Virus record (IMG/VR): IMGVR_UViG_3300037440_000405
Span: 1-52,818 of that record
Length of the DNA: 52,818 nucleotides
Direction: 5' to 3' (one strand)
Source: a virus
Taxonomy: Duplodnaviria > Caudoviricetes
How positions within the stretch are numbered: the first letter of the stretch is position 1; the number at the start of each line of letters is the position of its first letter. Below are positions 1 through 52,818 of the stretch, in pieces. Below the pieces are notes generated by a model. The model was not told the DNA's origin and ran no database searches. It was given only the letters and a program-made list of their open reading frames with translations. A program made the position numbers and the translations under genes.

Positions 1-127
1 GCTGCACTCCCGCGACCCTCGGCACGTGCACGGATACGCCTCGCGCAGCGGCGTGCCTGCGATCAGCCACCGGTCGCGTGGTGCCGGCGGTGCAGGGCCC
101 TGCCGCCGGCTCATGCCCGGCCCCGGG
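1..127 (+). repeat. Terminal direct repeat identical to 52692-52818 (assembly circularisation overlap)
   Basis: Exact 127-nt identity of the two ends; it cuts through an ORF; 127 is a common assembler k-mer. Confidence 0.95.
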
Positions 128-482
128 TGGGGTATCCGCGTGGACCGAACCGTTCCCGGCGCAGCTCCTCGACGCGGGGCCTGGCCTCCGCCTCGATGTC
201 GCGGGCGACGGCAGCCAGCTGGTCGTCGCCGCGGTCGTCCAACTCCCGGGCGCGCTCGGCCGCAGCCCGGTCCTGCGCCATCCGGTACGCGGCGGCGAAC
301 TCCGGGTCGGCCAACTCCTCGGCTAGGTGCCGGTCCAGGTCGTCCTGGTTGCAGTCGCAGCAGCACCAGTCCTTGTCGCACCGGACCGGGGTCTGAGGTG
401 CGCACACGGCCAGGCAGTCCGGGCACACCAGCCGCTCATTCCCGCGGTCGTCGAACAGCACGAACTCGTCGAACTCACCCAC
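111..482 (-). CDS. Hypothetical Cys-rich protein
   Basis: ORF in the overlapping gene chain; CPDC and CCCDC motifs; GTG start inferred. Confidence 0.55.
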   Translation of the reverse strand: MGEFDEFVLFDDRGNERLVCPDCLAVCAPQTPVRCDKDWCCCDCNQDDLDRHLAEELADPEFAAAYRMAQDRAAAERARELDDRGDDQLAAVARDIEAEARPRVEELRRERFGPRGYPTRGRA

Positions 483-677
483 GGTGCGCCTCCTCGGTTT
501 CCAGCACGGCCAGCGGCGGGTCGGCGCCGGCGTCGAGCCCATGGACGTCGACCCAATGCGCTGCGATCGCGTCGCGGCCGCCGTGCACCGGGTCAACATG
601 GGCGGGTATCCACTGCCAGGTGTGGGCGGGGCAGCCGGGATCCAGGCAGCGCCACCGCGGCCGCTGGGTCGGGGGTC

Positions 678-1133
678 TCATGGCGCCTCGTAGACGGTGA
701 TGACCGCGCCGGGAACCAGTAGTAACCCGGCGCCGCCGGTGTACCGTTTCGTCGCGCGCAGGTCAGTCACTTGCGCGTCGTCGCGCCAGATGCCGGCGTC
801 GGTGAGTGCGTCTTCGGTGGACCGGACCAGTTTCGACAGGTCGGGTTTCCCGGCCGGCGCCGTGGGTACGCCCGCGCGGAGCAGGTCCGAGTTGCGGCCG
901 GTGCGCCAGTGTGACTTCGGCCGGTGGAAGAAGAACACGACGGAGAGCACGACTGGCCCGTCGGCCTGTTTCCAGGATGCCTGCGTGGCGGCGACCCAGG
1001 CGGCGTCCTTGACCGCTTCGCGCCATGGCCGGACGTGTTTGGACGACTCGACCATGATCCCGTTGCCGACGTGCCGTTTCGAGCCTTGCGGCGCGGGCAT
1101 GCCGTGTACGGCGAACGACAGCCGCTCAGCCAT
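678..1133 (-). CDS. rusA: RusA-family Holliday junction resolvase
   Basis: PAPQGSK N-terminus, KPDLSKLVRSTEDALT..IWRDDAQV catalytic motif; next to ERF/exonuclease. Confidence 0.9.
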   Translation of the reverse strand: MAERLSFAVHGMPAPQGSKRHVGNGIMVESSKHVRPWREAVKDAAWVAATQASWKQADGPVVLSVVFFFHRPKSHWRTGRNSDLLRAGVPTAPAGKPDLSKLVRSTEDALTDAGIWRDDAQVTDLRATKRYTGGAGLLLVPGAVITVYEAP

Positions 1134-1878
1134 CGGTGCCTGCCTCGGGTGGGGCTGTGACCTCGGCGAGGTACAGCGTCGGATTCTCGTGGGCGGCGGC
1201 CTTTTCCAGGACGTCGATGAGCCGGCGGGCCTCGGCTGTGGTGAGCTCGTTGGCGCTGGCCAGGTCCCGGCCGACGATGCGGGAGCAGATGTCGAGCCGT
1301 TCGGTCCTGTCGTCGATGCCGAGTTGGCCGAACAGGGCCATCATCTTGGCGCGTTGCGGGGCGGTGTACGGCTGGGGTCCGTCGCCGGGTAGCGGTGGTG
1401 GGGCGGCGCGTTGCGCGGTGCGCCCGGCCGATTTGGTTGCGGCGGCCGCCTGCCGCTTGGCTGGTGCTGCGGCGCGTTGCGCGGTCACGCGTCCAGCGGC
1501 CGACTGCCCGTCGTCGTCTTCATCCTCGGCGGCGATGTCCAGGGCCGCGAGCAGCGCGTAGCGCCTTGCGTATGTTGTCGCGGAGCCCATGTGTTGCGGG
1601 TTCTCGCTCATCTTCAGCGGATAGAAGCCGACGATCGTCTCCCCGGATGGCACGTGCCGCAGCTCGTACCTGAGTCGGAACTTCTCGTCGTCGGTCATTG
1701 TCGGCAGGGCCGTGTAGGTGATGCCGAGCTTGTTCAGTCGGGGTAGGACGACCTCGTTGATCTGTACCAGGTCTGCGTATTTGGACTGGTGCCCCGCCTT
1801 GGTCTTCTTCAGCACGGGTGGGTCGGATTGGAACTCCAGGATGGCGGCCCAGATCCCGCCCGGTGTGGTCTCGGTCAT
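1126..1878 (-). CDS. erf: ERF-family ssDNA annealing protein
   Basis: KYADL and GSATTYARRYAL...EDDDG ERF signature; ATG at 1878 overlaps the exonuclease stop. Confidence 0.9.
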   Translation of the reverse strand: MTETTPGGIWAAILEFQSDPPVLKKTKAGHQSKYADLVQINEVVLPRLNKLGITYTALPTMTDDEKFRLRYELRHVPSGETIVGFYPLKMSENPQHMGSATTYARRYALLAALDIAAEDEDDDGQSAAGRVTAQRAAAPAKRQAAAATKSAGRTAQRAAPPPLPGDGPQPYTAPQRAKMMALFGQLGIDDRTERLDICSRIVGRDLASANELTTAEARRLIDVLEKAAAHENPTLYLAEVTAPPEAGTDG

Positions 1879-3704
1879 GATTCCTCGCCTGCCTTCGCGA
1901 GCACGTACGCGGATGCGGTGGGTGGTTCGATCGGGTCGCCGATCAGGTCGCGCGCGCCCTGGTCGAAGATGCCGACCTGGTTGGCGTAGAGGAACGACCG
2001 GTGTTGTTCGACGCCAGCGACGACCGGGACCAGCGAGTAGCCGTTGGGGCGGATCCACACGGCGCCGGTCCACGTCACCTCGGGCATCTCGAAGGCGGTG
2101 TCCGGGTCGGCTGGGTCGGGCTGCATGTACTCGGCGTACCGGTAGCCGGCCAACTGGAGTGCCGTCTCACCGAAGATGCCGGACCGGTTGGTGTTGTGTG
2201 TGGGGATCATCTGCTCGCCGCATAGGTACGTCTGATCCGGGGAGTCCACAGTGATGCACTGCGTAGGCACGGTTAGCGTCTGATCGGCGCCGACTATGAC
2301 CCGCCGCCGAGATGTCAGCCGGGCAGCCAGACTGATCAGGGAGGCCTTGCGATGCAACGCGAATGGGTTGTGGCGTTGGGGTCGCCATGACACCTTCCAT
2401 GAGGTCACTTCCCGGCCGAACCCATGCCCCTTGGTCTCCGCAATGTTGCACCGCTCACCCAAACTGTGGACCAGCTCCCGGACGGAGTAGGCGAAGGCCT
2501 TGTCGACTGAGACGAAGACGGCTTGGTGCCGGATCTTGTTCACCGTGCCATCGGTGTCCATCAGTCCCCGCAGCAGATCGAGACGTTGCTCGATCGAACC
2601 ACGCAGGTACACGTCCGGCACCGCCTTGTGGCCGAGCAGCCCGGCGCGTCGGAGATCTGTTCGCAGACCGTAGACGGTGCGCGACTGACATCTGTCGTGG
2701 CCGCTGATGTCCGGGCCGACGCGGTAACCGCGAGCAGCGATGAGGTCGAACAGCTCTTGGTCGGGCTTAGTGATGGTGCCGGTCGCGGCGGTGCCGTCAC
2801 CCAGCCATGCGCCGAACACATACGGGTCGACCGGCAAAACAACGTTCGGTAGCTCCAACGGCCCAGCGACCGGAACCCGGTGCTGATGCTGGCCACTACT
2901 GTGAGACAGGGTATTCGCCAAGTCCGTGACAGTGGCGACCTGCCAGCGCTCATACTTGCTGCGGCCGGATCGGACCAGCCAACGGTGGTCCTCGTCGCAG
3001 ATGATCTCGCTCCCGTCATCGAATCTCAGCCGACGGCAGGGCTTGAGGTGGATCTTCGACTTGCCAGTCACCTGGCATGGCTGTCCATGGCGGTCGAAGA
3101 TCACGTCTCCGGTTCGGAGCTGGCTCATCGTCGTCCAGCCAGCCGGGGTCGGGATCGGCGTGCTCAGCGCCAACCCCTTCGCGTCGATGAGGCAGCCGCA
3201 GACGAAGCCGTCGCCGTCGCGTGGCAGGTGGTCGTACTCGGGCATGTCGGGGAGCAGGATGTCTCCGAAGATGTCCAGGGTGCCGACATACCGGTGGGTC
3301 TCGGAGTAGACGACAGCCTCGACATGCTTGGCGCGTAGCTGAAACTCGTCGATGAACCTGACGTAGCTGCCGACGTAGGGCACGAGCAGGTCGGGCACGA
3401 CGACCTGCTCGCCGCTGATGATGCGCTCGCCGAGTTTGTGGACCTGAGTGCCCCGGTTGGCCGCCTCGTCCTTGGACTCATATCGCCCGCCTTGCAGTCT
3501 CTTCAACCGTGCGGACGGAGCGAGTGTGGACAGCTCGTCCCAGTGGTCGATGGCATACTCGGCGGTGGCGTTGGCAGCCCAGTTGATGAGTGCTTTCTTC
3601 GGCAGACCACGATCCATGATCTTGGTCACGCCGTCGATCTTTTCGCCGGTGTCGAGGTCGACATACCAGTGGTTGCGACCGTTGTCTCTGCGCTGGATTC
3701 TCAC
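1875..3704 (-). CDS. PD-(D/E)xK (RecB/Cas4/YqaJ-like) exonuclease interrupted by an intein
   Basis: RGTQVH, E..V, GTLD, DAK/T and QLAGY motifs; about 281 aa after intein removal; paired with ERF. Confidence 0.85.
   Translation of the reverse strand: MRIQRRDNGRNHWYVDLDTGEKIDGVTKIMDRGLPKKALINWAANATAEYAIDHWDELSTLAPSARLKRLQGGRYESKDEAANRGTQVHKLGERIISGEQVVVPDLLVPYVGSYVRFIDEFQLRAKHVEAVVYSETHRYVGTLDIFGDILLPDMPEYDHLPRDGDGFVCGCLIDAKGLALSTPIPTPAGWTTMSQLRTGDVIFDRHGQPCQVTGKSKIHLKPCRRLRFDDGSEIICDEDHRWLVRSGRSKYERWQVATVTDLANTLSHSSGQHQHRVPVAGPLELPNVVLPVDPYVFGAWLGDGTAATGTITKPDQELFDLIAARGYRVGPDISGHDRCQSRTVYGLRTDLRRAGLLGHKAVPDVYLRGSIEQRLDLLRGLMDTDGTVNKIRHQAVFVSVDKAFAYSVRELVHSLGERCNIAETKGHGFGREVTSWKVSWRPQRHNPFALHRKASLISLAARLTSRRRVIVGADQTLTVPTQCITVDSPDQTYLCGEQMIPTHNTNRSGIFGETALQLAGYRYAEYMQPDPADPDTAFEMPEVTWTGAVWIRPNGYSLVPVVAGVEQHRSFLYANQVGIFDQGARDLIGDPIEPPTASAYVLAKAGEES
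2193..3176 (-). mobile_element. Class 3 intein (328 aa) with LAGLIDADG homing endonuclease
   Basis: Starts GLALSTPIPTPAGW, block B DEDHRW, GAWLGDG and LRGLMDTDG helices, block F TQCITVDS, ends PTHN followed by Thr+1; W-C-T triad. Confidence 0.9.
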
Positions 3705-5302
3705 GACTGCCTCCCGCTCATGGCGTCAACATGCCGGCGCCACGCACCCAGCCAGGCGGTGGCCAGCTCCCGGCCGTGTTCGCAGCGGCCGGTGGGCCGC
3801 TCGACGGCGGGCATGGGGCAGCCGTCCTCGCAATGCTGGGTGTGTTCGGCGCACATGGTGGTGGCGAGGGCCGACTGCTCCGCGGCGGTCACGGCTGCAC
3901 CTGCCGGTAGAGCCGGGGGTGGCGGTCGGCCATGGTGGCGAGTAACGCGTCGAGGGTGCCTGCGGGCAACGATGCGTAGAGCGCGTCGTAAATCAGGCTG
4001 GCGTCGCGTTGTGCGTAGTCGTCCGGCGGGTCGGCGGGCATGTCGATGTCGACGCGGATGTGCACAGTGTCGGTGGGCTCGTAGCTGTACCCGGGCGCCG
4101 CCTTGTAGACGTTGACGATGCGGGTCATGGCGTCGCTCCCTGGCGTTGGAAGGTGTATCGGAGGGTCCGCTCAACGGCGACGGTGTGCCCGGTCTGCTCG
4201 GTGTGGTCCCGGGCCATGTCCTCGATGCCCGGGATGCCAGCGGCAAACCACAGGCAGTGTCCGTCGGTGCATTCGCCGGTCCACGCCGACCATGCGCTGA
4301 GCGTGCGCACAACCCGGGTCACGTTGTCCTCCCGGTGATTGGTGCTGGGAGCTCCCCGCCGCCGGGGCAGCCGTGGCCGTGGCCGTGCACCCGCCCGTCG
4401 CGGCGTAGCGCATGCTCCTCGCCGCAGACCACGCAGGTGGCACGGTCGGCCATGGCCGCGCGGAGCAGCCGTGGCAGCTGGAGGACGTCACGGTTGCGGC
4501 GTAGGACACGCCGGGCGACGCGGATACGCCAGGTGGCGCGGTGCCGGTGCCACCAGCGCAGCGTGGCGGCTGGGGTGCGCGCCCAGCGCAGCGCGGTCAT
4601 GACTCCTCCTCGTCGTACGTCAGGTGATCGACTAGGGGATCAGACTCGCCGTCTTCGCCGAGGGGTTCTTCCTCGTCGGACCCGTAGGCGAGGTAGTCCA
4701 GGTACCACAAGATCCGCTCCATGAGGTCGCGGTGCATCACGTAGTTCAAGTACTCCAGCAAGATCATGAAGAACAGGGCGCCGCCGACGGCCATGACCAC
4801 GAACGCCTGCCACGGGGTACTCACGAGTCGCCTCCCGTCAAGGTCAGGGCGATCAGCGCAGTGCCGTAGCGTTGGATCTCGGCGCCGTAGAAGCCGCAGT
4901 CGGCGGCGGCTGACTGGCGGCGCGGGTCGCCGGCAGCCAGGATCTCCGCGTCGGCCGAGTGCCGGCCGGGACGCTTGTAGGCGTCGGTGATCCGCACGAA
5001 CCTGCCCTTCGCGTCCTCGTAGGAGGCGAGCGCATGCAACATCCGGTCGCGCAGCTGGGCGGTGGTCAACTGGTTCACGCCTCGACCCCTTCCGCGCGTT
5101 GGGTCAAGAGCCGGTAGGCGGTGTAGTAGTCCCGCGCGTCGTGCACGGCGATCCGATCGGCCATGGCCATCACGGCCTTCCAGTCGTCCTCGCCAATATC
5201 CGGGTAGTTCTGCCACTCCGGTGAGACACCGGACAGGGCTAGGGATACGACCCTGTTGGCGACGATGCGGATGGCCCACTTGGTGCGCTCGGCGTCGGTC
5301 AC
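3701..5302 (-). other. Array of small hypothetical genes (about 3701-3892, 3889-4128, 4125-4322, 4319-4600, 4597-4824, 4821-5078, 5075-5302)
   Basis: Chain of ORFs with 4-bp ATGA/GTGA overlaps and SD motifs; no recognisable domains. Confidence 0.6.
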
Positions 5303-5598
5303 AGCCCGCCCCCTTGGTGCTCGAGGTGGACGCAGCGTCCGGTGTCGCATAGTTCCCGGTGCCAGCGGGCGAGCGGGCCGAACCCGCCGGCCAGGCCGAA
5401 CCGGGCGCTGCGGTCCCGGCCGGCTTCGGCGGCCATGGCAGAGGCCAGGCAGTCGCCGCGGACGGGGCAGCGTAGGCACACGGCCCGCGCCTGCGCCCGC
5501 AGGTCCGGTTGGTCGGCGAACCATGCGTCGGCGCCCAACGGGTGGTCACGGCAGGCGGCGCGTAGCCGCCAGTCCAGGTCGGTGATGGTGACGGTCAT
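5299..5598 (-). CDS. whiB: WhiB-family Fe-S transcription factor
   Basis: DWRLRAAC...WF...VCLRCPVRGDC...FGLAGG: four Cys plus a G-turn motif. Confidence 0.9.
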   Translation of the reverse strand: MTVTITDLDWRLRAACRDHPLGADAWFADQPDLRAQARAVCLRCPVRGDCLASAMAAEAGRDRSARFGLAGGFGPLARWHRELCDTGRCVHLEHQGGGL

Positions 5599-6774
5599 GG
5601 TGTGCTCCCGGTGGTGTACAGGGTGGCCGGCCATCCGGTGTGGTCGAACTGGTCGAGCACCGCGGCGAAGTCCAGCTGGTCGAGGCGCCATTGGTGGTAG
5701 GCGGCCCAGGCGGGTAGGACGGTGGCGGCGTCGGCGCGGGTCGCGGCCGGGCCCAAGAACTCGCGGATGGCGGCCACGGCCGCCTGCTCGGTGTGCTCAG
5801 CCACGGCCGGCCTCCGCCCCGCGGTTGCGCACATAGCGGGCGGCGTCGCGATAGCCGCTGTGGTAGGCCGGTGACATCGCAGGCGCGCCATGCTTCAGCT
5901 GCTCGTCGAGCGCGTCGGCGATGGCCTCGGCGGCTGCCGTGCGGCCCTGGGCGTATCCCTCGTCGTAGGCCACCTGCTCGGCGTGGGTGGGGTGGATGAC
6001 TGCGCCGGTGGCGCTGGGCGGCCTCCACCCGGCGGCGACCAGAGCGTCCAGCACAGCCTGCGCCATCTGCCGGTACAGGCTGTCCGGCTCCAGGACCAGC
6101 CGGGGCCACAGATGTTTGTCCACCAAGTCCACGTCGGCGGCGGTGTAGATCCGCTCAGCCATCACCGCCACCCTTCGAGGTCATCCTGCGGGCGCCGGTT
6201 GACCAACCCGCTAACCCGGGCCGCGTGCCGGGCCTGCTCCCACTGCCGGCTGGTCCGCACGGCCAGCCGCCGGTCGAGCATGTGCAGGGTGAGGATGCTG
6301 GCGGCGATGACGACGGCCAGGATGAGGCCGATTGCTGTGGTGCTCATCGGGTCACCTCACCGGTGGCGCACGCCCAGTGGACCTCGACCGCCACCACGTT
6401 GTGGACCAACTCGCGCCGCTCCTCCGGGTCGTTACGGGCGACGTGCGCGACCAGGGTCGTGTAGTCGCCGGCCACGAACGGGGTCTGGCAGGCCGGGCAG
6501 GGGGTGCCAATACCGGGGTGGTCGGCGGACTTGGGGCCGAACTTGCCGGTGGCCATCACGTCACCTCGAGGAGCACAGGCTCAAACTCGGACGTGTGCAT
6601 CCAGTCATCACCCAGCCCGCCCGGGTCCTTGAATCGAAACGTCTCCGGGCCGAACTCGCAGTCCGGCCCCTCCTCGCAGGTGCCGATCTCCAGCACCTCG
6701 ACGACAAACGGCACGCCGGGCATGCCGGGCATCCGCACACGGTCGCCGATCTCAAACTTGGCCATGGTGGTCAC
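5595..6774 (-). other. Array of small hypothetical genes (about 5595-5800, 5797-6171, 6162-6347, 6344-6559, 6556-6774)
   Basis: Overlapping stop/start chain with GAGG SD motifs. Confidence 0.6.
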
Positions 6775-7242
6775 CTCCTTCTAATGGGACGTTGGGGACG
6801 CTGCCCCAGGGCGCGCGCAGCGTCCCGAAACGCGCACCCTGGGAGTTGTGGTGGTGGCCGGGCGCCGCCGCGGTCTTGGTCGGCAGCACGGCGGCACCCG
6901 GCGGGTACAAGGCCCGGCCCGGGGCGGACAGTGGGGAGCCATCGGAACCCCGGGCCGGACGTGTGGGCGCGCCGCCCCGGGTCACGACCGGGGCGGCGCG
7001 CAGCCCACCGGCACGCGGCACAACGCGCGCAACGGTGGGCGCCGGCCGGGTCGGAGTGCCCGGCCGGAGTGCGGTGGTGGTCAGGTAGGCCAGGCCGAGC
7101 AGCGCCGGCCACGTGTCGCCGATGACCCGCGGGGCGAGCACGGTGACGGTCAGGGCTGGGATGGCCGCGGCGAGCAAGGCTGCGGGCAGGGCGAGCATGC
7201 GCAGCATCGGGGTGGTGGCCCACACGGCCACATGCCGGCGGA

Positions 7243-7590
7243 TCATGTCGCACCTGCTGTGGCAGCAGGTAGCTCCACGGTGACCATGGGCACCCGTCGG
7301 ATGCCAAGCCGCCCGGCCGGCTGCCGGCACAGCTCACACCAGGAGTAGTTCGGGTTGGCCAGGACGGCCGAGCTCGGCAACCCGACGTCCGGCCGCTCCA
7401 CGTGCTCACGGGGCCACGCCATCCCATCGTGCCCATACAAGTTGCCCGACCCGCCGGGTATCCACGTCCACACCCGACCCAGCGCGTCGACGATATCGGG
7501 ATGCTCGGCTACGTCCATCTCAGCGATGATGATTCGTAGCGCCTGCCACTCAACGAGCAGTTCGCGGATGTGGGCGTGAGCTGTCGTCAT
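7243..7590 (-). CDS. Hypothetical protein
   Basis: 115-aa ORF, ATGA overlaps at both ends. Confidence 0.6.
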   Translation of the reverse strand: MTTAHAHIRELLVEWQALRIIIAEMDVAEHPDIVDALGRVWTWIPGGSGNLYGHDGMAWPREHVERPDVGLPSSAVLANPNYSWCELCRQPAGRLGIRRVPMVTVELPAATAGAT

Positions 7591-7838
7591 GTCGCACCGC
7601 CCAGCTGGTTGAGCACGGCTCGGCCGGCGTCAGTCAGCTCCCACGTCACCCACCGGCGGTCCCGCTCCCCCAGGGCGATCAGCTCACGGCGGGCCAGGGC
7701 CTTGGCGGTGCTGGTGACGTCCCACCCGTAGTGTCGGCTGGGCTTGCGCGGGCCGTACACGTCGCAGCGCACCTTCCGCTCGCCGACGGCGCGCAGCACG
7801 GTGAGCATGGCCGGGGACAGCCCGGCGACGGTGGTCAC
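7587..7838 (-). CDS. Small winged-helix-like protein
   Basis: LSPAMLTVL...TAKALARRELI...WELTDAGRAVL pattern. Confidence 0.55.
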   Translation of the reverse strand: MTTVAGLSPAMLTVLRAVGERKVRCDVYGPRKPSRHYGWDVTSTAKALARRELIALGERDRRWVTWELTDAGRAVLNQLGGAT

Positions 7839-8080
7839 GTCGCACCGTCCGGGAACATGCGCCGGAACACCAAAAGACCGACGTCGGTCAACGAGTAGCC
7901 GTAGCTGGTCTGCTGCGGGTCGCGCCAGACCAGCCCGTGCCGCTCCAGCACATTCCACGTGACAGCCCGCCTGGGCGGGCTGCCTTCACGGCCGGCGGTG
8001 GCCAGCCAGCGGATTGCGTCCCGCTGCGGCCGGGACAGGCCGTAGCCGCGGTCGGCTATCAGCCGGTCGGTGGTGGTCAC
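7835..8080 (-). CDS. Small winged-helix-like protein (possible paralogue of 7587-7838)
   Basis: LSRPQRDAI...TWNVLERHGLV...YSLTDVG pattern. Confidence 0.55.
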   Translation of the reverse strand: MTTTDRLIADRGYGLSRPQRDAIRWLATAGREGSPPRRAVTWNVLERHGLVWRDPQQTSYGYSLTDVGLLVFRRMFPDGAT

Positions 8081-8255
8081 GACGGCTCCCCGGTGATCAG
8101 TTCGGCGACCGGCACCGCGTCCTCACGGCGGAACGGCTCCGAGTCGTTGTGGTGGTCGCCGAGCCGGTCGAGGTGGGCGCTCACCCAGTCGGGGTGCGGG
8201 TCGGCCCGATGCCGACCCTGGTAGCCCAGGCCCTGCCAGTTGACTTCGGTGATGC

Positions 8256-8871
8256 TCATCGGGTTCTCCAGGTGGTGAGCGCGCCGGCCAGGGTGAGTAG
8301 CGGCAGCAGCGGGAGCAGGAACAGGACGCGGAGCAGGCAACAGCCCTTGCGGTCGGCGGCGGCCTGTCTCGCGGCGCGGCCGGCGGCGCGGCCGGCGATG
8401 TACCCGTGGCGGTAGTCGGGCTGCCGGTTGCGCCGCTTCGGCTGCCGCGGGTCAACCGGATGCGGGGTGCGGGTCATGGCGCACGCTCCGCGTCCCGCAT
8501 CACGGCGCAGGCGTAAGCGGCGGCGATCTGACCCGGCTTGTGCTCCATCGCGGTGCGGTAGATGACGTCCCTAAGTAGGACCTGGGCGGGTATCCCGTCG
8601 GCGAGCGCGTCGCGTGCGAGTTGGACTAGGCCTGTATGGATGTCGCGGCAGGCTGCCATCTGCTGGTCGAGTTGGGCGTCGGCCGTGCTCATCGGGTACC
8701 TCCCGGGTGGCGTGCTGGGACGGCGGCGAGTAGGCATCCGACGCCGGTCAGGGCGAGGCCGAGCAGGGTGAGGGTGGCGACCGGACCCCAGGTCATCCGG
8801 GCGACGGCGGCGGTGGGGATGGCGGCGACCATGGCCAGACCGATGCAGGTCAGCACGAGCTGGCGGATCAT
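8256..8871 (-). other. Three small hypothetical genes (8256-8477, about 8474-8692, 8689-8871), two with hydrophobic segments
   Basis: ATGA-overlap chain. Confidence 0.55.
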
Positions 8872-9638
8872 GACGCCACCGCCTCAAGATCGAACAGCCC
8901 ACGCTCGGCTCGTAGGCCGCGGAGGACTGAGATGACCAGCCACGCGGTGCGCTGGTTGTTCATGTTCCCGACGAGCAGGGCGCAGCTGGGGTCCAGGTGG
9001 AGGGCATCGCTGACGAATCGGCGCCGGTGACCCTCGGACATCTCGGTCAAGTTGTTGTGCTTGCGCATCAGCTCGTAGACGCCCCAGTCGCGCAGCATCA
9101 GCCGGTGCTCACCTACGGCGTCCCGGAACCACAGTCGGGGGATGTAGGGGAACCGCTTCGCGCCAGCGGTTGGGCGCGGCGCAACATCGAACAGCGCTTC
9201 TTGCGGCGAGTCCGGCGAGTCCGGGTTGTGCTCGAACTCCATCTGCATGGCCACCGGGTGGACGATGGCCAGGCTCAGGCGGCGCTCGTTGGCGCACGCG
9301 ATCGACTCGACCGTGAACGCGGCAAGGTCTACGGCACGGCGCGATTCGGGGCGCTTCGACCCGGTGCGGAACGCCTCGATGTTGATCCGCTCGTGCGCGT
9401 CCGGCGTCCGGTCTCCGTGCAGCTGCCACGACTCCTGGCGGTGGTCTTTGGGGTTGCGTTCGAGCTGGACGGTGGAGACGGTCCAGCGGCCGGGCGCCGC
9501 GTGCCGTGCCAGCGGGTAGATGCGGAGCAGCTGTCGAAGCTGGGGGCTGTAGCCGGCGGAGCAGACGAAGATCCGGCCAGTGCTGGACGGCTCGGGCACG
9601 GTCTTGCCGAGCATCACGAAGTCGTCGATGGCGATCAC
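8868..9638 (-). CDS. Conserved hypothetical protein, possibly dual-OB-fold-like (DUF488/DUF4326-associated type)
   Basis: GKTVP..S...VCSAG...RIYPL...DHRQESW and DWG/VGN motifs recalled from this family; GTGA overlap with the DUF4326 gene. Confidence 0.55.
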   Translation of the reverse strand: MIAIDDFVMLGKTVPEPSSTGRIFVCSAGYSPQLRQLLRIYPLARHAAPGRWTVSTVQLERNPKDHRQESWQLHGDRTPDAHERINIEAFRTGSKRPESRRAVDLAAFTVESIACANERRLSLAIVHPVAMQMEFEHNPDSPDSPQEALFDVAPRPTAGAKRFPYIPRLWFRDAVGEHRLMLRDWGVYELMRKHNNLTEMSEGHRRRFVSDALHLDPSCALLVGNMNNQRTAWLVISVLRGLRAERGLFDLEAVAS

Positions 9639-10498
9639 GGCGCGGACCTCCCCTCGGCCCAGGTGGCGAGCACGTCGCCGTGGCAGGGTTCGGGCGCACA
9701 CCAGCAGCCGAGCGCTTTCCCGCGCAGCTCGTCGAGCCGGTCCAGCAAGCTGGGCTTGTGGGGGAGGTAGTGGCTCTCGAACGCGAGGATGACGGTGGCG
9801 CGGTCGCCGTCGGCGGGCATCTCGAACGGGTTGCCCCATTCGGTGCGCCGGTCGATGCGGACGAACAGGTCCCGTTCGGTCGCCCAGTCGATCAGCCGGG
9901 CGTGCTCGCCGCGCTGGGAGACGACCACCGTCTGGCCGTCCTCGATCCGCTTGCGCAGCTCGGTCTCGGCCGGGGTCCACGCGGCAGGCGGCGTGGCCTT
10001 CTCGGCGATCCGCTGTTCGATCTGCTCGGCGATCTCCGGCGGCAGCGGGTCGGTGGCGGACATGGTCTCCGGGCACGCCCGGTGCGGACCGTAGCCGTGG
10101 TCGGGGACATCGCACAGCCGGCCGGGGATGGGCTTATCAAGATCAGTAACGGCGGCGGACCACCGCTGACGCTGATCTTGGCGACCTCGTACCGCCCACT
10201 CACTGGCGCCCGCCATCTCCGCCAACTCCCGCTGGGTCCGGCGCTGCGCCGGGGGAAGCTCGGCCTCCTCCTGGCGCACCTGCTCGACCACGCTCGCGGT
10301 GATCTCCCGGGTGGGGCGCATCGACAGAGCACGCATCGCCGGCCGGACTCGCGTCTCCCACCAATCGGCGAAGGTGTCGTACCCGAGCGTGGTCCAGGCC
10401 TGAGTTCTGACGATCTCCTCGTACGCGTTCTGTGCGTCGTCGAGCCCGCCGAGGAACGCTTCCTCAACTTGGCGTGCACGCTGCACCAGGCTGGTCAT
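9635..10498 (-). CDS. N-terminal HTH-like region fused to a C-terminal DUF4326 domain
   Basis: RIDRRTEWGNPF...LRGKALGCWCAPEPCHGDVL is the DUF4326 signature; TQRELAEMAGAS is HTH-like. Confidence 0.8.
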   Translation of the reverse strand: MTSLVQRARQVEEAFLGGLDDAQNAYEEIVRTQAWTTLGYDTFADWWETRVRPAMRALSMRPTREITASVVEQVRQEEAELPPAQRRTQRELAEMAGASEWAVRGRQDQRQRWSAAVTDLDKPIPGRLCDVPDHGYGPHRACPETMSATDPLPPEIAEQIEQRIAEKATPPAAWTPAETELRKRIEDGQTVVVSQRGEHARLIDWATERDLFVRIDRRTEWGNPFEMPADGDRATVILAFESHYLPHKPSLLDRLDELRGKALGCWCAPEPCHGDVLATWAEGRSAP

Positions 10499-10833
10499 GA
10501 CGCCGGTCCGTCGGTTTGCTGGTCCGGGTGTGGCCGGGTACTTGGGAGCCTGATTCCCCGCTGGCCGTCACCAGCGGGTACTAGGGCCTCTTTTCCCCGG
10601 CCCCCGGCGCCCGGCGTCCCGGGCGAGTCCGTGGCCGACTCGGTGTCGGTGAACCAGTCGCGCAGGGTCTCGTACGACACCCGCACTCTGGTCCGATGAC
10701 TCAGCTCAACTGCCAGCGCGCGCCAACTCACAGGTGGGCGGACGTCGGGCCGGCGCCGCTCGTCGATCCACTCAGCGAGGGATTCGCCGAGCCTGAATTC
10801 CACGAGTTGGTAGAGCGGGGTGGGCTGCGTCAT
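10495..10833 (-). CDS. Cro-like HTH protein
   Basis: SWRALAVELS...VSYETLRDW HTH; divergent from the repressor. Confidence 0.7.
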   Translation of the reverse strand: MTQPTPLYQLVEFRLGESLAEWIDERRRPDVRPPVSWRALAVELSHRTRVRVSYETLRDWFTDTESATDSPGTPGAGGRGKEALVPAGDGQRGIRLPSTRPHPDQQTDGPAS

Positions 10834-10964
10834 GACACGAACTCTGACACGTGGCCGCGTGGCTTGTCAATGGCAACCCGCTAGGACTAATGGCCAGAGA
10901 ACGTGGCACGATCAGCTGACATCCACCCTTGACAATCGGCTTGGCACTGCGTCAAGGTTTTGAC
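10834..10964. promoter_or_regulatory. Divergent immunity promoters/operators, both apparently leaderless
   Basis: Plus strand: TTGACA(10929)-N18-CAAGGT-N6-ATG(10965). Minus strand: TTGACA(10870)-N18-CAGAGT-N7-ATG(10833). Each promoter holds TGAC-N17-GTCA. Confidence 0.7.
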
Positions 10965-11459
10965 ATGGAGACGACAGTCGCGCCGGTGGCCACCAAGCGG
11001 GCCATACCAGCCGACACGTTCGCAGCCCGGCTCATGCTGGCCAGGGCGCACGCAGGTCACCTGTCGATCCGAGAGGCAGCCGACAGGTGTGGGCTGGGGC
11101 GTGGGGCATGGACAAACTGGGAACGCGGGGCACTACCCGTCGGCGAGGGTCAGATCGTCAAGATCATCTCTGAGAGTCTCGGCGTGGACCGGGACTGGCT
11201 GCTGTTCGGCGGCCCGCTCGCCCAGCCCGAACGGCGTGGCCCGCGCACCATCACACGCCGCCGCACGCTTAACAAGACCTATGCGACACCGGCCGTCCGG
11301 ACGAGCGGGCCGCGGTCCCAGCGGGCGCTACTCGCCCCCGGGCATGCCACCGGGCGTCACCCGACCGGCCGACCCGCGTCCGCTACGTCCGGCACAACCC
11401 CGGCGGAGCTCCGCCGTCCGGCCATCACCGGCCACACCCACTCCGGTAGCAGCACGTGA
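10965..11459 (+). CDS. XRE-family immunity repressor with a long low-complexity C-terminal tail
   Basis: LSIREAADRCGLGRGAWTNWERG...LGVDRDWLLFG; upstream of the integrase, divergent from cro. Confidence 0.85.
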   Translation: METTVAPVATKRAIPADTFAARLMLARAHAGHLSIREAADRCGLGRGAWTNWERGALPVGEGQIVKIISESLGVDRDWLLFGGPLAQPERRGPRTITRRRTLNKTYATPAVRTSGPRSQRALLAPGHATGRHPTGRPASATSGTTPAELRRPAITGHTHSGSST

Positions 11460-12259
11460 CCGTCACCGCACACTCTGATCTGATGCACTCGGATCTGCTC
11501 GAGGAGTACCTGGCAGACCTGGCGCACAACGCATCCCCCGGCACCGTCGCCACCTACACCACCGTGCTGCGGCTGGCCCACCGCCACCTGCCCGCCGGTG
11601 TCGTCGTCGCCACCACCGCCGAGCTCCGGGCGTGGCTCGTCTCCCGCGACTGGACGCCGGCCACCCGCTCCACCTACCGGGCCGCGTTACGCGGCCTCCA
11701 CAAGTGGCTGGTCGACCGGGACTACTCAGACTATGACCCCAGTGCCCGGCTGCCCCGGGTCAAGATCCCCTACCGATTGCCGAACCCGACCACCGACGAT
11801 GAGACCCGCCGGCTGCTCGCCTCACCTGAGCCGGTCGGCCGGTGGGCGCTGGTCGCCGCGTACACCGGCGCCCGGTGCATCGAGATCTCCCGGCTACGAC
11901 GCGAGGACGTCAGCCAGGAGTCGGTCCGGCTGGACGGCAAGGGCGACAAGGAGCGCCTCGTACCATGCCACCCGCTGATCTGGGCAGAGCTCCGCGACCT
12001 CGACGGACTGCTCGCAGCCGGGTGCACGGCGAAGATGGTCAGCGACCGCTGCCGGCACCGCTGCCGGCGGCTGCACATCACCGGCGGGCTCCACCGGCTC
12101 CGCGCCTGGTACGCGACCACCCTGCTCGCCGGCGGCGCCAACCTGCGCACCGTGCAAGAACTCCTCGGGCACACATCGCCGACGACCACCCAGGTGTACA
12201 CGCTGGTCCCGCCGGAGTCGCTGCGAGCCGCGGTCAACGGCCTGCCCGACCTGGCGTGA
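11456..12259 (+). CDS. int: Tyrosine integrase/recombinase, short (267 aa, no arm-binding domain)
   Basis: Catalytic R (TGAR), K (GKGDKER), HRLR, LLGH and Y (TTQVY). Confidence 0.93.
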   Translation: MTVTAHSDLMHSDLLEEYLADLAHNASPGTVATYTTVLRLAHRHLPAGVVVATTAELRAWLVSRDWTPATRSTYRAALRGLHKWLVDRDYSDYDPSARLPRVKIPYRLPNPTTDDETRRLLASPEPVGRWALVAAYTGARCIEISRLRREDVSQESVRLDGKGDKERLVPCHPLIWAELRDLDGLLAAGCTAKMVSDRCRHRCRRLHITGGLHRLRAWYATTLLAGGANLRTVQELLGHTSPTTTQVYTLVPPESLRAAVNGLPDLA

Positions 12260-12286
12260 CGCGATGTGTTACCGTGACGAACGCAC

Positions 12287-12353
12287 CTCCCGGTGCGAAG
12301 CAGGTCGGATACTTCGCGAAAAGAATCCCGGCCAGCGATCTTGATCTCGGGAG
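12287..12353 (+). ncRNA. Short Y RNA (Ro-binding, YrlB-like)
   Basis: Terminal stem CUCCCG/CGGGAG, Ro-helix-like GGUGCGA.../CUUGAUCU, inner stem GCAGGUCGG/CCGGCCAGC; motifs shared with the next RNA; upstream of the TROVE gene; candidate -10 TACCGT at 12270. Confidence 0.7.
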
Positions 12354-12369
12354 ACGCCACAACTTCAGA

Positions 12370-12514
12370 TGCTGTGCCCGGTGCGTAGGAGACGGTTACT
12401 TCTCCTTTTAAGAGAGTGGTTGCAGGTTCGAGTCCTGTCGGCGACTTCGGCCGCTGTAGCTCAATCGGTAGAGCACTTTGTCACCGGTTCCGACCTTGAT
12501 CTCGGGCACCAGCA
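12370..12514 (+). ncRNA. yrlA: YrlA-type Y RNA with a circularly permuted tRNA-like domain
   Basis: Terminal stem GUGCCCG/CGGGCAC; T arm GCAGG-UUCGAGU-CCUGU precedes an acceptor-like stem capped by CUUCGG, then D arm UAGCUCAAUCGGUAGAGCA; adjacent to Ro60. Confidence 0.88.
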
Positions 12515-12518
12515 CTGG

Positions 12519-12552
12519 AACGGGCTCCTCCCCAGACGGAGAGGAGCCCGTT
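12519..12552 (+). promoter_or_regulatory. 12-bp hairpin occluding the Ro60 Shine-Dalgarno
   Basis: AACGGGCTCCTC/GAGGAGCCCGTT perfect inverted repeat; GAGGAG lies 9 nt before ATG 12556. Confidence 0.7.
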
Positions 12553-12555
12553 GTC

Positions 12556-14139
12556 ATGACCAAGTTCAACCGGCCCACCACCCGCTCCGCGATCGGCAAC
12601 TCGTCGATCATCACCGCCGAGCAGTCGACCGGGACGACCTACGAGGGTGCGCCCGGCTACGCCCGCGACGCCAAGGGTGAACTGTTCCTGCTGGCCATCT
12701 CGAACCTGGTCGGGGAAGCGACGTTCTACGAGAAGTCCGGCGACCGCGACCAGCGGTACCGCGAGTTGGTACGCCAGGTGGCCATCGCCGACGCGGAATG
12801 GATGCTGTCGTTCCTGAGCTGGCTGCGTGGCGAGGGCAACATGCGCTCGGCCTCGCTGGTCGCCTCGGCCGAGGCGGTCAAGGCCCGGCTGGACGTGATC
12901 CGCGCCGGGCTTGAGGCCGCCAACGGTGCCCGCAACCGGCAGATGATCGACGCCGTGTTGCTGCGCGCCGACGAGCCGGGCGAGATGCTGGCCTACTGGA
13001 CCTCCCGGTACGGCCGGGCGATCCCGAAGCCGATCAAGCGTGGCGTCGGCGATGCGGTGCGGCGGCTGTACTCGGAGCGGAATCTGCTCAAGTACGACAC
13101 CAACTCCCGCGGGTTCCGGTTCGGCGACGTGCTCGATCTGTGCCACCCGCGGCCGGCCGCGCCGTGGCAGGGCGACCTGTTCCGGCTGGCGTTGGACCGC
13201 AGGCACGGACGCCCGGCGGTGGAGGAGGACAGCCTGCCCATCATCGTCCGTAACCGTGGCCTGCGTGAGGCCGCCGACGCTGAGCCGGACGTGCTGCTCA
13301 ACCCCGACGCGCTGCGAGACGCCGGCATGACGTGGGAGGACGCGCTGTCGCTGGTCGGTTCACGGGTGGACAAGCGGGCGTTGTGGGAGGCGCTGATCCC
13401 GTCCATGGGGTACATGGCGTTGCTGCGCAACCTACGCAACTTCGACCAGGCGGAGGTCTCCGACGACATCGCCGCGACCGTGGCAGCACGGCTTGCGGAC
13501 CCGGAGCAGGTCGCCCGGTCGCGGCAGTTCCCGTTCCGGTTCCTCGCCGCATACCGGCATGCCCCGTCGCTGCGCTGGGGTCACGCCCTGGACCGGGCGC
13601 TCACCGCTTCGCTGGCGAACCTGCCGGAGTTGCCCGGCCGGACACTCGTTCTGGTTGACCGGTCCGGCTCGATGTTCGGCCGCATGTCCGGCCGGTCGGA
13701 GTTGGACTTCGCCGACTCCGCGACGATCTTCGGCGCGGCGTTGGCGATGCGGAACCTGGGCCGGGTGGACCTGGTGCAGTTCGGCTCCGGATCGCAGCCG
13801 GTGCCGGTGCAGCGCGGCGAATCACTGCTCAAGATCCTCGACCGATTCGTCGGCATGGGGGGTACGGAGACCGCGGCGGCCGCGCAGCGCCACTACGGCG
13901 GGCACGACCGGGTTGTCGTCGTCACCGACGAGCAGGCGTGGTCCGGTTACGGCAACCCCGGCGATCACGTGCCGGGACAGATCCCGCTGTATACGTTCAA
14001 CCTCGTCGGATACCAGCACGGGCACCAGGGTGGAGGGGTCAACCGGGTCACGGTCGGCGGTGGCTTGACCGACCATGCGTTCCGGCTGATCCCGCTCCTG
14101 GAGGCGGGGAAGTCGGGTACGTGGCCCTGGGATAGCTGA
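12556..14139 (+). CDS. rsr: Ro60/Rsr TROVE-domain RNA-binding protein with a C-terminal vWA domain (527 aa)
   Basis: TYEGAPGY, LFLLA..NLVGE.TFYE, LLKYD, MGYMALLRNLRNF, SRQFPFRF; MIDAS motif VDRSGSM...GGT...TDEQ. Confidence 0.95.
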   Translation: MTKFNRPTTRSAIGNSSIITAEQSTGTTYEGAPGYARDAKGELFLLAISNLVGEATFYEKSGDRDQRYRELVRQVAIADAEWMLSFLSWLRGEGNMRSASLVASAEAVKARLDVIRAGLEAANGARNRQMIDAVLLRADEPGEMLAYWTSRYGRAIPKPIKRGVGDAVRRLYSERNLLKYDTNSRGFRFGDVLDLCHPRPAAPWQGDLFRLALDRRHGRPAVEEDSLPIIVRNRGLREAADAEPDVLLNPDALRDAGMTWEDALSLVGSRVDKRALWEALIPSMGYMALLRNLRNFDQAEVSDDIAATVAARLADPEQVARSRQFPFRFLAAYRHAPSLRWGHALDRALTASLANLPELPGRTLVLVDRSGSMFGRMSGRSELDFADSATIFGAALAMRNLGRVDLVQFGSGSQPVPVQRGESLLKILDRFVGMGGTETAAAAQRHYGGHDRVVVVTDEQAWSGYGNPGDHVPGQIPLYTFNLVGYQHGHQGGGVNRVTVGGGLTDHAFRLIPLLEAGKSGTWPWDS

Positions 14140-14141
14140 GA

Positions 14142-14175
14142 TTGGCCGCCCCCGGCCAACGTCGGGGGCGGTCAA
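14142..14175. terminator. Hairpin between convergent genes (likely bidirectional terminator)
   Basis: TTGGCCGCCCCCGG/TCGGGGGCGGTCAA inverted repeat right after the Ro60 stop. Confidence 0.65.
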
Positions 14176-14483
14176 CGGCCTGCCGGACCTGGCCGGATGA
14201 CCGGCCGGCGCTGCTCCGGCCGTAGCTCGGCGGTCACCGGCAACGGGGCGTCGCCGGCGATGACCACCCGCGGTATCCGCTGCGGATCCAGGTGGCCGGG
14301 GTGGCCGACGACCAGCAGGTCGAGCAGCCCGGCATGCAGCAGCTGCCGCACATCACCCCAATGGCGGACGACGGCGGCCAACTCCCACCCGTGGAGCTCC
14401 ACGGTCTCCGCGCAGATGGCCATCCAGCGGTGCAGCTCGAGCCCGGTCGGCACGTAGATAACGGAGCGCAGAGGGTCACCCAT
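14172..14483 (-). CDS. Hypothetical protein resembling a degenerate serine-recombinase N-terminal domain
   Basis: VIYV...C...GWELAAV...LLHAGLLDLLVV pattern; no catalytic YxRxS. Confidence 0.4.
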   Translation of the reverse strand: MGDPLRSVIYVPTGLELHRWMAICAETVELHGWELAAVVRHWGDVRQLLHAGLLDLLVVGHPGHLDPQRIPRVVIAGDAPLPVTAELRPEQRRPVIRPGPAGR

Positions 14484-14631
14484 TCGGGTGACCCTGCTCG
14501 GCGAGGAACCGCTCCAGGGCGGCCATGACCAGCCCGGAGACCGGCATCCGGTGGGCCCGGGCGTACCGCTCCGCCCGCTCCCACAGCGGCAAGTCGTCCT
14601 CGCGGACGTAGATGGTCGTCTGCCTGCCCAT
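14476..14631 (-). CDS. Ribbon-helix-helix DNA-binding protein (51 aa; not in the ORF track)
   Basis: Hand translation MGRQTTIYVREDDLPLWERAERYARAHRMPVSGLVMAALERFLAEQGHPNG. Confidence 0.7.
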   Translation of the reverse strand: MGRQTTIYVREDDLPLWERAERYARAHRMPVSGLVMAALERFLAEQGHPNG

Positions 14632-14756
14632 ATGGATGACACTTAACCCGCATGGGGGTATGCGTGTCCCCGGATACGCGATACCGTGCGCTGTGCGGCC
14701 CGGCCGTCACACGCTGCCCGGCGTAACCGCCGGGCCGCACCCCAGGAGGAGGAGCC

Positions 14757-15002
14757 GTGGCAGACGGGGTTGGCGCACCCGGCAGCCCGTGGGCGGAGGC
14801 GGCGGACGTGTGCGCCCGGCCGTGGCCGTCGCGAGTCGAGGCGCTGGAGCAGGCGGCGTGGCTGCGCCGGGACGACTGGGCGGTGCCGGCATCGACGGGG
14901 CCGGGTGTGCCGCGGGAGGATGGCACGGTGGTCGTCGCGTCGGTGTACGACCCGCGGGACTGGTCGAGCCCCGGGGACATCAGCTACGTGGTCGAGGTGT
15001 AG
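14757..15002 (+). CDS. Hypothetical protein
   Basis: Strong AGGAGGAG SD before GTG. Confidence 0.55.
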   Translation: MADGVGAPGSPWAEAADVCARPWPSRVEALEQAAWLRRDDWAVPASTGPGVPREDGTVVVASVYDPRDWSSPGDISYVVEV

Positions 15003-15222
15003 CCCGGTCAGGACCACGGGAGTTGGCGTACGTCGTCGGCGATGTGCTCCGCGGTCCGCTGCGCCAAGACGGCATGGCCGTACACGTCCTGCGCCGCGGC
15101 CCGCAGCCGCAGCCGCCACAGCACGTCCCCCACGGCCATCCACCACGCGGCGCGGAACTGGGCGGTCCGGTAGGCGAGTAGCCAGGTAGCCGGCCACATG
15201 TTCTCGGGCGGGTCCAGGTCGC

Positions 15223-15636
15223 TCACGTGGTCACCTCCGCCGGCTGCCACGCCGGGTTGTAGTCTGGGTGGGCGGCGTACGGCGCGGCCATCTTCTGCAA
15301 GATCCAGCGACCGAAGTCGCCCATCATGTGCTCCCCGGGCCGACCTAGGTTGCCGCCTCGGTCGACCTGACACATCTTGAGCATTTCTGTACAGTCGGCG
15401 ATGATCGCCCGCTTGGCCGCGACCTCGGCCAGCACCCGCGCCGGGTCGTGGCAGGCGATGTGGATCGCGGCGTTACGTGGTGCCACGACTAGGCCGTCGA
15501 GGTCACCACCAGCTACCTGGACGACGCCGGTACACGGTATATCCCACTCGCGGTAGCCGTCGCCGTCATAGGCCGCCTCCGCGTCGCGCTGTTCCTCGTC
15601 GTACCGGGTGCGTAGGAACTCGATCAGGGTGGTCAT
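15223..15636 (-). CDS. DUF6221-like actinobacterial protein
   Basis: LIEFLRTR..E...HIACHDPARVLAEVAAKRAII...APYAAHPDY pattern. Confidence 0.7.
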   Translation of the reverse strand: MTTLIEFLRTRYDEEQRDAEAAYDGDGYREWDIPCTGVVQVAGGDLDGLVVAPRNAAIHIACHDPARVLAEVAAKRAIIADCTEMLKMCQVDRGGNLGRPGEHMMGDFGRWILQKMAAPYAAHPDYNPAWQPAEVTT

Positions 15637-15863
15637 GCCGGGTGGTCCTCTCGTACCGGCTCCCACTCGGTCTCAGTAACCGTGCGCCGACTCAAGTGGG
15701 GGCCATCCTGCCAGCCGATGCCATCGGCGATTAGCTCGATGAAACTCCGCGCTGCCTTCTCGGGGTCCTGGTCGGGAGTTTGTCGCCGAGACCAGGTGAA
15801 ATCGTAGGCCGGATAGCCGTTGCCAGGCTCCCCGGTCACCCGCCACTCCTCGTATGTCGTCAT
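15633..15863 (-). CDS. Hypothetical protein flanked by 21-bp direct repeats
   Basis: MTTYEEWRV...VREDHPA; ATGA overlaps. Confidence 0.6.
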   Translation of the reverse strand: MTTYEEWRVTGEPGNGYPAYDFTWSRRQTPDQDPEKAARSFIELIADGIGWQDGPHLSRRTVTETEWEPVREDHPA

Positions 15864-16041
15864 GCCGGGTGGTCCTCTCTGACGCGCAGCACGGCGCAAC
15901 GGCGCAACCACTCCTCCATCGCCTCCAGCCGCTCGACCGTCCGACCGTCGGGCAAGGTGATGCGGACGACCTTGCGCGGCGACACGAACAGGATGGTGTC
16001 CTCGGCTACGGCGTCGCTCTCGATGATGCTGTCGAACAAGC

Positions 16042-16404
16042 TCACCATGTCTCCCCCATCTGCTGATCGAGGGAAATCCGGCCGATCTGGTCCAGCCTGT
16101 CGCGCAGCCACAACACTTCACGCTCCGCCTTCGCGGCACGCTGCTCAGCCTTCGCCGCCCGCTGCTCAGCCTTCGCCGCCCGCTGCACCAGGTCTTCGCT
16201 GGCGCCACGCTCCTGCGCGGCGAGCACGGCGTTGGCGGCTTTCGCCGGCAGGCCGCAGTACGGGCATTTATCGCCGCTGCGGAACGCCTCGTGGATATCT
16301 GAGGTGTACGAGTCGCACGCGGGGCAGATCGCCTTGTCGCTCACGTGGCACCCCCGTATCGGATGGAGATCATGCCGTCTCTCCTTCGGTGGGAGCGTGC
16401 CCAT
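16042..16404 (-). CDS. Zn-finger plus coiled-coil hypothetical protein (start uncertain)
   Basis: CPAC and CPYC; QRAAKAE heptad x3 encoded by a 21-bp tandem repeat at about 16127-16186. Confidence 0.6.
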   Translation of the reverse strand: MGTLPPKERRHDLHPIRGCHVSDKAICPACDSYTSDIHEAFRSGDKCPYCGLPAKAANAVLAAQERGASEDLVQRAAKAEQRAAKAEQRAAKAEREVLWLRDRLDQIGRISLDQQMGETW

Positions 16405-16876
16405 GGTGACGGCGCACGTAGCCGACCACTTCTGCCTGGATCACATCCATCACGGTCATGCCATGCTGGCGGGCGATCTCTGAGACTTGAGCCCAGACCG
16501 ACTTGACCGGTCGGCGACCCTTGGTTGAGGTGATGTGCTTGCCGTCCGCTTCCGGGATGACCGGGTTACAGATGGGTCTGTGTCGGCGAAGTTCCGCCGT
16601 CTCCGCCCGAATTGCTTCCCGGTGATTCGGGAACCATCTGATCTCGTGTCTCTCAACCATTGGCCACCACGCATCCTCCTGCATGCACTTGTGGCTCGCC
16701 AATCGGTTCCTCGGGTTCCTGCTGCAGCCGATGTACAAGATCAGGTCGCACGGACCGTAGATCCAGTAAACGGCGTGAGGCTGAGCGCGTGGCCGGTGTG
16801 GATCAAGTATGTTATCTTCCAACTCTTCCTGAAGATCGCAGATTTCATCCCGCGTCCAGGTCTGCAGCTGGCCCAC
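16370..16876 (-). CDS. GIY-YIG nuclease-family protein with a possible C-terminal RHH
   Basis: AVYWIY...LYIGCSRNPRNRLASH...WW...E motif; GTG overlaps the upstream TAG. Confidence 0.75.
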   Translation of the reverse strand: MGQLQTWTRDEICDLQEELEDNILDPHRPRAQPHAVYWIYGPCDLILYIGCSRNPRNRLASHKCMQEDAWWPMVERHEIRWFPNHREAIRAETAELRRHRPICNPVIPEADGKHITSTKGRRPVKSVWAQVSEIARQHGMTVMDVIQAEVVGYVRRHHGHAPTEGETA

Positions 16877-17094
16877 TAGTCGCCTGCCTTCAAGTCGGTT
16901 CGGCTCCCAGGCCCCGGCCGGTTCTGCAACCACTGGTCGAGCGTGCTCTTGCGCCACACTGGTACGGCGTGGCCACCCTTGATCTCGCGACGGTCGGGTG
17001 GCGGGGCCTGCCGACGTGCCACGTACGGCCGCCAGGCATTGACCGACACGCCGACGTACGCGGCGGCGGCCTCGTTGCCGATCAACTCTTCCAT
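16876..17094 (-). CDS. Small MerR/AlpA/excisionase-like HTH protein
   Basis: IGNEAAAAYVGVSVNAWRPYV...PPPD...PVWRKSTLDQW. Confidence 0.8.
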   Translation of the reverse strand: MEELIGNEAAAAYVGVSVNAWRPYVARRQAPPPDRREIKGGHAVPVWRKSTLDQWLQNRPGPGSRTDLKAGD

Positions 17095-17100
17095 GCCTCA

Positions 17101-17202
17101 ACTCTACACCGCGTGGTGGCCGGAGAGACCTAGCACCGCGCGGTGTGATGTACACCACATTCTCTATTTCGGCTTGCATCAGTACACCGCGCGGTGTACG
17201 CT
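17101..17202. promoter_or_regulatory. Second divergent promoter pair with three palindromic operators (CACCGCGYGGTG)
   Basis: Sites at 17107-17118, 17134-17145 and a perfect 18-bp GTACACCGCGCGGTGTAC at 17182-17199; plus-strand TTGCAT-N17-TACGCT; minus-strand TAGAGT shortly before the HTH ATG. Confidence 0.8.
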
Positions 17203-17300
17203 TATCCCATAAGCAAGAACAACTACACAGGGGTTCCGGGCCAAACGAGAAAAGCGGCCACCGCGGGTAGAACCGCCAGGGACAAGAGCAAGAGGGCCTA

Positions 17301-17459
17301 CGCCCTCAAGGCACCATCACCTCCACTCTCAGCGAACCGCAACGAGCGGGGAAGCCGCGCAGATGCGGCGACAGGCCGACGATCTGAGAGCCGGCCAAGT
17401 CGCACCTGCTCCTCCTACGGGACCAGATGCAGCGCAACGGTGGTGGTGCCTTGAGGACG
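17301..17459 (+). ncRNA. Candidate structured RNA / leader of unknown class
   Basis: CCTCAAGGCACCATCACC (17304-21) pairs with GGTGGTGGTGCCTTGAGG (17439-56); nested CTCTCAG/CTGAGAG and GCCGC/GCGGC stems. Confidence 0.6.
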
Positions 17460-17482
17460 CAGGAACGAACGAGAGGACGATC

Positions 17483-17683
17483 ATGGAGACCTACCAGGAT
17501 TACGTGGCCGACCGGCTGGCCGCGTACGGCGGATGCGACGACGAGGCCACGATCGCGGAGATAGCCACCACAGCCGTCGACTACGAGCGGGCGCGGCAGG
17601 CCGGAAACGCCGAGCGTGCCAGGGACCTGCTGGAGCACTACGAGACGCTGACGGACCAGCTGGGCTTCGACCCGCTGGCCTGA
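17483..17683 (+). CDS. Hypothetical protein (66 aa)
   Basis: GAGAGGA SD; followed by a GC hairpin at about 17692-17713. Confidence 0.65.
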   Translation: METYQDYVADRLAAYGGCDDEATIAEIATTAVDYERARQAGNAERARDLLEHYETLTDQLGFDPLA

Positions 17684-17772
17684 GAACAGCCGGGGGCCCG
17701 GGCCGGGCCCCCCCTTCCCGACGGAAGATCAACCCCCACACCCCCGCACCACCAACGGAAGGAGCAAGGATC

Positions 17773-18087
17773 ATGACCACCACCGCTGACCAGAGCTACA
17801 CCGTCCAGATCCAGGCCGCCGTGCCGAACACCCCGATCACCATCGCCGACAAGGAGACGTTGGAGAACCGGCGAGTGGTCGGATACCGCGCGGCTGACTG
17901 GCAGGCGATCACCCCGCCCGAGACCGTCACCGATCCCGGCACCGCCGCCGAGCTCGCCCGCAACATCCTGTACCAGCAGGACGTGGCCGAACTGACCGGG
18001 CAGGGTCTGGTGCGGGTGCGGGTGTGGGATGGCGCCGACGCGGACACCGGTACCGAGCCGACCGCCGTGGCCTACGACGAGGAGTGA
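17773..18087 (+). CDS. Hypothetical protein
   Basis: AAGGA SD, ATG 17773. Confidence 0.65.
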   Translation: MTTTADQSYTVQIQAAVPNTPITIADKETLENRRVVGYRAADWQAITPPETVTDPGTAAELARNILYQQDVAELTGQGLVRVRVWDGADADTGTEPTAVAYDEE

Positions 18088-18092
18088 GGACC

Positions 18093-18269
18093 ATGACCAT
18101 GACCCTGGCCCAGGCCACCCTGGAGATGGCCTTCCGCATGTCCGAGGCCCGGGTGGAGTTGCGCACCGCTGCGAACGCGGCCGCCTTCCACACCGCGGCG
18201 CTCAAATATCAGCGGCGTGCCCTGGCCCTGACCCGGCTGGTGTCCGCCCTCGACCTGCAGACCCGCTGA
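18093..18269 (+). CDS. Hypothetical protein
   Basis: GAGGA SD, ATG 18093. Confidence 0.55.
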   Translation: MTMTLAQATLEMAFRMSEARVELRTAANAAAFHTAALKYQRRALALTRLVSALDLQTR

Positions 18270-18376
18270 CGCTGCCCGGTCCCAACCACCCTGCGGGGCG
18301 GCGGGGGCCGAGTGGCGGAACAGACCCGCCACCCGACCGCCGAGGGCGCACATCCCCCGGCAAGAATGAGTGAATC

Positions 18377-18823
18377 ATGAGCATCGACATGCAGCCCACC
18401 ACCCCAACCGTCCCCGCGAAACCCCGCCGCCGCTGGCCGTGGATCGTCACCGCCCTGGCCGCGCTGATCATCGGCATTGCCATCGGCGGCGCCGGCGAGA
18501 GCGCCGAGACCACCACCGACACCAGCCCCCCGGCGAGCGTGGTCACCGTCGCCGACGTCCCCGACGTCTGCCTGCAGGCCCTGGACAACGCCGAGGACCT
18601 GATGGGCTTCAGCGCCGACTTCGCTGGCATCGCCGCCGAAATGCCCATGATGATCTACGACGGGATTGAGGCTGGGATGGCCTACGACGCTGCGGCGATC
18701 GAGGACCTGACCGACAAACTCAACGGGATCACTGCGGACGTGGAGGAGTTGACCGAGCAGATCGGTTCGTCTGACTACCGGGACAACGCCGACCAGTGCC
18801 GCGATTCGGCCGGCAGCAGCTGA
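18377..18823 (+). CDS. Single-pass membrane protein (possible superinfection exclusion)
   Basis: RRRWPWIVTALAALIIGIAIG TM segment, acidic helical ectodomain with two Cys. Confidence 0.7.
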   Translation: MSIDMQPTTPTVPAKPRRRWPWIVTALAALIIGIAIGGAGESAETTTDTSPPASVVTVADVPDVCLQALDNAEDLMGFSADFAGIAAEMPMMIYDGIEAGMAYDAAAIEDLTDKLNGITADVEELTEQIGSSDYRDNADQCRDSAGSS

Positions 18824-18838
18824 CCCAGCGCACAGCAA

Positions 18839-18872
18839 GAAGCCCGGCCGAGGGAGACCTCGGCCGGGCTTT
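18839..18872. terminator. Bidirectional terminator between convergent units
   Basis: AAGCCCGGCCGAGG-GAGA-CCTCGGCCGGGCTT perfect stem. Confidence 0.8.
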
Positions 18873-18895
18873 GCCCCGCGTGAACAGCAGCCAGC

Positions 18896-19114
18896 TTACG
18901 GCCGGAAGTCACCCTTGTCGGCGTTCGGCGGCTTCGGGTCCTCGCTGTTGTTGGTGTTGCCGCCGTTATTGACGCACACCCACCCGCCCTGCGACGGATT
19001 CAGGGCGCCCACCTGCCCGGGTGGGCAGGTGATCGGGTCGGCGTGCGCCGAGTTGGCGAGCCCGGCGGCGAACAGCAGCCCCACCGCGATTGCGGTGAAG
19101 ATCTTGATACGCAT
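18896..19114 (-). CDS. Small secreted protein
   Basis: Signal peptide ending AHA-D; two Cys. Confidence 0.6.
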   Translation of the reverse strand: MRIKIFTAIAVGLLFAAGLANSAHADPITCPPGQVGALNPSQGGWVCVNNGGNTNNSEDPKPPNADKGDFRP

Positions 19115-19281
19115 GGTGCCTCTTCTCGTTTTGGCTTGAGCCTCCATTATCGCAGCGAACGAGCCCGGCCGGGAGGGCCACCATTCCCTCCCAGCCGGGC
19201 TCCCACCCCACTGCACCTACCCGAGTAACGTCTAGTCGATCTTGTCGGGTTTCCGACTATGGGCACGCTCCCACGGCCACG

Positions 19282-19548
19282 TCACTCCCAAAACCAGCGC
19301 CACGGCCAATGCGTCATGTGCGGGACCAGAAACACCGTGAGCAGCACTAGCGCGGTGGTGAACACGGCCACGGTCCACTTCCGGCGTGGCCGCGGCGGGT
19401 AGACACCGAGCTGCCGCTTGGTCCACTCGGTGAGCGTGCCCCCGCGGCCGCGGTGCAGCAGGGCGACCGTCTCCGCGGCGACGAATCCGCCGGCCAGCAG
19501 GATCAACCACGCCGTCCAGAACCAGGTGAGCCAGCCCGGGTCGGTCAT
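19282..19548 (-). CDS. Two-TM membrane protein
   Basis: Two hydrophobic helices. Confidence 0.6.
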   Translation of the reverse strand: MTDPGWLTWFWTAWLILLAGGFVAAETVALLHRGRGGTLTEWTKRQLGVYPPRPRRKWTVAVFTTALVLLTVFLVPHMTHWPWRWFWE

Positions 19549-19792
19549 CAGTCCGCCACTCCGCAGCTGCACGGCTCGTCCGGGTCGGCACACCAGTAGG
19601 CGTGCGGGTCCGGCTCCACTACCGGCTCAGTCGGGCATGTGTCACCCGGCGCGTGGCCACCGCGCGCCAGGAACACCGCTCGGCGTACTCCGGTCAGCCC
19701 GTCCCGGTCGGCATGCTGCTCGGCCGCCTCTGCGAGATGACTCATCATCCTTTGCAGGTCAGCCACGGCACCCTGGCAACACGTCTTCTCGC

Positions 19793-20068
19793 TCACGACT
19801 GGTCCGCCGGCTTGGTCAACTGCTCCCGCTCCTGCACCTGCTCGGCCGCCCACAGCAGCACGTCCGAGGGCTCCTTCAACAGAGCGGTCGTGCTGGCTGG
19901 CTGGCTCAGGCCGTACACGGTCAGCCAGGTACCGATGGTGGTAACGGCCACGCCCACCCACTCCAGCGCCGTGACGGCTGTCTCGGGCGGAGCCAGCGCG
20001 GCACCCAGCGCGGTCAGGCCGGCGACGGCCGCGCCACCGAGCGCCTTTACCTGTTCCTTTAGTGCCAT
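19793..20068 (-). CDS. Putative holin
   Basis: KALGGAAVAGLTALGAAL...TALEWV...TVY two-TM actinophage holin pattern downstream of the lysin. Confidence 0.7.
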   Translation of the reverse strand: MALKEQVKALGGAAVAGLTALGAALAPPETAVTALEWVGVAVTTIGTWLTVYGLSQPASTTALLKEPSDVLLWAAEQVQEREQLTKPADQS

Positions 20069-20078
20069 GTCACACCTC

Positions 20079-20423
20079 TCAGTCGCATCGTAGGCTTGGC
20101 GGTTCCGGCACCGGATGCTCCGCCAGCGCCGTGCGGTACTCATCGGAGGCGGCCAGGTAGGCGGCCAACGCCGCCGCGAACTCCTGCTCATCCTGCTTCG
20201 CGACAGCGCGGACCAGTTCGTCCAACGCGTCCGCGCGGGCCTGGGCCAGCCCGCCGAGTAGAGCGGTGCGGGCCACGCTGGCATCACCCCACGCCTGCAC
20301 GCAGGTGATGATCTCGCTCTGCTGCCGGGCGACAGCTTCCACGCGTAGGAACCCGGGTACGGCCACCACCGCCAGCATCAGCAGCGCGGCGAACAGCGGA
20401 CGGTCCCGCAGCCAGCGGACCAT
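20079..20423 (-). CDS. Membrane-anchored lysis-cassette protein
   Basis: N-terminal TM, helical body, Cys pair. Confidence 0.6.
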   Translation of the reverse strand: MVRWLRDRPLFAALLMLAVVAVPGFLRVEAVARQQSEIITCVQAWGDASVARTALLGGLAQARADALDELVRAVAKQDEQEFAAALAAYLAASDEYRTALAEHPVPEPPSLRCD

Positions 20424-20426
20424 CAG

Positions 20427-20678
20427 TCAACCACCGCCGCCAGCAGGGCCAGACCCAGCCCCGCCACCAGCCACGTCGTTGTGAGCGCGTACTGCCTGAT
20501 CACCTGTAGCACCATGGCTACCTCGTCTCGCTTCGTCGATTCGCATGAAAATCGGGCTGAGCAGGATCGCGCCCAGAAAGCTGAGCACAGCCGGCCGGGC
20601 CCCGCCGAGCGTGATCTCGAAAATGGCCAGGCCTTGTGCGGCGACCACAACCATGCCGTCGCGCAATGATCGGCTCAC
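20427..20678 (-). CDS. Small membrane protein (lysis cassette)
   Basis: Two hydrophobic segments; GTGA overlap with the lysin. Confidence 0.5.
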   Translation of the reverse strand: MSRSLRDGMVVVAAQGLAIFEITLGGARPAVLSFLGAILLSPIFMRIDEARRGSHGATGDQAVRAHNDVAGGGAGSGPAGGGG

Positions 20679-21562
20679 CGGGGTTCATCGACTCCGCCGA
20701 GCACGGTACGCAGCGCGGCCTCCACCTGCGCGGCAGTGGCGCCTGGCACCGCAGCCGCCAGCGCGGCCGGCAGCTCGGCCAGCTGTGCGGCCACCGCCTG
20801 GTCATGCTTTGCCAGCTCGGCGGCGACCGCAGCCGCCACGTCCTGCCCGGCCACGGCGGCGAGGATTGCCGCGTTCTCGGTCCGCGCGGCCTTGACCTCG
20901 GCCAAGACGACCTTGCCGTACGCCCAGCCGTTGCGGGCGCCAGTGCCCACGGCGTAGGTGCCGTGGCCGAGCCGGCCGGTGCCCTGCCCGGCCCACACCT
21001 TGTCGTTGACCACGAACGCCATCCGTTTGGCCACCGCGTCGGCGATCTCGTCTGCTGTTGGCATGTCGTCCTCCTCTGTTGGTAGCCCGGCTGCGATCCA
21101 CGCCCGCAGGCGGGAGCCGGGGCATTCGGTGGCCTGCCCGGGTAGCTGGCCGTGGCCGGAGACCAGCAGCCGCCGGCCGGCGCGGCGCTGCGCCTCCTCC
21201 CACACCCAGCGCAGCGTGGCCAACGCGGCCGGGGACGGGGCGGTCGAGCCGGACGTGCCGATCCAGCACACCCCGACCCAGGCGGTGTTCTGGTTGGCGG
21301 CGTGGGCGCCGATGGCCGACCAGGTGCCTTGCCGGCCCTCCCACAATCGGCCGTCCTGTGTGACCAGCCAGTTGTATCCGATGTCCACCCAGCCATTCGA
21401 GTCCATCTGGTAATCCTGGATGGCGCGGACGGTTTGGGTGGTGGGGCCGGCGGAGTGGTGGATGGCCACACCCACCCGCTGCCCCCAGGTGGTGGTGGAG
21501 ATGCTGCCCTTGGGTGCCCGGGCGCCCCACTGTGCGCGGGTCATAATCGTCGGCGTAGTCAT
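20675..21562 (-). CDS. Endolysin, N-acetylmuramoyl-L-alanine amidase (PGRP/Amidase_2)
   Basis: RAQWGA, IHHSAG, WVDIGYNWLV, IGAHA, GH...TECPG. Confidence 0.92.
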   Translation of the reverse strand: MTTPTIMTRAQWGARAPKGSISTTTWGQRVGVAIHHSAGPTTQTVRAIQDYQMDSNGWVDIGYNWLVTQDGRLWEGRQGTWSAIGAHAANQNTAWVGVCWIGTSGSTAPSPAALATLRWVWEEAQRRAGRRLLVSGHGQLPGQATECPGSRLRAWIAAGLPTEEDDMPTADEIADAVAKRMAFVVNDKVWAGQGTGRLGHGTYAVGTGARNGWAYGKVVLAEVKAARTENAAILAAVAGQDVAAAVAAELAKHDQAVAAQLAELPAALAAAVPGATAAQVEAALRTVLGGVDEPR

Positions 21563-21572
21563 CGTCGTCTCC

Positions 21573-22145
21573 TCACCACGGGTATCGGCGCTCGACCTCG
21601 CGCCGGTCGTACCAGGTCGGATAGTCCCAACGCCACCAGGTGGCCGTGTTCATCACGGATTCCCACCGGCTGGTGTGCGCCAGCCCAGACGCATGCCCGA
21701 ACTCATGCATGATCGCGCTACGCCGGTCGGCCCAGCCCAACCGGTACCGGTAGGTGTCGTTCATGACGATCGTCACCCTGGACAAGTAGTGGGTGCCGGT
21801 CCACACCCACCGGTAGGTCCACCCGTAGTACCCGTCGTAGCCCTTCCACGTAGACCGCAGCATGATCACCTGCCGGTAGCCTTCGCAGCCGCCGGCGCGG
21901 CGGTACACGAACCGCAGGTCCGGGACGGCATCCCAGCGGGCCGTCGCCGAATAGCCGGGCCACACCGACCCGGACGTGCGGTCCTCTACGCACACGGTGC
22001 GGTACTTCCAGTGGTAGGAGCCCAGCGTGGCCTGCGCCGGTTCGGGTGTGGCCACGACCATGCCGGCGGCGAGCGCTGCGGCGGCCAGGAGCCCGGCCAA
22101 AGGACGGGCGCCCCAGCGGGCGCGGGTCGCAACCGGTGCCATCAT
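21573..22145 (-). CDS. Secreted metzincin (matrixin-like) zinc metalloprotease
   Basis: HEFGHASGLAH (HExxHxxGxxH) plus SVM Met-turn; signal peptide ending AQA. Confidence 0.85.
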   Translation of the reverse strand: MMAPVATRARWGARPLAGLLAAAALAAGMVVATPEPAQATLGSYHWKYRTVCVEDRTSGSVWPGYSATARWDAVPDLRFVYRRAGGCEGYRQVIMLRSTWKGYDGYYGWTYRWVWTGTHYLSRVTIVMNDTYRYRLGWADRRSAIMHEFGHASGLAHTSRWESVMNTATWWRWDYPTWYDRREVERRYPW

Positions 22146-22149
22146 CTGC

Positions 22150-22596
22150 TCAGTCCTCGATGTAATCGACGTAGAGGACGCACACCGCGGTGGCCCCGGC
22201 GTTCAGGGTTGCACTGCCGGTCCCGGCCTGCCGGTCGAACGTCAGGTCGAAGACCTTGTTCTCGGTAGCGTCGGCCACATACTCGGCCTGGAGCTGATCG
22301 CCGATGAACCCGGTTGTGGTTCCGGCGAAGTACCGGCGGCCGGCCAGCGCGGTCCCGGTCACCGAGTCCTCGCGGATTCGCACGTCGAACACGTCCGTGG
22401 CGACTGAGAACTGCCAGTACCAGTCTGCGGTAATCCGGTACCGGCGGCCGGCGACCACCGGGGCGGTCACGCTCATCACCGTGGTCTCGGTGGTGGTAAT
22501 CGCGCTGCCGGTGGTGGTGACCCGGGTGGTGGCGATCCGCTCCCCGGGGATGCGCCCGGCGACCAGTTGCTGACCTGCGCTGCTCATCAGCCCCAC
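22150..22596 (-). CDS. Minor tail/virion protein
   Basis: Position after the tail gene; beta-rich. Confidence 0.6.
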   Translation of the reverse strand: MGLMSSAGQQLVAGRIPGERIATTRVTTTGSAITTTETTVMSVTAPVVAGRRYRITADWYWQFSVATDVFDVRIREDSVTGTALAGRRYFAGTTTGFIGDQLQAEYVADATENKVFDLTFDRQAGTGSATLNAGATAVCVLYVDYIED

Positions 22597-24830
22597 GCTC
22601 CCACATAGGCCCGGCGGTGGAACGTGATCGCCGCGGCGGTGGCGTGGGACTTGACGATCCCGTTGACGCTGCGGGTGACGGTCAGGGTGGTAGTCCGCGC
22701 GGGGAACGTTCCGGCCATCGCCGCTACGGCTGTCACAGTCATCCGCTCACCGCCGATCACAATGTCGAAGTCGGTCTCGTGTACCCAGTCCGGTCCGGCG
22801 CCGCAGTTGATGTCCACCCCGGTTTCGGTGGTGTCGAGCGCTTCGGCGGTGACCGCCGCATCGGAGCCGAGGATCTGGTAACCCTCGTCGTCGGCGACGG
22901 TCGGCACCGCGAACGGCAACGCCGGGGTGGTGTGCGCGTCGATCAGCCACTCATCGGTGTGGATCGACTCGGTGAGGCCGAGCACCAGCTGCGACACGTC
23001 CTCGGCTGAGATCCACAACGGTGTGTTCCGGATGACGATCAGCCCATCGGGGTCCAATGTTTGCACGGCGGCGACCAGCGCCGCCCCGTCGGTGCGGGTG
23101 GACAGGCCACGCAGGTTGGTGCGCAGCATCGGGTACCGGTCCTCATCCCACGTGCCGTGGTGCACCCACCATGCGGCGATTTCCCCCAGGTTCCCGTCGC
23201 CGAGCGCGTCGAAGGTTTCGCCACGGTCGACCCTGCCGGCGGCGGTGATCCCCCGCGGCCCGCCGGTCACCTGGGCTCGCGCACTCCCACCGTCGCGGCG
23301 TTCCGCCGTGGCGTCGTTGACCATGCCCAGGTCGTCCGGTGTCGGATCAACCGGCGGCGACAGCTGACCCGCCGCGAAGTCCAACGTCAGGTCCGGGTCA
23401 CGCGGCAGGTACAGGCTGGACAGCGTGTTGAAGTGCAGGCCCAGCGCGCTTCTCTGCTCGACCAGGATCGGCGCCCGGCTGCCCGCGGCCTCGACCTTGG
23501 CGCACGCACCGATCACCTCCAAAAACGATCCGGGGTACTGCGCCCCCATCGGCGCAGACTCGTCCAGGTCGCCGGTGGAGGTAAACGCGACGTCGCGCTC
23601 GTCACACTGCCGCTCCACCCGCCGGCCGGCCGTTTCACCGGCGTGGCCGTTGTAGGCGGCCATCACGTCGGCCACGTCCGGGATCGCCCCGGTCCACACC
23701 AGCAACTGGCCGACATCGACACCACCCAGGTCGTCAACGGTCAACGAAGACCATTCCACGGTCACCTGGCTCAATGCAGGCAAGGTTGCGGCGCTCGCGT
23801 CGTCGGTGATGTCCACCACGGTCACACCGTCGACCATGATCCGCATCCGGGCGTCGGTGCCCGACTCATCATCGACCTGGAACCGGAAGTGATGGGTGCT
23901 CGGGTCGAACACCGCAGGCACTGCGTTGTTCAGGTCGGTGAACTGGAGAACGCCGGCTCGCCGGAACGCAACCTGCGCCGCAGGATCTCCACTGTTCTGG
24001 AACAGCACCACGGACCATTTATGCAGGACGTCTACAGCGTCCCATGCATCGATGTCGACGCGGAGACGCTGGGGAAGCGTGTCAGGGTTCGGCAGATCAC
24101 CGCGGCGGCGCAGGAAATCCACCGCGAAACTACCCGCCGCGGCGCCGCCCACACTGGCGCTCAAGGCGCCAATGTGAACCATAGACACCGCCGTCAACGA
24201 CGGCACGGTCATCGGTGTCGGTAGATGCGGATGCAGAGTGCCCTGCCCGAACTCGGGCCGCACATCTATCGCCGATGACGTCGCCGCGAACCGCAGCGGC
24301 TGCCCACCCACACCAGATGCGGCCGACGTCGACCCCGCGAGATCCGACATCGGCCAGTAGCCGGTGGGCGGACTCACGGCCACGAACCGGGCCACCGAAT
24401 CCTGCAGAGGCCGACTCGGCACACCCAGACGACGCAGAATCCCTGCCGCCTCCACCGGCACCCACAAGTCGTTCTGCGACACATCAGAACGCGGCGGCCA
24501 CGACACCACCTCCTGCACCGTGCGCACCGTGGGTGTGTCCCCCACCAGCCCGGCCGACACCCGGATCGGAGTGTTCGCGCCGATCAGCCCGAACAGGTCG
24601 GACATCGGGTTCCGCGGGGAATACCGGTTCGACACCGACGTGTTGACCTTCGACAGGCCGTTGTTCAGGACCAGGGTGAGCCCGGCCGGGTCGGCCACCC
24701 CACCATCCGCCTGGTTCGCCACCCCCCGGTCGATGTTGATCGGCGAAGTGGTGCGCACGTCGGCGCTGATGTCATTCCACACGCCGGAGTAGAACAGCTC
24801 GACCGTGGCAGTGACCAACTCGCCGCTCAC
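22587..24830 (-). CDS. Minor tail protein (LamG-like central region)
   Basis: Follows the TMP; YWPM.D motif; actinophage tail-hub-like sequence. Confidence 0.75.
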   Translation of the reverse strand: MSGELVTATVELFYSGVWNDISADVRTTSPINIDRGVANQADGGVADPAGLTLVLNNGLSKVNTSVSNRYSPRNPMSDLFGLIGANTPIRVSAGLVGDTPTVRTVQEVVSWPPRSDVSQNDLWVPVEAAGILRRLGVPSRPLQDSVARFVAVSPPTGYWPMSDLAGSTSAASGVGGQPLRFAATSSAIDVRPEFGQGTLHPHLPTPMTVPSLTAVSMVHIGALSASVGGAAAGSFAVDFLRRRGDLPNPDTLPQRLRVDIDAWDAVDVLHKWSVVLFQNSGDPAAQVAFRRAGVLQFTDLNNAVPAVFDPSTHHFRFQVDDESGTDARMRIMVDGVTVVDITDDASAATLPALSQVTVEWSSLTVDDLGGVDVGQLLVWTGAIPDVADVMAAYNGHAGETAGRRVERQCDERDVAFTSTGDLDESAPMGAQYPGSFLEVIGACAKVEAAGSRAPILVEQRSALGLHFNTLSSLYLPRDPDLTLDFAAGQLSPPVDPTPDDLGMVNDATAERRDGGSARAQVTGGPRGITAAGRVDRGETFDALGDGNLGEIAAWWVHHGTWDEDRYPMLRTNLRGLSTRTDGAALVAAVQTLDPDGLIVIRNTPLWISAEDVSQLVLGLTESIHTDEWLIDAHTTPALPFAVPTVADDEGYQILGSDAAVTAEALDTTETGVDINCGAGPDWVHETDFDIVIGGERMTVTAVAAMAGTFPARTTTLTVTRSVNGIVKSHATAAAITFHRRAYVGAWG

Positions 24831-26752
24831 GCAGCCCGCACCTCCGCCCGTAACGTCGGGTTGGTCCTAAGCGCCTCCCGCAGCAGCTCGGCCAGTAGCC
24901 TTGCTGCGCGCGACCCGTCGACATGCACGTGGATCGCCGACGGGCCACCAACCCCGGCCGCGCCGCGGCCGCGCGAGAGTGGCACCACAGCCTCAGCGCC
25001 ACTCTCGCCCAGCACCGCCAACGTCGGCCGGGTCACGATGCCACCCGCGGCCAGGTACGGGATGTTGGGCGTTGACAGGGTGATGGACGGGATGTTGATC
25101 CCCATCACCGACCCGCCGCCCAGGGTGAACGACAGGTTGTTCCACTTGGAGATCAGCCAGTTCACGGCGCTGCGGAAAGCGTTCTTGATCCCGTCGAACA
25201 GGCCGCGGGCCGCGGAGCTGATCCGCCCCGGCAGGCCCTTCACGAACGAGACGACCTTGTTGAACCCGTTCACGATCCGGTCCTTCGCGCCGACCGCCCA
25301 GCCGACGACCCTGGTGAACAGCCCCTTCCAGAAGCCGAAGTAGACCTGGATGCCGCGCCAGACCATCTTCGCGCCGGCCACGATCCCGTTCCACACCGAC
25401 TTGATTCCCGGCCACAGCGTGTTCTTGATCCAGTTCCACGCGAACAGCGCCGCTGCCTTGATACCACCCCACGCCCAGCGCCACAACCGTTGGAACCAGT
25501 CGGTCTTGGTGGCGATCAGCACGACGATGGCGATCAACGCGGCGATAGCAACGATGATGATGCCGATCGGGTTAGCGGTCAGCGCGACGTTCAGCAGCCA
25601 CTGCACCGCGGTCCACACGATCGTGGCCGCCCGGATCGCCATCTGAATCCCGTGGTACACCTTCAACCCGACGTTCACGGCCAGAATCACCGCGGCGATA
25701 CCACCCAGCGCGATCGCCAGGTTCTTGACCAACCCGGCGTTGTTCTGCGTCCACGTGCCAACATTGCGCAGGATCGGCACACCCTCACCGAGCAGCCCGA
25801 ACACGGTCGACGCGATCGGCTCCAGGGCAACCAGACCCTCGTTCTTCAGCTTGGCCAGGTTCTCCTTCCAGGAGTCGGTCTCGTCAGCCAGGCCAGTGAT
25901 CGTGTCCTCGTTGGCATCCAAGGTGGCCATCAGGTCGTCGATCTCAAACCGGCCCTCCAGGATCGCCGCGGCCATGTCCGGACCGGCCTTCGCGCCGAAG
26001 TTTTCCATGGCAATCGCCTGCGCCTCGGCCTCCGACCCGGCACCCTGAATCGCCGCGATCGTCTCACCCAGCATGTCCGGCAGGTCAAGACCTTCCTTGG
26101 CCCACGTCCCGGATGCTTTACGCAACCCGGCCATCACCGTCTCGGTGTTGACACCTTCCTTCTGCCACTTCCCGAACAACGCAACCGACTCGTCGAGGGT
26201 GAACCCCATGTTCCGCAGCGGCGCACCGAACTGCACAACCTTGCTGGTCAGGTCGCCGATGCCGATCCCCGTGGTCTGGCTGACCCTGAACAACTCATCC
26301 ATGGTGGACACTTGGTCTTTGGCGGCAACACCCCAGTCGCCGAACAGCCGGGTGACGTTCTCCACCTGCAGGTCCTCGCCGGTGATCTTCTCCAAGTCGA
26401 GGAACGTCTTGGTCAGACCCTCGAGATGCTCACCGGTCGCACCGGTCATCGTGTTGAAGTCGGCGAGCACCGACCCGGTTTCGGTCAGGTCCGCAGACAC
26501 CGTGCCAGCCACGTTTTTGAACGACGTTTTCAGTCCGTCCAGTGCCGGGCCGGTGGCACCGGTGCCTACCCGGATGGTGTCGAACACCTCATCCATCGTG
26601 TCGCCGACGGCGACCAGCCCCGCGCCGGCGGCCACACCCATGCCAACGATGGCCACGCCCATCCGGCCGACGTTCTTCTCAACCTTGCCGATCGTCCCGG
26701 AAGCCTTATCCCGAGCCAACAGGTTAAAAATGAGGCTCACATCCGACGCCAC
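24827..26752 (-). CDS. Tape measure protein (641 aa)
   Basis: Ala/Gly-rich, ANPIGIII TM region, W/F-spaced repeats, LAAGGIV...GESGAEAVVPL C-terminus. Confidence 0.92.
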   Translation of the reverse strand: MASDVSLIFNLLARDKASGTIGKVEKNVGRMGVAIVGMGVAAGAGLVAVGDTMDEVFDTIRVGTGATGPALDGLKTSFKNVAGTVSADLTETGSVLADFNTMTGATGEHLEGLTKTFLDLEKITGEDLQVENVTRLFGDWGVAAKDQVSTMDELFRVSQTTGIGIGDLTSKVVQFGAPLRNMGFTLDESVALFGKWQKEGVNTETVMAGLRKASGTWAKEGLDLPDMLGETIAAIQGAGSEAEAQAIAMENFGAKAGPDMAAAILEGRFEIDDLMATLDANEDTITGLADETDSWKENLAKLKNEGLVALEPIASTVFGLLGEGVPILRNVGTWTQNNAGLVKNLAIALGGIAAVILAVNVGLKVYHGIQMAIRAATIVWTAVQWLLNVALTANPIGIIIVAIAALIAIVVLIATKTDWFQRLWRWAWGGIKAAALFAWNWIKNTLWPGIKSVWNGIVAGAKMVWRGIQVYFGFWKGLFTRVVGWAVGAKDRIVNGFNKVVSFVKGLPGRISSAARGLFDGIKNAFRSAVNWLISKWNNLSFTLGGGSVMGINIPSITLSTPNIPYLAAGGIVTRPTLAVLGESGAEAVVPLSRGRGAAGVGGPSAIHVHVDGSRAARLLAELLREALRTNPTLRAEVRAA

Positions 26753-26759
26753 GGGATGC

Positions 26760-27301
26760 TCACCCCACCTTCTTCATCTCAGCCTCATACCGATCCAGCC
26801 AGTCCAGCAGCTGGTCGGCTTCGTCGACGGTGAGCAGCTCCCACTCCCATGGTCGTATCCCGAGCAGATGCGCCGCGTTGCCCAGCGATCTCATTCGGCG
26901 ATCGGCAGCTGCGCTTTTCCCTCGGCGTCCGCATCGTCGTAGGCGGCCACGATCTCAGCGTCGATCTTGAGGAGAGCCGCGTCGCGTTCCTGCCCCGACA
27001 GGTTCTCGTCGATGCCTTCCCGCAGCCGCTGGTACTCCTGCCGGGAATACTCCAACCGCAGCTCATCCCACGCGAAGTCGACATCCTCCCACCGAGTGCG
27101 CGGATGCTCACGGCGCAGGAACAGGAACAGCAGGGCACGCCGGCACAGCGACGAGCCCTGCAACACCTTCGCGGTGAACTCGGCGAAGTTGAGATCGGTG
27201 CGCTTCTCCAACATCTCCCGTTCGGTGGCCCGCAACTTCCGCGGGTTGTACGCCCACCGCTGCGGCTCATCCGAGCCTTCGGGTTGGTACACCAGGTACA
27301 C
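26760..27301 (-). CDS. Tail assembly chaperone: G form 26891-27301, GT form to 26760 via -1 frameshift
   Basis: Slippery G GGA AAA at 26915-26921; -1 frame reads SAAADRRMRSLGNAAHLLGIRPWEWELLTVDE...KKVG*. Confidence 0.85.
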
Positions 27302-27310
27302 GACGACTCC

Positions 27311-27808
27311 CTACTTGGCTCGGTCGGCGATGCGTTGCGCCATCGACTCGACAGCGGCGTGCACCGCCTGTTTGGCCGGCTGATGCCCGGCGCGGGCGGC
27401 ACGGTCGAACCATTCCGATGGCACGGCCACCTGCTGCACCCACCGGTCGGTGTTGAACACGGGATGACGCCAACCCTTCGGCGTGTTCAGCGCCTTCGGC
27501 GCGTTGGTGAACCCGCGCGGCATGTTCTTGCGCCGCACCCGCAGCGCCACACCGGTCTGCCGGCCGGAGAACCGAACAGCTGGTTTCATCTGCGATGCGA
27601 CGGTGGTCCGCAGCGGCGATCCACCGTGGGCCAGGCCGGCGGTGCCGATGCTCATCAGGTTCGACCGGGCCTGCTCGGCGACCGGCTCCAGCACCTGTTT
27701 GAGGTTGGTCGCCAGTTCCTTCTTGAGCTTCTTGCCGTCGGCCTCCTGCTTCAGGGCACGGCCGACGTTGCGTAGCGACTCCTGGTCGGCCGACAGCTCG
27801 ATCGGCAT
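27311..27808 (-). CDS. Tail completion / HK97 gp10-like protein
   Basis: Basic protein, WRHPVF motif, position. Confidence 0.6.
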   Translation of the reverse strand: MPIELSADQESLRNVGRALKQEADGKKLKKELATNLKQVLEPVAEQARSNLMSIGTAGLAHGGSPLRTTVASQMKPAVRFSGRQTGVALRVRRKNMPRGFTNAPKALNTPKGWRHPVFNTDRWVQQVAVPSEWFDRAARAGHQPAKQAVHAAVESMAQRIADRAK

Positions 27809-28224
27809 CAGGCGGTGCTCGTTGCCCTGACCAGCACACCCGAGAGCGGGAAGGAGTAGTCGGCCTCGTTGACGTCACCGACCGACCCCATGATCGGCGC
27901 CCACTTGTTGATCAAGATGGACCCGGAATACTGCGGGTTGGAAGTGGACACGACCGCGTCGTCGGCGCGGACGGTGAACGCGACCACAGTGCGCCGCAAC
28001 GCCCACATGATCTCGTCGAGCTCGCCGGCGGTGTGGGAGTTCTTGAAGCTCACGCCGAGGGTTCCGGACTCCTGCCCGCCAAGGACTTCCTTGGCTCCGC
28101 CGGACGCGTAGGTGGAGACGTCCTTCTCCTCGAAGTCGTCCTCCAGTTCAACCTTCGCGCACCACTGCGTGAGGTCGTTGCTGTTGATGCTCAACACGGC
28201 GTCGAGCAGCACCTTCTTGGCCAT
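27808..28224 (-). CDS. Major tail (tube) protein
   Basis: Size and position; NPQYSG..L motif. Confidence 0.7.
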   Translation of the reverse strand: MAKKVLLDAVLSINSNDLTQWCAKVELEDDFEEKDVSTYASGGAKEVLGGQESGTLGVSFKNSHTAGELDEIMWALRRTVVAFTVRADDAVVSTSNPQYSGSILINKWAPIMGSVGDVNEADYSFPLSGVLVRATSTA

Positions 28225-28236
28225 TGATCTACTCCT

Positions 28237-28998
28237 CTACTCGATGCCGATTGCAGCGACGAACAGGAACGACTCGCCGGTGCCGCCGTTGTCGGTGATG
28301 TCCCACACCACCCGGTACCAGGTGTCCGCGTGGGCGGTGCCGTCGGTGCGCAGGACCTGCCCACCGGGTGCGGTGGCCGTGACGAAGCTCAGCCGGGTTT
28401 CCGGGGTGACGTTGAACGCTTCCGCCGAATCCGACTGGACGATGACGTCGATCTCCGGGATCAGGGTGCCGGCCACGGACAGGACGTGCAGGCTGCCGTA
28501 CAGCCGCTGTCCGGCCGCCACCGCGCCGAGCTCGACCGCCGTGCCGTTGCCGTCGGTGGTGCGGGCAACGCCGGACGGGTGGGCGAACTCGCCGCGGACC
28601 AGTGGCCATGTGCCGGTGGCCTTGGCCGACCAGGGTGCGACGTCACCGACGGCGGCGAACAGTTTGATCGATGAACGTAGCGCCTTGGTGAGGTAGGCGA
28701 TCGAGCCGGCGCCGGTGTCCGACGCCGACTCGGCACCCGCGGTCCACGCTTCGAGGACCCGCCGGTCGGCCCACGCCTGGTCGTCGATCTTGCCCGGGTC
28801 GCCGGCCTCCCACTGGCCCTCGGCGTTGATGCTGACCGTTTCCAGCCCGCCGAGAACCTCTTTGGCACCGCCTGAACGCCAGTTGGAGACCTCTTTGGCC
28901 TCAATCTCCGACTCGATCTCGATCTTGCTGCCGTGGCCGGACAAGTCAGCGGCGCCGACGAACAGCCGCGCATCGAGCAGGACGAGCTTGCCCATCAC
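28237..28998 (-). CDS. Second tail-tube-like protein
   Basis: N-terminus parallels the next gene (LLDA...SGGAKEVLGG). Confidence 0.6.
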   Translation of the reverse strand: MMGKLVLLDARLFVGAADLSGHGSKIEIESEIEAKEVSNWRSGGAKEVLGGLETVSINAEGQWEAGDPGKIDDQAWADRRVLEAWTAGAESASDTGAGSIAYLTKALRSSIKLFAAVGDVAPWSAKATGTWPLVRGEFAHPSGVARTTDGNGTAVELGAVAAGQRLYGSLHVLSVAGTLIPEIDVIVQSDSAEAFNVTPETRLSFVTATAPGGQVLRTDGTAHADTWYRVVWDITDNGGTGESFLFVAAIGIE

Positions 28999-29420
28999 TC
29001 CACCACCTTGACCTGGATGTCCACACCGATGTACTGGGTGCCGGCATGCTCGTACCAGCGGGGTTTCTCAACCCGGCGCACCCACAAGTCGTCTGCGAGC
29101 CCACCAAGCGCCGCCTGGCCGGGACCGCCGCGCGCCGCCTCAATCGCATCCTTGACCGACTCGTCGTTGCCGGTCGAGCAGTACGCCCGCAGCAGCCGCT
29201 GCGACGTCTGGCCATCGGCGCGGCTGACCAACAGCCGGCAGGTCAACTCGATCTCGGCCGTCTTCCCGAACGTCTTGTCGTAGTCGGCGGCCGGCTCGGC
29301 AACGAAGAAGTGGGGTTCGGTGATCGCATCCGGAACGTGCCCGGTGGCGGTCAACGCCGGCGTCGACACGGCGTTGCCGGCCGCGACGGCGATAGCTACG
29401 CAGATCCCGTTGAGATCCAT
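28995..29420 (-). CDS. Tail terminator / head-tail joining protein
   Basis: Position; SVKDAIE...LGGLADDL motif. Confidence 0.65.
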   Translation of the reverse strand: MDLNGICVAIAVAAGNAVSTPALTATGHVPDAITEPHFFVAEPAADYDKTFGKTAEIELTCRLLVSRADGQTSQRLLRAYCSTGNDESVKDAIEAARGGPGQAALGGLADDLWVRRVEKPRWYEHAGTQYIGVDIQVKVVE

Positions 29421-30274
29421 CAGCCGAACCCCGGCAGCACGAGCGACTCGACCAACTTGGCCACGTCCGGGTCTAGCCGGGACACGCGCACCGTGCCCCA
29501 CTCGGCTGACCCCAACACACCCTCAGGGCTGTCCTTCCGCTTGTACAGCCGCAAAGCCTGGATCAGCGTTGCCTCGCGGATCACCTGCGGGATGGCCGGC
29601 CAGCCCCACTTGGCGGTGACCCGCACCCGCGGCCCGGACAGGAACGACCCGGACAGGTGCAGCAGCGACGTGACCGGCTCCAACTTGACCAGCGCGTCGG
29701 TGGGTTCGGCCTCGACCGAGGTGGTCACCGCGGTCCACCCGTTGGCGGTCGACCCCACCTCGACGATCAGCCCGACGGTGGTGCCGATGTCGTCGACGAG
29801 CAGCCGTTGACCTTCCCGGTCGGCGACGACCCTGCGCCGCGGGTTGAGGATCCTGGCGGTGGTCGTGGCGTCCAGGTAGAACCGGCGGCCGGTGTGGATG
29901 TCGATCGAGCGGGACGCGGACACGATCTTCTCCTGGAGCAGCGCATCCCGGCCGGTTGGTTCGTTGAGTGACTCTTTGACCAACTCCAGGGTGGTGTACA
30001 CCGGCAGGTACGGGGGTGTGCCTGGGGTGGCGGTGACCAGGACTTTCTGGTGTTCGACGCCGGCGCCGGTGCCGGTGACCGTCCAGGTGAGTAGCCACCA
30101 GCCGGCCTGGTCGTAGGTGACCGCAGCCGTCCACGTGGCGCCGCTGTCGGCTGTGGCCGGGGTTGGGTCGCTGGTGGTGGCATCGGGGGCGGTGACGTGT
30201 AGTGCAGCGTCGGTGGTCTCGTCGAACGGGGTGACGGTCAGGGTGGCGGTTGCGGTGTCGCCGACGTCCGGCAT
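29420..30274 (-). CDS. Head-to-tail adaptor with an N-terminal Ig-like extension
   Basis: YTTLELVK, ASRSID...GRRFY, VTAKWGWPAIP...ATLIQA. Confidence 0.8.
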   Translation of the reverse strand: MPDVGDTATATLTVTPFDETTDAALHVTAPDATTSDPTPATADSGATWTAAVTYDQAGWWLLTWTVTGTGAGVEHQKVLVTATPGTPPYLPVYTTLELVKESLNEPTGRDALLQEKIVSASRSIDIHTGRRFYLDATTTARILNPRRRVVADREGQRLLVDDIGTTVGLIVEVGSTANGWTAVTTSVEAEPTDALVKLEPVTSLLHLSGSFLSGPRVRVTAKWGWPAIPQVIREATLIQALRLYKRKDSPEGVLGSAEWGTVRVSRLDPDVAKLVESLVLPGFG

Positions 30275-30278
30275 CGGG

Positions 30279-32441
30279 TCACCTCCCTCCCATGGTGGCG
30301 GTTGGCGCAGTAGCAACCAAGCCGCTGCGTGGTGCCGTAGCAACCAGGGTGCCCGGAATGATCTCGTCGGTGGCAACGGTCAAGGCACCAGCGGTGACGG
30401 CAATGCTCGCGCCGCCCAGGTCCAATTCGAGCGCGAGAATCGCGAGGACTACCAGCCCTGGGGTGACGGTGATGCTAACTGCGGCCGGTGTGATGTCCAC
30501 GGAACCGGCAGTGATCGTCAGTGCGCCGGGGTCAACGTCGACATTGGCGTCGACCAAGTCCAGTCCGAGGCCGATGGCCAGCGTCCCTGGAGTTGCGGTG
30601 AGGCTCACCACGGCCGGGGTGATATCTACGGGGCCGGTGGTCATCGTCAAGACGCCCGGAGTGGCTGCGACGGTGATCGTTGCCGGGAAAACGGTGAGGC
30701 CTTGGCCAACGGCCAGAATCCCGCCGGTGACGGCCACCGTGACCGGATCCGGGGTGATGTCCTGGCCTGGCGCGCTGGTGGTGACGGTCAGGGTGCCAGG
30801 GCTCGCGTCGACCACTACGACAGCCGGGACGATATCCGCTGTGGCAGTTAGGACCAAGGTGCCCGGGGTGGCGGATACCGTGACCGGATCTGGTATGACG
30901 TCGACCGTGGCGGTCAGGGTCAGCGTGCCCGGTGTGGCGGTGATGGTCGCCGGGTCGGGTACGAGGTTGACCGCGCCGATTGTGACGGTCAGGGTGCCCG
31001 CGGTGCAGGTCACCGTGACCGGGGCTGGTGTGACCGGTTGGCTGCCGCCTTCGGTGGCCACCTCGACCGTACCCGGTGTGGCTGTCACTGTGACCGGGGC
31101 CGGGGTGATCGTTGCCGTGGTTGTGATCGTCGCCGTGCCTGGTGTGGCCGTGACGGTCACCGGTGCGGGGGTGAAGCCGACCGTGCTGGTGATGGTCAGC
31201 GTGCCGGGTGTGGCGTCGATCGTTACCGCGGCCGGGGTTATCTCCAGCGGCGGGGTCTCCGCGACCGAGAACTCCACCCACGAGTCAGCATTGTTTATGT
31301 TCAACGTGAAGCTGCGGGAGCCGCCGCCGCCCGCCTTCTTCAGCCAGAGCGACACCGAGAGCTTGTCACCGGCGGCGAACGGGCCAGCGAGCACCATGGT
31401 CTGCGTTTTCACACCGGTGGTGTTGTGCTCGGATGAGGCCGTGGAGCTTTCCTGAAGGACGTCGGAGCTGTTGTACCGATGAACTATCCACTGGTACCGC
31501 AATGTGGCCGCGGACACTGCCGCCATGGAAATGGACGTGTCGATTGCCACGCTGGCGTCCACCGTCGTACCGACGACCCGCCAGAACTCCAACACCTTGA
31601 TGAAGCTGCCGGAGCTGATGCTGCCCGACCCGATTGTGGTCGGGGTGCCCTGCGTTTCGGACAGGTCATGGATGATCCCGGTAGCACCCGGCTCGTCCTG
31701 GGTGTCACGCAGGAAGTTGCGAGACAGGGCCAGGATGCCGGCGGTGGCATAGACGAAGTCCAGGTCGGTGACGGTGGTCGGGGTGCCCACACCGAAGCTG
31801 GTCTCATCAGCCCGGTTGAGGGTGAAGTCCTCAACCATGTAGTTCGCATCCGACTGGGAGAACTCCCACCCGGATGCCGGATCGGCGTCCCGCCAGTTGT
31901 CCAGGTGCTCGTCGAGACCAGCCGCCTCGATCGCCGCGTCGCCGAACGTGTCAGCCGCCCAAGGCAGCTCGTCCGCCCAGATCGCCGCGGCGGCATAGTC
32001 GGCACCCGGGCCCTCACCGGAAGTCGCATCCTTGGTACGGATGCTACCGCCCGTGGGCGCCACCCAGTCCAACTGGGTGTCTACGGCATCGTCATGAACC
32101 CATATTCCGGTCGTAACATTCTTGAGGCTGAACCGGGGACGCACATCCCCGGTGTTCTTGCGTGCGATCAACAAGTGCCAGTCGTCGAAGGTGACAGACG
32201 GTCCCTCGGTGGCCCAGATCGAGGCACCCTTCCAAAAGGTGGTGCCGTCGCTGAGCAAGCCGACGCCACCGAGGTCCCCACCGGTCGCGTCGTACAGCTT
32301 CACCAGCCAGCGGAACACCGTGTCTGCGGACGGCCGGAACAGGACCGCAATCGTTCCGTACGTCGTCGCGTCGACACCACCGAGCCCGGTGGAGAACGCT
32401 ACGTCGTCGGCGTTGCCCAGCCTGCGGACGACGGTCGACAC
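30279..32441 (-). CDS. Virion fibre-like protein with about 13 Thr/Pro/Val-rich repeats
   Basis: LamG-like N-terminus; repeats of ITPAPVTVTATPGTLT in the C-terminal half. Confidence 0.7.
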   Translation of the reverse strand: MSTVVRRLGNADDVAFSTGLGGVDATTYGTIAVLFRPSADTVFRWLVKLYDATGGDLGGVGLLSDGTTFWKGASIWATEGPSVTFDDWHLLIARKNTGDVRPRFSLKNVTTGIWVHDDAVDTQLDWVAPTGGSIRTKDATSGEGPGADYAAAAIWADELPWAADTFGDAAIEAAGLDEHLDNWRDADPASGWEFSQSDANYMVEDFTLNRADETSFGVGTPTTVTDLDFVYATAGILALSRNFLRDTQDEPGATGIIHDLSETQGTPTTIGSGSISSGSFIKVLEFWRVVGTTVDASVAIDTSISMAAVSAATLRYQWIVHRYNSSDVLQESSTASSEHNTTGVKTQTMVLAGPFAAGDKLSVSLWLKKAGGGGSRSFTLNINNADSWVEFSVAETPPLEITPAAVTIDATPGTLTITSTVGFTPAPVTVTATPGTATITTTATITPAPVTVTATPGTVEVATEGGSQPVTPAPVTVTCTAGTLTVTIGAVNLVPDPATITATPGTLTLTATVDVIPDPVTVSATPGTLVLTATADIVPAVVVVDASPGTLTVTTSAPGQDITPDPVTVAVTGGILAVGQGLTVFPATITVAATPGVLTMTTGPVDITPAVVSLTATPGTLAIGLGLDLVDANVDVDPGALTITAGSVDITPAAVSITVTPGLVVLAILALELDLGGASIAVTAGALTVATDEIIPGTLVATAPRSGLVATAPTATMGGR

Positions 32442-32451
32442 GGGTCAGGCC

Positions 32452-32748
32452 CTACCGGAGACCCTCGACGTCATCGGAGAACGCCCTGAAGTCCTTCGCC
32501 GACGCGAGCGCCGCAAGGCCCAGGTAGATCTGCTCCAACTGCTTGAAGTCGGTGATGGCCGAGCCGACGGTGGCAGCATCGCCGGTCGTGAAGCCGTACG
32601 TGGCCTCCAGCCCAGCACCGCCCACACCAGCGTGCCAGGCGCTGAACTGGGCGATGTCGGCGAACGTCTCGCGCAGCGTTACCGCGAGCCGGCCGATCGT
32701 CTGGTTGATCTGGTCCTTGGTGAGCAGTGCAGCGAAACCGGCAGCCAT
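32452..32748 (-). CDS. Hypothetical virion-region protein
   Basis: GGAGG SD, 98 aa. Confidence 0.6.
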   Translation of the reverse strand: MAAGFAALLTKDQINQTIGRLAVTLRETFADIAQFSAWHAGVGGAGLEATYGFTTGDAATVGSAITDFKQLEQIYLGLAALASAKDFRAFSDDVEGLR

Positions 32749-32780
32749 GTCATTCCCTCCATCAAACGGACGTGCATCCC

Positions 32781-33203
32781 TCAGGCGAGGGTGACGAGGA
32801 TGTTCGATCCCCAGGTGACCGTTATGTCCCCCCCGTTGGGGGTGACTGGCAGGCCAGTTGATGCGGAGTCCCAGGTGATCATCAGCGGGGACGTACTTCC
32901 CGTGCCGGTGTTCTTGAACACCGTTAGGTAGTCCGCCGGGTCCCCAGTTATCGCCGAGAATGTGAGCGCACCCGAAAGGGTCACCACCCCACCGGAAGCG
33001 GTGCCTCCAGGGACGTCTGCTTGTGCGCCAGCAACGATCAAGCCGGCCGAGACATCCGCATAGTCCTCGTGTGAAGAGAGGATTGTGACAATGGCCGAAT
33101 CGATCAGCGCGGCCTCGATGTCATCGGTGTCGAAGTCGGGCAACGCGTGGTTCCCGGCGCCGAGCATCAGCTGAAGCCAATTGGTGTGAACGATGGTGCT
33201 CAA
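32781..33203 (-). CDS. Small virion structural protein
   Basis: LPVTPNGGDITVTW motif typical of proteins preceding phage fibre genes. Confidence 0.65.
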   Translation of the reverse strand: MSTIVHTNWLQLMLGAGNHALPDFDTDDIEAALIDSAIVTILSSHEDYADVSAGLIVAGAQADVPGGTASGGVVTLSGALTFSAITGDPADYLTVFKNTGTGSTSPLMITWDSASTGLPVTPNGGDITVTWGSNILVTLA

Positions 33204-33242
33204 GACGACCTCCTGATACGGGCGCGCAGCAGCGCGCTCTCC

Positions 33243-33587
33243 TCACATTTTCGCCGGGATGGCACGGGCCGCTGCCGGCGGCAGGACCAGCCCTTGCGTC
33301 GGCGGTTTGGTCACGATGTTGACCGCCTCGAACCCGCCGTGGTCGAACAGCTTCTGCATGTGCGCCCAGATGGTGGTCGACACGATGATGGTGCCCTCGG
33401 CGTTGAGTTGCAAGTGGTACGTCTTGCACTGATGCGGGTGGCCACATACCTGGCATGTCGGCCGGTGCGGGTTTGGTGGCAGCGGCCGCGACTGGTCGCG
33501 GACGATGAACAACCGGTTGGCCACCGAGCCGACGCCCTCAGCGGCCAGCCTGGCCGGCTGCGGCTGGATCCGCACCCCGTCAGCCAC
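33243..33587 (-). CDS. Hypothetical protein (CxxC/H)
   Basis: CQVCGHPHQCKTYHL. Confidence 0.6.
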   Translation of the reverse strand: MADGVRIQPQPARLAAEGVGSVANRLFIVRDQSRPLPPNPHRPTCQVCGHPHQCKTYHLQLNAEGTIIVSTTIWAHMQKLFDHGGFEAVNIVTKPPTQGLVLPPAAARAIPAKM

Positions 33588-34287
33588 CGCCGACCACCAC
33601 CCTCCCGGCCGTGGCCGGATGCCGGTCGTAGTCGCCGGGGGTGTCGAAGTCGTCGGTCTCGTCGTCGACGTCGGTGAACCAGGTCGGGTTGACCATGTGC
33701 TCGTTCAGCGGCGTCCGCTGGATGCTACGCAGCAACTCCCATGCGGTGAACCGGCGGGAATACCCAGCCGCGTAGGCCAACGCCACCTTGTGCATGTGGT
33801 CGTCGAGCATGCCATGGTGCCTCGGCAGCCAGGATCCGGCGAAAATCTCACCCCACCGGGACCCGGTGATGCTCGACGGGCCCGCCCGGCCGAACATCCG
33901 CCACAACGGCCCGTCAAACCCGCCGATTGTGGTCATCGCCGCGTCGGTGTAGTACACGTCCCCGTACAGCAGCAGCGTCCGCCCGTAGGTGGACCACAGA
34001 TGCCGGGTCGACGCGTACTCGTTGACGTGCTGGCCGCGGATCACGTGCCGGGTGGTGCCGGGCAGCAGGTACCGGTCGTCGTCCAACGATGCGATGTGCA
34101 CGTCGTGCGAGACGGTCAGGGCTTGCCGGGTGGTGCGGTGCAGCAGCGGTTCCCCGTCGACCGGGGCCAGATGCCGCGGCACATCCAGGTAGTTGCCCCA
34201 TTTGGCGCCCGACCCGGCGCAGGCGATGACGATCCTCACGAGCTCACCCCTTCGCAGCTTGCGCGCCTTGGCCACGTCGGCGGCCAC
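33580..34287 (-). CDS. Nucleotidyltransferase-like (NTP_transf / GT-A fold) protein
   Basis: IVIACAGSGAKWG...PRHLAPVDGEPLL..T, LYGDVYY, DFDTPGDY; true start may be GTG 34239. Confidence 0.75.
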   Translation of the reverse strand: MAADVAKARKLRRGELVRIVIACAGSGAKWGNYLDVPRHLAPVDGEPLLHRTTRQALTVSHDVHIASLDDDRYLLPGTTRHVIRGQHVNEYASTRHLWSTYGRTLLLYGDVYYTDAAMTTIGGFDGPLWRMFGRAGPSSITGSRWGEIFAGSWLPRHHGMLDDHMHKVALAYAAGYSRRFTAWELLRSIQRTPLNEHMVNPTWFTDVDDETDDFDTPGDYDRHPATAGRVVVGGG

Positions 34288-34296
34288 CAGCAGGAG

Positions 34297-35229
34297 TCAG
34301 CCACAGCCCACCTCCCGGGCGATCGACTGGAGCCGGTGCCGCCACAGATGCCGCGACTCGACCACGGCAACCGCGGCGTCGCGGATGGCTGTCCGCTGTC
34401 GCTTCATCAACGAATCCAGCCGTGACCCGAGCCGAAGGAAGTCGTACCGGCCGAACGGGACCATCGTCTCGTCGGTGAACCCCTGCTCGGCCATGCCGGC
34501 CACCCGCGGATGCGCCAACACCCCGCCACGACCCAGGATCCGCACCACCCGGTCCGACCAGTAGCAGGCGGCCGGCGCCGAATCCCCCAGCACAGCATGC
34601 GCATACGACACGACGCCGGACAGCCGCTGACCGTAGACGGCGGTCTCCGGCGGCTCACCGTAGACGGCGAACCGGTCACCCCAGCGGGCATGCGCCCACG
34701 CCAACAACTGCAGCCGATGTTCGCCGTGCACAGGCATCGCCCCGCCGGTGAACACGTACCGGGCCTCACCCTCAGGCTTGACCCGGCCCAGATGCCTACC
34801 GCCCAACGCGGGTGGGCACCACCGGTGGTTGACACCCCGGGTGTGCCACGGCCGCGGCCCACCGTCGGCCGTGTACACCCACTGGCAAGACCACCACGGA
34901 TGATTCCCGATCTTCTGTTCCCGGCTAGGCACACCCCAGTACAAGTCCAGGTGCAGCCCGACCGTGGCAGTGCCCGCGTCCTCGATCCGCCGGAGCATGC
35001 CGTCCACGTCACCGGCCGGGGAATGCAAGTGGGTGCGCGCCCAGATCAGCAGATCCGCACCCTTGGCCTGCCGCACCACGTCATCGACCGGCCGGTCACG
35101 GGCGGCGATGTAGTCCACCTGCCAGCCGAGCACGGCGGCCTCGTCGGCCAGGTCGTCATGCCAGCAGTCGCGGCCGTAGTCGGGCGTGCCGAGCAGCAGC
35201 AGCTTCACGGCGGCGCCATCCGACGTCAA
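34297..35229 (-). CDS. GT-B glycosyltransferase (CgeB-like)
   Basis: HLDLYWG, YWSDRV..ILGRGG, HLWRHR C-terminal motif. Confidence 0.7.
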   Translation of the reverse strand: MTSDGAAVKLLLLGTPDYGRDCWHDDLADEAAVLGWQVDYIAARDRPVDDVVRQAKGADLLIWARTHLHSPAGDVDGMLRRIEDAGTATVGLHLDLYWGVPSREQKIGNHPWWSCQWVYTADGGPRPWHTRGVNHRWCPPALGGRHLGRVKPEGEARYVFTGGAMPVHGEHRLQLLAWAHARWGDRFAVYGEPPETAVYGQRLSGVVSYAHAVLGDSAPAACYWSDRVVRILGRGGVLAHPRVAGMAEQGFTDETMVPFGRYDFLRLGSRLDSLMKRQRTAIRDAAVAVVESRHLWRHRLQSIAREVGCG

Positions 35230-35984
35230 CCGGAGTCGCGAACATCGGCTGCCATCACGTTCGGCGGGGTGTAGTCCTCCACACCCACCCAGAACTGCTT
35301 GTGATGCGTGGTCAGAACCCCGGTGTGGACGAACAGAGGGACACCTTGCTGGATCAGCCGGGCGCAGAACGACAGGTCCTCGGAGATCGGCTGCCCGTCC
35401 TCGTAGCGCACCCGGTCGAACCAGACGTCGCCGTACTCAGCCCGCAGCTTCTCCAGCGCACCCCGGTGCATCAGCAGACACGCGGTGCCGGTGCCGGCCA
35501 CCTGCAGCAGCGTGTTCGGCGGCACATCCCACCGGGTGGTGAACCCGGTGTGCCCTTCCGGGGTTTTCGCCGGCACATAGAGCGTCGGGGCAGGCATCAC
35601 CCGCCGGCCGCCGTACCCGTCGTAGCAAACCTCGCGCAGCGCGAAGCACAACCCGCCGACGACCGGACGCTCAACCGGATCGGCTGCGTCGACCAACCGG
35701 TCGATCGTGTCCGGCAGGAACCCCATGTCGGTGTCGATGTACCACAGCCACTCGTGATCGGTCTCGTCCAAGAACCGCTGCACACCAGTGTTACGCGCGG
35801 CGACCAGACCAGACGCGTCGGTACTGATCATGAACGGGCCGGCGGTGTCGACGATCCGGCAGTGGTTCGCCGCGTCATAGCCGATCAGCCGCATCATGCT
35901 CTCGTGCCAACTGTGGCTGACGTTGTGCCGGTGCAGGTACGCGATCTGTACCCTGCCGTTCCCAGCCACGGCCGGCTCACCCAT
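35226..35984 (-). CDS. GT-A (family 2-like) glycosyltransferase
   Basis: ARN, WYIDTDM (DxD), GTACLLMHR, SEDLSFC, HHK. Confidence 0.8.
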   Translation of the reverse strand: MGEPAVAGNGRVQIAYLHRHNVSHSWHESMMRLIGYDAANHCRIVDTAGPFMISTDASGLVAARNTGVQRFLDETDHEWLWYIDTDMGFLPDTIDRLVDAADPVERPVVGGLCFALREVCYDGYGGRRVMPAPTLYVPAKTPEGHTGFTTRWDVPPNTLLQVAGTGTACLLMHRGALEKLRAEYGDVWFDRVRYEDGQPISEDLSFCARLIQQGVPLFVHTGVLTTHHKQFWVGVEDYTPPNVMAADVRDSG

Positions 35985-36315
35985 CGACGGGCTGGTGCGC
36001 AGCGTTGTACGCCTCGACCACCTCGGGCGACAACTTCCCACGCGCCGCCACCTCGAAGCCCTGGGCGACAGCCCACTCGCGGATCGCCCTCGTCGACGGC
36101 GACTCGGTGACCCGAACCTCCCCCGGCGCACGAGTAGCCCGCTCCACCGCCGGCTTCGACTTCGGCACCGACAATGACGCGCCCGGGACCTGATCGGTGA
36201 ACAGGTCAGGCCGTTCCTTGACCAGACCGTGGTCCTCGTCGGCAGACTGGCCCTTACGCAACAGGGTCGTCCCGCCAGACCAGCGGACCACACCGGCGAT
36301 CTTGCTGTACTTCAT
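35977..36315 (-). CDS. Protein with a C-terminal Lsr2 DNA-binding domain
   Basis: AIREWAVAQGFEVAARGKLSPEVVEAYNAAH. Confidence 0.85.
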   Translation of the reverse strand: MKYSKIAGVVRWSGGTTLLRKGQSADEDHGLVKERPDLFTDQVPGASLSVPKSKPAVERATRAPGEVRVTESPSTRAIREWAVAQGFEVAARGKLSPEVVEAYNAAHQPVDG

Positions 36316-36345
36316 CGCGATCTCCTCTCACCTTGGAGTGGTTGG

Positions 36346-36384
36346 TCACGTGGCGGGTGTGAGGTGAGCACACCCGCCACGTGA
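36346..36384 (-). terminator. 16-bp hairpin downstream of the capsid genes (terminator/processing site)
   Basis: TCACGTGGCGGGTGTG/CACACCCGCCACGTGA. Confidence 0.7.
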
Positions 36385-36388
36385 GATT

Positions 36389-36688
36389 TCAGTCGGTTGC
36401 GAGCACACTGATGGTTACGGACCCGCCACCATTGGCGGCAAGCACTGCCCGGATGTGCTTGACGGGATTGCCTTCGACCCAGACAAGCTCGGTGAGCAAG
36501 TTCCCATTGGTGACTTCGGCCCTGGCCAGAATCACCCACTTGTCGCCGTCAAGTGATCCTTGGATGTAACCAACCGCGTTCACTGGGCCGGACACCTGAA
36601 GGCAGTATCGGCTTGCCGTCACCTCTTCAGCCACAGATGCACCCAGCGTGGTCTCGCTGTCGATCCACTTGGGCTTATGCCAGATCAT
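36389..36688 (-). CDS. Hypothetical beta-rich protein (possible capsid decoration)
   Basis: Directly after the MCP. Confidence 0.5.
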   Translation of the reverse strand: MIWHKPKWIDSETTLGASVAEEVTASRYCLQVSGPVNAVGYIQGSLDGDKWVILARAEVTNGNLLTELVWVEGNPVKHIRAVLAANGGGSVTISVLATD

Positions 36689-36692
36689 GAGA

Positions 36693-38135
36693 TCAGGCCT
36701 TATTGGTCAGCAGCCGGAACCCGTTGACGTTGACCACATCGGCACCGATCCGCGCCCATGCAAACCAGCCGCGCTGACCCGTCGGCCGATTCGACGTGGT
36801 GTCGAACAACATCGGGATGAACTCCACCATCATCCCGGCGCGCTGGGCGACCACGTAGCCGCGGAAGTCGCCGACCACGAGCAGTGGCTGGGTGCCTGTG
36901 CCCGAGGCAGGCAGATCCTGCATGTAGTCGTTCATCGGGTACTGCCGGCCGAACAGTCGTGGGATCGCCTCCTGGGTGATGTCCACAGAGAAGTTCGGGT
37001 CGACGGTGCCCAACTGTCGGATGGAGTTCTGCATGTCCGTGCTGGACATCCATGCGCAGTTTGCCGCCCGGCGGAACCGCTGCGGCAGTGCCGCCCACAG
37101 GCCGTAGATGTCCCCACCGACCAACGTGGCAGCCGTGGCCAGCTCCACCTCGATCGTGGTGGTCGCGTCCAGCCTGGTGATCAGGCCGGTCGGCTCAGTG
37201 CTGCCCGACGTACCCGTGGTGAGCTTCTCGGCGAGCAACTCGTCGTAACCCTCGGCGAGCAAGCCCGACATGGACTCGGCGAAGCCTGGCCAGTCCATCC
37301 CGATCTCGATCGAGAACGGGATGAACCCGTCAGCCCGCCTCGTGGTCACCGTCGGCTGCGCGACCGTCGGCGCGTTGTCCGTGGCCGCCGCCGCCTCGGT
37401 GTCGAACTTCCACGACACCCCGGCCGAGCTGACACCCTTCCACACGTCGGTGGTGATGGTCTCCACCCTGGCCAGACGCAGGATGTCGTTCGTCGACCCC
37501 TGCGCGGTCATGATGATCGTCGGGTCGATCAGCACCGGAACTGCGAACCCGCCGGCGGTGTCGGACAGCGACGCGGCCCGGTTCAGATGCCGCACCACCT
37601 CGATCGCCCGAGCCTCCTCCTGGGTGTACGCGTGCGAGCCGGACGCATACTTCTGGAACGCCGACCGGTACGACGGGTGCTGGGTGGCGATCACATGCCG
37701 GGCCAGCAGGTCACCATCCAGGTTCGCGTTGCGCGTACGCAGCAGCTTCTCCAGATGCTCCTTCTGATCCGAGCGCAGGTGCCCGCCGAGCTCCCGGTCG
37801 TCCAGAATGTTGCGCGCCCGGGTCAGCGCCTGCTGCTCGGGCACGATCCGCACATCCCCGTCCCACGGATCCTCACGCTTCGTGCCGACCTGCAGGCTCT
37901 GGTACTTCGACCGGGCGTCCTGCAGCCGCTGCGCCCGCTTGGCCTTGCGGGTGGACAGCGCCAGCTCGTCGTGCTCGACGCCGAGCTCATCCCAGGTGGC
38001 ACGCTGCTCGTCGTCGAGGTCACCGTCGCCGGCCTCGTCGTTGATCTCCTTCATCTCTGCTTCGATCTCGGTGAGCCGCTTCTCGGCATCCTCCATCGAA
38101 AGCTCCGCAAGGCGGAACTGGACCTTCACTGACAT
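36693..38135 (-). CDS. Major capsid protein, HK97 fold with delta domain
   Basis: Coiled-coil N-terminus, AGGFAVP, EPTGL, VGDF. Confidence 0.92.
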   Translation of the reverse strand: MSVKVQFRLAELSMEDAEKRLTEIEAEMKEINDEAGDGDLDDEQRATWDELGVEHDELALSTRKAKRAQRLQDARSKYQSLQVGTKREDPWDGDVRIVPEQQALTRARNILDDRELGGHLRSDQKEHLEKLLRTRNANLDGDLLARHVIATQHPSYRSAFQKYASGSHAYTQEEARAIEVVRHLNRAASLSDTAGGFAVPVLIDPTIIMTAQGSTNDILRLARVETITTDVWKGVSSAGVSWKFDTEAAAATDNAPTVAQPTVTTRRADGFIPFSIEIGMDWPGFAESMSGLLAEGYDELLAEKLTTGTSGSTEPTGLITRLDATTTIEVELATAATLVGGDIYGLWAALPQRFRRAANCAWMSSTDMQNSIRQLGTVDPNFSVDITQEAIPRLFGRQYPMNDYMQDLPASGTGTQPLLVVGDFRGYVVAQRAGMMVEFIPMLFDTTSNRPTGQRGWFAWARIGADVVNVNGFRLLTNKA

Positions 38136-38152
38136 CGGGATACTCCCACCCG

Positions 38153-38995
38153 CTAATGCGACGGAACCTTCCGCCGCGTGTCGACTCCCTGCAGTTGCTG
38201 CAGGCGAAGGCGGCGTGCTGCCGCCGTCCCGTCGACGTGGCGGTCCGACCCGATGTCGGATGCCGGCGCTTCCGGCTTGGACCCCGGCCGGGCAGCGGCC
38301 CCCGTGGGGGTGCTGAGCCCGTGCAGGGCCCGGAACGCTGCGAACGAGCGGACAAGCTCGTCGTAGCGGTCCTGATCACGCTTCTGTATCTGCTCGGCCC
38401 ACCAGTCGGTGCCCGAACGCAGTCCGGCGGTCGCGTCCGGGTTCGCCGGCCACGTCACCGGGCCGGCCTCGAACAGGCGGACCTGGGTGATCGTCCGCTC
38501 GGGCAGGCCATCCGGGTTGCCATCAGACTTCTCCGGCTCCCGGTCCCACTTCTCGCCCAGCACCTCGAACATGAAGCTAGAGCCGTAGGCGCCGGCGCGC
38601 AGGCCTTCGACGATCAGCTCCGGGGTGCCGCGGAACAGCGGCCCCTCCAGGTGCGCGAAGTCCTCACGCTCCTCCAGGACCTCGGGGACGCTGAGCATCT
38701 TCTGGTCGAGGAACATGTCGAAGCCGTGGTTGAACAGGACCTTGACGTTGGACCCGTTCTCCTTCATCGTCTTCTTGAACGACCCGCGCTTAACCTGCTC
38801 CATGAACCGGCCCTCCCAGAACGAGTCGATCTCGTACCAGGTGTCGAATCGGGAGAAGTCGACGACCAGCGTGCCGATGCGCCCGTCGGCCGGGGCTGCG
38901 GCTTCGGGTTCGTCGGCTCGAACCGGTCGGGTGTTCAGTTGTGATGCCGGGCCACCACCCCGGATCACATGCAGGCCACGCATCGCGCGCATCAC
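38153..38995 (-). CDS. HK97-family prohead protease
   Basis: VLFNHG, GSSFMF, LFEAGPVTWPANP; GAGGAGG SD before GTG 38995. Confidence 0.9.
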   Translation of the reverse strand: MMRAMRGLHVIRGGGPASQLNTRPVRADEPEAAAPADGRIGTLVVDFSRFDTWYEIDSFWEGRFMEQVKRGSFKKTMKENGSNVKVLFNHGFDMFLDQKMLSVPEVLEEREDFAHLEGPLFRGTPELIVEGLRAGAYGSSFMFEVLGEKWDREPEKSDGNPDGLPERTITQVRLFEAGPVTWPANPDATAGLRSGTDWWAEQIQKRDQDRYDELVRSFAAFRALHGLSTPTGAAARPGSKPEAPASDIGSDRHVDGTAAARRLRLQQLQGVDTRRKVPSH

Positions 38996-39098
38996 TTGTC
39001 CTCCTCGTATGCTGGACGTGAGTGGTTGCCGCGAAGTGGTATCGGCGGGACCATCCACAGCGGTGAACGGCGGGGGGTCGACGGACCCACTTCCGACC

Positions 39099-39174
39099 CG
39101 CTGGCGGGCTGAGCGGTGGCTGGTACCAGTCGTTGCGACAGTGCCGCGGGGTTCGACTCCCCGTCCGGCGATCA
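39099..39174 (+). ncRNA. Degenerate tRNA-like cloverleaf, antisense to the head operon
   Basis: T arm CGGGG-TTCGACT-CCCCG; acceptor-like CGCTGG/CCGGCG; no canonical anticodon loop. Confidence 0.35.
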
Positions 39175-40389
39175 CTCGTCGTCGTCTTCCTCAGGTTCAC
39201 CCGGCGGCCCGTCATCGCTCGGCGGCGGGGCGGCACCCGGTGTCGGGTTCGGCTCATCGCCCCAGTCGACCGGCGGCAACTCTTCCTTCTCCCGGACCTC
39301 GTTCACGACCTTGAACCGCTTGTCCAGGGCAATCTTGTACGCCTGGTAACGGCGCAACGTGTCCGTCTCCAACAGCGCATCCCGGTTCAGCCGCACATAC
39401 TGCGGCCGCGGCAGGAACATGCTCAACAGCCGCTCCAGCCTGCGCAGCCACTTGTTCAACGCGTACTTCAGCACGTGCAGGTCACGGTCGATCAGGTTGC
39501 TGTAGGTGAGTGAGCTGCCCTTGGTGCCGTAGCCGAGGATCTCCGCGATCCCCGGCCCGAAGATCCGGGCCGACTCAGCGGCGGTGAAACCCTGCGTCTC
39601 CAGGAACTGCGACTCGTCCGGGTTGAGTTGGATCTTCTCGAACTCCCAGCCCTTGCCGAACACCAGCGGCTCACGCGACCCCCGCAGCGCGGCCATGAAC
39701 CGGTCCTTGGCAGTCTGCGACTGTTCCGGGTCAAGCGGGACCTCAGCGTTCCGTAGAATCCCCGACGGGTGGGCGCCGTCCTGGAACCACTGCAGGCCGA
39801 ACCTTGTGGTCGTCAAGTTCAGGCCAATCGTCCACGCGTGATACGCCACCGGCGACAAGCCGAGCAGGCAACCCGGCACCGGGTTGACCCGACGGTGCAG
39901 CATCCTGTTGAGCGGAACTTCCCGGCCCTGGTGCAGCCACTTCACCTCGCCGTCCTCGATCAGCGGGTGCACCCGGTCCGGGTGGAAGATGTCCACCTGC
40001 TTGAGCATCTGCGCCGGGCCGCGCTCCAGGACATCCCCGTACAGGTTGCCCCGCAGCAGCCAGGACACGAGCACCCGGTAGCACCAGTCCTCCAGGCCCT
40101 GGTCCGACCCGTCCGGGTCCTGTAGCCAGCCGGGCATTGGCAGCTCCTGCCGGGTCGACCCTTTGCCGCGGAACACGTCCGCTGGCAGTTCGGAGCCGAT
40201 CGACGCGATCAGGTCCACCGCGGATCGGACCGCCACCGACTGGAGCGACGATTCGGCGGTTGAAAGGTCAACCTCGTTGAACTGCTGCCGGGTCAGCGCG
40301 AGCAGGGCTTGCGACAGTTGGTTCACCGGCCATCCGGCGCGTTGCTCCGGCGCGCGCGGCCGGGTCCGGGCGCGGAAGAACACACTCAC
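39172..40389 (-). CDS. HK97-family portal protein
   Basis: LLRGNLY, GLSPV, FQDGAHPSG, SQFLET, VNEVR..EELPP. Confidence 0.93.
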   Translation of the reverse strand: MSVFFRARTRPRAPEQRAGWPVNQLSQALLALTRQQFNEVDLSTAESSLQSVAVRSAVDLIASIGSELPADVFRGKGSTRQELPMPGWLQDPDGSDQGLEDWCYRVLVSWLLRGNLYGDVLERGPAQMLKQVDIFHPDRVHPLIEDGEVKWLHQGREVPLNRMLHRRVNPVPGCLLGLSPVAYHAWTIGLNLTTTRFGLQWFQDGAHPSGILRNAEVPLDPEQSQTAKDRFMAALRGSREPLVFGKGWEFEKIQLNPDESQFLETQGFTAAESARIFGPGIAEILGYGTKGSSLTYSNLIDRDLHVLKYALNKWLRRLERLLSMFLPRPQYVRLNRDALLETDTLRRYQAYKIALDKRFKVVNEVREKEELPPVDWGDEPNPTPGAAPPPSDDGPPGEPEEDDDE

Positions 40390-40667
40390 CGCGCGACACC
40401 CCCCGGCTCAGCCGGCTCGGCCGCCGACCGGCGGTCAACCAACAGCAGGAACGCGCCGGCCGTCGCGAACCCAAGTGGAGCCCATGCCAGCCACGCCCCG
40501 TAGCAGATCGCGCCGGCACCAGCCAACCCCGGCAACTGCGCACCGACCTGCACCGACAGCCGCAGCACATGCCCGGCGGCCGCGGCTGCCGCCGGCAGTA
40601 GCCGGCGGCGGGCACGAGTTACCCGGCGGGCCCGGGGAATGCCATGCACGAACGTGGACATCGGCAC
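40386..40667 (-). CDS. Small membrane protein between terminase and portal
   Basis: Hydrophobic hairpin, typical position. Confidence 0.6.
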   Translation of the reverse strand: MPMSTFVHGIPRARRVTRARRRLLPAAAAAAGHVLRLSVQVGAQLPGLAGAGAICYGAWLAWAPLGFATAGAFLLLVDRRSAAEPAEPGGVAR

Positions 40668-40670
40668 CCC

Positions 40671-42134
40671 CTAGTAGATGTTGGCCAGCGGGTCGTAATC
40701 GGCCTGCACCAGATGCGCCCACGCCTCGAACAACCACGCCGCCAACGTCACCGCACGCAACGGCGCCGTCTCCGTCTTCCGGTCATCCCACGTCGCACCA
40801 CCCGCGGCCGGCCGGGTAGACGCCTGCGACAACGCCGTGTTCACCGGTGCATCGTCCAAATGCCGAAGCTGCTCAGCCCGGGCCGCGTCGACGAATAAGC
40901 CGTAGGCAGCGGCATCCTGCGCCGCGCTCGGAACCGCCAAATCCCCACGCTGCGGATCGTCCACATCCTCCGGCCCAACAATCCCGGCCTTCTCCAAATC
41001 GAGAAGCAGACTCTCCGACTTGGTGGACACGACGAACCCAACCGGGTTCCACTTCGCCTTCAGCTCCAACAACCGCCCCACCGCCCACGCGGTGCCCGGA
41101 CGCCAATCCGACAGGCCAACCTGCAGCAGGCCATCGCCACGCCGCCCGGCCCAGCCGATCGCACTGCGGGTCCGATCCCGGCTCACCACCAAGGCGAACG
41201 TCACATCAACCGGACGGTCCGCGTTCGAGTCCGCCAACGACTGCCACAAGCCGGCTGGGATGATGCCGGAGCCAGCGACGGCACCCGGACGCCACACACC
41301 CAACCGCTCGTGTGGGAACTCGTCACCCAGACCCGACGGGCCGAACTCGTCCTCCACGGTCTGCTCAGGAATCCGGATGCCCATCGCAGGATTAGTCCCG
41401 TACCAGAGTTCCCGATCGGCCCACGCCTGCCGGTCGTCCAACACCTCGTCCGGCGCGCCCCAGTCATGCCACGCCAACCGCGGCCGCCCAGCCTCACCAT
41501 CCCGGCGCAATCCGTAACACCAGGACGCCGGATCAGTCGGCGGTGTCCCCAGAAACCATACCTGCGCGTCACGCTGCGCCGAGATCGTCGGCAACATCGC
41601 GGCCATCTGCGCCGCGGTCAACTCCTGCGCCTCGTCCAAGATGATGCACCGGCCGGTGAACCCACGCCCCGACGTCCGCGACCGGGCCAGAAACCGCAGC
41701 CGCTGACCTGAACGCAACGAGATGCCCTGCTCACCTGCGGCAGTCCAGTAGCGTCGAACCTGACGGTGCAGGTCCGGGGTCGACTCGATCAGCCCCCGAA
41801 TCCGCAGGAAACCTTCCTGCGCGGTGTTGTACTGGTGCGCCGACCAGATGATCAGCGGCTCGCGGAGCAAGAACAGGCCAGCCAACACCCGGGCCTCGAT
41901 CACCCCACCCTTGCCGTTCTGCCGCGGCACCCAACATCCGACCCGGCTCGCCGACCAGCCCCGTCCTCGCTGGCGCATCCCGCCGCATACGACAAGCTGC
42001 TGCCAATCATCCAGCGGCAGGCCGGCCAGGTCAGCCAGTTCCACCGCTTCGTGGCCGGCGGCCTCGCTTCCGTCCGGCACCCGGCGAATCCTCGGCGTCT
42101 GCGAGCCGATTCGCTCGGCGAGCTGCAAGCTCAT
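40671..42134 (-). CDS. terL: Terminase large subunit
   Basis: Walker A PRQNGKG, Walker B IILDEAQ, GTPP coupling motif. Confidence 0.93.
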   Translation of the reverse strand: MSLQLAERIGSQTPRIRRVPDGSEAAGHEAVELADLAGLPLDDWQQLVVCGGMRQRGRGWSASRVGCWVPRQNGKGGVIEARVLAGLFLLREPLIIWSAHQYNTAQEGFLRIRGLIESTPDLHRQVRRYWTAAGEQGISLRSGQRLRFLARSRTSGRGFTGRCIILDEAQELTAAQMAAMLPTISAQRDAQVWFLGTPPTDPASWCYGLRRDGEAGRPRLAWHDWGAPDEVLDDRQAWADRELWYGTNPAMGIRIPEQTVEDEFGPSGLGDEFPHERLGVWRPGAVAGSGIIPAGLWQSLADSNADRPVDVTFALVVSRDRTRSAIGWAGRRGDGLLQVGLSDWRPGTAWAVGRLLELKAKWNPVGFVVSTKSESLLLDLEKAGIVGPEDVDDPQRGDLAVPSAAQDAAAYGLFVDAARAEQLRHLDDAPVNTALSQASTRPAAGGATWDDRKTETAPLRAVTLAAWLFEAWAHLVQADYDPLANIY

Positions 42135-42327
42135 CGAACCTGCTGCCCTCCTCCGGTGGAGCCATCGAGTCAATCTCGGCCAGCACCGCCCGTAGCTCCT
42201 TGGCCAGTGGCGCGGCCTCCCGGCCGGGCGCCTGTTCCAACTCACCGGCCAACTTGTCCCGGACAGCTCGCAGCGACGCCAACCGATCGCCCTCGCGGAT
42301 GGTGGTCAACAGCTTCTTGGCAGCCAT
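42031..42327 (-). CDS. terS: Terminase small subunit
   Basis: LRAVRDKLA...LAKELRAVLAEI...DELAARR; precedes terL. Confidence 0.7.
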   Translation of the reverse strand: MAAKKLLTTIREGDRLASLRAVRDKLAGELEQAPGREAAPLAKELRAVLAEIDSMAPPEEGSRFDELAARRANRLADAEDSPGAGRKRGRRPRSGGTG

Positions 42328-42447
42328 GATCACCTCACGGATGGTGCGCGAATAGAAACGAAAGGTGCGGGGTGGTCCGCTGCCCTTGATCGTCTTAAAA
42401 TCGGACATACCGGGACTCATGCACCGATGCATGTCACGTTGGGTGAC

Positions 42448-42726
42448 TCACCAACCGAGGCTCGGTTGCCACACCTCGTCGACTGGCCGAGATCCCCGCT
42501 CCTGGTTGCACTTGCGGCCACAGGTTGGGCAGCCGCGCACGCCGTGGGCTGGGCGGTAGGCGCGTGGGTGTACCGGCTGGTGTGGTGCTACCGAGCGGGG
42601 GACGATGAGGTCCGCATCGGTGGCGCCTGGGTGTCCGCAGATCCAGCAGGTGCGGCCGAGGACGGCGAACATGGCTGCTTTGGCCCGGCGGGCTGGCCGG
42701 GTGGTATGGAGCCTGTCACCTGGCAT
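42448..42726 (-). CDS. HNH endonuclease (packaging-associated)
   Basis: CWICG...AHG...CGRKCNQERG; precedes terS; first His appears replaced (ADLIVP). Confidence 0.75.
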   Translation of the reverse strand: MPGDRLHTTRPARRAKAAMFAVLGRTCWICGHPGATDADLIVPRSVAPHQPVHPRAYRPAHGVRGCPTCGRKCNQERGSRPVDEVWQPSLGW

Positions 42727-42784
42727 GGTCCCCCCGGGTATGGCACGCCCCCCGGGACCATGCCGCCGGGGGGTGGGGTTGGGG

Positions 42785-43012
42785 TTACTTGTTGCGCTTG
42801 GCCTGACGCTTCACATCCTGCTCGGCTGCCTTGCGCCCGGCCCACTCGTCGGCGGCCTTGAGCTTGCGGATGCTGGGCATGGTGTGGATGGCTGCCTGCC
42901 GCCGGCGTGCCCATTCGATGCGCTGCGCTTTGCTGCTGGTGAACCACTGCCAGAAGCCGACCTTGAACGTTGCGTCGAAGCTCGGGTTGGTGGGGTCTGC
43001 TGGGACTCGCAT
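42785..43012 (-). CDS. Hypothetical protein
   Basis: First ORF after the putative late promoter. Confidence 0.5.
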   Translation of the reverse strand: MRVPADPTNPSFDATFKVGFWQWFTSSKAQRIEWARRRQAAIHTMPSIRKLKAADEWAGRKAAEQDVKRQAKRNK

Positions 43013-43159
43013 GGTGGTGCCCCTTGCTGCGGGTTATTTTGCCACACCCCAGGACCTGGCCCGCTGGTTGGACGGTACTACCAGGGTGCGCCTACCTCAC
43101 GCTTCCCTGGCGACTCGCGTCACTGAGCGCGAGCGTAGCATACGGCGTGTGACAGGCCA

Positions 43160-43978
43160 TCACACTGGCTGTCGTGCGGCACGTCGGTCCATCCGCTCGG
43201 CCAGTGCGAGCACCTCCCGCAGCGAGTACAGCGGACGGGCCTGGTCGCCACGGTTGGCGAGTTGCCCGCGGCTGGCCCACTTGCGAATCCGGTCGGCGCG
43301 GATCTGCGGATAGGCGTCGCTGATCTCCTTCGCTGTGTAGGTGTAGCCCTGCACCAGCGTGGCCAGCCAGTCCATGCGGTCCTTGACGCTGTGCCTGCGT
43401 CCGCACCCTGGGCAGGTGGCCTGCTCGGCGCCCAGCCGGGCGTACAGGTCGGTCACACACCCGCCTGCGTCGCACGGCCCGAGGTAGCGGCGCCCGGTAC
43501 GACTGTCCACCAGCCGCCACAGCAGGGTGCACGCGTAGTCCAACTCGCCCCAGGCCTCACCGGCCCACTGCCGGTAGCGTGCCCAGCCGAGTTGGTCGGC
43601 TGTCCACCGAGTGAGCGGGCCGAGCCGGGTTGGCGGGTCAGCACCAAGCTCCTCGGCCAGAACCCGCGCCCACGTGGTCACCGTGTTGCGTGCGGCGTCG
43701 CGGGTCTCAGCCGCGGCCAGGTCGACCACTAGGCCGGTGGGCCAGCCGAGCGCCTGGCAGTCGGCGTCGGTGCCACCCGCACGCGGCGACTCTGCCGGCG
43801 CAGGCTTGCCCGCGCGCGGGGTGGGGTCGCCGGTGCGGGTCTGCTTGGCCACGGTGTCCGTCACGTACGGCCAGAGTCCGGATGCGGCCTTGAGCCGGCC
43901 CTCCAGGCGCAGGGCATCCCGAGGGCAGACGTAGGCGGTGTCCTGGATCGGCTCGGTGCAGATCGCGCAATCAGCCAT
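43160..43978 (-). CDS. Zn-ribbon plus C-terminal HTH protein (probable late transcription regulator)
   Basis: CAIC, GPC...C, CPGCG; RIRKWASRGQL...PLYSLREV; last gene before the late operon. Confidence 0.7.
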   Translation of the reverse strand: MADCAICTEPIQDTAYVCPRDALRLEGRLKAASGLWPYVTDTVAKQTRTGDPTPRAGKPAPAESPRAGGTDADCQALGWPTGLVVDLAAAETRDAARNTVTTWARVLAEELGADPPTRLGPLTRWTADQLGWARYRQWAGEAWGELDYACTLLWRLVDSRTGRRYLGPCDAGGCVTDLYARLGAEQATCPGCGRRHSVKDRMDWLATLVQGYTYTAKEISDAYPQIRADRIRKWASRGQLANRGDQARPLYSLREVLALAERMDRRAARQPV

Positions 43979-44099
43979 CGATGCAGCTCCCCACGATCCA
44001 CAACACCGCGAACATGATCACGGAGAGCACCGCGAGCGGTATCCACGAACCGAAGTGCGCCATGAATGTGTCGTCCTGTGGTCCTCTGCGCTGTCCCAT

Positions 44100-46160
44100 T
44101 CAGCCCTCCTCCTCCCGAACGAACTCGGCGGGGCCTGGCCGGATCTCCACCGGGTAGCCCATCAGCCAGAGCTGCGACCCGATGACGATGTGCTGAACGG
44201 CCTCACCCGCCATCGCGTCCCAGTGCTCTTGGCTGATCCGCCACCGCGACCACGCACGGTCGCGAGGGTGAACGCCCCCGTACGCCTTGTACACCTCGCG
44301 GCGCAAGTTGTAGTTGATATCCCCCACAGCCATGTTCACTCCCGGTTGCGCGTGATGGTGCAGCGTGAGCAGATGGCGATGCCGCCGTGCGGGGGCCGCG
44401 CCGGGTCAGGAATCGACTCGCCTGATTCGTGCCCGCCGAAGTCGGCGCCGCACAGCGGGCACGGGAGCCAGAAGTAGCCCAGCCAGTCCGCGACGAAGTG
44501 GTGGAACCAGCGCCACGAGTACGGGGCCAGCCGCAGCAGGTGGCCGTTGAACCGGGACGAGCTGCCGGTGGACAGCGGCGGGGTCACGCCGAGGCGCCGG
44601 TACCAGATCCGCTCCAGCCAGGACGGCGGGCGGCAGTTGACGTTGATCTCACCCATGGCGGCACCTCCGGTGGACGTAGGTCAGCCCGACGCCGTAGGCG
44701 GCCAGGACGATCACCGCGCCGAGTGCGGAGAGCCCACCGCCCAAGGCCAAGCCGAGCAGGGTCAACAGTCCGGTTCCGCTCATGGTCACTCCTCCTTCCA
44801 CCCTGCTACGCCGAGCTGTTCGGTGATCAGGTCGGCCGTGGAGCACGGCCAGTCGGCTTTCTCCTCGGCGTATGCGCCCGCGTCGCAGCCGTTGCACCAC
44901 CACCAGCTGCCGTCCCAGTGCGGGGCGTGCAGCTCGACGACCGCGCGTAGGGCGCCGTCGGTGGCCTCCAGCAGCGCCAGGTGCGACGCGGGGATCGGCG
45001 GTCTGGGTTCGGGTTGCCGGGGTGGTGCAGTGCCGTCCAGGACTGCCTTGATCGCATCGGCCATACCGGCCGTGTCGCTGATTAGCTCTGCGGATACGGG
45101 GATGTGCGCCTTCATGTGCTCATCCATGGCGGATCTCCTCCACGATGATCGGCATGCGCAAGATCCGGTTTCTAGCACTTTCGTAGCTCAACGGCACCAT
45201 GACCACGACGCCCACGACGCCCACGGCATAGCGCCCAGGAACCCTCCACCATCTGCCGAACATGCTGATGCGGTAGTCGGACCGCCTGACCTGGATGTCT
45301 ACGCCGCTGGCCGTGCTGACCCGCTCAGCCAGCGACTTGAGCCGCTCGATTCTGCTCATGTCTCCTCCTGCCACTGTGGGGTGGTGTCCATCCACGGCGG
45401 GACGCCGACCGCCGCTGTGACGCCGTGACTTTTGAGCTTCTGGGCGTACTGGTGCAGGTCGGCGAGGATGCGCGCCCGATCATCTGCCCGCTCCTGCGGT
45501 GTGGCTCCCTGCGGGATGAACAGGCACGGGTCGAGGTAGATCGGCTGGTCACGCACATGCTGAACGCACGCGATGAACTCGACGCGGGAGATGGCGTCCC
45601 GTTTCTGTCGCTGCCAGGTGAGGCGGCGACGCCGAACCCGGTAGTACACAGCGAAGAAGACGAGGTAGATGGCCAACCCGCCGGCTGCCCCCACCAGAAC
45701 CCGCCCGATCTCACCCATCATGATTCCTCCTTCGTCGTCGTGGCGCCGCAGCGGCACTCGCATACCAGGCGGTGGCCGTTAATGCGCTCGCAGCGGTGCT
45801 CTCCGACGGGAATGGTGGTATGGCCGGGGACGTCGTGGTCTGACCACGTCCAGCGGCACAGCATGGCGTTGAGCAGCTCGACTTCGGTCATAGCGGCACC
45901 GCCGGAGGCTGAGGATCTGCGGGTGGACCGAATTCGGGCGGTGGGAACTTCGCCGGTCCGAGAGATTGCCCCCGAAGCCCAGGCCGCTCCTTCATGGTTT
46001 CGCCGCAGTGGCAGCGACATGGCGCAGGATGGTCGGCTGGCTCGATGCAGCGGTGGGTAACCCCGACACCATCGGCGGGGACAACGACCGGACGCACGTA
46101 GGGCGAGATGCACAACGGGCCCAGCCAATGGCGGCCACACAACTTGACGCGCTCAGCCAT
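44100..46160 (-). other. Array of small hypothetical genes (e.g. 44100-44339, 44336-44656, 44786-45127, 45120-45359, 45356-45722)
   Basis: Overlapping chain with GGAGGAG SDs; starts uncertain. Confidence 0.55.
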
Positions 46161-46255
46161 GCCTGCACCACCAGCCGACGCTCATGCGCCGTAGCTGCCG
46201 GGCCCGGTATCGGCGGGCGACTGCGGCGACCAGGGCGGCCCGGCGGACGTGGCGC

Positions 46256-46810
46256 TCAAGGTCGGTCATGGCTCACTCCTCGGGTCTTGACGTAGCGGAA
46301 CGGGCCTCGCACAGCCGCCGAGTGTCGCTGGGCGGCCTCAAGCGCAAGTTGCAGCCGGCGCCGTGGTGGCAGGGTCGGGGTGGCGTACAGGACGCCGTGG
46401 GCGACCTGCGCACCACAGCCGACCGCGACGTAGCAGTCGGCCGACTCGGCCACCTGGTAGTCGGCGTGTACGGTGAACAGCCGGCCGGCGACGCCCACCA
46501 GCCAAGTGCCACCTTCTTCCTGCTCTTTGTCCTTGGTCGCCCACCCGGCGGTCTTCAACGCGTCCCGGGCGGCGTCGACCAGCACCGTTGACATGAACCT
46601 GTCCAGATGGTCGGCGGGCGGCTTCGGTGGTTTGAACGACCAGCGCAGCACCTGCCCCATGCGGAACGAGTCGGTGAACCCGATCGCGTACGGGCCGACG
46701 GTGAACACCTTCGGGTCGGCCCGGACGATCAGGTCCCAGCCGGACACGCCGGCGGAGTCGCCGCCGAGGTGCACGGTGCCGTTGTGGACCAACCCGACCA
46801 CCGCGGTCAT
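46256..46810 (-). CDS. HslV/proteasome-beta-like Ntn hydrolase
   Basis: M-T(1)AVVG...GGDS...KVF...AVGCG...A.G: N-terminal Thr nucleophile pattern. Confidence 0.75.
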   Translation of the reverse strand: MTAVVGLVHNGTVHLGGDSAGVSGWDLIVRADPKVFTVGPYAIGFTDSFRMGQVLRWSFKPPKPPADHLDRFMSTVLVDAARDALKTAGWATKDKEQEEGGTWLVGVAGRLFTVHADYQVAESADCYVAVGCGAQVAHGVLYATPTLPPRRRLQLALEAAQRHSAAVRGPFRYVKTRGVSHDRP

Positions 46811-47094
46811 CCGCTCACCGCCGACAGGACGGCCGCAGTGACCAGCAGCACCGCCACCACAGCCCACAGCCACATGATGTCCCTCTGGATCTTGGCATGC
46901 TTGTCCCAGAACCGTTCCTGGTCGCGCCAGAACTGGGCCATGCGGTGCCAGAACTCGGCTGATGCGGCATGCCACTCCGGGCTGCCTAGCGGCGCTGTGT
47001 TGTCCATCTCGGGTACCTGTGGGACCGGGTTGTGCCATCGGCTGAACAGCTTGTTCATGTCTCCTCCTGGCGGTCCAGCATGTCCCGTTCCCAC
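46807..47094 (-). CDS. Hypothetical membrane protein
   Basis: C-terminal TM segment. Confidence 0.5.
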   Translation of the reverse strand: MGTGHAGPPGGDMNKLFSRWHNPVPQVPEMDNTAPLGSPEWHAASAEFWHRMAQFWRDQERFWDKHAKIQRDIMWLWAVVAVLLVTAAVLSAVSG

Positions 47095-48443
47095 TCCGGC
47101 AGGTCATCTGGAGTGGTGGCCGATTGAGGGATGATGGTGCGCTGCCCGGTGCGGACCTCGGCGGCCCACGCCTCCAGCCACATCAGCCACCATCCGGTGT
47201 CGATGTTGCCGTCGGTAGTGCTCTCTTCGAAGCGCTGGCGGACCATGAGTAGCGCGTCGGCAGCAGCGTCGCGGCGGGCGGTGGCCAGCTCGGCGCGGGC
47301 GGCGTCCCGCTCGTGCCGCATCGCGGCCTCCGAGCGGATCAGGTGACCTAACTGATCCGACTTTTCAACCGGCGCCAGCCGCCAGGAAACCCGCCGGGCG
47401 GTGGTCTGCTCGTAGGCGCGGGCGAAGCACACCGGGCACCAGATCGGCCCGGATCCGCCGTGGACCTCGTTCCAGATCGCCGAGTCCGCGTACCAGTTGA
47501 TGTTGGGCTGTCCACAACGATGGCAGTACTTCTCTGGGTGCCAGTCGGGCCAGTTCTTGGCCCGCTGGTCGGGGATGTTGGCGGGGTCGATGCTGTCGGC
47601 CAGCCGCTGCCGCAGCCGGTCCCGGTCGGCGAGCAGCGCCTCAAGGTAGTCCGCGTCGTCGGCAACGAACACCGGTTCTACGCCGTGCACGGGCTCGCGT
47701 GCGGCGGCGATTAGTTCGGTAGCCCAGGTCCGGTTGTTCCAGCCGGCGCCGGTAACCGGCTCTGCGCCGGGTGTGCCGTGGGTGGGTGGCGGGCTGTCGT
47801 GCACATGCCAGGGTGGGCGGGTGCCGACCACGGTGACCGGCACGGCGGCGGCGGCGGCCGCGTCGAAGTCGCGTTCGGTGGCCGGGTCGGCGTCGGTGTC
47901 GAGCGCGTCCACGGCGGCGACGAGCGCCCTGCTCGGCCGCGAGACCGCCGGCCGCAGCACCCGGGCCACCTCCCGCGCCGCATCCACCACCCGGGCCACG
48001 GCTGGGGAAACCAGCAACAACCGCCGGATGGGCCGGCTCAGCCTTGGCAGACTCACGTCCAGGTCCGGGTCCCCAGCGTCGAAACCATGGGTCTCCTGAG
48101 TCTCATCAGGGCTCCTCGGGTCGGCGGGCGGGCCGTCGTAGCCGATGTGACGCAGCGCATCACGCACCGCCCGGTCTACACCAGCCTGGTCCTCACCGGC
48201 CTGGCTGGCACCACCGGAAGCGCCCAGGATGGTGCCTAAAGCGGCGCCGAAGCTGGGGCCGCTCGGCGACTGCCGGCAGTAGCACGGCCCGCCGGACACG
48301 TCCACATCCACCCCGGTCGGCTCCCAGCCGTGCGCCGCGTCGGCCAGCGTGTCGAACAGGCCGTCCGCCTGTGCTGGGGTGATCGGCTGGTGGACGCAGG
48401 CGGTGACATGCCACGGTGTGGTGGGCGTCTGCTCAGTGCTCAT
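47055..48443 (-). CDS. Large mosaic hypothetical protein with a Zn-finger (CHRC...CPVC)
   Basis: 462-aa ORF with SD; appears to be a composite of small modules. Confidence 0.6.
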   Translation of the reverse strand: MSTEQTPTTPWHVTACVHQPITPAQADGLFDTLADAAHGWEPTGVDVDVSGGPCYCRQSPSGPSFGAALGTILGASGGASQAGEDQAGVDRAVRDALRHIGYDGPPADPRSPDETQETHGFDAGDPDLDVSLPRLSRPIRRLLLVSPAVARVVDAAREVARVLRPAVSRPSRALVAAVDALDTDADPATERDFDAAAAAAVPVTVVGTRPPWHVHDSPPPTHGTPGAEPVTGAGWNNRTWATELIAAAREPVHGVEPVFVADDADYLEALLADRDRLRQRLADSIDPANIPDQRAKNWPDWHPEKYCHRCGQPNINWYADSAIWNEVHGGSGPIWCPVCFARAYEQTTARRVSWRLAPVEKSDQLGHLIRSEAAMRHERDAARAELATARRDAAADALLMVRQRFEESTTDGNIDTGWWLMWLEAWAAEVRTGQRTIIPQSATTPDDLPEWERDMLDRQEET

Positions 48444-48892
48444 CGGTGGCCTCCTCGGTGGTCGGTGGGGTGGTCCAATGGCACCAGTCGATAGACGGCA
48501 TAGGCCCGGTCATCGTCATCGTCGTCGGTCAGCTCGGCGGCCAACTCCTGCGCGGCGTCCGGGTCCACGCAGATCGAGTCGTCGTCCAACGACAGCACCG
48601 CGTACAGCGCCGGCGGCTCCGGGGTGGCATCGAGCTCGCCGGCCCACCAGCGGCGCAGGGCGTCGGCCCAGCGGCGCAGGGCTTCGGCGGGTGTGGCCGG
48701 TGGTGGTGGTGTGGTGGTCATCGGAGGTTCCTCCTCGGTGGTGGCGGTGCCGTGGGTGGGGCAGTCCGATGCGTACCCGGCGCCGACGGTGGGGCAGGTG
48801 CAGTCATACTCGTCGGCCCAGCGGCGCTCAGCCATGGTCAGCTCCGTCTCAGGCTGGTCGGCCGGTGTGGCCGGTGGCGGTGTGGTGGTCAT
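48440..48892 (-). CDS. Hypothetical protein with a duplicated start segment
   Basis: MTTTPPPATPA occurs twice in frame. Confidence 0.5.
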   Translation of the reverse strand: MTTTPPPATPADQPETELTMAERRWADEYDCTCPTVGAGYASDCPTHGTATTEEEPPMTTTPPPPATPAEALRRWADALRRWWAGELDATPEPPALYAVLSLDDDSICVDPDAAQELAAELTDDDDDDRAYAVYRLVPLDHPTDHRGGHR

Positions 48893-49357
48893 GGCCGGCC
48901 CCTGCGGATGTAGCCGGCGAAGTCCTCGGCCAGCTCGGTCGCGCCGAACATGGTCGGCGGAGCGCCTGTGAAGAGTCGGGCCACGGCGTCCAACGCCCGG
49001 GCCCGGATCTCTTGCTCCGGGTCCAGGCCGGAGGCGGTGAGCTCGGTGGCCGGTTCCGGCTCGGTGTGGAGCCGTTCCACGTGGGCGATCAGCGCCCTTA
49101 GCCGCTCACGTGTGGTGATCTCGACGTAGCCGCAGGGGTCGTGGTCGAGTTCGCGGTCGATTTCGCGGAGCTCGTCGGCGAGGTGGTTGGTCATGGTGTC
49201 TCCTTCGGGGTGGGCAGTGGTCGCCGGTTGCCGCAGTGGCAGGTGCAGCGGCCGCGGTGGCCGGGCGGGCGGCGGGTGCAGCGGTGGTTGCGCCGGCCGG
49301 CGCACCAGTCGGCGGCGGGCCACCAGGTGCCGCACAACTCGGCGACGGCGGTGGCGG

Positions 49358-50068
49358 TCATGTGGGCTCCGTTCTGGCGAGCCGCTCCGAGCGGCAGACG
49401 TTGCGGTGGTATGGGCTGTCGGTTCGGTTGCCGCAGTTGTGGCAGACGGGTGTGATGTGTCCGTTGACTTGTTCACCGCCGGCGTCGCGGCCACGCCGCA
49501 GCGCGGCGGCCGGCGGTGCTGCGGGCCCCCGCCCGCCTTCCTTCGGGGCGGGGCGGGGCGGGGGGGCGTCTACAGACGCGTCTTGAGACGCGTCTGGTTT
49601 CGCGTCTAGTTTCGGACTTCGGGGGACATGTTCGGGCAGATCGTCTGTGGATAACTGCACGCCTGTCGATGCGCGGTTATCCACAGGCCGGCCCGCCTTC
49701 TTCGCCAACCACCGGTCCTGTCTGACCCTCTTCGCCTCCCGTTCTGCCTGCACCTTGAGCTTGGACGGCTGGTAGTCCAGGTAGTCGTGGATCATCCATC
49801 CGTCGCCACCGGGCGCCGTCGGACACTTCGGTGACTGGCAGACGTGGCCCGCTTCGTGGAGTAAGCCCCGGGCCACCAGGCAAGGGATGACCTTGTGCGG
49901 CCGCCGGACCGCCGACACATCTGACGCGTCTTCGGCGGGCACGAATCCGTCTGTGAGGTTACGTGCACACCAGAAGATCGCCTCGATGTGGAAGCGCATC
50001 TCGGAGTCCGACAAGGGCTTCACCTTGCGGTGGATCGGGTACTGGTCGTCGAAGCGGACCCAGGGCAT
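49358..50068 (-). CDS. Probable replication initiator protein
   Basis: MPWVRFDD...HRKV, WCARNLTDGFVP, GWMIHDYLDYQPS motifs of actinophage Rep-like proteins; internal iterons. Confidence 0.7.
   Translation of the reverse strand: MPWVRFDDQYPIHRKVKPLSDSEMRFHIEAIFWCARNLTDGFVPAEDASDVSAVRRPHKVIPCLVARGLLHEAGHVCQSPKCPTAPGGDGWMIHDYLDYQPSKLKVQAEREAKRVRQDRWLAKKAGRPVDNRASTGVQLSTDDLPEHVPRSPKLDAKPDASQDASVDAPPPRPAPKEGGRGPAAPPAAALRRGRDAGGEQVNGHITPVCHNCGNRTDSPYHRNVCRSERLARTEPT
49566..49686. promoter_or_regulatory. Candidate replication origin
   Basis: GCGTCT x4 at exact 12-bp period; two consensus DnaA boxes (TGTGGATAA 49646-54, TTATCCACA 49677-85). Confidence 0.65.
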
Positions 50069-50126
50069 CAGGCTGCTCCTTGCTCCGGTGCGCTTTCCGC
50101 CGGGGCGGGTGCGGACTTCCGGATTG

Positions 50127-50855
50127 TCACCGCTGCTCCATGAGGTCGTTCCATGCCTGGTCGAACAACGCCCGGTCGGCCTCGGTGTAGCCGGCGACCG
50201 GCCGGAGCGCGCCGTCGATGAACCTCTCCACGTTCCGAGGGGCGCAGCGGTGGTACTGCACGTAAGTCGCTTTGACTCGCTTGCCGAACTTCGGCGACAG
50301 CTTGCGGAGCGCAACCCCTCCGATGCCGCGCTCTTGTAGGTATTCGCCGACGGTCAGCGGCCGCCGGTCGGGTTGGATGTCTGGTTCCTCACCGAGCGCC
50401 CGGGCGGCGATGTGCCGGGCTTTGGCTTCCAGCCAGGCCGGATCGACGATGCCGGTCAGGTTCCGCAGCACGCGAGCTTGGACTTCGGCCCGGGCGGCCA
50501 GGAGGGTGAGCTGGTCGCCGGTGGCGGCGGGGGAGATGTACCCGCCCTCGCGGCGGATGGCCGGCAGCACTTCGTGGGTCACCCACCGTTTGAACGCGCG
50601 AGCACCGGAGACCTGGCTGCCGAGGATGGCAACGAACAGGCCGGGCTCACTGATGACGGTCATCTGCTGGTCACCCGAGGGGGTACGCATTGAGTGCGTA
50701 CCCCTGTCGTCGCCGTCGAGTCGACGCGTCATGTCGGAGGCCATGCGGTATCCGAGCACCGCGGCAACGTCTGCGGCTAGGAACCACGGTTCGCCGTTGA
50801 CCAGCACCGTGCGCACCTGCCGGCCTTCGTAGCTGAACGGCATCAGGTCAGACAC
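50127..50855 (-). CDS. BRO-N domain antirepressor-like protein
   Basis: FSYEGRQVRTV..NGEPWFLAADVAAVLGY...ISEPGL...FKRWVTHEVLPAIRREGGY. Confidence 0.9.
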   Translation of the reverse strand: MSDLMPFSYEGRQVRTVLVNGEPWFLAADVAAVLGYRMASDMTRRLDGDDRGTHSMRTPSGDQQMTVISEPGLFVAILGSQVSGARAFKRWVTHEVLPAIRREGGYISPAATGDQLTLLAARAEVQARVLRNLTGIVDPAWLEAKARHIAARALGEEPDIQPDRRPLTVGEYLQERGIGGVALRKLSPKFGKRVKATYVQYHRCAPRNVERFIDGALRPVAGYTEADRALFDQAWNDLMEQR

Positions 50856-51381
50856 CAGCGGGCCTCCTAGCGTCCATGATCAGGGCGAATGCGCGAGCCT
50901 CCACGCGGGTCAGGCATAGGCGTGGGCTATCAGGCTTGAACCGCTTACGTGCGGCCTGTAGCTTGCGCCAGGCGTAAGCCTCGTTCAGGTGGTCGGCCGC
51001 GATCTGGCCGGTGTGGTCGACGTGATCCGGATTCCCGTTGTACCGACGGATCTCCCGGAGAACGGTATGCCCCCCGGAGTCGTCGCGGTTGACGCTGCCG
51101 TGTTTCCTCATCTGGTCCAACGTGTCACGCAGTATGTACCGCCGCGACCTCCGCAAGATCCACGTAGATGATGCATCATCTACGTGGATCTTCTCAACAT
51201 TGATGTATCGCCGTGTCGCCCAGCCGGCTGGGATCTGGTCCTCGATCTTCACGAAGATCTCATCCCGGGTGATACCCGGGTTGGCGTTGATCGTCTTCCA
51301 GATCAGCATGGTGGTGTCGGTGGCACCGGAGCGATTAACTCCGGCACCCCGACGGCCTCGCTCGGCCTGACTAGACATCAC
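50848..51381 (-). CDS. Hypothetical basic protein (wHTH-like)
   Basis: IWKTINANPGITRDEI; contains a 38-bp palindrome. Confidence 0.6.
   Translation of the reverse strand: MMSSQAERGRRGAGVNRSGATDTTMLIWKTINANPGITRDEIFVKIEDQIPAGWATRRYINVEKIHVDDASSTWILRRSRRYILRDTLDQMRKHGSVNRDDSGGHTVLREIRRYNGNPDHVDHTGQIAADHLNEAYAWRKLQAARKRFKPDSPRLCLTRVEARAFALIMDARRPAGV
51155..51192. repeat. Perfect 38-bp palindrome
   Basis: AAGATCCACGTAGATGATG|CATCATCTACGTGGATCTT. Confidence 0.95.
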
Positions 51382-52354
51382 GCCGGTACAGGTCCAGCAC
51401 CTTGTCGGCCAGATCCCGGGTCTGGGTCCAGCGCGACATTGCCGCCTCCCGCGCCTCCGGACTAACCACGTCCAGCAGCGCCGCAGGCCTGTCCGCGTAC
51501 TTCAACAGCCCACCCAAGAACATGCGGGCCTGCTGAACCTCCCTCGGGATCACCACACGGATCGGCGGCGGCCCAGCCGGAGCCAACTCCGCGCGGATCG
51601 TCCGGATCGCCTGCACCGCCTCCGAGTCGGTCCGGGCCTCTGTGGCAGCCTTGACCAACTGGCTGACGATGGCGTCCCGCGGCCTGATCTCCGAGACCAC
51701 CTTGACCGCCTCGACGAACGCCGGGTCGTGCTTGATCTGCGCCAGCTTCACCTGCTGAGTCTGCTTGACGTCCGGGGCCACCTTCGAGATCTCCGGCAGC
51801 ATGGCTGAGCGCTCGCTGAACTCCTTGCGCCGCCGCATCTGCCGGACGGCCTCGACGCTGCGCCCGATCTCCCGGGCCACCGCCTCATCTGCCATCCCGC
51901 GGCGCATCATGGTCAGCGCCGCGTCGTACGCCTCCGAGGGTGTGAGCCGCCGGCCGCCCTGCTGGTTGATCGCCGCCGCGTACGTCTTCGCCAGGTCCAC
52001 GGAGTTGAACCGTGCGACGAAGGCCGGGAACGCCTTGCGCCGCAGACTCTTGGCCGCGCGGAGCCGGTGGTTCCCGTCCACCAGAACGTCAGGATCCATG
52101 AGCACGATCGGCGGGTAGATGGCGCCCTGAGACATCTGGGTACGGAACTCCGCCAAGGTCTCCTTGTCCTCAAGGTGGGCCTCGTTGCGGACCTGCGTCC
52201 AGTCCACGCTCTTGACGTCGGCGACCGGGTACTCAGCGACGAACTCGTACGGGATGTTCCACTCCCGCAACTTGGCCTCGGCCTGGATTCCCAGGAGCCG
52301 CGGCTGAACATCGATCGGGGCTTCCTCGGTTGGCTGTTCTATGATTGCCGTCAT
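51371..52354 (-). CDS. ParB/Srx N-terminal domain protein with HTH
   Basis: YPPIVL...LVDGNHRLRAA; DEAVAREIGRSVEAVRQ HTH; AAGGA SD before ATG 52354. Confidence 0.8.
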   Translation of the reverse strand: MTAIIEQPTEEAPIDVQPRLLGIQAEAKLREWNIPYEFVAEYPVADVKSVDWTQVRNEAHLEDKETLAEFRTQMSQGAIYPPIVLMDPDVLVDGNHRLRAAKSLRRKAFPAFVARFNSVDLAKTYAAAINQQGGRRLTPSEAYDAALTMMRRGMADEAVAREIGRSVEAVRQMRRRKEFSERSAMLPEISKVAPDVKQTQQVKLAQIKHDPAFVEAVKVVSEIRPRDAIVSQLVKAATEARTDSEAVQAIRTIRAELAPAGPPPIRVVIPREVQQARMFLGGLLKYADRPAALLDVVSPEAREAAMSRWTQTRDLADKVLDLYRRDV

Positions 52355-52396
52355 GGTGACCGTTTCCTTACTGGATAGTTGAGTTGGTTGCCTATC

Positions 52397-52431
52397 AATC
52401 CCGGTTGTCAGCTTGGATGGCAACCGGGATT
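52397..52431. promoter_or_regulatory. 11-bp inverted repeat in an AT-richer leader of the ParB-like gene
   Basis: AATCCCGGTTG-N13-CAACCGGGATT; TATAAAGT -10-like element upstream on the minus strand. Confidence 0.55.
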
Positions 52432-52818
52432 TCTTACTGTATCCACTTTATACCCGTGCCCCCTTCCTGCCCAACCAGCCCTGCCTAGCCCTGGGACTGG
52501 CACCCGATGGATTTCGTTGTCTGCCGGCAGCGGGCACACCACACACCCACCACCAGTTCCCGGCTGGTAGTCGTGCCGGCGAACGCTCACCATGCTCATC
52601 CCTGCCTCGCCTCCGTCTCCACCTGCCGTCGCGAACAGCACGCCGTGCCCATCGCCTCCGCGTCGAGCCGCCCCCGGCACCAGCACCGCCGGCTGCACTC
52701 CCGCGACCCTCGGCACGTGCACGGATACGCCTCGCGCAGCGGCGTGCCTGCGATCAGCCACCGGTCGCGTGGTGCCGGCGGTGCAGGGCCCTGCCGCCGG
52801 CTCATGCCCGGCCCCGGG

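What the first reader, a model, noticed from the sequence alone, without database searches (positions are those of the whole stretch)
12400..12483. The Y RNA's permuted tRNA domain appears to keep an intact tRNA-Lys(UUU) anticodon arm: possible anticodon-nuclease decoy or switch
Seen: UUCUC-CUUUUAA-GAGAG (5-bp stem, 7-nt loop CU-UUU-AA) is followed by a 5-nt variable loop (UGGUU), T arm, acceptor stem sealed by CUUCGG, and D arm. That is a whole tRNA opened between the D and anticodon arms and unable to be charged. Known: described YrlA RNAs use the anticodon-stem position as the linker to the Ro helix and lack an anticodon loop; tRNA-Lys(UUU) is a target of anti-phage anticodon nucleases such as PrrC and PARIS AriB. 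The canonical YrlA pairing (AGAGAGU with ACUUUGU after the D arm) is also possible and is mutually exclusive with this arm. Inference: the Ro-protected RNA could be a decoy or sensor for tRNA-cleaving defences, with cleavage toggling the fold.
Basis: partly seen in the sequence, partly recalled or inferred. Interest (0 to 1): 0.85.

Follow-up and report, generated by a model that had tools for sequence, protein, structure and literature searches.

The report
Anticodon-like hairpin in phage Y RNA
A phage's Ro60-partner Y RNA carries a small hairpin that looks like a tRNA anticodon arm; the hairpin is real and conserved in many relatives, was already drawn as an extra "V" arm of these RNAs, and its middle letters vary freely, so it is not a lysine-tRNA decoy.

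Summary
Window 12400-12416 is a 5-bp hairpin with the 7-nt loop CUUUUAA. It lies 5 nt before the T arm of a YrlA-class Y RNA (about 12374-12509), directly upstream of a Ro60/TROVE gene in a temperate actinophage.

Of 132 related tRNA-like domains registered only by a sequence motif, 91 keep the hairpin. Their loop frame matches real anticodon loops: C32 81, U33 90, purine-37 82, A38 90 of 91. Positions 34-36 show 27 different triplets; UUU occurs in 3 of 91.

Covariation shows that the two outer hairpin pairs compete with conserved pairs to the strand after the D arm, and lose to them. The best-supported fold is a three-way junction. Two anticodon-stem pairs form in trans, three in cis, and the Ro60-binding stem branches off.

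This hairpin is the "V" stem-loop of Chen et al. 2014. M. smegmatis YrlA appears to have the same loop type. ARAGORN and GenBank records call such RNAs tRNAs.

A Lys-specific nuclease decoy is not supported. Generic anticodon-loop mimicry is plausible but untested. The RNA is a new member of a known family, with a modest structural reinterpretation.

The parts
11456..12259 (+). Tyrosine integrase gene, directly upstream of the Y RNA cassette
   Evidence: Pfam Phage_integrase 1.6e-12 and Phage_int_SAM_1 2.2e-06
12287..12353 (+). First, short Y RNA (YrlB-like). It has the same 5' and 3' closing-stem motifs and the YUAY-UUC motif but no tRNA-like domain. Ends are approximate.
   Evidence: Read. 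The same tandem arrangement is seen by eye in L002, L003 and L004. Not analysed further.
12374..12399 (+). 5' strand of the Ro60-binding stem of the large Y RNA. It includes the conserved GGUGCG-type motif and ends in the YUAY motif (12396-12399).
   Evidence: Constrained folds pair it with 12480-12509. The Ro-proximal stem pairs on average 6.6 of 9 positions in 85 of 91 homologues.
12400..12404 (+). 5' strand of the hairpin. UUC (12400-02) is fixed in the family. 12403-04 covary with 12412-13.
   Evidence: UUC was the anchor used to pick the sequences, so its invariance in A1 is by construction.
12405..12411 (+). 7-nt anticodon-like loop CUUUUAA (positions 32-38 in tRNA numbering)
   Evidence: Loop frame in 91 hairpin-bearing homologues: C32 81, U33 90, U36 68, A37 69 (purine 82), A38 90. 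Positions 34-37 change 3-7 times faster than the backbone in 146 close pairs.
12412..12416 (+). 3' strand of the anticodon-stem mimic (39-43). 12412-14 pair in cis with 12402-04. 12415-16 pair in trans with 12476-77, or in cis with 12400-01.
   Evidence: Trans 43:27 is GC 92, CG 13, UA 8, AU 4 of 130. Trans 42:28 is GC 59, AU 46, CG 9, UA 5 of 130.
12417..12421 (+). Variable-loop equivalent (5 nt)
   Evidence: Spacer length is 5 nt in 83 and 4 nt in 32 of 132.
12422..12438 (+). T arm
   Evidence: Rfam YrlA alignment. 100% of cells paired in A1.
12439..12456 (+). Closed acceptor-stem equivalent: 7 positions with one A.C mismatch and a UUCG loop
   Evidence: RNAalifold predicts a covarying 7-bp stem across 130 sequences.
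12457..12475 (+). U8-A9 equivalent, D arm (12459-74) and A26 equivalent
   Evidence: Rfam YrlA alignment. D stem 99.6% paired in A1.
12476..12477 (+). Positions 27-28: 5' strand of the two trans pairs that close the tRNA-like domain
12480..12509 (+). 3' strand of the Ro60-binding stem, with the conserved UUGAUCUCGGG-type motif
   Evidence: The motif recurs in the homologues listed.
12520..12551 (+). Perfect hairpin between the Y RNA and the Ro60 start; it contains the likely ribosome-binding site
   Evidence: Seen and as a palindrome in the chance-level Rfam rows. Not studied.
12556..14139 (+). Ro60 (TROVE) gene, 527 aa
   Evidence: Pfam TROVE 8.7e-19. 120 viral and 326 genomic relatives.

Best explanation
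The flagged hairpin is a real, conserved part of a YrlA-class Y RNA, the non-coding partner of Ro60, encoded by a temperate actinophage. It is the element that Chen et al. 2014 called the 'V' stem-loop.

Shown here: it does not sit where a tRNA variable arm sits. It sits at the lower anticodon stem and loop.

The best-supported fold is a three-way junction:
- Positions 27-28 (12476-77, just after the D arm) pair in trans with 42-43 (12415-16).
- Positions 12402-04 pair in cis with 12412-14 and carry the 7-nt loop.
- The Ro60-binding stem branches from the 5' side of this composite stem.

Because the 3' strand 39-43 is continuous, the trans and cis pairs can stack into one 5-bp stem. This stacking is inferred. 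The tRNA-like module then has an anticodon stem-loop mimic as well as T, D and acceptor arms.

The loop keeps the anticodon-loop frame, with consensus C-U-N-N-U-A-A. Its middle letters drift or diversify quickly.

Inferred function: the loop offers a generic anticodon-loop shape to whatever tRNA-binding factor the Ro60-Y RNA particle engages. That factor could be a modification enzyme, a nuclease or a repair enzyme. The loop does not mimic tRNA-Lys specifically.
For: Identity of the RNA:
- The Rfam YrlA model matches 12415-12477 at E 1.9e-06.
- The TROVE gene starts 47 nt downstream.
- My model R1 finds the same RNA in 8 of 8 cultured actinophage Ro loci that were not used to build it. The best hits score 50-83 bits.

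Hairpin conservation:
- 91 of 132 motif-registered domains form the three inner cis pairs with a 7-nt loop.
- Cis 30:40 pairs in 101/132 and 31:39 in 108/132, with 0/2000 shuffles as high.
- Pair types are GC 41, CG 40, UA 10, AU 3 and AU 67, CG 24, UA 9, GC 5.

Trans pairs:
- 27:43 pairs in 109/132 and 28:42 in 108/132, with 0/2000 shuffles as high.
- Double changes occur in 26 and 60 of 130 sequences.
- When 43 is C (12/132), the cis U.C pair breaks, while G27-C43 forms in 11.
- The hybrid structure gives the highest figures of the three tested. Cells paired: 95.2% for hybrid, 93.9% for cis and 89.0% for trans. Covariation score: 0.427, 0.339 and 0.390.
- RNAalifold independently predicts the trans pairs.

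Junction: the 3'-side linker is 2-3 nt in 65 of 91.

Loop frame compared with real tRNAs of the same loci (144 tRNAs):
- C32: 89% against 72%.
- U33: 99% against 94%.
- Purine 37: 90% against 99%.
- A38: 99% against 73%.

ARAGORN of the 91 as tRNAs, 35 of them with the anticodon at loop positions 34-36.

A primer printed in the methods of PMC4201824 for M. smegmatis YrlA reads through a loop of the same type.
Against: - No structure probing or expression data exist for this RNA.
- In the window itself the nearest-neighbour energies favour the full 5-bp cis hairpin (-45.4 kcal/mol) over the hybrid (-40.9). All the enforced tRNA-like folds lie above the unconstrained minimum of -47.9.
- The whole region folds no better than shuffled sequence (z -0.25).
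- RNAalifold does not predict the cis hairpin in the consensus.
- 41 of 132 domains lack the hairpin in this register. A second class of YrlA in the same loci has a full trans stem and no loop, so the loop is not essential to the family.
- Position 37 is a pyrimidine in 9 of 91 and changes in 40% of close pairs. Real anticodon loops rarely tolerate this.
- The sequences are related, so shuffle controls overstate significance.
- Coaxial stacking and any protein partner are inferred, not shown.
Confidence: 0.6

Rival explanations
1. First reader's reading. The loop is a tRNA-Lys(UUU) anticodon mimic that serves as decoy or sensor for Lys-specific anticodon nucleases such as PrrC or PARIS AriB. 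Cleavage would toggle the RNA between two folds.
For: - The window's loop reads CUUUUAA.
- Hughes et al. 2020 suggested that YrlA could competitively inhibit an anticodon nuclease (passage).
- One cultured phage has an RNA ligase gene beside its Ro gene.
- The middle loop positions evolve fast, as an arms race would predict.
Against: - UUU occurs in 3 of 91 hairpin loops and CUU in 13. There are 27 different triplets.
- The three closest relatives read by eye have UUG with G37, CUU and UGU.
- V-loop and T arm: 23 consecutive identities to a tRNA-Trp of a related host clade, against a 40-column alignment of score 21 to its tRNA-Lys(UUU).
- No anticodon nuclease, RNA ligase or kinase-phosphatase family was seen in the 25 window ORFs scanned. 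Not all ORFs were scanned.
- Salmonella YrlA was not cut by the SOS-induced nuclease.
Confidence: 0.07
2. Plain structural arm. This is the 'V' stem-loop as published: an extra helix that stabilises the junction or contacts Ro60. The loop frame would be kept for folding or for a tertiary contact, not for recognition as an anticodon loop.
For: - Chen et al. 2014 describe it as a less-conserved fourth stem-loop.
- It is missing in 41 of 132 domains and in the Salmonella RNA.
- Pyrimidine-37 variants exist.
- The fixed UUC and YUAY motifs next to it point to a junction role.
Against: - The hairpin lies 5' of positions 42-43, which pair with 27-28. A class II variable arm lies 3' of position 45 (established tRNA numbering).
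- Fixed loop size of 7, with C32, U33 and A38 at 89-99%, is what an anticodon-type U-turn loop needs.
- An independent tRNA finder reads it as the anticodon arm in 35 of 91.
Confidence: 0.22
3. Conformational switch. The cis outer pairs (UUC with 41-43) and the trans pairs (27-29 with 41-43) are alternative states. Ro60 binding, RNase P cleavage or a ligand would move the RNA between a free hairpin and a closed tRNA-like core.
For: - In most sequences 41-43 can pair either way. Cis pairs form in 105, 113 and 97 of 130; trans pairs in 119, 122 and 102 of 130.
- The energies of the three states in the window lie within 4.5 kcal/mol.
Against: - Only the trans partners covary. The cis partner UUC never changes, and the cis pair is sacrificed when 43 or 42 changes.
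- This is what one selected structure plus accidental complementarity would also give.
Confidence: 0.1
4. Neutral relic or phage attachment site. Either the hairpin is a decaying leftover of the first tRNA of a tRNA dimer from which YrlA arose, or the tRNA-like stretch beside the integrase is an attP copy of a host tRNA 3' part.
For: - The dimeric-tRNA origin model is cited in bioRxiv 312249.
- ARAGORN reads the 5' half as a tRNA in 38 of 91.
- The integrase gene ends 115 nt upstream.
- There is a 23-nt exact match to a tRNA-Trp T arm in one Micromonospora genome.
Against: - A relic would not keep loop size, C32, U33 and A38 while the stem covaries and 34-37 turn over.
- The arrangement recurs next to Ro60 in 160 loci regardless of an integrase.
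- The tRNA-Trp match stops inside the acceptor stem. No longer core was found in 5 related genomes. The true host is unknown.
Confidence: 0.05

Closest known systems
YrlA RNAs of Actinobacteria and mycobacteriophages (Chen et al. 2014, PMC4201824; Rfam RF02553), especially M. smegmatis YrlA
   Same: - Encoded just upstream of Ro60, in tandem with a second short Y RNA.
- A 5'/3' closing stem for Ro60.
- A conserved YUAY motif followed by a stem-loop ('V').
- Then T arm, closed 7-bp acceptor-like stem and D arm.
- A published M. smegmatis primer reads through the same loop type.
   Different: - Below Rfam's gathering score (36.3 against 69 bits).
- The CGAA-type Ro motif reads CGUA here.
- The published label is 'variable arm'. 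My covariation places the hairpin at the lower anticodon stem and loop.
- I could not see the paper's figures or supplements.
Salmonella Typhimurium YrlA crystal structure (Wang et al. 2018, bioRxiv 312249; PDB 6CU1 as cited there)
   Same: L-shaped tRNA mimic with T, D and closed acceptor arms. The anticodon-stem equivalent continues into the Ro60 module. The UA of YUAY is conserved.
   Different: The Salmonella RNA has a continuous, kinked anticodon-stem equivalent, a 6-bp acceptor stem and, in the authors' words, no anticodon loop. The phage RNA has a branched stem that carries a 7-nt loop.
Canonical tRNA anticodon stem-loop, for example tRNA-Lys(UUU)
   Same: A 5-bp stem and a 7-nt loop with C32, U33, A37 and A38. 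A 5-nt variable loop leads to the T arm. Loop-frame frequencies equal or exceed those of 144 real tRNAs from the same loci, except at position 37.
   Different: - The 5' strand of the stem is discontinuous (27-28 from one strand, 29-31 from another), with the Ro stem inserted.
- The acceptor end is closed.
- No tRNA finder accepts the window's RNA.
- There is no specific likeness to tRNA-Lys outside the loop.
Long variable arm of class II tRNAs (Leu, Ser, Tyr)
   Same: An extra hairpin near the junction of the anticodon stem and the T arm. This is the analogy used in the 2014 paper.
   Different: A class II arm lies between positions 45 and 46, after the 3' strand of the anticodon stem, and usually has a 3-5-nt loop (established knowledge). 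Here the hairpin lies before positions 42-43 and has a 7-nt loop.
Phage-encoded tRNAs and tRNA mimics as counter-measures to anticodon nucleases
   Same: A phage-borne tRNA-shaped RNA with an anticodon-type loop that changes fast.
   Different: Those are chargeable tRNAs that replace cleaved host tRNAs. This RNA is a Ro60-bound Y RNA, and no link to any nuclease is shown.

Membership tests
YrlA-class Y RNA | Encoded next to a Ro60/Rsr (TROVE) gene | tested here: met
   TROVE 8.7e-19 for ORF 12556-14139. The RNA ends about 47 nt upstream.
YrlA-class Y RNA | Permuted tRNA-like domain: T arm, then closed acceptor-like stem, then D arm | tested here: met
   Rfam YrlA alignment of 12415-12477, E 1.9e-06. 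T and D stems are 100% and 99.6% paired in 130 homologues.
YrlA-class Y RNA | Reaches Rfam RF02553 gathering score (69 bits) | tested here: not met
   36.3 bits. None of 20 related viral loci reaches it either. The curated model seems not to cover this actinobacterial and phage branch.
YrlA-class Y RNA | 5'/3' closing stem with the Ro60-binding motif (GNCGAAN0-1G in Chen 2014) | tested here: inconclusive
   The stem forms in constrained folds. The motif here is a GGUGCG-U-AGG variant (CGUA in place of CGAA). Homologues have A, C or U at that place.
YrlA-class Y RNA | Bound by Ro60; carries tRNA modifications; RNase P and CCA processing | not testable with these tools
   No RNA run holds the stretch. 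Shown only for other species in PMC4201824.
Genuine tRNA gene (tRNA-Lys) | Cloverleaf in normal order, accepted by tRNA finders | tested here: not met
   ARAGORN finds 0 genes in the window. The Rfam tRNA model gives 18.4 bits against a gathering score of 29.
Anticodon stem-loop mimic | 5-bp stem, 7-nt loop, pyrimidine 32, U33, purine 37, and 4-5 nt to the T stem | tested here: met
   The window meets all of these. In the family: C32 81, U33 90, R37 82, A38 90 of 91. The spacer is 4-5 nt in 115 of 132.
Anticodon stem-loop mimic | Stacks under the D stem; recognised or modified like an anticodon loop | not testable with these tools
   Inferred only from the continuous 3' strand and junction lengths.
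Class II tRNA variable arm ('V' arm) | Hairpin located 3' of the anticodon stem's 3' strand (after position 45) | tested here: not met
   The hairpin lies 5' of 42-43, which covary with 27-28.
tRNA-Lys-specific decoy | UUU (or CUU) triplet kept among relatives | tested here: not met
   UUU in 3 and CUU in 13 of 91, among 27 triplets. The nearest relatives differ.

The most novel reading that the evidence does not exclude
Actinobacterial and actinophage YrlA RNAs may be complete two-ended tRNA mimics. [quoted passage not shown] The fast-changing 34-37 letters and the kept C32/U33/U36-A37/A38 frame would then make it a tunable sponge or bait for anticodon-directed enzymes. Those enzymes could be defence nucleases, t6A-type modification enzymes or synthetases. 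Ro60 would protect the bait or bring an exonuclease. Phage copies would act as counter-defence or, from the prophage, as host protection.
Probability: 0.12. Interest if true: 0.85.

Novelty: new member of a known kind. Interest (0 to 1): 0.45.

Why it matters
Y RNAs are the obligate partners of Ro60, from bacteria to humans. What the tRNA-like module of bacterial YrlA binds is still unknown.

If the so-called variable arm is really an anticodon stem-loop mimic, the search for the effector narrows to proteins that read anticodon loops. Those include modification enzymes, anticodon nucleases, repair ligases and synthetases. The published idea that YrlA competes with an anticodon nuclease would then gain a structural basis.

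There is also a practical point. tRNA finders and several GenBank phage records label the 5' halves of these Y RNAs as tRNA genes. This inflates phage tRNA counts and hides the Y RNAs.

For this window the result is mostly sobering. The RNA is an ordinary member of a described family, and its UUU is one of many interchangeable triplets.

Tried and rejected
- Rfam at gathering threshold found nothing in the window or in 20 related loci. Only the E-value scan found the partial YrlA match.
- A single-sequence fold of 12330-12520 is no better than shuffles (z -0.25), so thermodynamics alone proves nothing.
- My first two parsers were too strict or too loose. even missed the window. They were replaced by the parsers.
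- The class definition required the inner pairs, so its 67/67 pairing is circular. I do not use it as evidence. The motif-only set replaces it.
- attP idea: I searched 5 related genomes with 12390-12460. The best hits were their own Y RNAs. The longest real-tRNA match was 23 nt to tRNA-Trp. Rejected as the main reading. The true host is unknown.
- tRNA-Lys ancestry: there is no isoacceptor-specific signal.
- Expression: no RNA holder is listed for the stretch. Five sediment-metagenome DNA runs hold it, one of which may be the source. I did not lay reads.
None concerned this hairpin.
- Literature: 8 held papers contain both 'YrlA' and 'anticodon'. I read passages of all 8. None describes the V stem-loop as anticodon-like.
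- A search for Y RNA, anticodon nuclease, decoy, Ro60 and phage added only the jumbo-phage review. That review places phage TROVE proteins among RNA-repair systems.
- Three reviews that could have preempted this were not held: Sim and Wolin 2018, Sim et al. 2020 and Boccitto and Wolin 2019. Figures and supplements of Chen 2014 were not visible, so prior notice in print cannot be excluded.
- A possible pairing between the loop and the short Y RNA, and between the loop's UAA and YUAY, was considered by eye. I dropped it because the YUAY variants showed no covariation. No formal test was made.
Full report
**1. The observation**

Positions 12400-12404 and 12412-12416 form five pairs around a 7-nt loop, CUUUUAA. 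Five nucleotides later comes a canonical T arm (12422-38). After that come:
- a closed acceptor-like stem (12439-56: seven positions, one A.C mismatch, UUCG loop);
- UA;
- a D arm (12459-74).

Rfam's tRNA model aligns the hairpin as an anticodon arm, but only at 18.4 bits (E 0.32; gathering score 29). ARAGORN finds no tRNA in the window.

**2. What the RNA is**

The window is a 52.8-kb viral contig with terminal repeats. Capsid, portal, tape-measure and lysin genes lie on the minus strand. An HTH gene, a tyrosine integrase and a 527-aa TROVE (Ro60) gene lie on the plus strand.

The flagged stretch lies in a 136-nt RNA (about 12374-12509) that ends 47 nt before the Ro60 start. Rfam's YrlA model matches its T, acceptor and D part at E 1.9e-06, but at 36.3 bits against a gathering score of 69. 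Twenty related loci also stay below threshold. A second, short Y RNA without a tRNA-like part lies just upstream (about 12287-12353; read).

**3. Comparative set**

The Ro60 protein retrieved 80 viral loci and 80 genome loci, the latter from Micromonosporaceae, Streptomyces, Nocardiopsis, Rhodococcus and others.

A script found 174 distinct domains with the order T arm, closed stem, D arm. A few of these are chance hits in coding DNA or pairs of neighbouring tRNAs. Of the 174, 132 have the conserved UUC exactly 17 nt plus a 3-6-nt spacer before the T stem. I used this motif alone to set the register, with no requirement for pairing.

In these 132:
- Cis pairs 30:40 and 31:39 form in 101 and 108. 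Shuffled means are 47 and 55, and 0 of 2000 shuffles reach the observed values.
- 91 form the three inner pairs with a 7-nt loop.
- In those 91 the loop has C32 in 81, U33 in 90, U36 in 68, A37 in 69 (purine in 82) and A38 in 90.
- Positions 34 and 35 use all four bases.

For comparison, 144 distinct real tRNAs from the same loci have C32 in 103, U33 in 136, U36 in 53, purine 37 in 142 and A38 in 105.

Among 146 close pairs of Y RNAs, loop positions 34-37 differ in 27-62% of pairs. The backbone differs at 8.3% per site. Positions 32, 33 and 38 differ in 6%, 7% and 0%.

So the loop frame is held while the middle turns over.

**4. Which pairs are selected**

The pair-count tool was run on a MAFFT alignment of 130 of the 132. 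Two were dropped: one on the minus strand and one with a very long closed stem.

For the full cis hairpin:
- The three outer pairs never change on both sides. Their 5' partner is the fixed UUC.
- They are unpaired in 25, 17 and 33 sequences.
- The two inner pairs covary richly.

For the full trans stem:
- 43:27 and 42:28 covary (GC 92, CG 13, UA 8, AU 4; GC 59, AU 46, CG 9, UA 5).
- The inner two trans pairs are mostly unpaired, in 88 and 63 of 130.

When position 43 is C (12 of 132), the cis pair becomes U.C, but G27-C43 forms in 11.

A hybrid of two trans pairs and three cis pairs gives the best figures: 95.2% of cells paired and covariation score 0.427. The cis hairpin gives 93.9% and 0.339, and the trans stem 89.0% and 0.390.

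RNAalifold, run without my structure, predicts three trans pairs, the T arm, a covarying 7-bp closed stem and the D arm. It does not predict the cis hairpin.

In 65 of 91 hairpin-bearing RNAs the Ro-proximal stem begins 2-3 nt after pair 28:42.

The picture is a three-way junction. The 3' strand 39-43 is continuous, so the trans and cis pairs can stack into one 5-bp stem with a 7-nt loop. The Ro60 stem leaves from the 5' side. The stacking is inferred.

In the window itself the full cis hairpin is slightly more stable by nearest-neighbour energies: -45.4 kcal/mol, against -42.1 for trans and -40.9 for hybrid. The unconstrained minimum is -47.9. A toggle between states cannot be excluded.

**5. 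What was known**

Chen et al. 2014 (PMC4201824; sections 6 and 8 and other passages read):
[quoted passage not shown] The conserved YUAY begins it.
- This is the same element.
- Their methods print a primer for the 5' half of M. smegmatis YrlA that reads through a loop of the C-U-N-N-U-A-A type, followed by a 5-nt spacer. So the experimentally studied RNA appears to have it too.
- M. smegmatis YrlA has a 7-bp closed stem, is cut by RNase P in vitro and in vivo, and receives CCA. The authors note that it 'could potentially be aminoacylated'.

Wang et al. 2018 (bioRxiv 312249, passages) state that the Salmonella RNA lacks an anticodon loop. They cite a model in which YrlA arose from a tRNA dimer.

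Hughes et al. 2020 (PMC7790460, passage) suggest that the tRNA-like domain may competitively inhibit an anticodon nuclease.

None of the 8 held papers that contain both 'YrlA' and 'anticodon' calls the V stem-loop anticodon-like (and the readings listed under Tried and rejected).

**6. An independent reader and public annotation**

ARAGORN of the 91 hairpin-bearing RNAs as tRNAs. In 35 of these the anticodon falls at loop positions 34-36.

My covariance model R1 was built from the 130-row alignment, which includes the window. In all 8 cultured actinophage Ro loci fetched afterwards, its best hit scores 50-83 bits. In four of them a GenBank tRNA feature overlaps an R1 hit:
- Gordonia phage VanLee, tRNA-Arg(tct);
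- Streptomyces phage GiJojo, tRNA-Arg(cct);
- Streptomyces phage Frankenweenie, tRNA-Pro(tgg);
- Streptomyces phage JustBecause, tRNA-Cys.

In Gordonia phage Trax, small hypothetical ORFs lie over the Y RNAs.

**7. The lysine-decoy idea**

- The 91 loops carry 27 different triplets. UUU occurs three times (the window and two genomes) and CUU thirteen times.
- The three closest relatives by Ro60 identity (77%, 67%, 63%) have UUG with G37, CUU and UGU. Two of them have lost the D or the T arm (read by eye).
- Outside the loop the window's hairpin, V-loop and T arm show no special likeness to tRNA-Lys. The best real-tRNA match in five related genomes is 23 nt of a tRNA-Trp. A tRNA-Lys(UUU) aligns over 40 columns with a score of 21.
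- No RNA-repair or nuclease family turned up in the 25 window ORFs scanned.

The family therefore does not conserve a lysine identity. A role as bait for anticodon-directed enzymes in general remains possible. It fits the fast-changing triplet, but nothing here tests it.

**8. Verdict**

- Shown: the hairpin is real, conserved and covarying. Its loop has the anticodon-loop frame. The two top pairs of the stem are made with the strand after the D arm. The element is the published V stem-loop.
- Inferred: coaxial stacking into a full anticodon stem-loop mimic, and recognition by a tRNA-binding factor.
- Not supported: tRNA-Lys identity, and the claim that the element is undescribed.

The object is a new member of a known family. 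The repositioning of the 'V' arm as an anticodon-arm mimic, and the mis-annotation of such RNAs as phage tRNAs, are modest additions.

Noticed in passing
window 12287-12353 (+): A second, short Y RNA lies upstream of the large one. It has the same closing-stem motifs and the YUAY-UUC motif but no T or D arm. The same tandem pair is seen in the closest relatives L002-L004.
   Followed up: partly
L174:1155-1226; L177:1269-1343; L181:1245-1335; L175:580-650: GenBank tRNA features lie on or over Y RNAs next to the Ro-like gene: VanLee tRNA-Arg(tct), GiJojo tRNA-Arg(cct), Frankenweenie tRNA-Pro(tgg) and JustBecause tRNA-Cys. R1 hits there score 82.9, 46.6, 57.2 and 26.3 bits. They are probably not decoding tRNAs.
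   Followed up: partly
L176:1248-1658 (Gordonia phage Trax): Three small 'hypothetical protein' CDS are annotated over two R1 Y-RNA hits (68.7 and 30 bits) just upstream of the Ro-like gene.
   Followed up: no
L175:974-1726 (Streptomyces phage JustBecause): An annotated RNA ligase gene lies directly upstream of the Ro-like gene. This echoes the Ro60-RtcB link known from Salmonella.
   Followed up: no
window 12520-12551 (+): A perfect hairpin without a U-tract lies between the Y RNA and the Ro60 start codon. It contains the likely ribosome-binding site. Similar hairpins stand in the same place in many homologous loci (visible).
   Followed up: no
L003:1340-1450 and L004:1330-1440: The close relatives keep the anticodon-like hairpin but have lost other arms. 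L003 has no recognisable closed stem or D arm. In L004 the T arm is replaced by a short palindrome. Read by eye only.
   Followed up: no
loci such as L009, L022, L035, L063: Many loci carry two YrlA types side by side. One has the 7-nt-loop hairpin. The other has a GGRAAC-type single-stranded stretch and a full 5-bp trans stem whose strands covary (ACCGA/UUGGU, ACUGA/UCAGU, ACCUU/AAGGU by eye).
   Followed up: partly
window 1875-3704 (-): A 609-aa ORF has a LAGLIDADG domain (5.5e-06) in its middle, consistent with an intein or homing endonuclease insertion.
   Followed up: no
window 39147-39163 (+): A T-arm-like 17-mer gives a weak R1 hit (10.9 bits, E 0.64) in the portal-protease gap. It is at chance level by this model.
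   Followed up: no

What the first reader, a model, noticed from the sequence alone, without database searches (positions are those of the whole stretch)
17209..17482. Unclassified structured RNA (about 270-nt leader with a ~160-nt multibranch domain)
Seen: a long gene-free stretch, purine-rich on the plus strand, in an otherwise tightly packed genome. An 18-21-bp closing helix (17301-21/17439-59) includes a G-U pair that works on the plus strand. It encloses CUCUCAG/CUGAGAG, GCCGC/GCGGC and GCACCUG..UCC-UACG-GGA..CAGAUGC stems. An upstream hairpin, GAGGGC-CUAC-GCCCUC (17292-17307), competes for the base of the helix. I cannot match it to a known family. Inference: a novel sRNA, antiterminator, riboswitch-like element or ribozyme, and a possible Ro60 client.
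Basis: partly seen in the sequence, partly recalled or inferred. Interest (0 to 1): 0.7.

Follow-up and report, generated by a model that had tools for sequence, protein, structure and literature searches.

The report
Modular structured leader RNA in actinophages
The 274-base untranslated start of a small accessory operon in an uncultured high-GC phage folds into a nearly invariant 50-base three-way junction followed by a swappable domain clamped by a 20-base-pair helix, a design shared by eleven phage sequences and matching no catalogued RNA family; its function is untested.

Summary
17095-17482 is non-coding. A 20-of-21-pair helix (17301-21/17439-59) closes a roughly 117-nt interior with probability about 1.0 and was never matched in 200 shuffles. 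No Rfam family fits.

The finding is one half of a two-part element. From the predicted start (about 17209) the leader carries a roughly 50-nt module (17233-17283, two hairpins inside a 5-bp stem). This module is nearly invariant in 11 loci, including phages that share almost no proteins with this one. It always sits 20-37 nt after a promoter with locus-specific operators.

After the module come unrelated sequences with one architecture. A short hairpin (H1) has its loop and 3' arm re-used as the start of a 17-23-pair clamp around a branched interior. Evidence for a plus-strand RNA:
- 6 compensatory pairs
- about 15 changes that keep pairing through G-U wobble on the plus strand
- promoter and gene orientation

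Best reading (0.4): a leader or ncRNA precursor. The module docks a host factor, H1 guides folding and the clamp is a double-strand RNase site.

The Ro60-client idea is not supported: 0 of 8 related records encode Ro60. No RNA data exist. An earlier scan note (e1-3423346) appears to describe the same family on other DNA.

The parts
17106..17197 (.). Three operator palindromes of the CACCGCGYGGTG type (17106-19, 17133-46, 17184-97). The last one fills the promoter spacer.
   Evidence: matches with 0, 1 and 2 mismatches cluster here. The other 7 matches in the window carry 2-3 mismatches and the total (10) is at chance level (expected 9.4); the 72-aa HTH protein has an 83%-identical homologue only in G004, which is the one other locus with the same operator type.
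17174..17202 (+). Promoter: TTGCAT (17174-79), 17-nt spacer, TACGCT (17197-17202). Predicted start about 17209.
   Evidence: Read. A TTGnnn-16/17-(T/C)AnnnT pair lies 20-37 nt upstream of the module in 11 of 11 loci. I read this by eye on the printout; the script's stricter rule flagged 5. The generic scan found none. In close relative L002 the same -10 and TATCCCAT are followed directly by an ATG (leaderless ORF).
17209..17232 (+). A-rich 5' tail of the transcript with no conserved structure.
   Evidence: the composition is similar but the sequence varies between loci.
17233..17283 (+). Conserved module, a three-way junction. P1 17233-37/17279-83. P2 17239-42/17256-59 with a 13-nt loop. P3 17263-66/17273-76 with loop GUAGAA.
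   Evidence: Alignment A2: 45 of 59 columns invariant in 9 loci. add 2 loci with one loop change; 100% of cells paired, one G-C to A-U compensation and one U.G to C-G change in P1, but 63 of 500 shuffles do as well; model R1 scores 84-92 bits once per record; the next best hit is 17 bits. P2 and P3 p about 0.97. P1 is only p 0.02 in this window (+2.9 kcal/mol if forced), although it is in the optimal fold of L008, L011 and L012.
17292..17307 (+). Hairpin H1 (GAGGGC-CUAC-GCCCUC). Its loop end and 3' arm are re-used by the clamp. Read as a transient folding guide or a 3' end hairpin after processing.
   Evidence: An equivalent hairpin of different sequence is the local optimum in 9 of 11 loci. 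L034 versus L011 changes both arms.
17301..17459 (+). Clamped variable domain. Clamp arms 17301-21 and 17439-59 enclose a branched interior of about 117 nt (hairpins 17354-69, 17374-96, 17402-30).
   Evidence: Relatives L003 and L004 keep it with U.G to C-G at 17317 and G-C to G.U at 17424. The same two variants appear in contigs of 4 of 4 other runs.
17460..17482 (+). Unpaired purine-rich spacer with ribosome-binding site GAGAGGA (17471-77).
   Evidence: mean unpaired probability 0.73 over 17471-79..
17483..17683 (+). First gene of the cassette: 66 aa, acidic, no family. It is followed by genes at 17773-18087, 18084-18269 and 18377-18823.
   Evidence: 5 protein clusters in 5.8 billion sequences.

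Best explanation
This is the non-coding 5' leader (about 17209-17482, plus strand) of a four-gene accessory cassette. A promoter drives it, and an operator for the divergently encoded 72-aa HTH protein fills that promoter's spacer. The leader has two modules.

The first is a roughly 50-nt three-way junction that is almost invariant across otherwise unrelated phages. I infer that it is the functional core and docks a host component rather than a phage protein.

The second is an interchangeable domain closed by a roughly 20-bp clamp. I infer the following sequence during transcription. Hairpin H1 forms first and holds the clamp's 5' arm. The interior then folds. The longer 3' arm then displaces H1 and closes the clamp.

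I further infer that the clamp is a double-strand RNase (RNase III-type) site. Cutting it would release a stable 5' RNA made of the module plus a re-formed H1 as its 3' hairpin. It would also free the clamped domain and throttle or uncouple the downstream small-gene mRNA. This would resemble the stable processed RNAs made from the repressor-controlled Pleft promoter of L5/D29-type mycobacteriophages.

Shown here: the non-coding status, the structure, conservation, architecture, strand and promoter context. Inferred: transcription itself, processing, and the host partner.
For: - Non-coding status.
- Structure beyond chance.
- Family: 11 loci carry the module. There is one strong copy per record.
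- Conservation outruns relatedness. G003, G004 and G007 share few proteins with the window, mostly at 25-80% identity, yet have the same module. G008 has structural proteins 91-100% identical but lacks the module.
- Contigs from four other sediment runs pile up on 17243-17296 (depth 72-217, against 13-43 in bins 17324-17404). They break into other flanks at both module edges.
- Architecture is conserved without sequence. A clamp of 17-23 pairs starts 10-19 nt after the module in 8 of 10 loci, with 0 of 200 shuffles each. H1 is the local optimum in 9 of 11. No 7-mer is shared by the four interior types.
- Covariation: 6 compensatory pairs.
- Plus-strand RNA: 15 one-sided changes keep pairing through G.U, against 4 rows with an A.C cell. 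The promoter lies upstream in 11 of 11 loci and the genes lie downstream on the same strand.
- The ribosome site is left open, so control is more likely at the level of RNA fate than of translation.
- Precedent: in L5, D29 and StarStuff a roughly 500-nt non-coding stretch lies between repressor-controlled Pleft and the first gene. It gives very abundant, stable, processed RNAs with a common 5' end, and downstream transcript falls by more than 90% (passages of PMC5712189).
Against: - There are no RNA data: no listed run is RNA, so transcription, ends and processing are unobserved.
- Covariation inside the module is thin: one compensatory pair, and 63 of 500 shuffles do as well.
- In this window P1 is disfavoured by the energy model (p 0.02).
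- The identity of the module across phages could reflect recent recombination in one sediment community rather than strong selection. All loci come from similar samples. Scans of one genome per 185,579 species gave only chance hits, so the family is narrow.
- An RNase III site would not need a 117-nt interior.
- The leader is only slightly better conserved than the coding sequence in pairwise comparison. L003: 238 matches, 8 mismatches, 4 gaps, against 191/10/0 for the CDS. L004: 241/7/2 against 179/13/9.
- No sequence similarity to any deposited phage, including L5 and D29.
Confidence: 0.4

Rival explanations
1. Cis-acting RNA antiterminator or anti-pausing element, working like HK022 put, EAR or conAn2. 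The nascent module binds the host RNA polymerase and lets it read through the GC-rich clamps and the hairpin after the first gene into the rest of the cassette.
For: The module is promoter-proximal in 11 of 11 loci. It is compact with two hairpins, like the roughly 70-nt two-stem-loop put RNAs that sit just downstream of PL (passages of PMC9378689). No phage protein co-occurs with it apart from lysis-cassette proteins, which fits a host-polymerase target. conAn2 shows that large leader RNAs with 20-bp flanking inverted repeats can antiterminate (passages of PMC8191782). A strong 8-bp all-GC hairpin follows the first gene at 17692-17712.
Against: The operon is short, 1.2-1.9 kb with 3-4 genes. 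There is a single copy per genome, whereas put has two. No U-tract terminator occurs on the plus strand in 16800-19000. This reading does not explain why H1 and the clamps are conserved. In conAn2 the 20-bp repeats were dispensable.
Confidence: 0.2
2. Passive protective leader. The structures only shield a long untranslated RNA from Rho loading and from 5' and 3' exonucleases or RNase E/J, which stabilises the cassette mRNA. The module has no specific ligand.
For: Nearly the whole leader is paired while the ribosome site is free. Interior sequences are free to differ between types.
Against: A generic shield would not keep 45 of 59 columns invariant across phages with unrelated proteomes. It would not keep H1 in six sequence versions. 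Close relative G008 manages with no leader at all at the same promoter.
Confidence: 0.15
3. Riboswitch. The three-way junction is an aptamer for a small molecule, and the choice between H1 and the clamp is the expression platform.
For: The layout is a conserved 5' junction with invariant junction and loop residues, followed by a variable 3' part with mutually exclusive helices.
Against: The module has only 13 base pairs, and 4 of the 13 positions of its largest loop vary. P1 does not overlap H1; a 2-9-nt linker separates them. The platform ends in neither a U-tract terminator nor a masked ribosome site (0.73 unpaired). Start codons lie 200-370 nt further on. No Rfam aptamer matches.
Confidence: 0.1
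4. DNA-level element. The inverted repeats would be a protein-binding or recombination site, or the terminal repeats of a miniature mobile element inserted behind the promoter.
For: It has 17-23-bp inverted repeats flanking 90-160 bp. Both strands fold equally well. The sequence is mosaic on both sides of the module.
Against: 15 substitutions are tolerated only as G.U on the plus-strand RNA, against 4 of the opposite kind. It is single-copy, with no other 11-mer cluster in the window. There are no flanking direct repeats; the repeated element X lies upstream of the 5' arm and inside the 3' arm. Inner hairpins also covary.
Confidence: 0.04
5. Client or partner of the phage Ro60 (Y-RNA-like).
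For: This phage encodes a TROVE/vWA protein at 12478-14139. A long terminal helix closing a branched domain is Y-RNA-like in outline.
Against: 0 of 8 other records examined encode a Ro60 homologue. Seven of them carry the module and three of those are rated 100% complete. No Rfam Y-RNA-type hit.
Confidence: 0.03

Closest known systems
Stable non-coding RNAs from the Pleft early promoter of Cluster A mycobacteriophages (L5, D29, StarStuff)
   Same: Both are in actinobacterial phages. Each is a repressor- or operator-controlled promoter followed by a few hundred non-coding bases before the first small gene. In L5 the RNA is abundant, stable and processed to species with a common 5' end, and downstream transcript drops sharply without a canonical terminator (passages of PMC5712189).
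   Different: There is no sequence similarity (blastn of 17095-17483 against 50,697 phage records: no match). The Pleft region is studded with repressor 'stoperator' sites, whereas here the operators are confined upstream of the start. Pleft drives the main early operon, whereas this promoter drives a 3-4-gene cassette convergent on the lysis genes. No conserved-module-plus-clamp design is described in the passages I read.
HK022 put RNA (factor-independent antiterminator)
   Same: Both are small two-hairpin RNAs just downstream of a repressor-controlled phage promoter. Neither requires a phage protein partner.
   Different: put is about 70 nt, V-shaped with an RNA triplex, and present twice per genome. 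This module is about 50 nt, has two 4-bp hairpins inside a 5-bp stem, and occurs once per genome. Activity is untested.
conAn2 leader RNA of Gram-positive conjugative plasmids
   Same: A 260-600-nt leader element. In pLS20 a pair of 20-bp inverted repeats flanks a 238-bp centre, with small essential hairpins near the 5' end.
   Different: conAn2 needs the protein ConAn1 to act at a distance. Its 20-bp repeats could be mutated without loss of function. Here the clamp is the most consistently kept feature after the module.
Lambda N leader (nutL followed by an RNase III-cut long-range stem before the N start) and the hok mRNA metastable 5' hairpin. Both are recalled from general knowledge and were not checked in any call.
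   Same: Same layout logic: a promoter-proximal recognition RNA, then a long-range helix that collapses the leader and is an RNase III target. In hok, an early hairpin is later displaced by a distal partner.
   Different: No N-like protein or nut boxes were identified here. The first genes differ between loci. No toxin-antitoxin pair was recognised.
Pre-rRNA leader-trailer helix with boxB/A/C antitermination elements
   Same: Promoter-proximal conserved RNA signals are followed by a long-range helix enclosing a folded domain (title and start of abstract of PMC10250234 only, seen in the listing).
   Different: The scale and cargo differ (16S rRNA). No box elements were tested here.

Membership tests
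Any Rfam 15 family (riboswitches, ribozymes, Y RNAs, phage motifs) | Covariance-model score at or above the family's gathering threshold | tested here: not met
   0 hits in the whole window; the only hit up to E 10 in 17000-17700 is P37 at 15.9 bits (gathering score 50).
HK022 put-type antiterminator RNA | Location just downstream of an early, repressor-controlled promoter | tested here: met
   The module starts 20-37 nt after the -10 element in 11 of 11 loci. An operator lies in the promoter spacer.
HK022 put-type antiterminator RNA | About 70 nt with two long stem-loops, and two related copies (putL, putR) per genome | tested here: not met
   About 50 nt with two 4-bp hairpins inside P1. One copy per record in the window, G003, G004, G005 and G007.
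HK022 put-type antiterminator RNA | Suppresses termination and pausing by binding the polymerase beta-prime zinc-binding domain | not testable with these tools
   Needs transcription assays.
Riboswitch | Conserved ligand-binding aptamer | tested here: inconclusive
   The junction is conserved (45 of 59 columns invariant). It is small, and no ligand can be tested.
Riboswitch | Expression platform that forms a terminator or masks the ribosome-binding site as an alternative to the aptamer | tested here: not met
   No plus-strand terminator-like site. Ribosome site 0.73 unpaired. P1 and H1 do not overlap.
Y RNA / Ro60 partner | Co-occurrence with a Ro60 (TROVE) gene | tested here: not met
   0 of 8 other records have a homologue. 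Only this window does.
Cluster A mycobacteriophage Pleft ncRNA | Long non-coding stretch between a repressor-controlled promoter and the first gene | tested here: met
   274 nt here and 220-400 nt in relatives.
Cluster A mycobacteriophage Pleft ncRNA | Sequence relatedness to the L5/D29 right-end region | tested here: not met
   No blastn match in 50,697 phage records.
Cluster A mycobacteriophage Pleft ncRNA | High abundance, stability and processing to species with a common 5' end | not testable with these tools
   No RNA run listed.
Miniature inverted-repeat mobile element | Multiple copies and target-site duplications | tested here: not met
   Single copy; only scattered 11-12-mers elsewhere in the window. 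No flanking direct repeat seen in the sequence.

The most novel reading that the evidence does not exclude
The invariant 50-nt three-way junction is a self-sufficient RNA that reprograms a core host machine. This would most plausibly be the actinobacterial RNA polymerase, as a put-like antiterminator. It could instead be a ribonuclease or other RNA-binding hub, which it would titrate once released as a stable small RNA. On this reading phages trade the junction as a portable cassette head, and the clamped domains behind it are interchangeable cargo RNAs, each excised by cleavage of its clamp. That would make it the first RNA-only transcription or RNA-fate controller known from high-GC Gram-positive phages, and a natural plug-and-play ncRNA expression platform.
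Probability: 0.15. Interest if true: 0.8.

Novelty: new variant of a known kind. Interest (0 to 1): 0.55.

Why it matters
Structured leaders behind repressor-controlled phage promoters (lambda N leader, HK022 put, L5 Pleft RNAs) are central to how temperate phages time gene expression. Almost nothing of this kind is defined for actinobacterial phages, and the function of the abundant Pleft RNAs is still unknown.

This family separates cleanly into three parts: an invariant core, a conserved folding logic (transient hairpin, then clamp), and freely exchangeable interiors. It is conserved across phages that share almost no proteins, so it offers a compact, mutable model. A 50-nt module and one helix can be tested in reporter, transcription and RNase assays.

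If the module acts on a host machine, it would point to a new RNA-protein interface in Actinobacteria. If it is only a stabiliser, it is still a useful natural part for expression design in high-GC hosts.

Tried and rejected
- **Rfam.** No family at gathering score or at permissive thresholds. ARAGORN found no tRNA or tmRNA.
- **Coding.** The 86-aa ORF 17194-17454 was rejected. Its third-position GC is 0.57-0.73, against about 0.9 in real genes. A 1-nt indel in L003 and L004 breaks the frame.
- **Cultured phages.** blastn ('distant' mode) of 17095-17483 found no match.
- **Relatives through the downstream proteins.**
  - The 104-aa gene led only to L002, which lacks the leader.
  - The 66-aa gene led to L003 and L004. 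It has only 5 clusters in the 5.8-billion protein set.
- **Wider scans.**
  - The metagenome scan gave 1 locus, L012.
  - The genome scan gave 9 hits. All are chance, because the flanks are unrelated.
  - A pattern with all stem positions free gave only the known loci plus one chance hit, L036. No stem-covarying module variants were found.
- **Expression.** No RNA holder is listed among 7 runs. Contigs cannot show ends or strand.
- **Second copy (nutL/nutR-style).** None. The next-best model hits are 10-17 bits, for example window 40184-40244, antisense inside a gene.
- **Trans target in the phage.** Only scattered 11-12-mers.
- **Shared motif among interior types.** No 7-mer is common to all four.
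- **Ro60 link.** 0 of 8 records.
- **Phage protein partner.** Comparing whole records, the only window proteins found in all three module-bearing records (G003, G004, G007) but not in G008 are two small proteins of the lysis cassette, 18896-19216 and 20079-20423. Neither matches any family.
- **Kissing contacts and ribosome-site masking.** I considered loop-loop contacts between L3 and the H1 loop (GUAG/CUAC in the window type only). I also considered masking of the ribosome site by the H1 3' arm. Neither holds in the other types, by inspection.
- **Hairpin after the first gene.** The variant letters at 17697-17708 look like a 1-nt register shift, not compensation, so I make no covariation claim for it.
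- **Literature.** Searches turned up no description of this element. One search returned only unrelated papers. Supplementary files were not consulted, including the Pleft alignment of PMC5712189, which might show whether that RNA has a comparable module.
Full report
**Setting.** The window is a 52.8-kb IMG/VR virus record with direct terminal repeats and 68% G+C. It encodes an integrase and a TROVE/vWA Ro60-like protein on the plus strand at 11456-14139. It also carries a lysis cassette with an amidase endolysin on the minus strand at 18896-21562. The finding lies in a 389-nt gap (17095-17482). To its left is a 72-aa DNA-binding, excisionase-like gene on the minus strand (16876-17094, phrog_597). 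To its right is a 66-aa gene of no family on the plus strand (17483-17683).

- No reading frame in the gap shows the third-position G+C of the neighbouring genes.
- The plus strand is A-rich and T-poor.
- The leader folds at -107 kcal/mol, z = -3.0.
- The closing helix 17301-21/17439-59 has 20 pairs in 21 positions, including U17317.G. None of 200 dinucleotide shuffles reached this, and it forms with probability about 1.0.
- The hairpin 17292-17307 is the best local fold (-12.8 kcal/mol). It shares 17301-07 with the clamp and is fully displaced at equilibrium.
- CUCUCAG/CUGAGAG is out-competed by a GGCCG/CGGCC hairpin at 17374-96.
- Rfam gives nothing.

**The promoter and the switch.**
- Three palindromes of one type lie at 17106, 17133 and 17184, and the perfect one fills the promoter spacer. 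The remaining 7 of the 10 matches in the window are weaker, and the total is at chance level.
- The 72-aa protein has a homologue (83%) in only one of the other records, G004. That is the one other locus with the same palindromes.
- In the closest relative, G008/L002, the same -10 region runs straight into an ATG, giving a leaderless gene with no leader at all. G008's structural proteins are 91-100% identical to the window's.

**Relatives change the picture.**
- Two viral contigs (L003/L006 and L004/L005) carry the whole leader nearly unchanged. Their promoter and operator regions cannot be aligned with the window's.
- Pattern scans then found the 5' part alone in more contigs: L007, L008, L009, L010, L011, L034 and L035, plus one metagenome contig, L012.
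- In all 11 loci a roughly 50-nt module (window 17233-17283) is almost invariant. In the 9-locus alignment 45 of 59 columns never change. L034 and L035 differ by one loop base.
- A covariance model finds exactly one strong copy (84-92 bits) per record.
- The module folds as a three-way junction. P1 is 5 bp, P2 is 4 bp with a 13-nt loop, and P3 is 4 bp with loop GUAGAA.
- P1 shows one G-C to A-U compensation (L012) and U.G to C-G changes. P2 and P3 never vary, so the statistics are weak: 63 of 500 shuffles do as well.
- In this window P1 is not favoured by the energy model.

**Conservation outruns relatedness.**
- Whole-record comparison shows that G003, G004 and G007 (all module-bearing, rated 100% complete) share only a minority of proteins with the window, mostly at 25-80% identity.
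- Contigs from four other sediment runs pile up on 17243-17296 (summed depth 72-217, against 13-43 in bins 17324-17404). They break away into different sequence at both module edges, which reveals further flank variants.
- This could reflect very strong constraint, or recent exchange within one community. I cannot separate the two.

- Directly after the module the sequence differs completely between at least four types: the window type, L007-10, L011/34/35, and L012. No 7-mer is shared by all four.
- The architecture nonetheless recurs. After a 2-9-nt purine linker comes a short hairpin H1, the local optimum in 9 of 11 loci.
- H1's loop and 3' arm then form the start of a long-range helix of 17-23 pairs with at most one mismatch. 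Such a helix is present in 8 of 10 loci tested, with 0 of 200 shuffles each.
- L011 and L035 have a split helix that is not significant by this strict measure (37-40 of 200).
- The L007 and L011 types add a second domain closed by another helix of about 23 bp.
- H1 is kept in at least five clearly different sequence versions: GAGGGC/GCCCUC, CGAAGC/GCUUCG with two different loops, AUGAGGA/UCCUCAU, and AGGAGG/CCUCCU in a loose end. L034 shows a weaker 4-bp candidate, GGCA/UGCC, which was not the local optimum.
- The L034-versus-L011 and X2-versus-L012 differences change both arms.

**Covariation and strand.**
- Within types, RNAalifold alignments give 4 compensatory pairs in the L007 group and 1 in the L011 group, plus 1 in P1.
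- 15 rows show one-sided changes that keep pairing through G.U on the plus strand: 7, 6 and 2. Only 4 rows contain an A.C cell, which would be the wobble of the minus strand. Two of those four lie in a stretch misaligned by an indel.
- Several rows labelled BREAK (87-164, 88-163, 90-161, 121-138, 124-134, 126-132) fall in such indel regions. I count them neither for nor against.
- Together with the promoter in 11 of 11 loci and the downstream genes, this favours a plus-strand RNA. The alternatives were a minus-strand RNA or a DNA palindrome.

**Context.** In the four full-length or near-full-length records the module heads a cassette of 3-4 small genes (1.2-1.9 kb). This cassette is transcribed towards the end of the late and lysis operon. 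The first genes differ between loci. Operators, clamped domains and genes assort independently. For example, the window and L008 share operators but not the domain.

**How it most likely works.**

*Shown:* a non-coding, structured, plus-strand-oriented leader with an invariant 5' junction, a transient hairpin, a clamp, and an open ribosome site (0.73 unpaired).

*Inferred:*
- The module is the functional core and recognises a host component. No phage protein other than lysis proteins tracks with it.
- H1 is a kinetic guide that holds the 5' arm until the 3' arm is made. The same logic is recalled for the hok mRNA, which I did not check.
- The clamp, about two helical turns of near-perfect duplex, is an RNase III-type site. 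Its cleavage would free a stable module-plus-H1 RNA and the clamped domain, and would set the level of cassette mRNA.

The best documented parallel is the roughly 500-nt non-coding region behind the repressor-controlled Pleft of L5, D29 and StarStuff. It yields very abundant, stable, processed RNAs with a common 5' end while downstream genes receive under 10% of the signal (passages of PMC5712189). I put 0.4 on this composite reading.

**Rivals.**
- A put/EAR/conAn2-like cis antiterminator: 0.2.
- A passive stabiliser or Rho shield: 0.15.
- A riboswitch: 0.1. No terminator or masked ribosome site was found.
- A DNA-level or mobile element: 0.04.
- A Ro60 client: 0.03. 0 of 8 related records encode Ro60.

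**Novelty and limits.**
- The element is not in Rfam and has no match in deposited phages.
- My four relevant literature searches found no description of it.
It shares short words with this module and appears to be the same family. That note gave me the Pleft lead, which I checked in the paper.
- The family is narrow: 11 loci plus contig fragments, all from similar sediment or soil metagenomes.
- The host is unknown.
- There is no evidence of transcription.
- The module's own covariation is not significant.

I therefore rate it a new variant of a known kind (a structured phage leader or ncRNA), of moderate interest.

Noticed in passing
window 16876-17202 and L008/G004 23923-24138: The 72-aa HTH protein and the CACCGCnnGGTG operator type co-occur. 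The 83% homologue is found only in G004, the one other locus with these palindromes. This fits a dedicated second switch that controls both divergent operons.
   Followed up: partly
L002 2340-2570 (record G008): The closest relative keeps the same -10 and TATCCCAT but has an ATG where the window has ATA. This starts a leaderless Cys-rich ORF of about 65 aa instead of the leader. It is a natural 'no-leader' allele of the same promoter.
   Followed up: partly
window 17692-17712: An 8-bp all-G/C hairpin with a 5-nt loop lies directly after the 66-aa gene and is kept in L005. There is no U-tract. It is a possible attenuator or 3' stabiliser between the first and second cassette genes.
   Followed up: no
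window 16370-16876 (minus strand): A GIY-YIG endonuclease gene (Pfam E 1.3e-05) with lower G+C (0.57-0.63) than its surroundings. It is probably a free-standing homing endonuclease in the leftward operon.
   Followed up: no
window 12478-14139: The Ro60/TROVE gene is unique to this phage among the 9 related records examined. It has no homologue in G001-G008, including the very close relative G008.
   Followed up: partly
window 17292-17307 (minus strand): On the minus strand H1 followed by UUGCUCUUGU scores as a terminator-like site. The U-rich tail is not kept in the L011 and L012 types, so I treated this as incidental.
   Followed up: partly
L007 about 1380-1560, L011 about 12330-12460 (second domains): The L007 and L011 types carry a second, larger domain closed by a near-perfect helix of about 23 bp. 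Leaders can therefore string two clamped domains in a row.
   Followed up: partly
window 40184-40244 (+): The weakest-but-listed hit of the module model (17.2 bits, rough E 0.003) is antisense inside a 405-aa gene. Similar 14-15-bit hits occur in G003, G004 and G008. It is probably G+C-rich noise.
   Followed up: no
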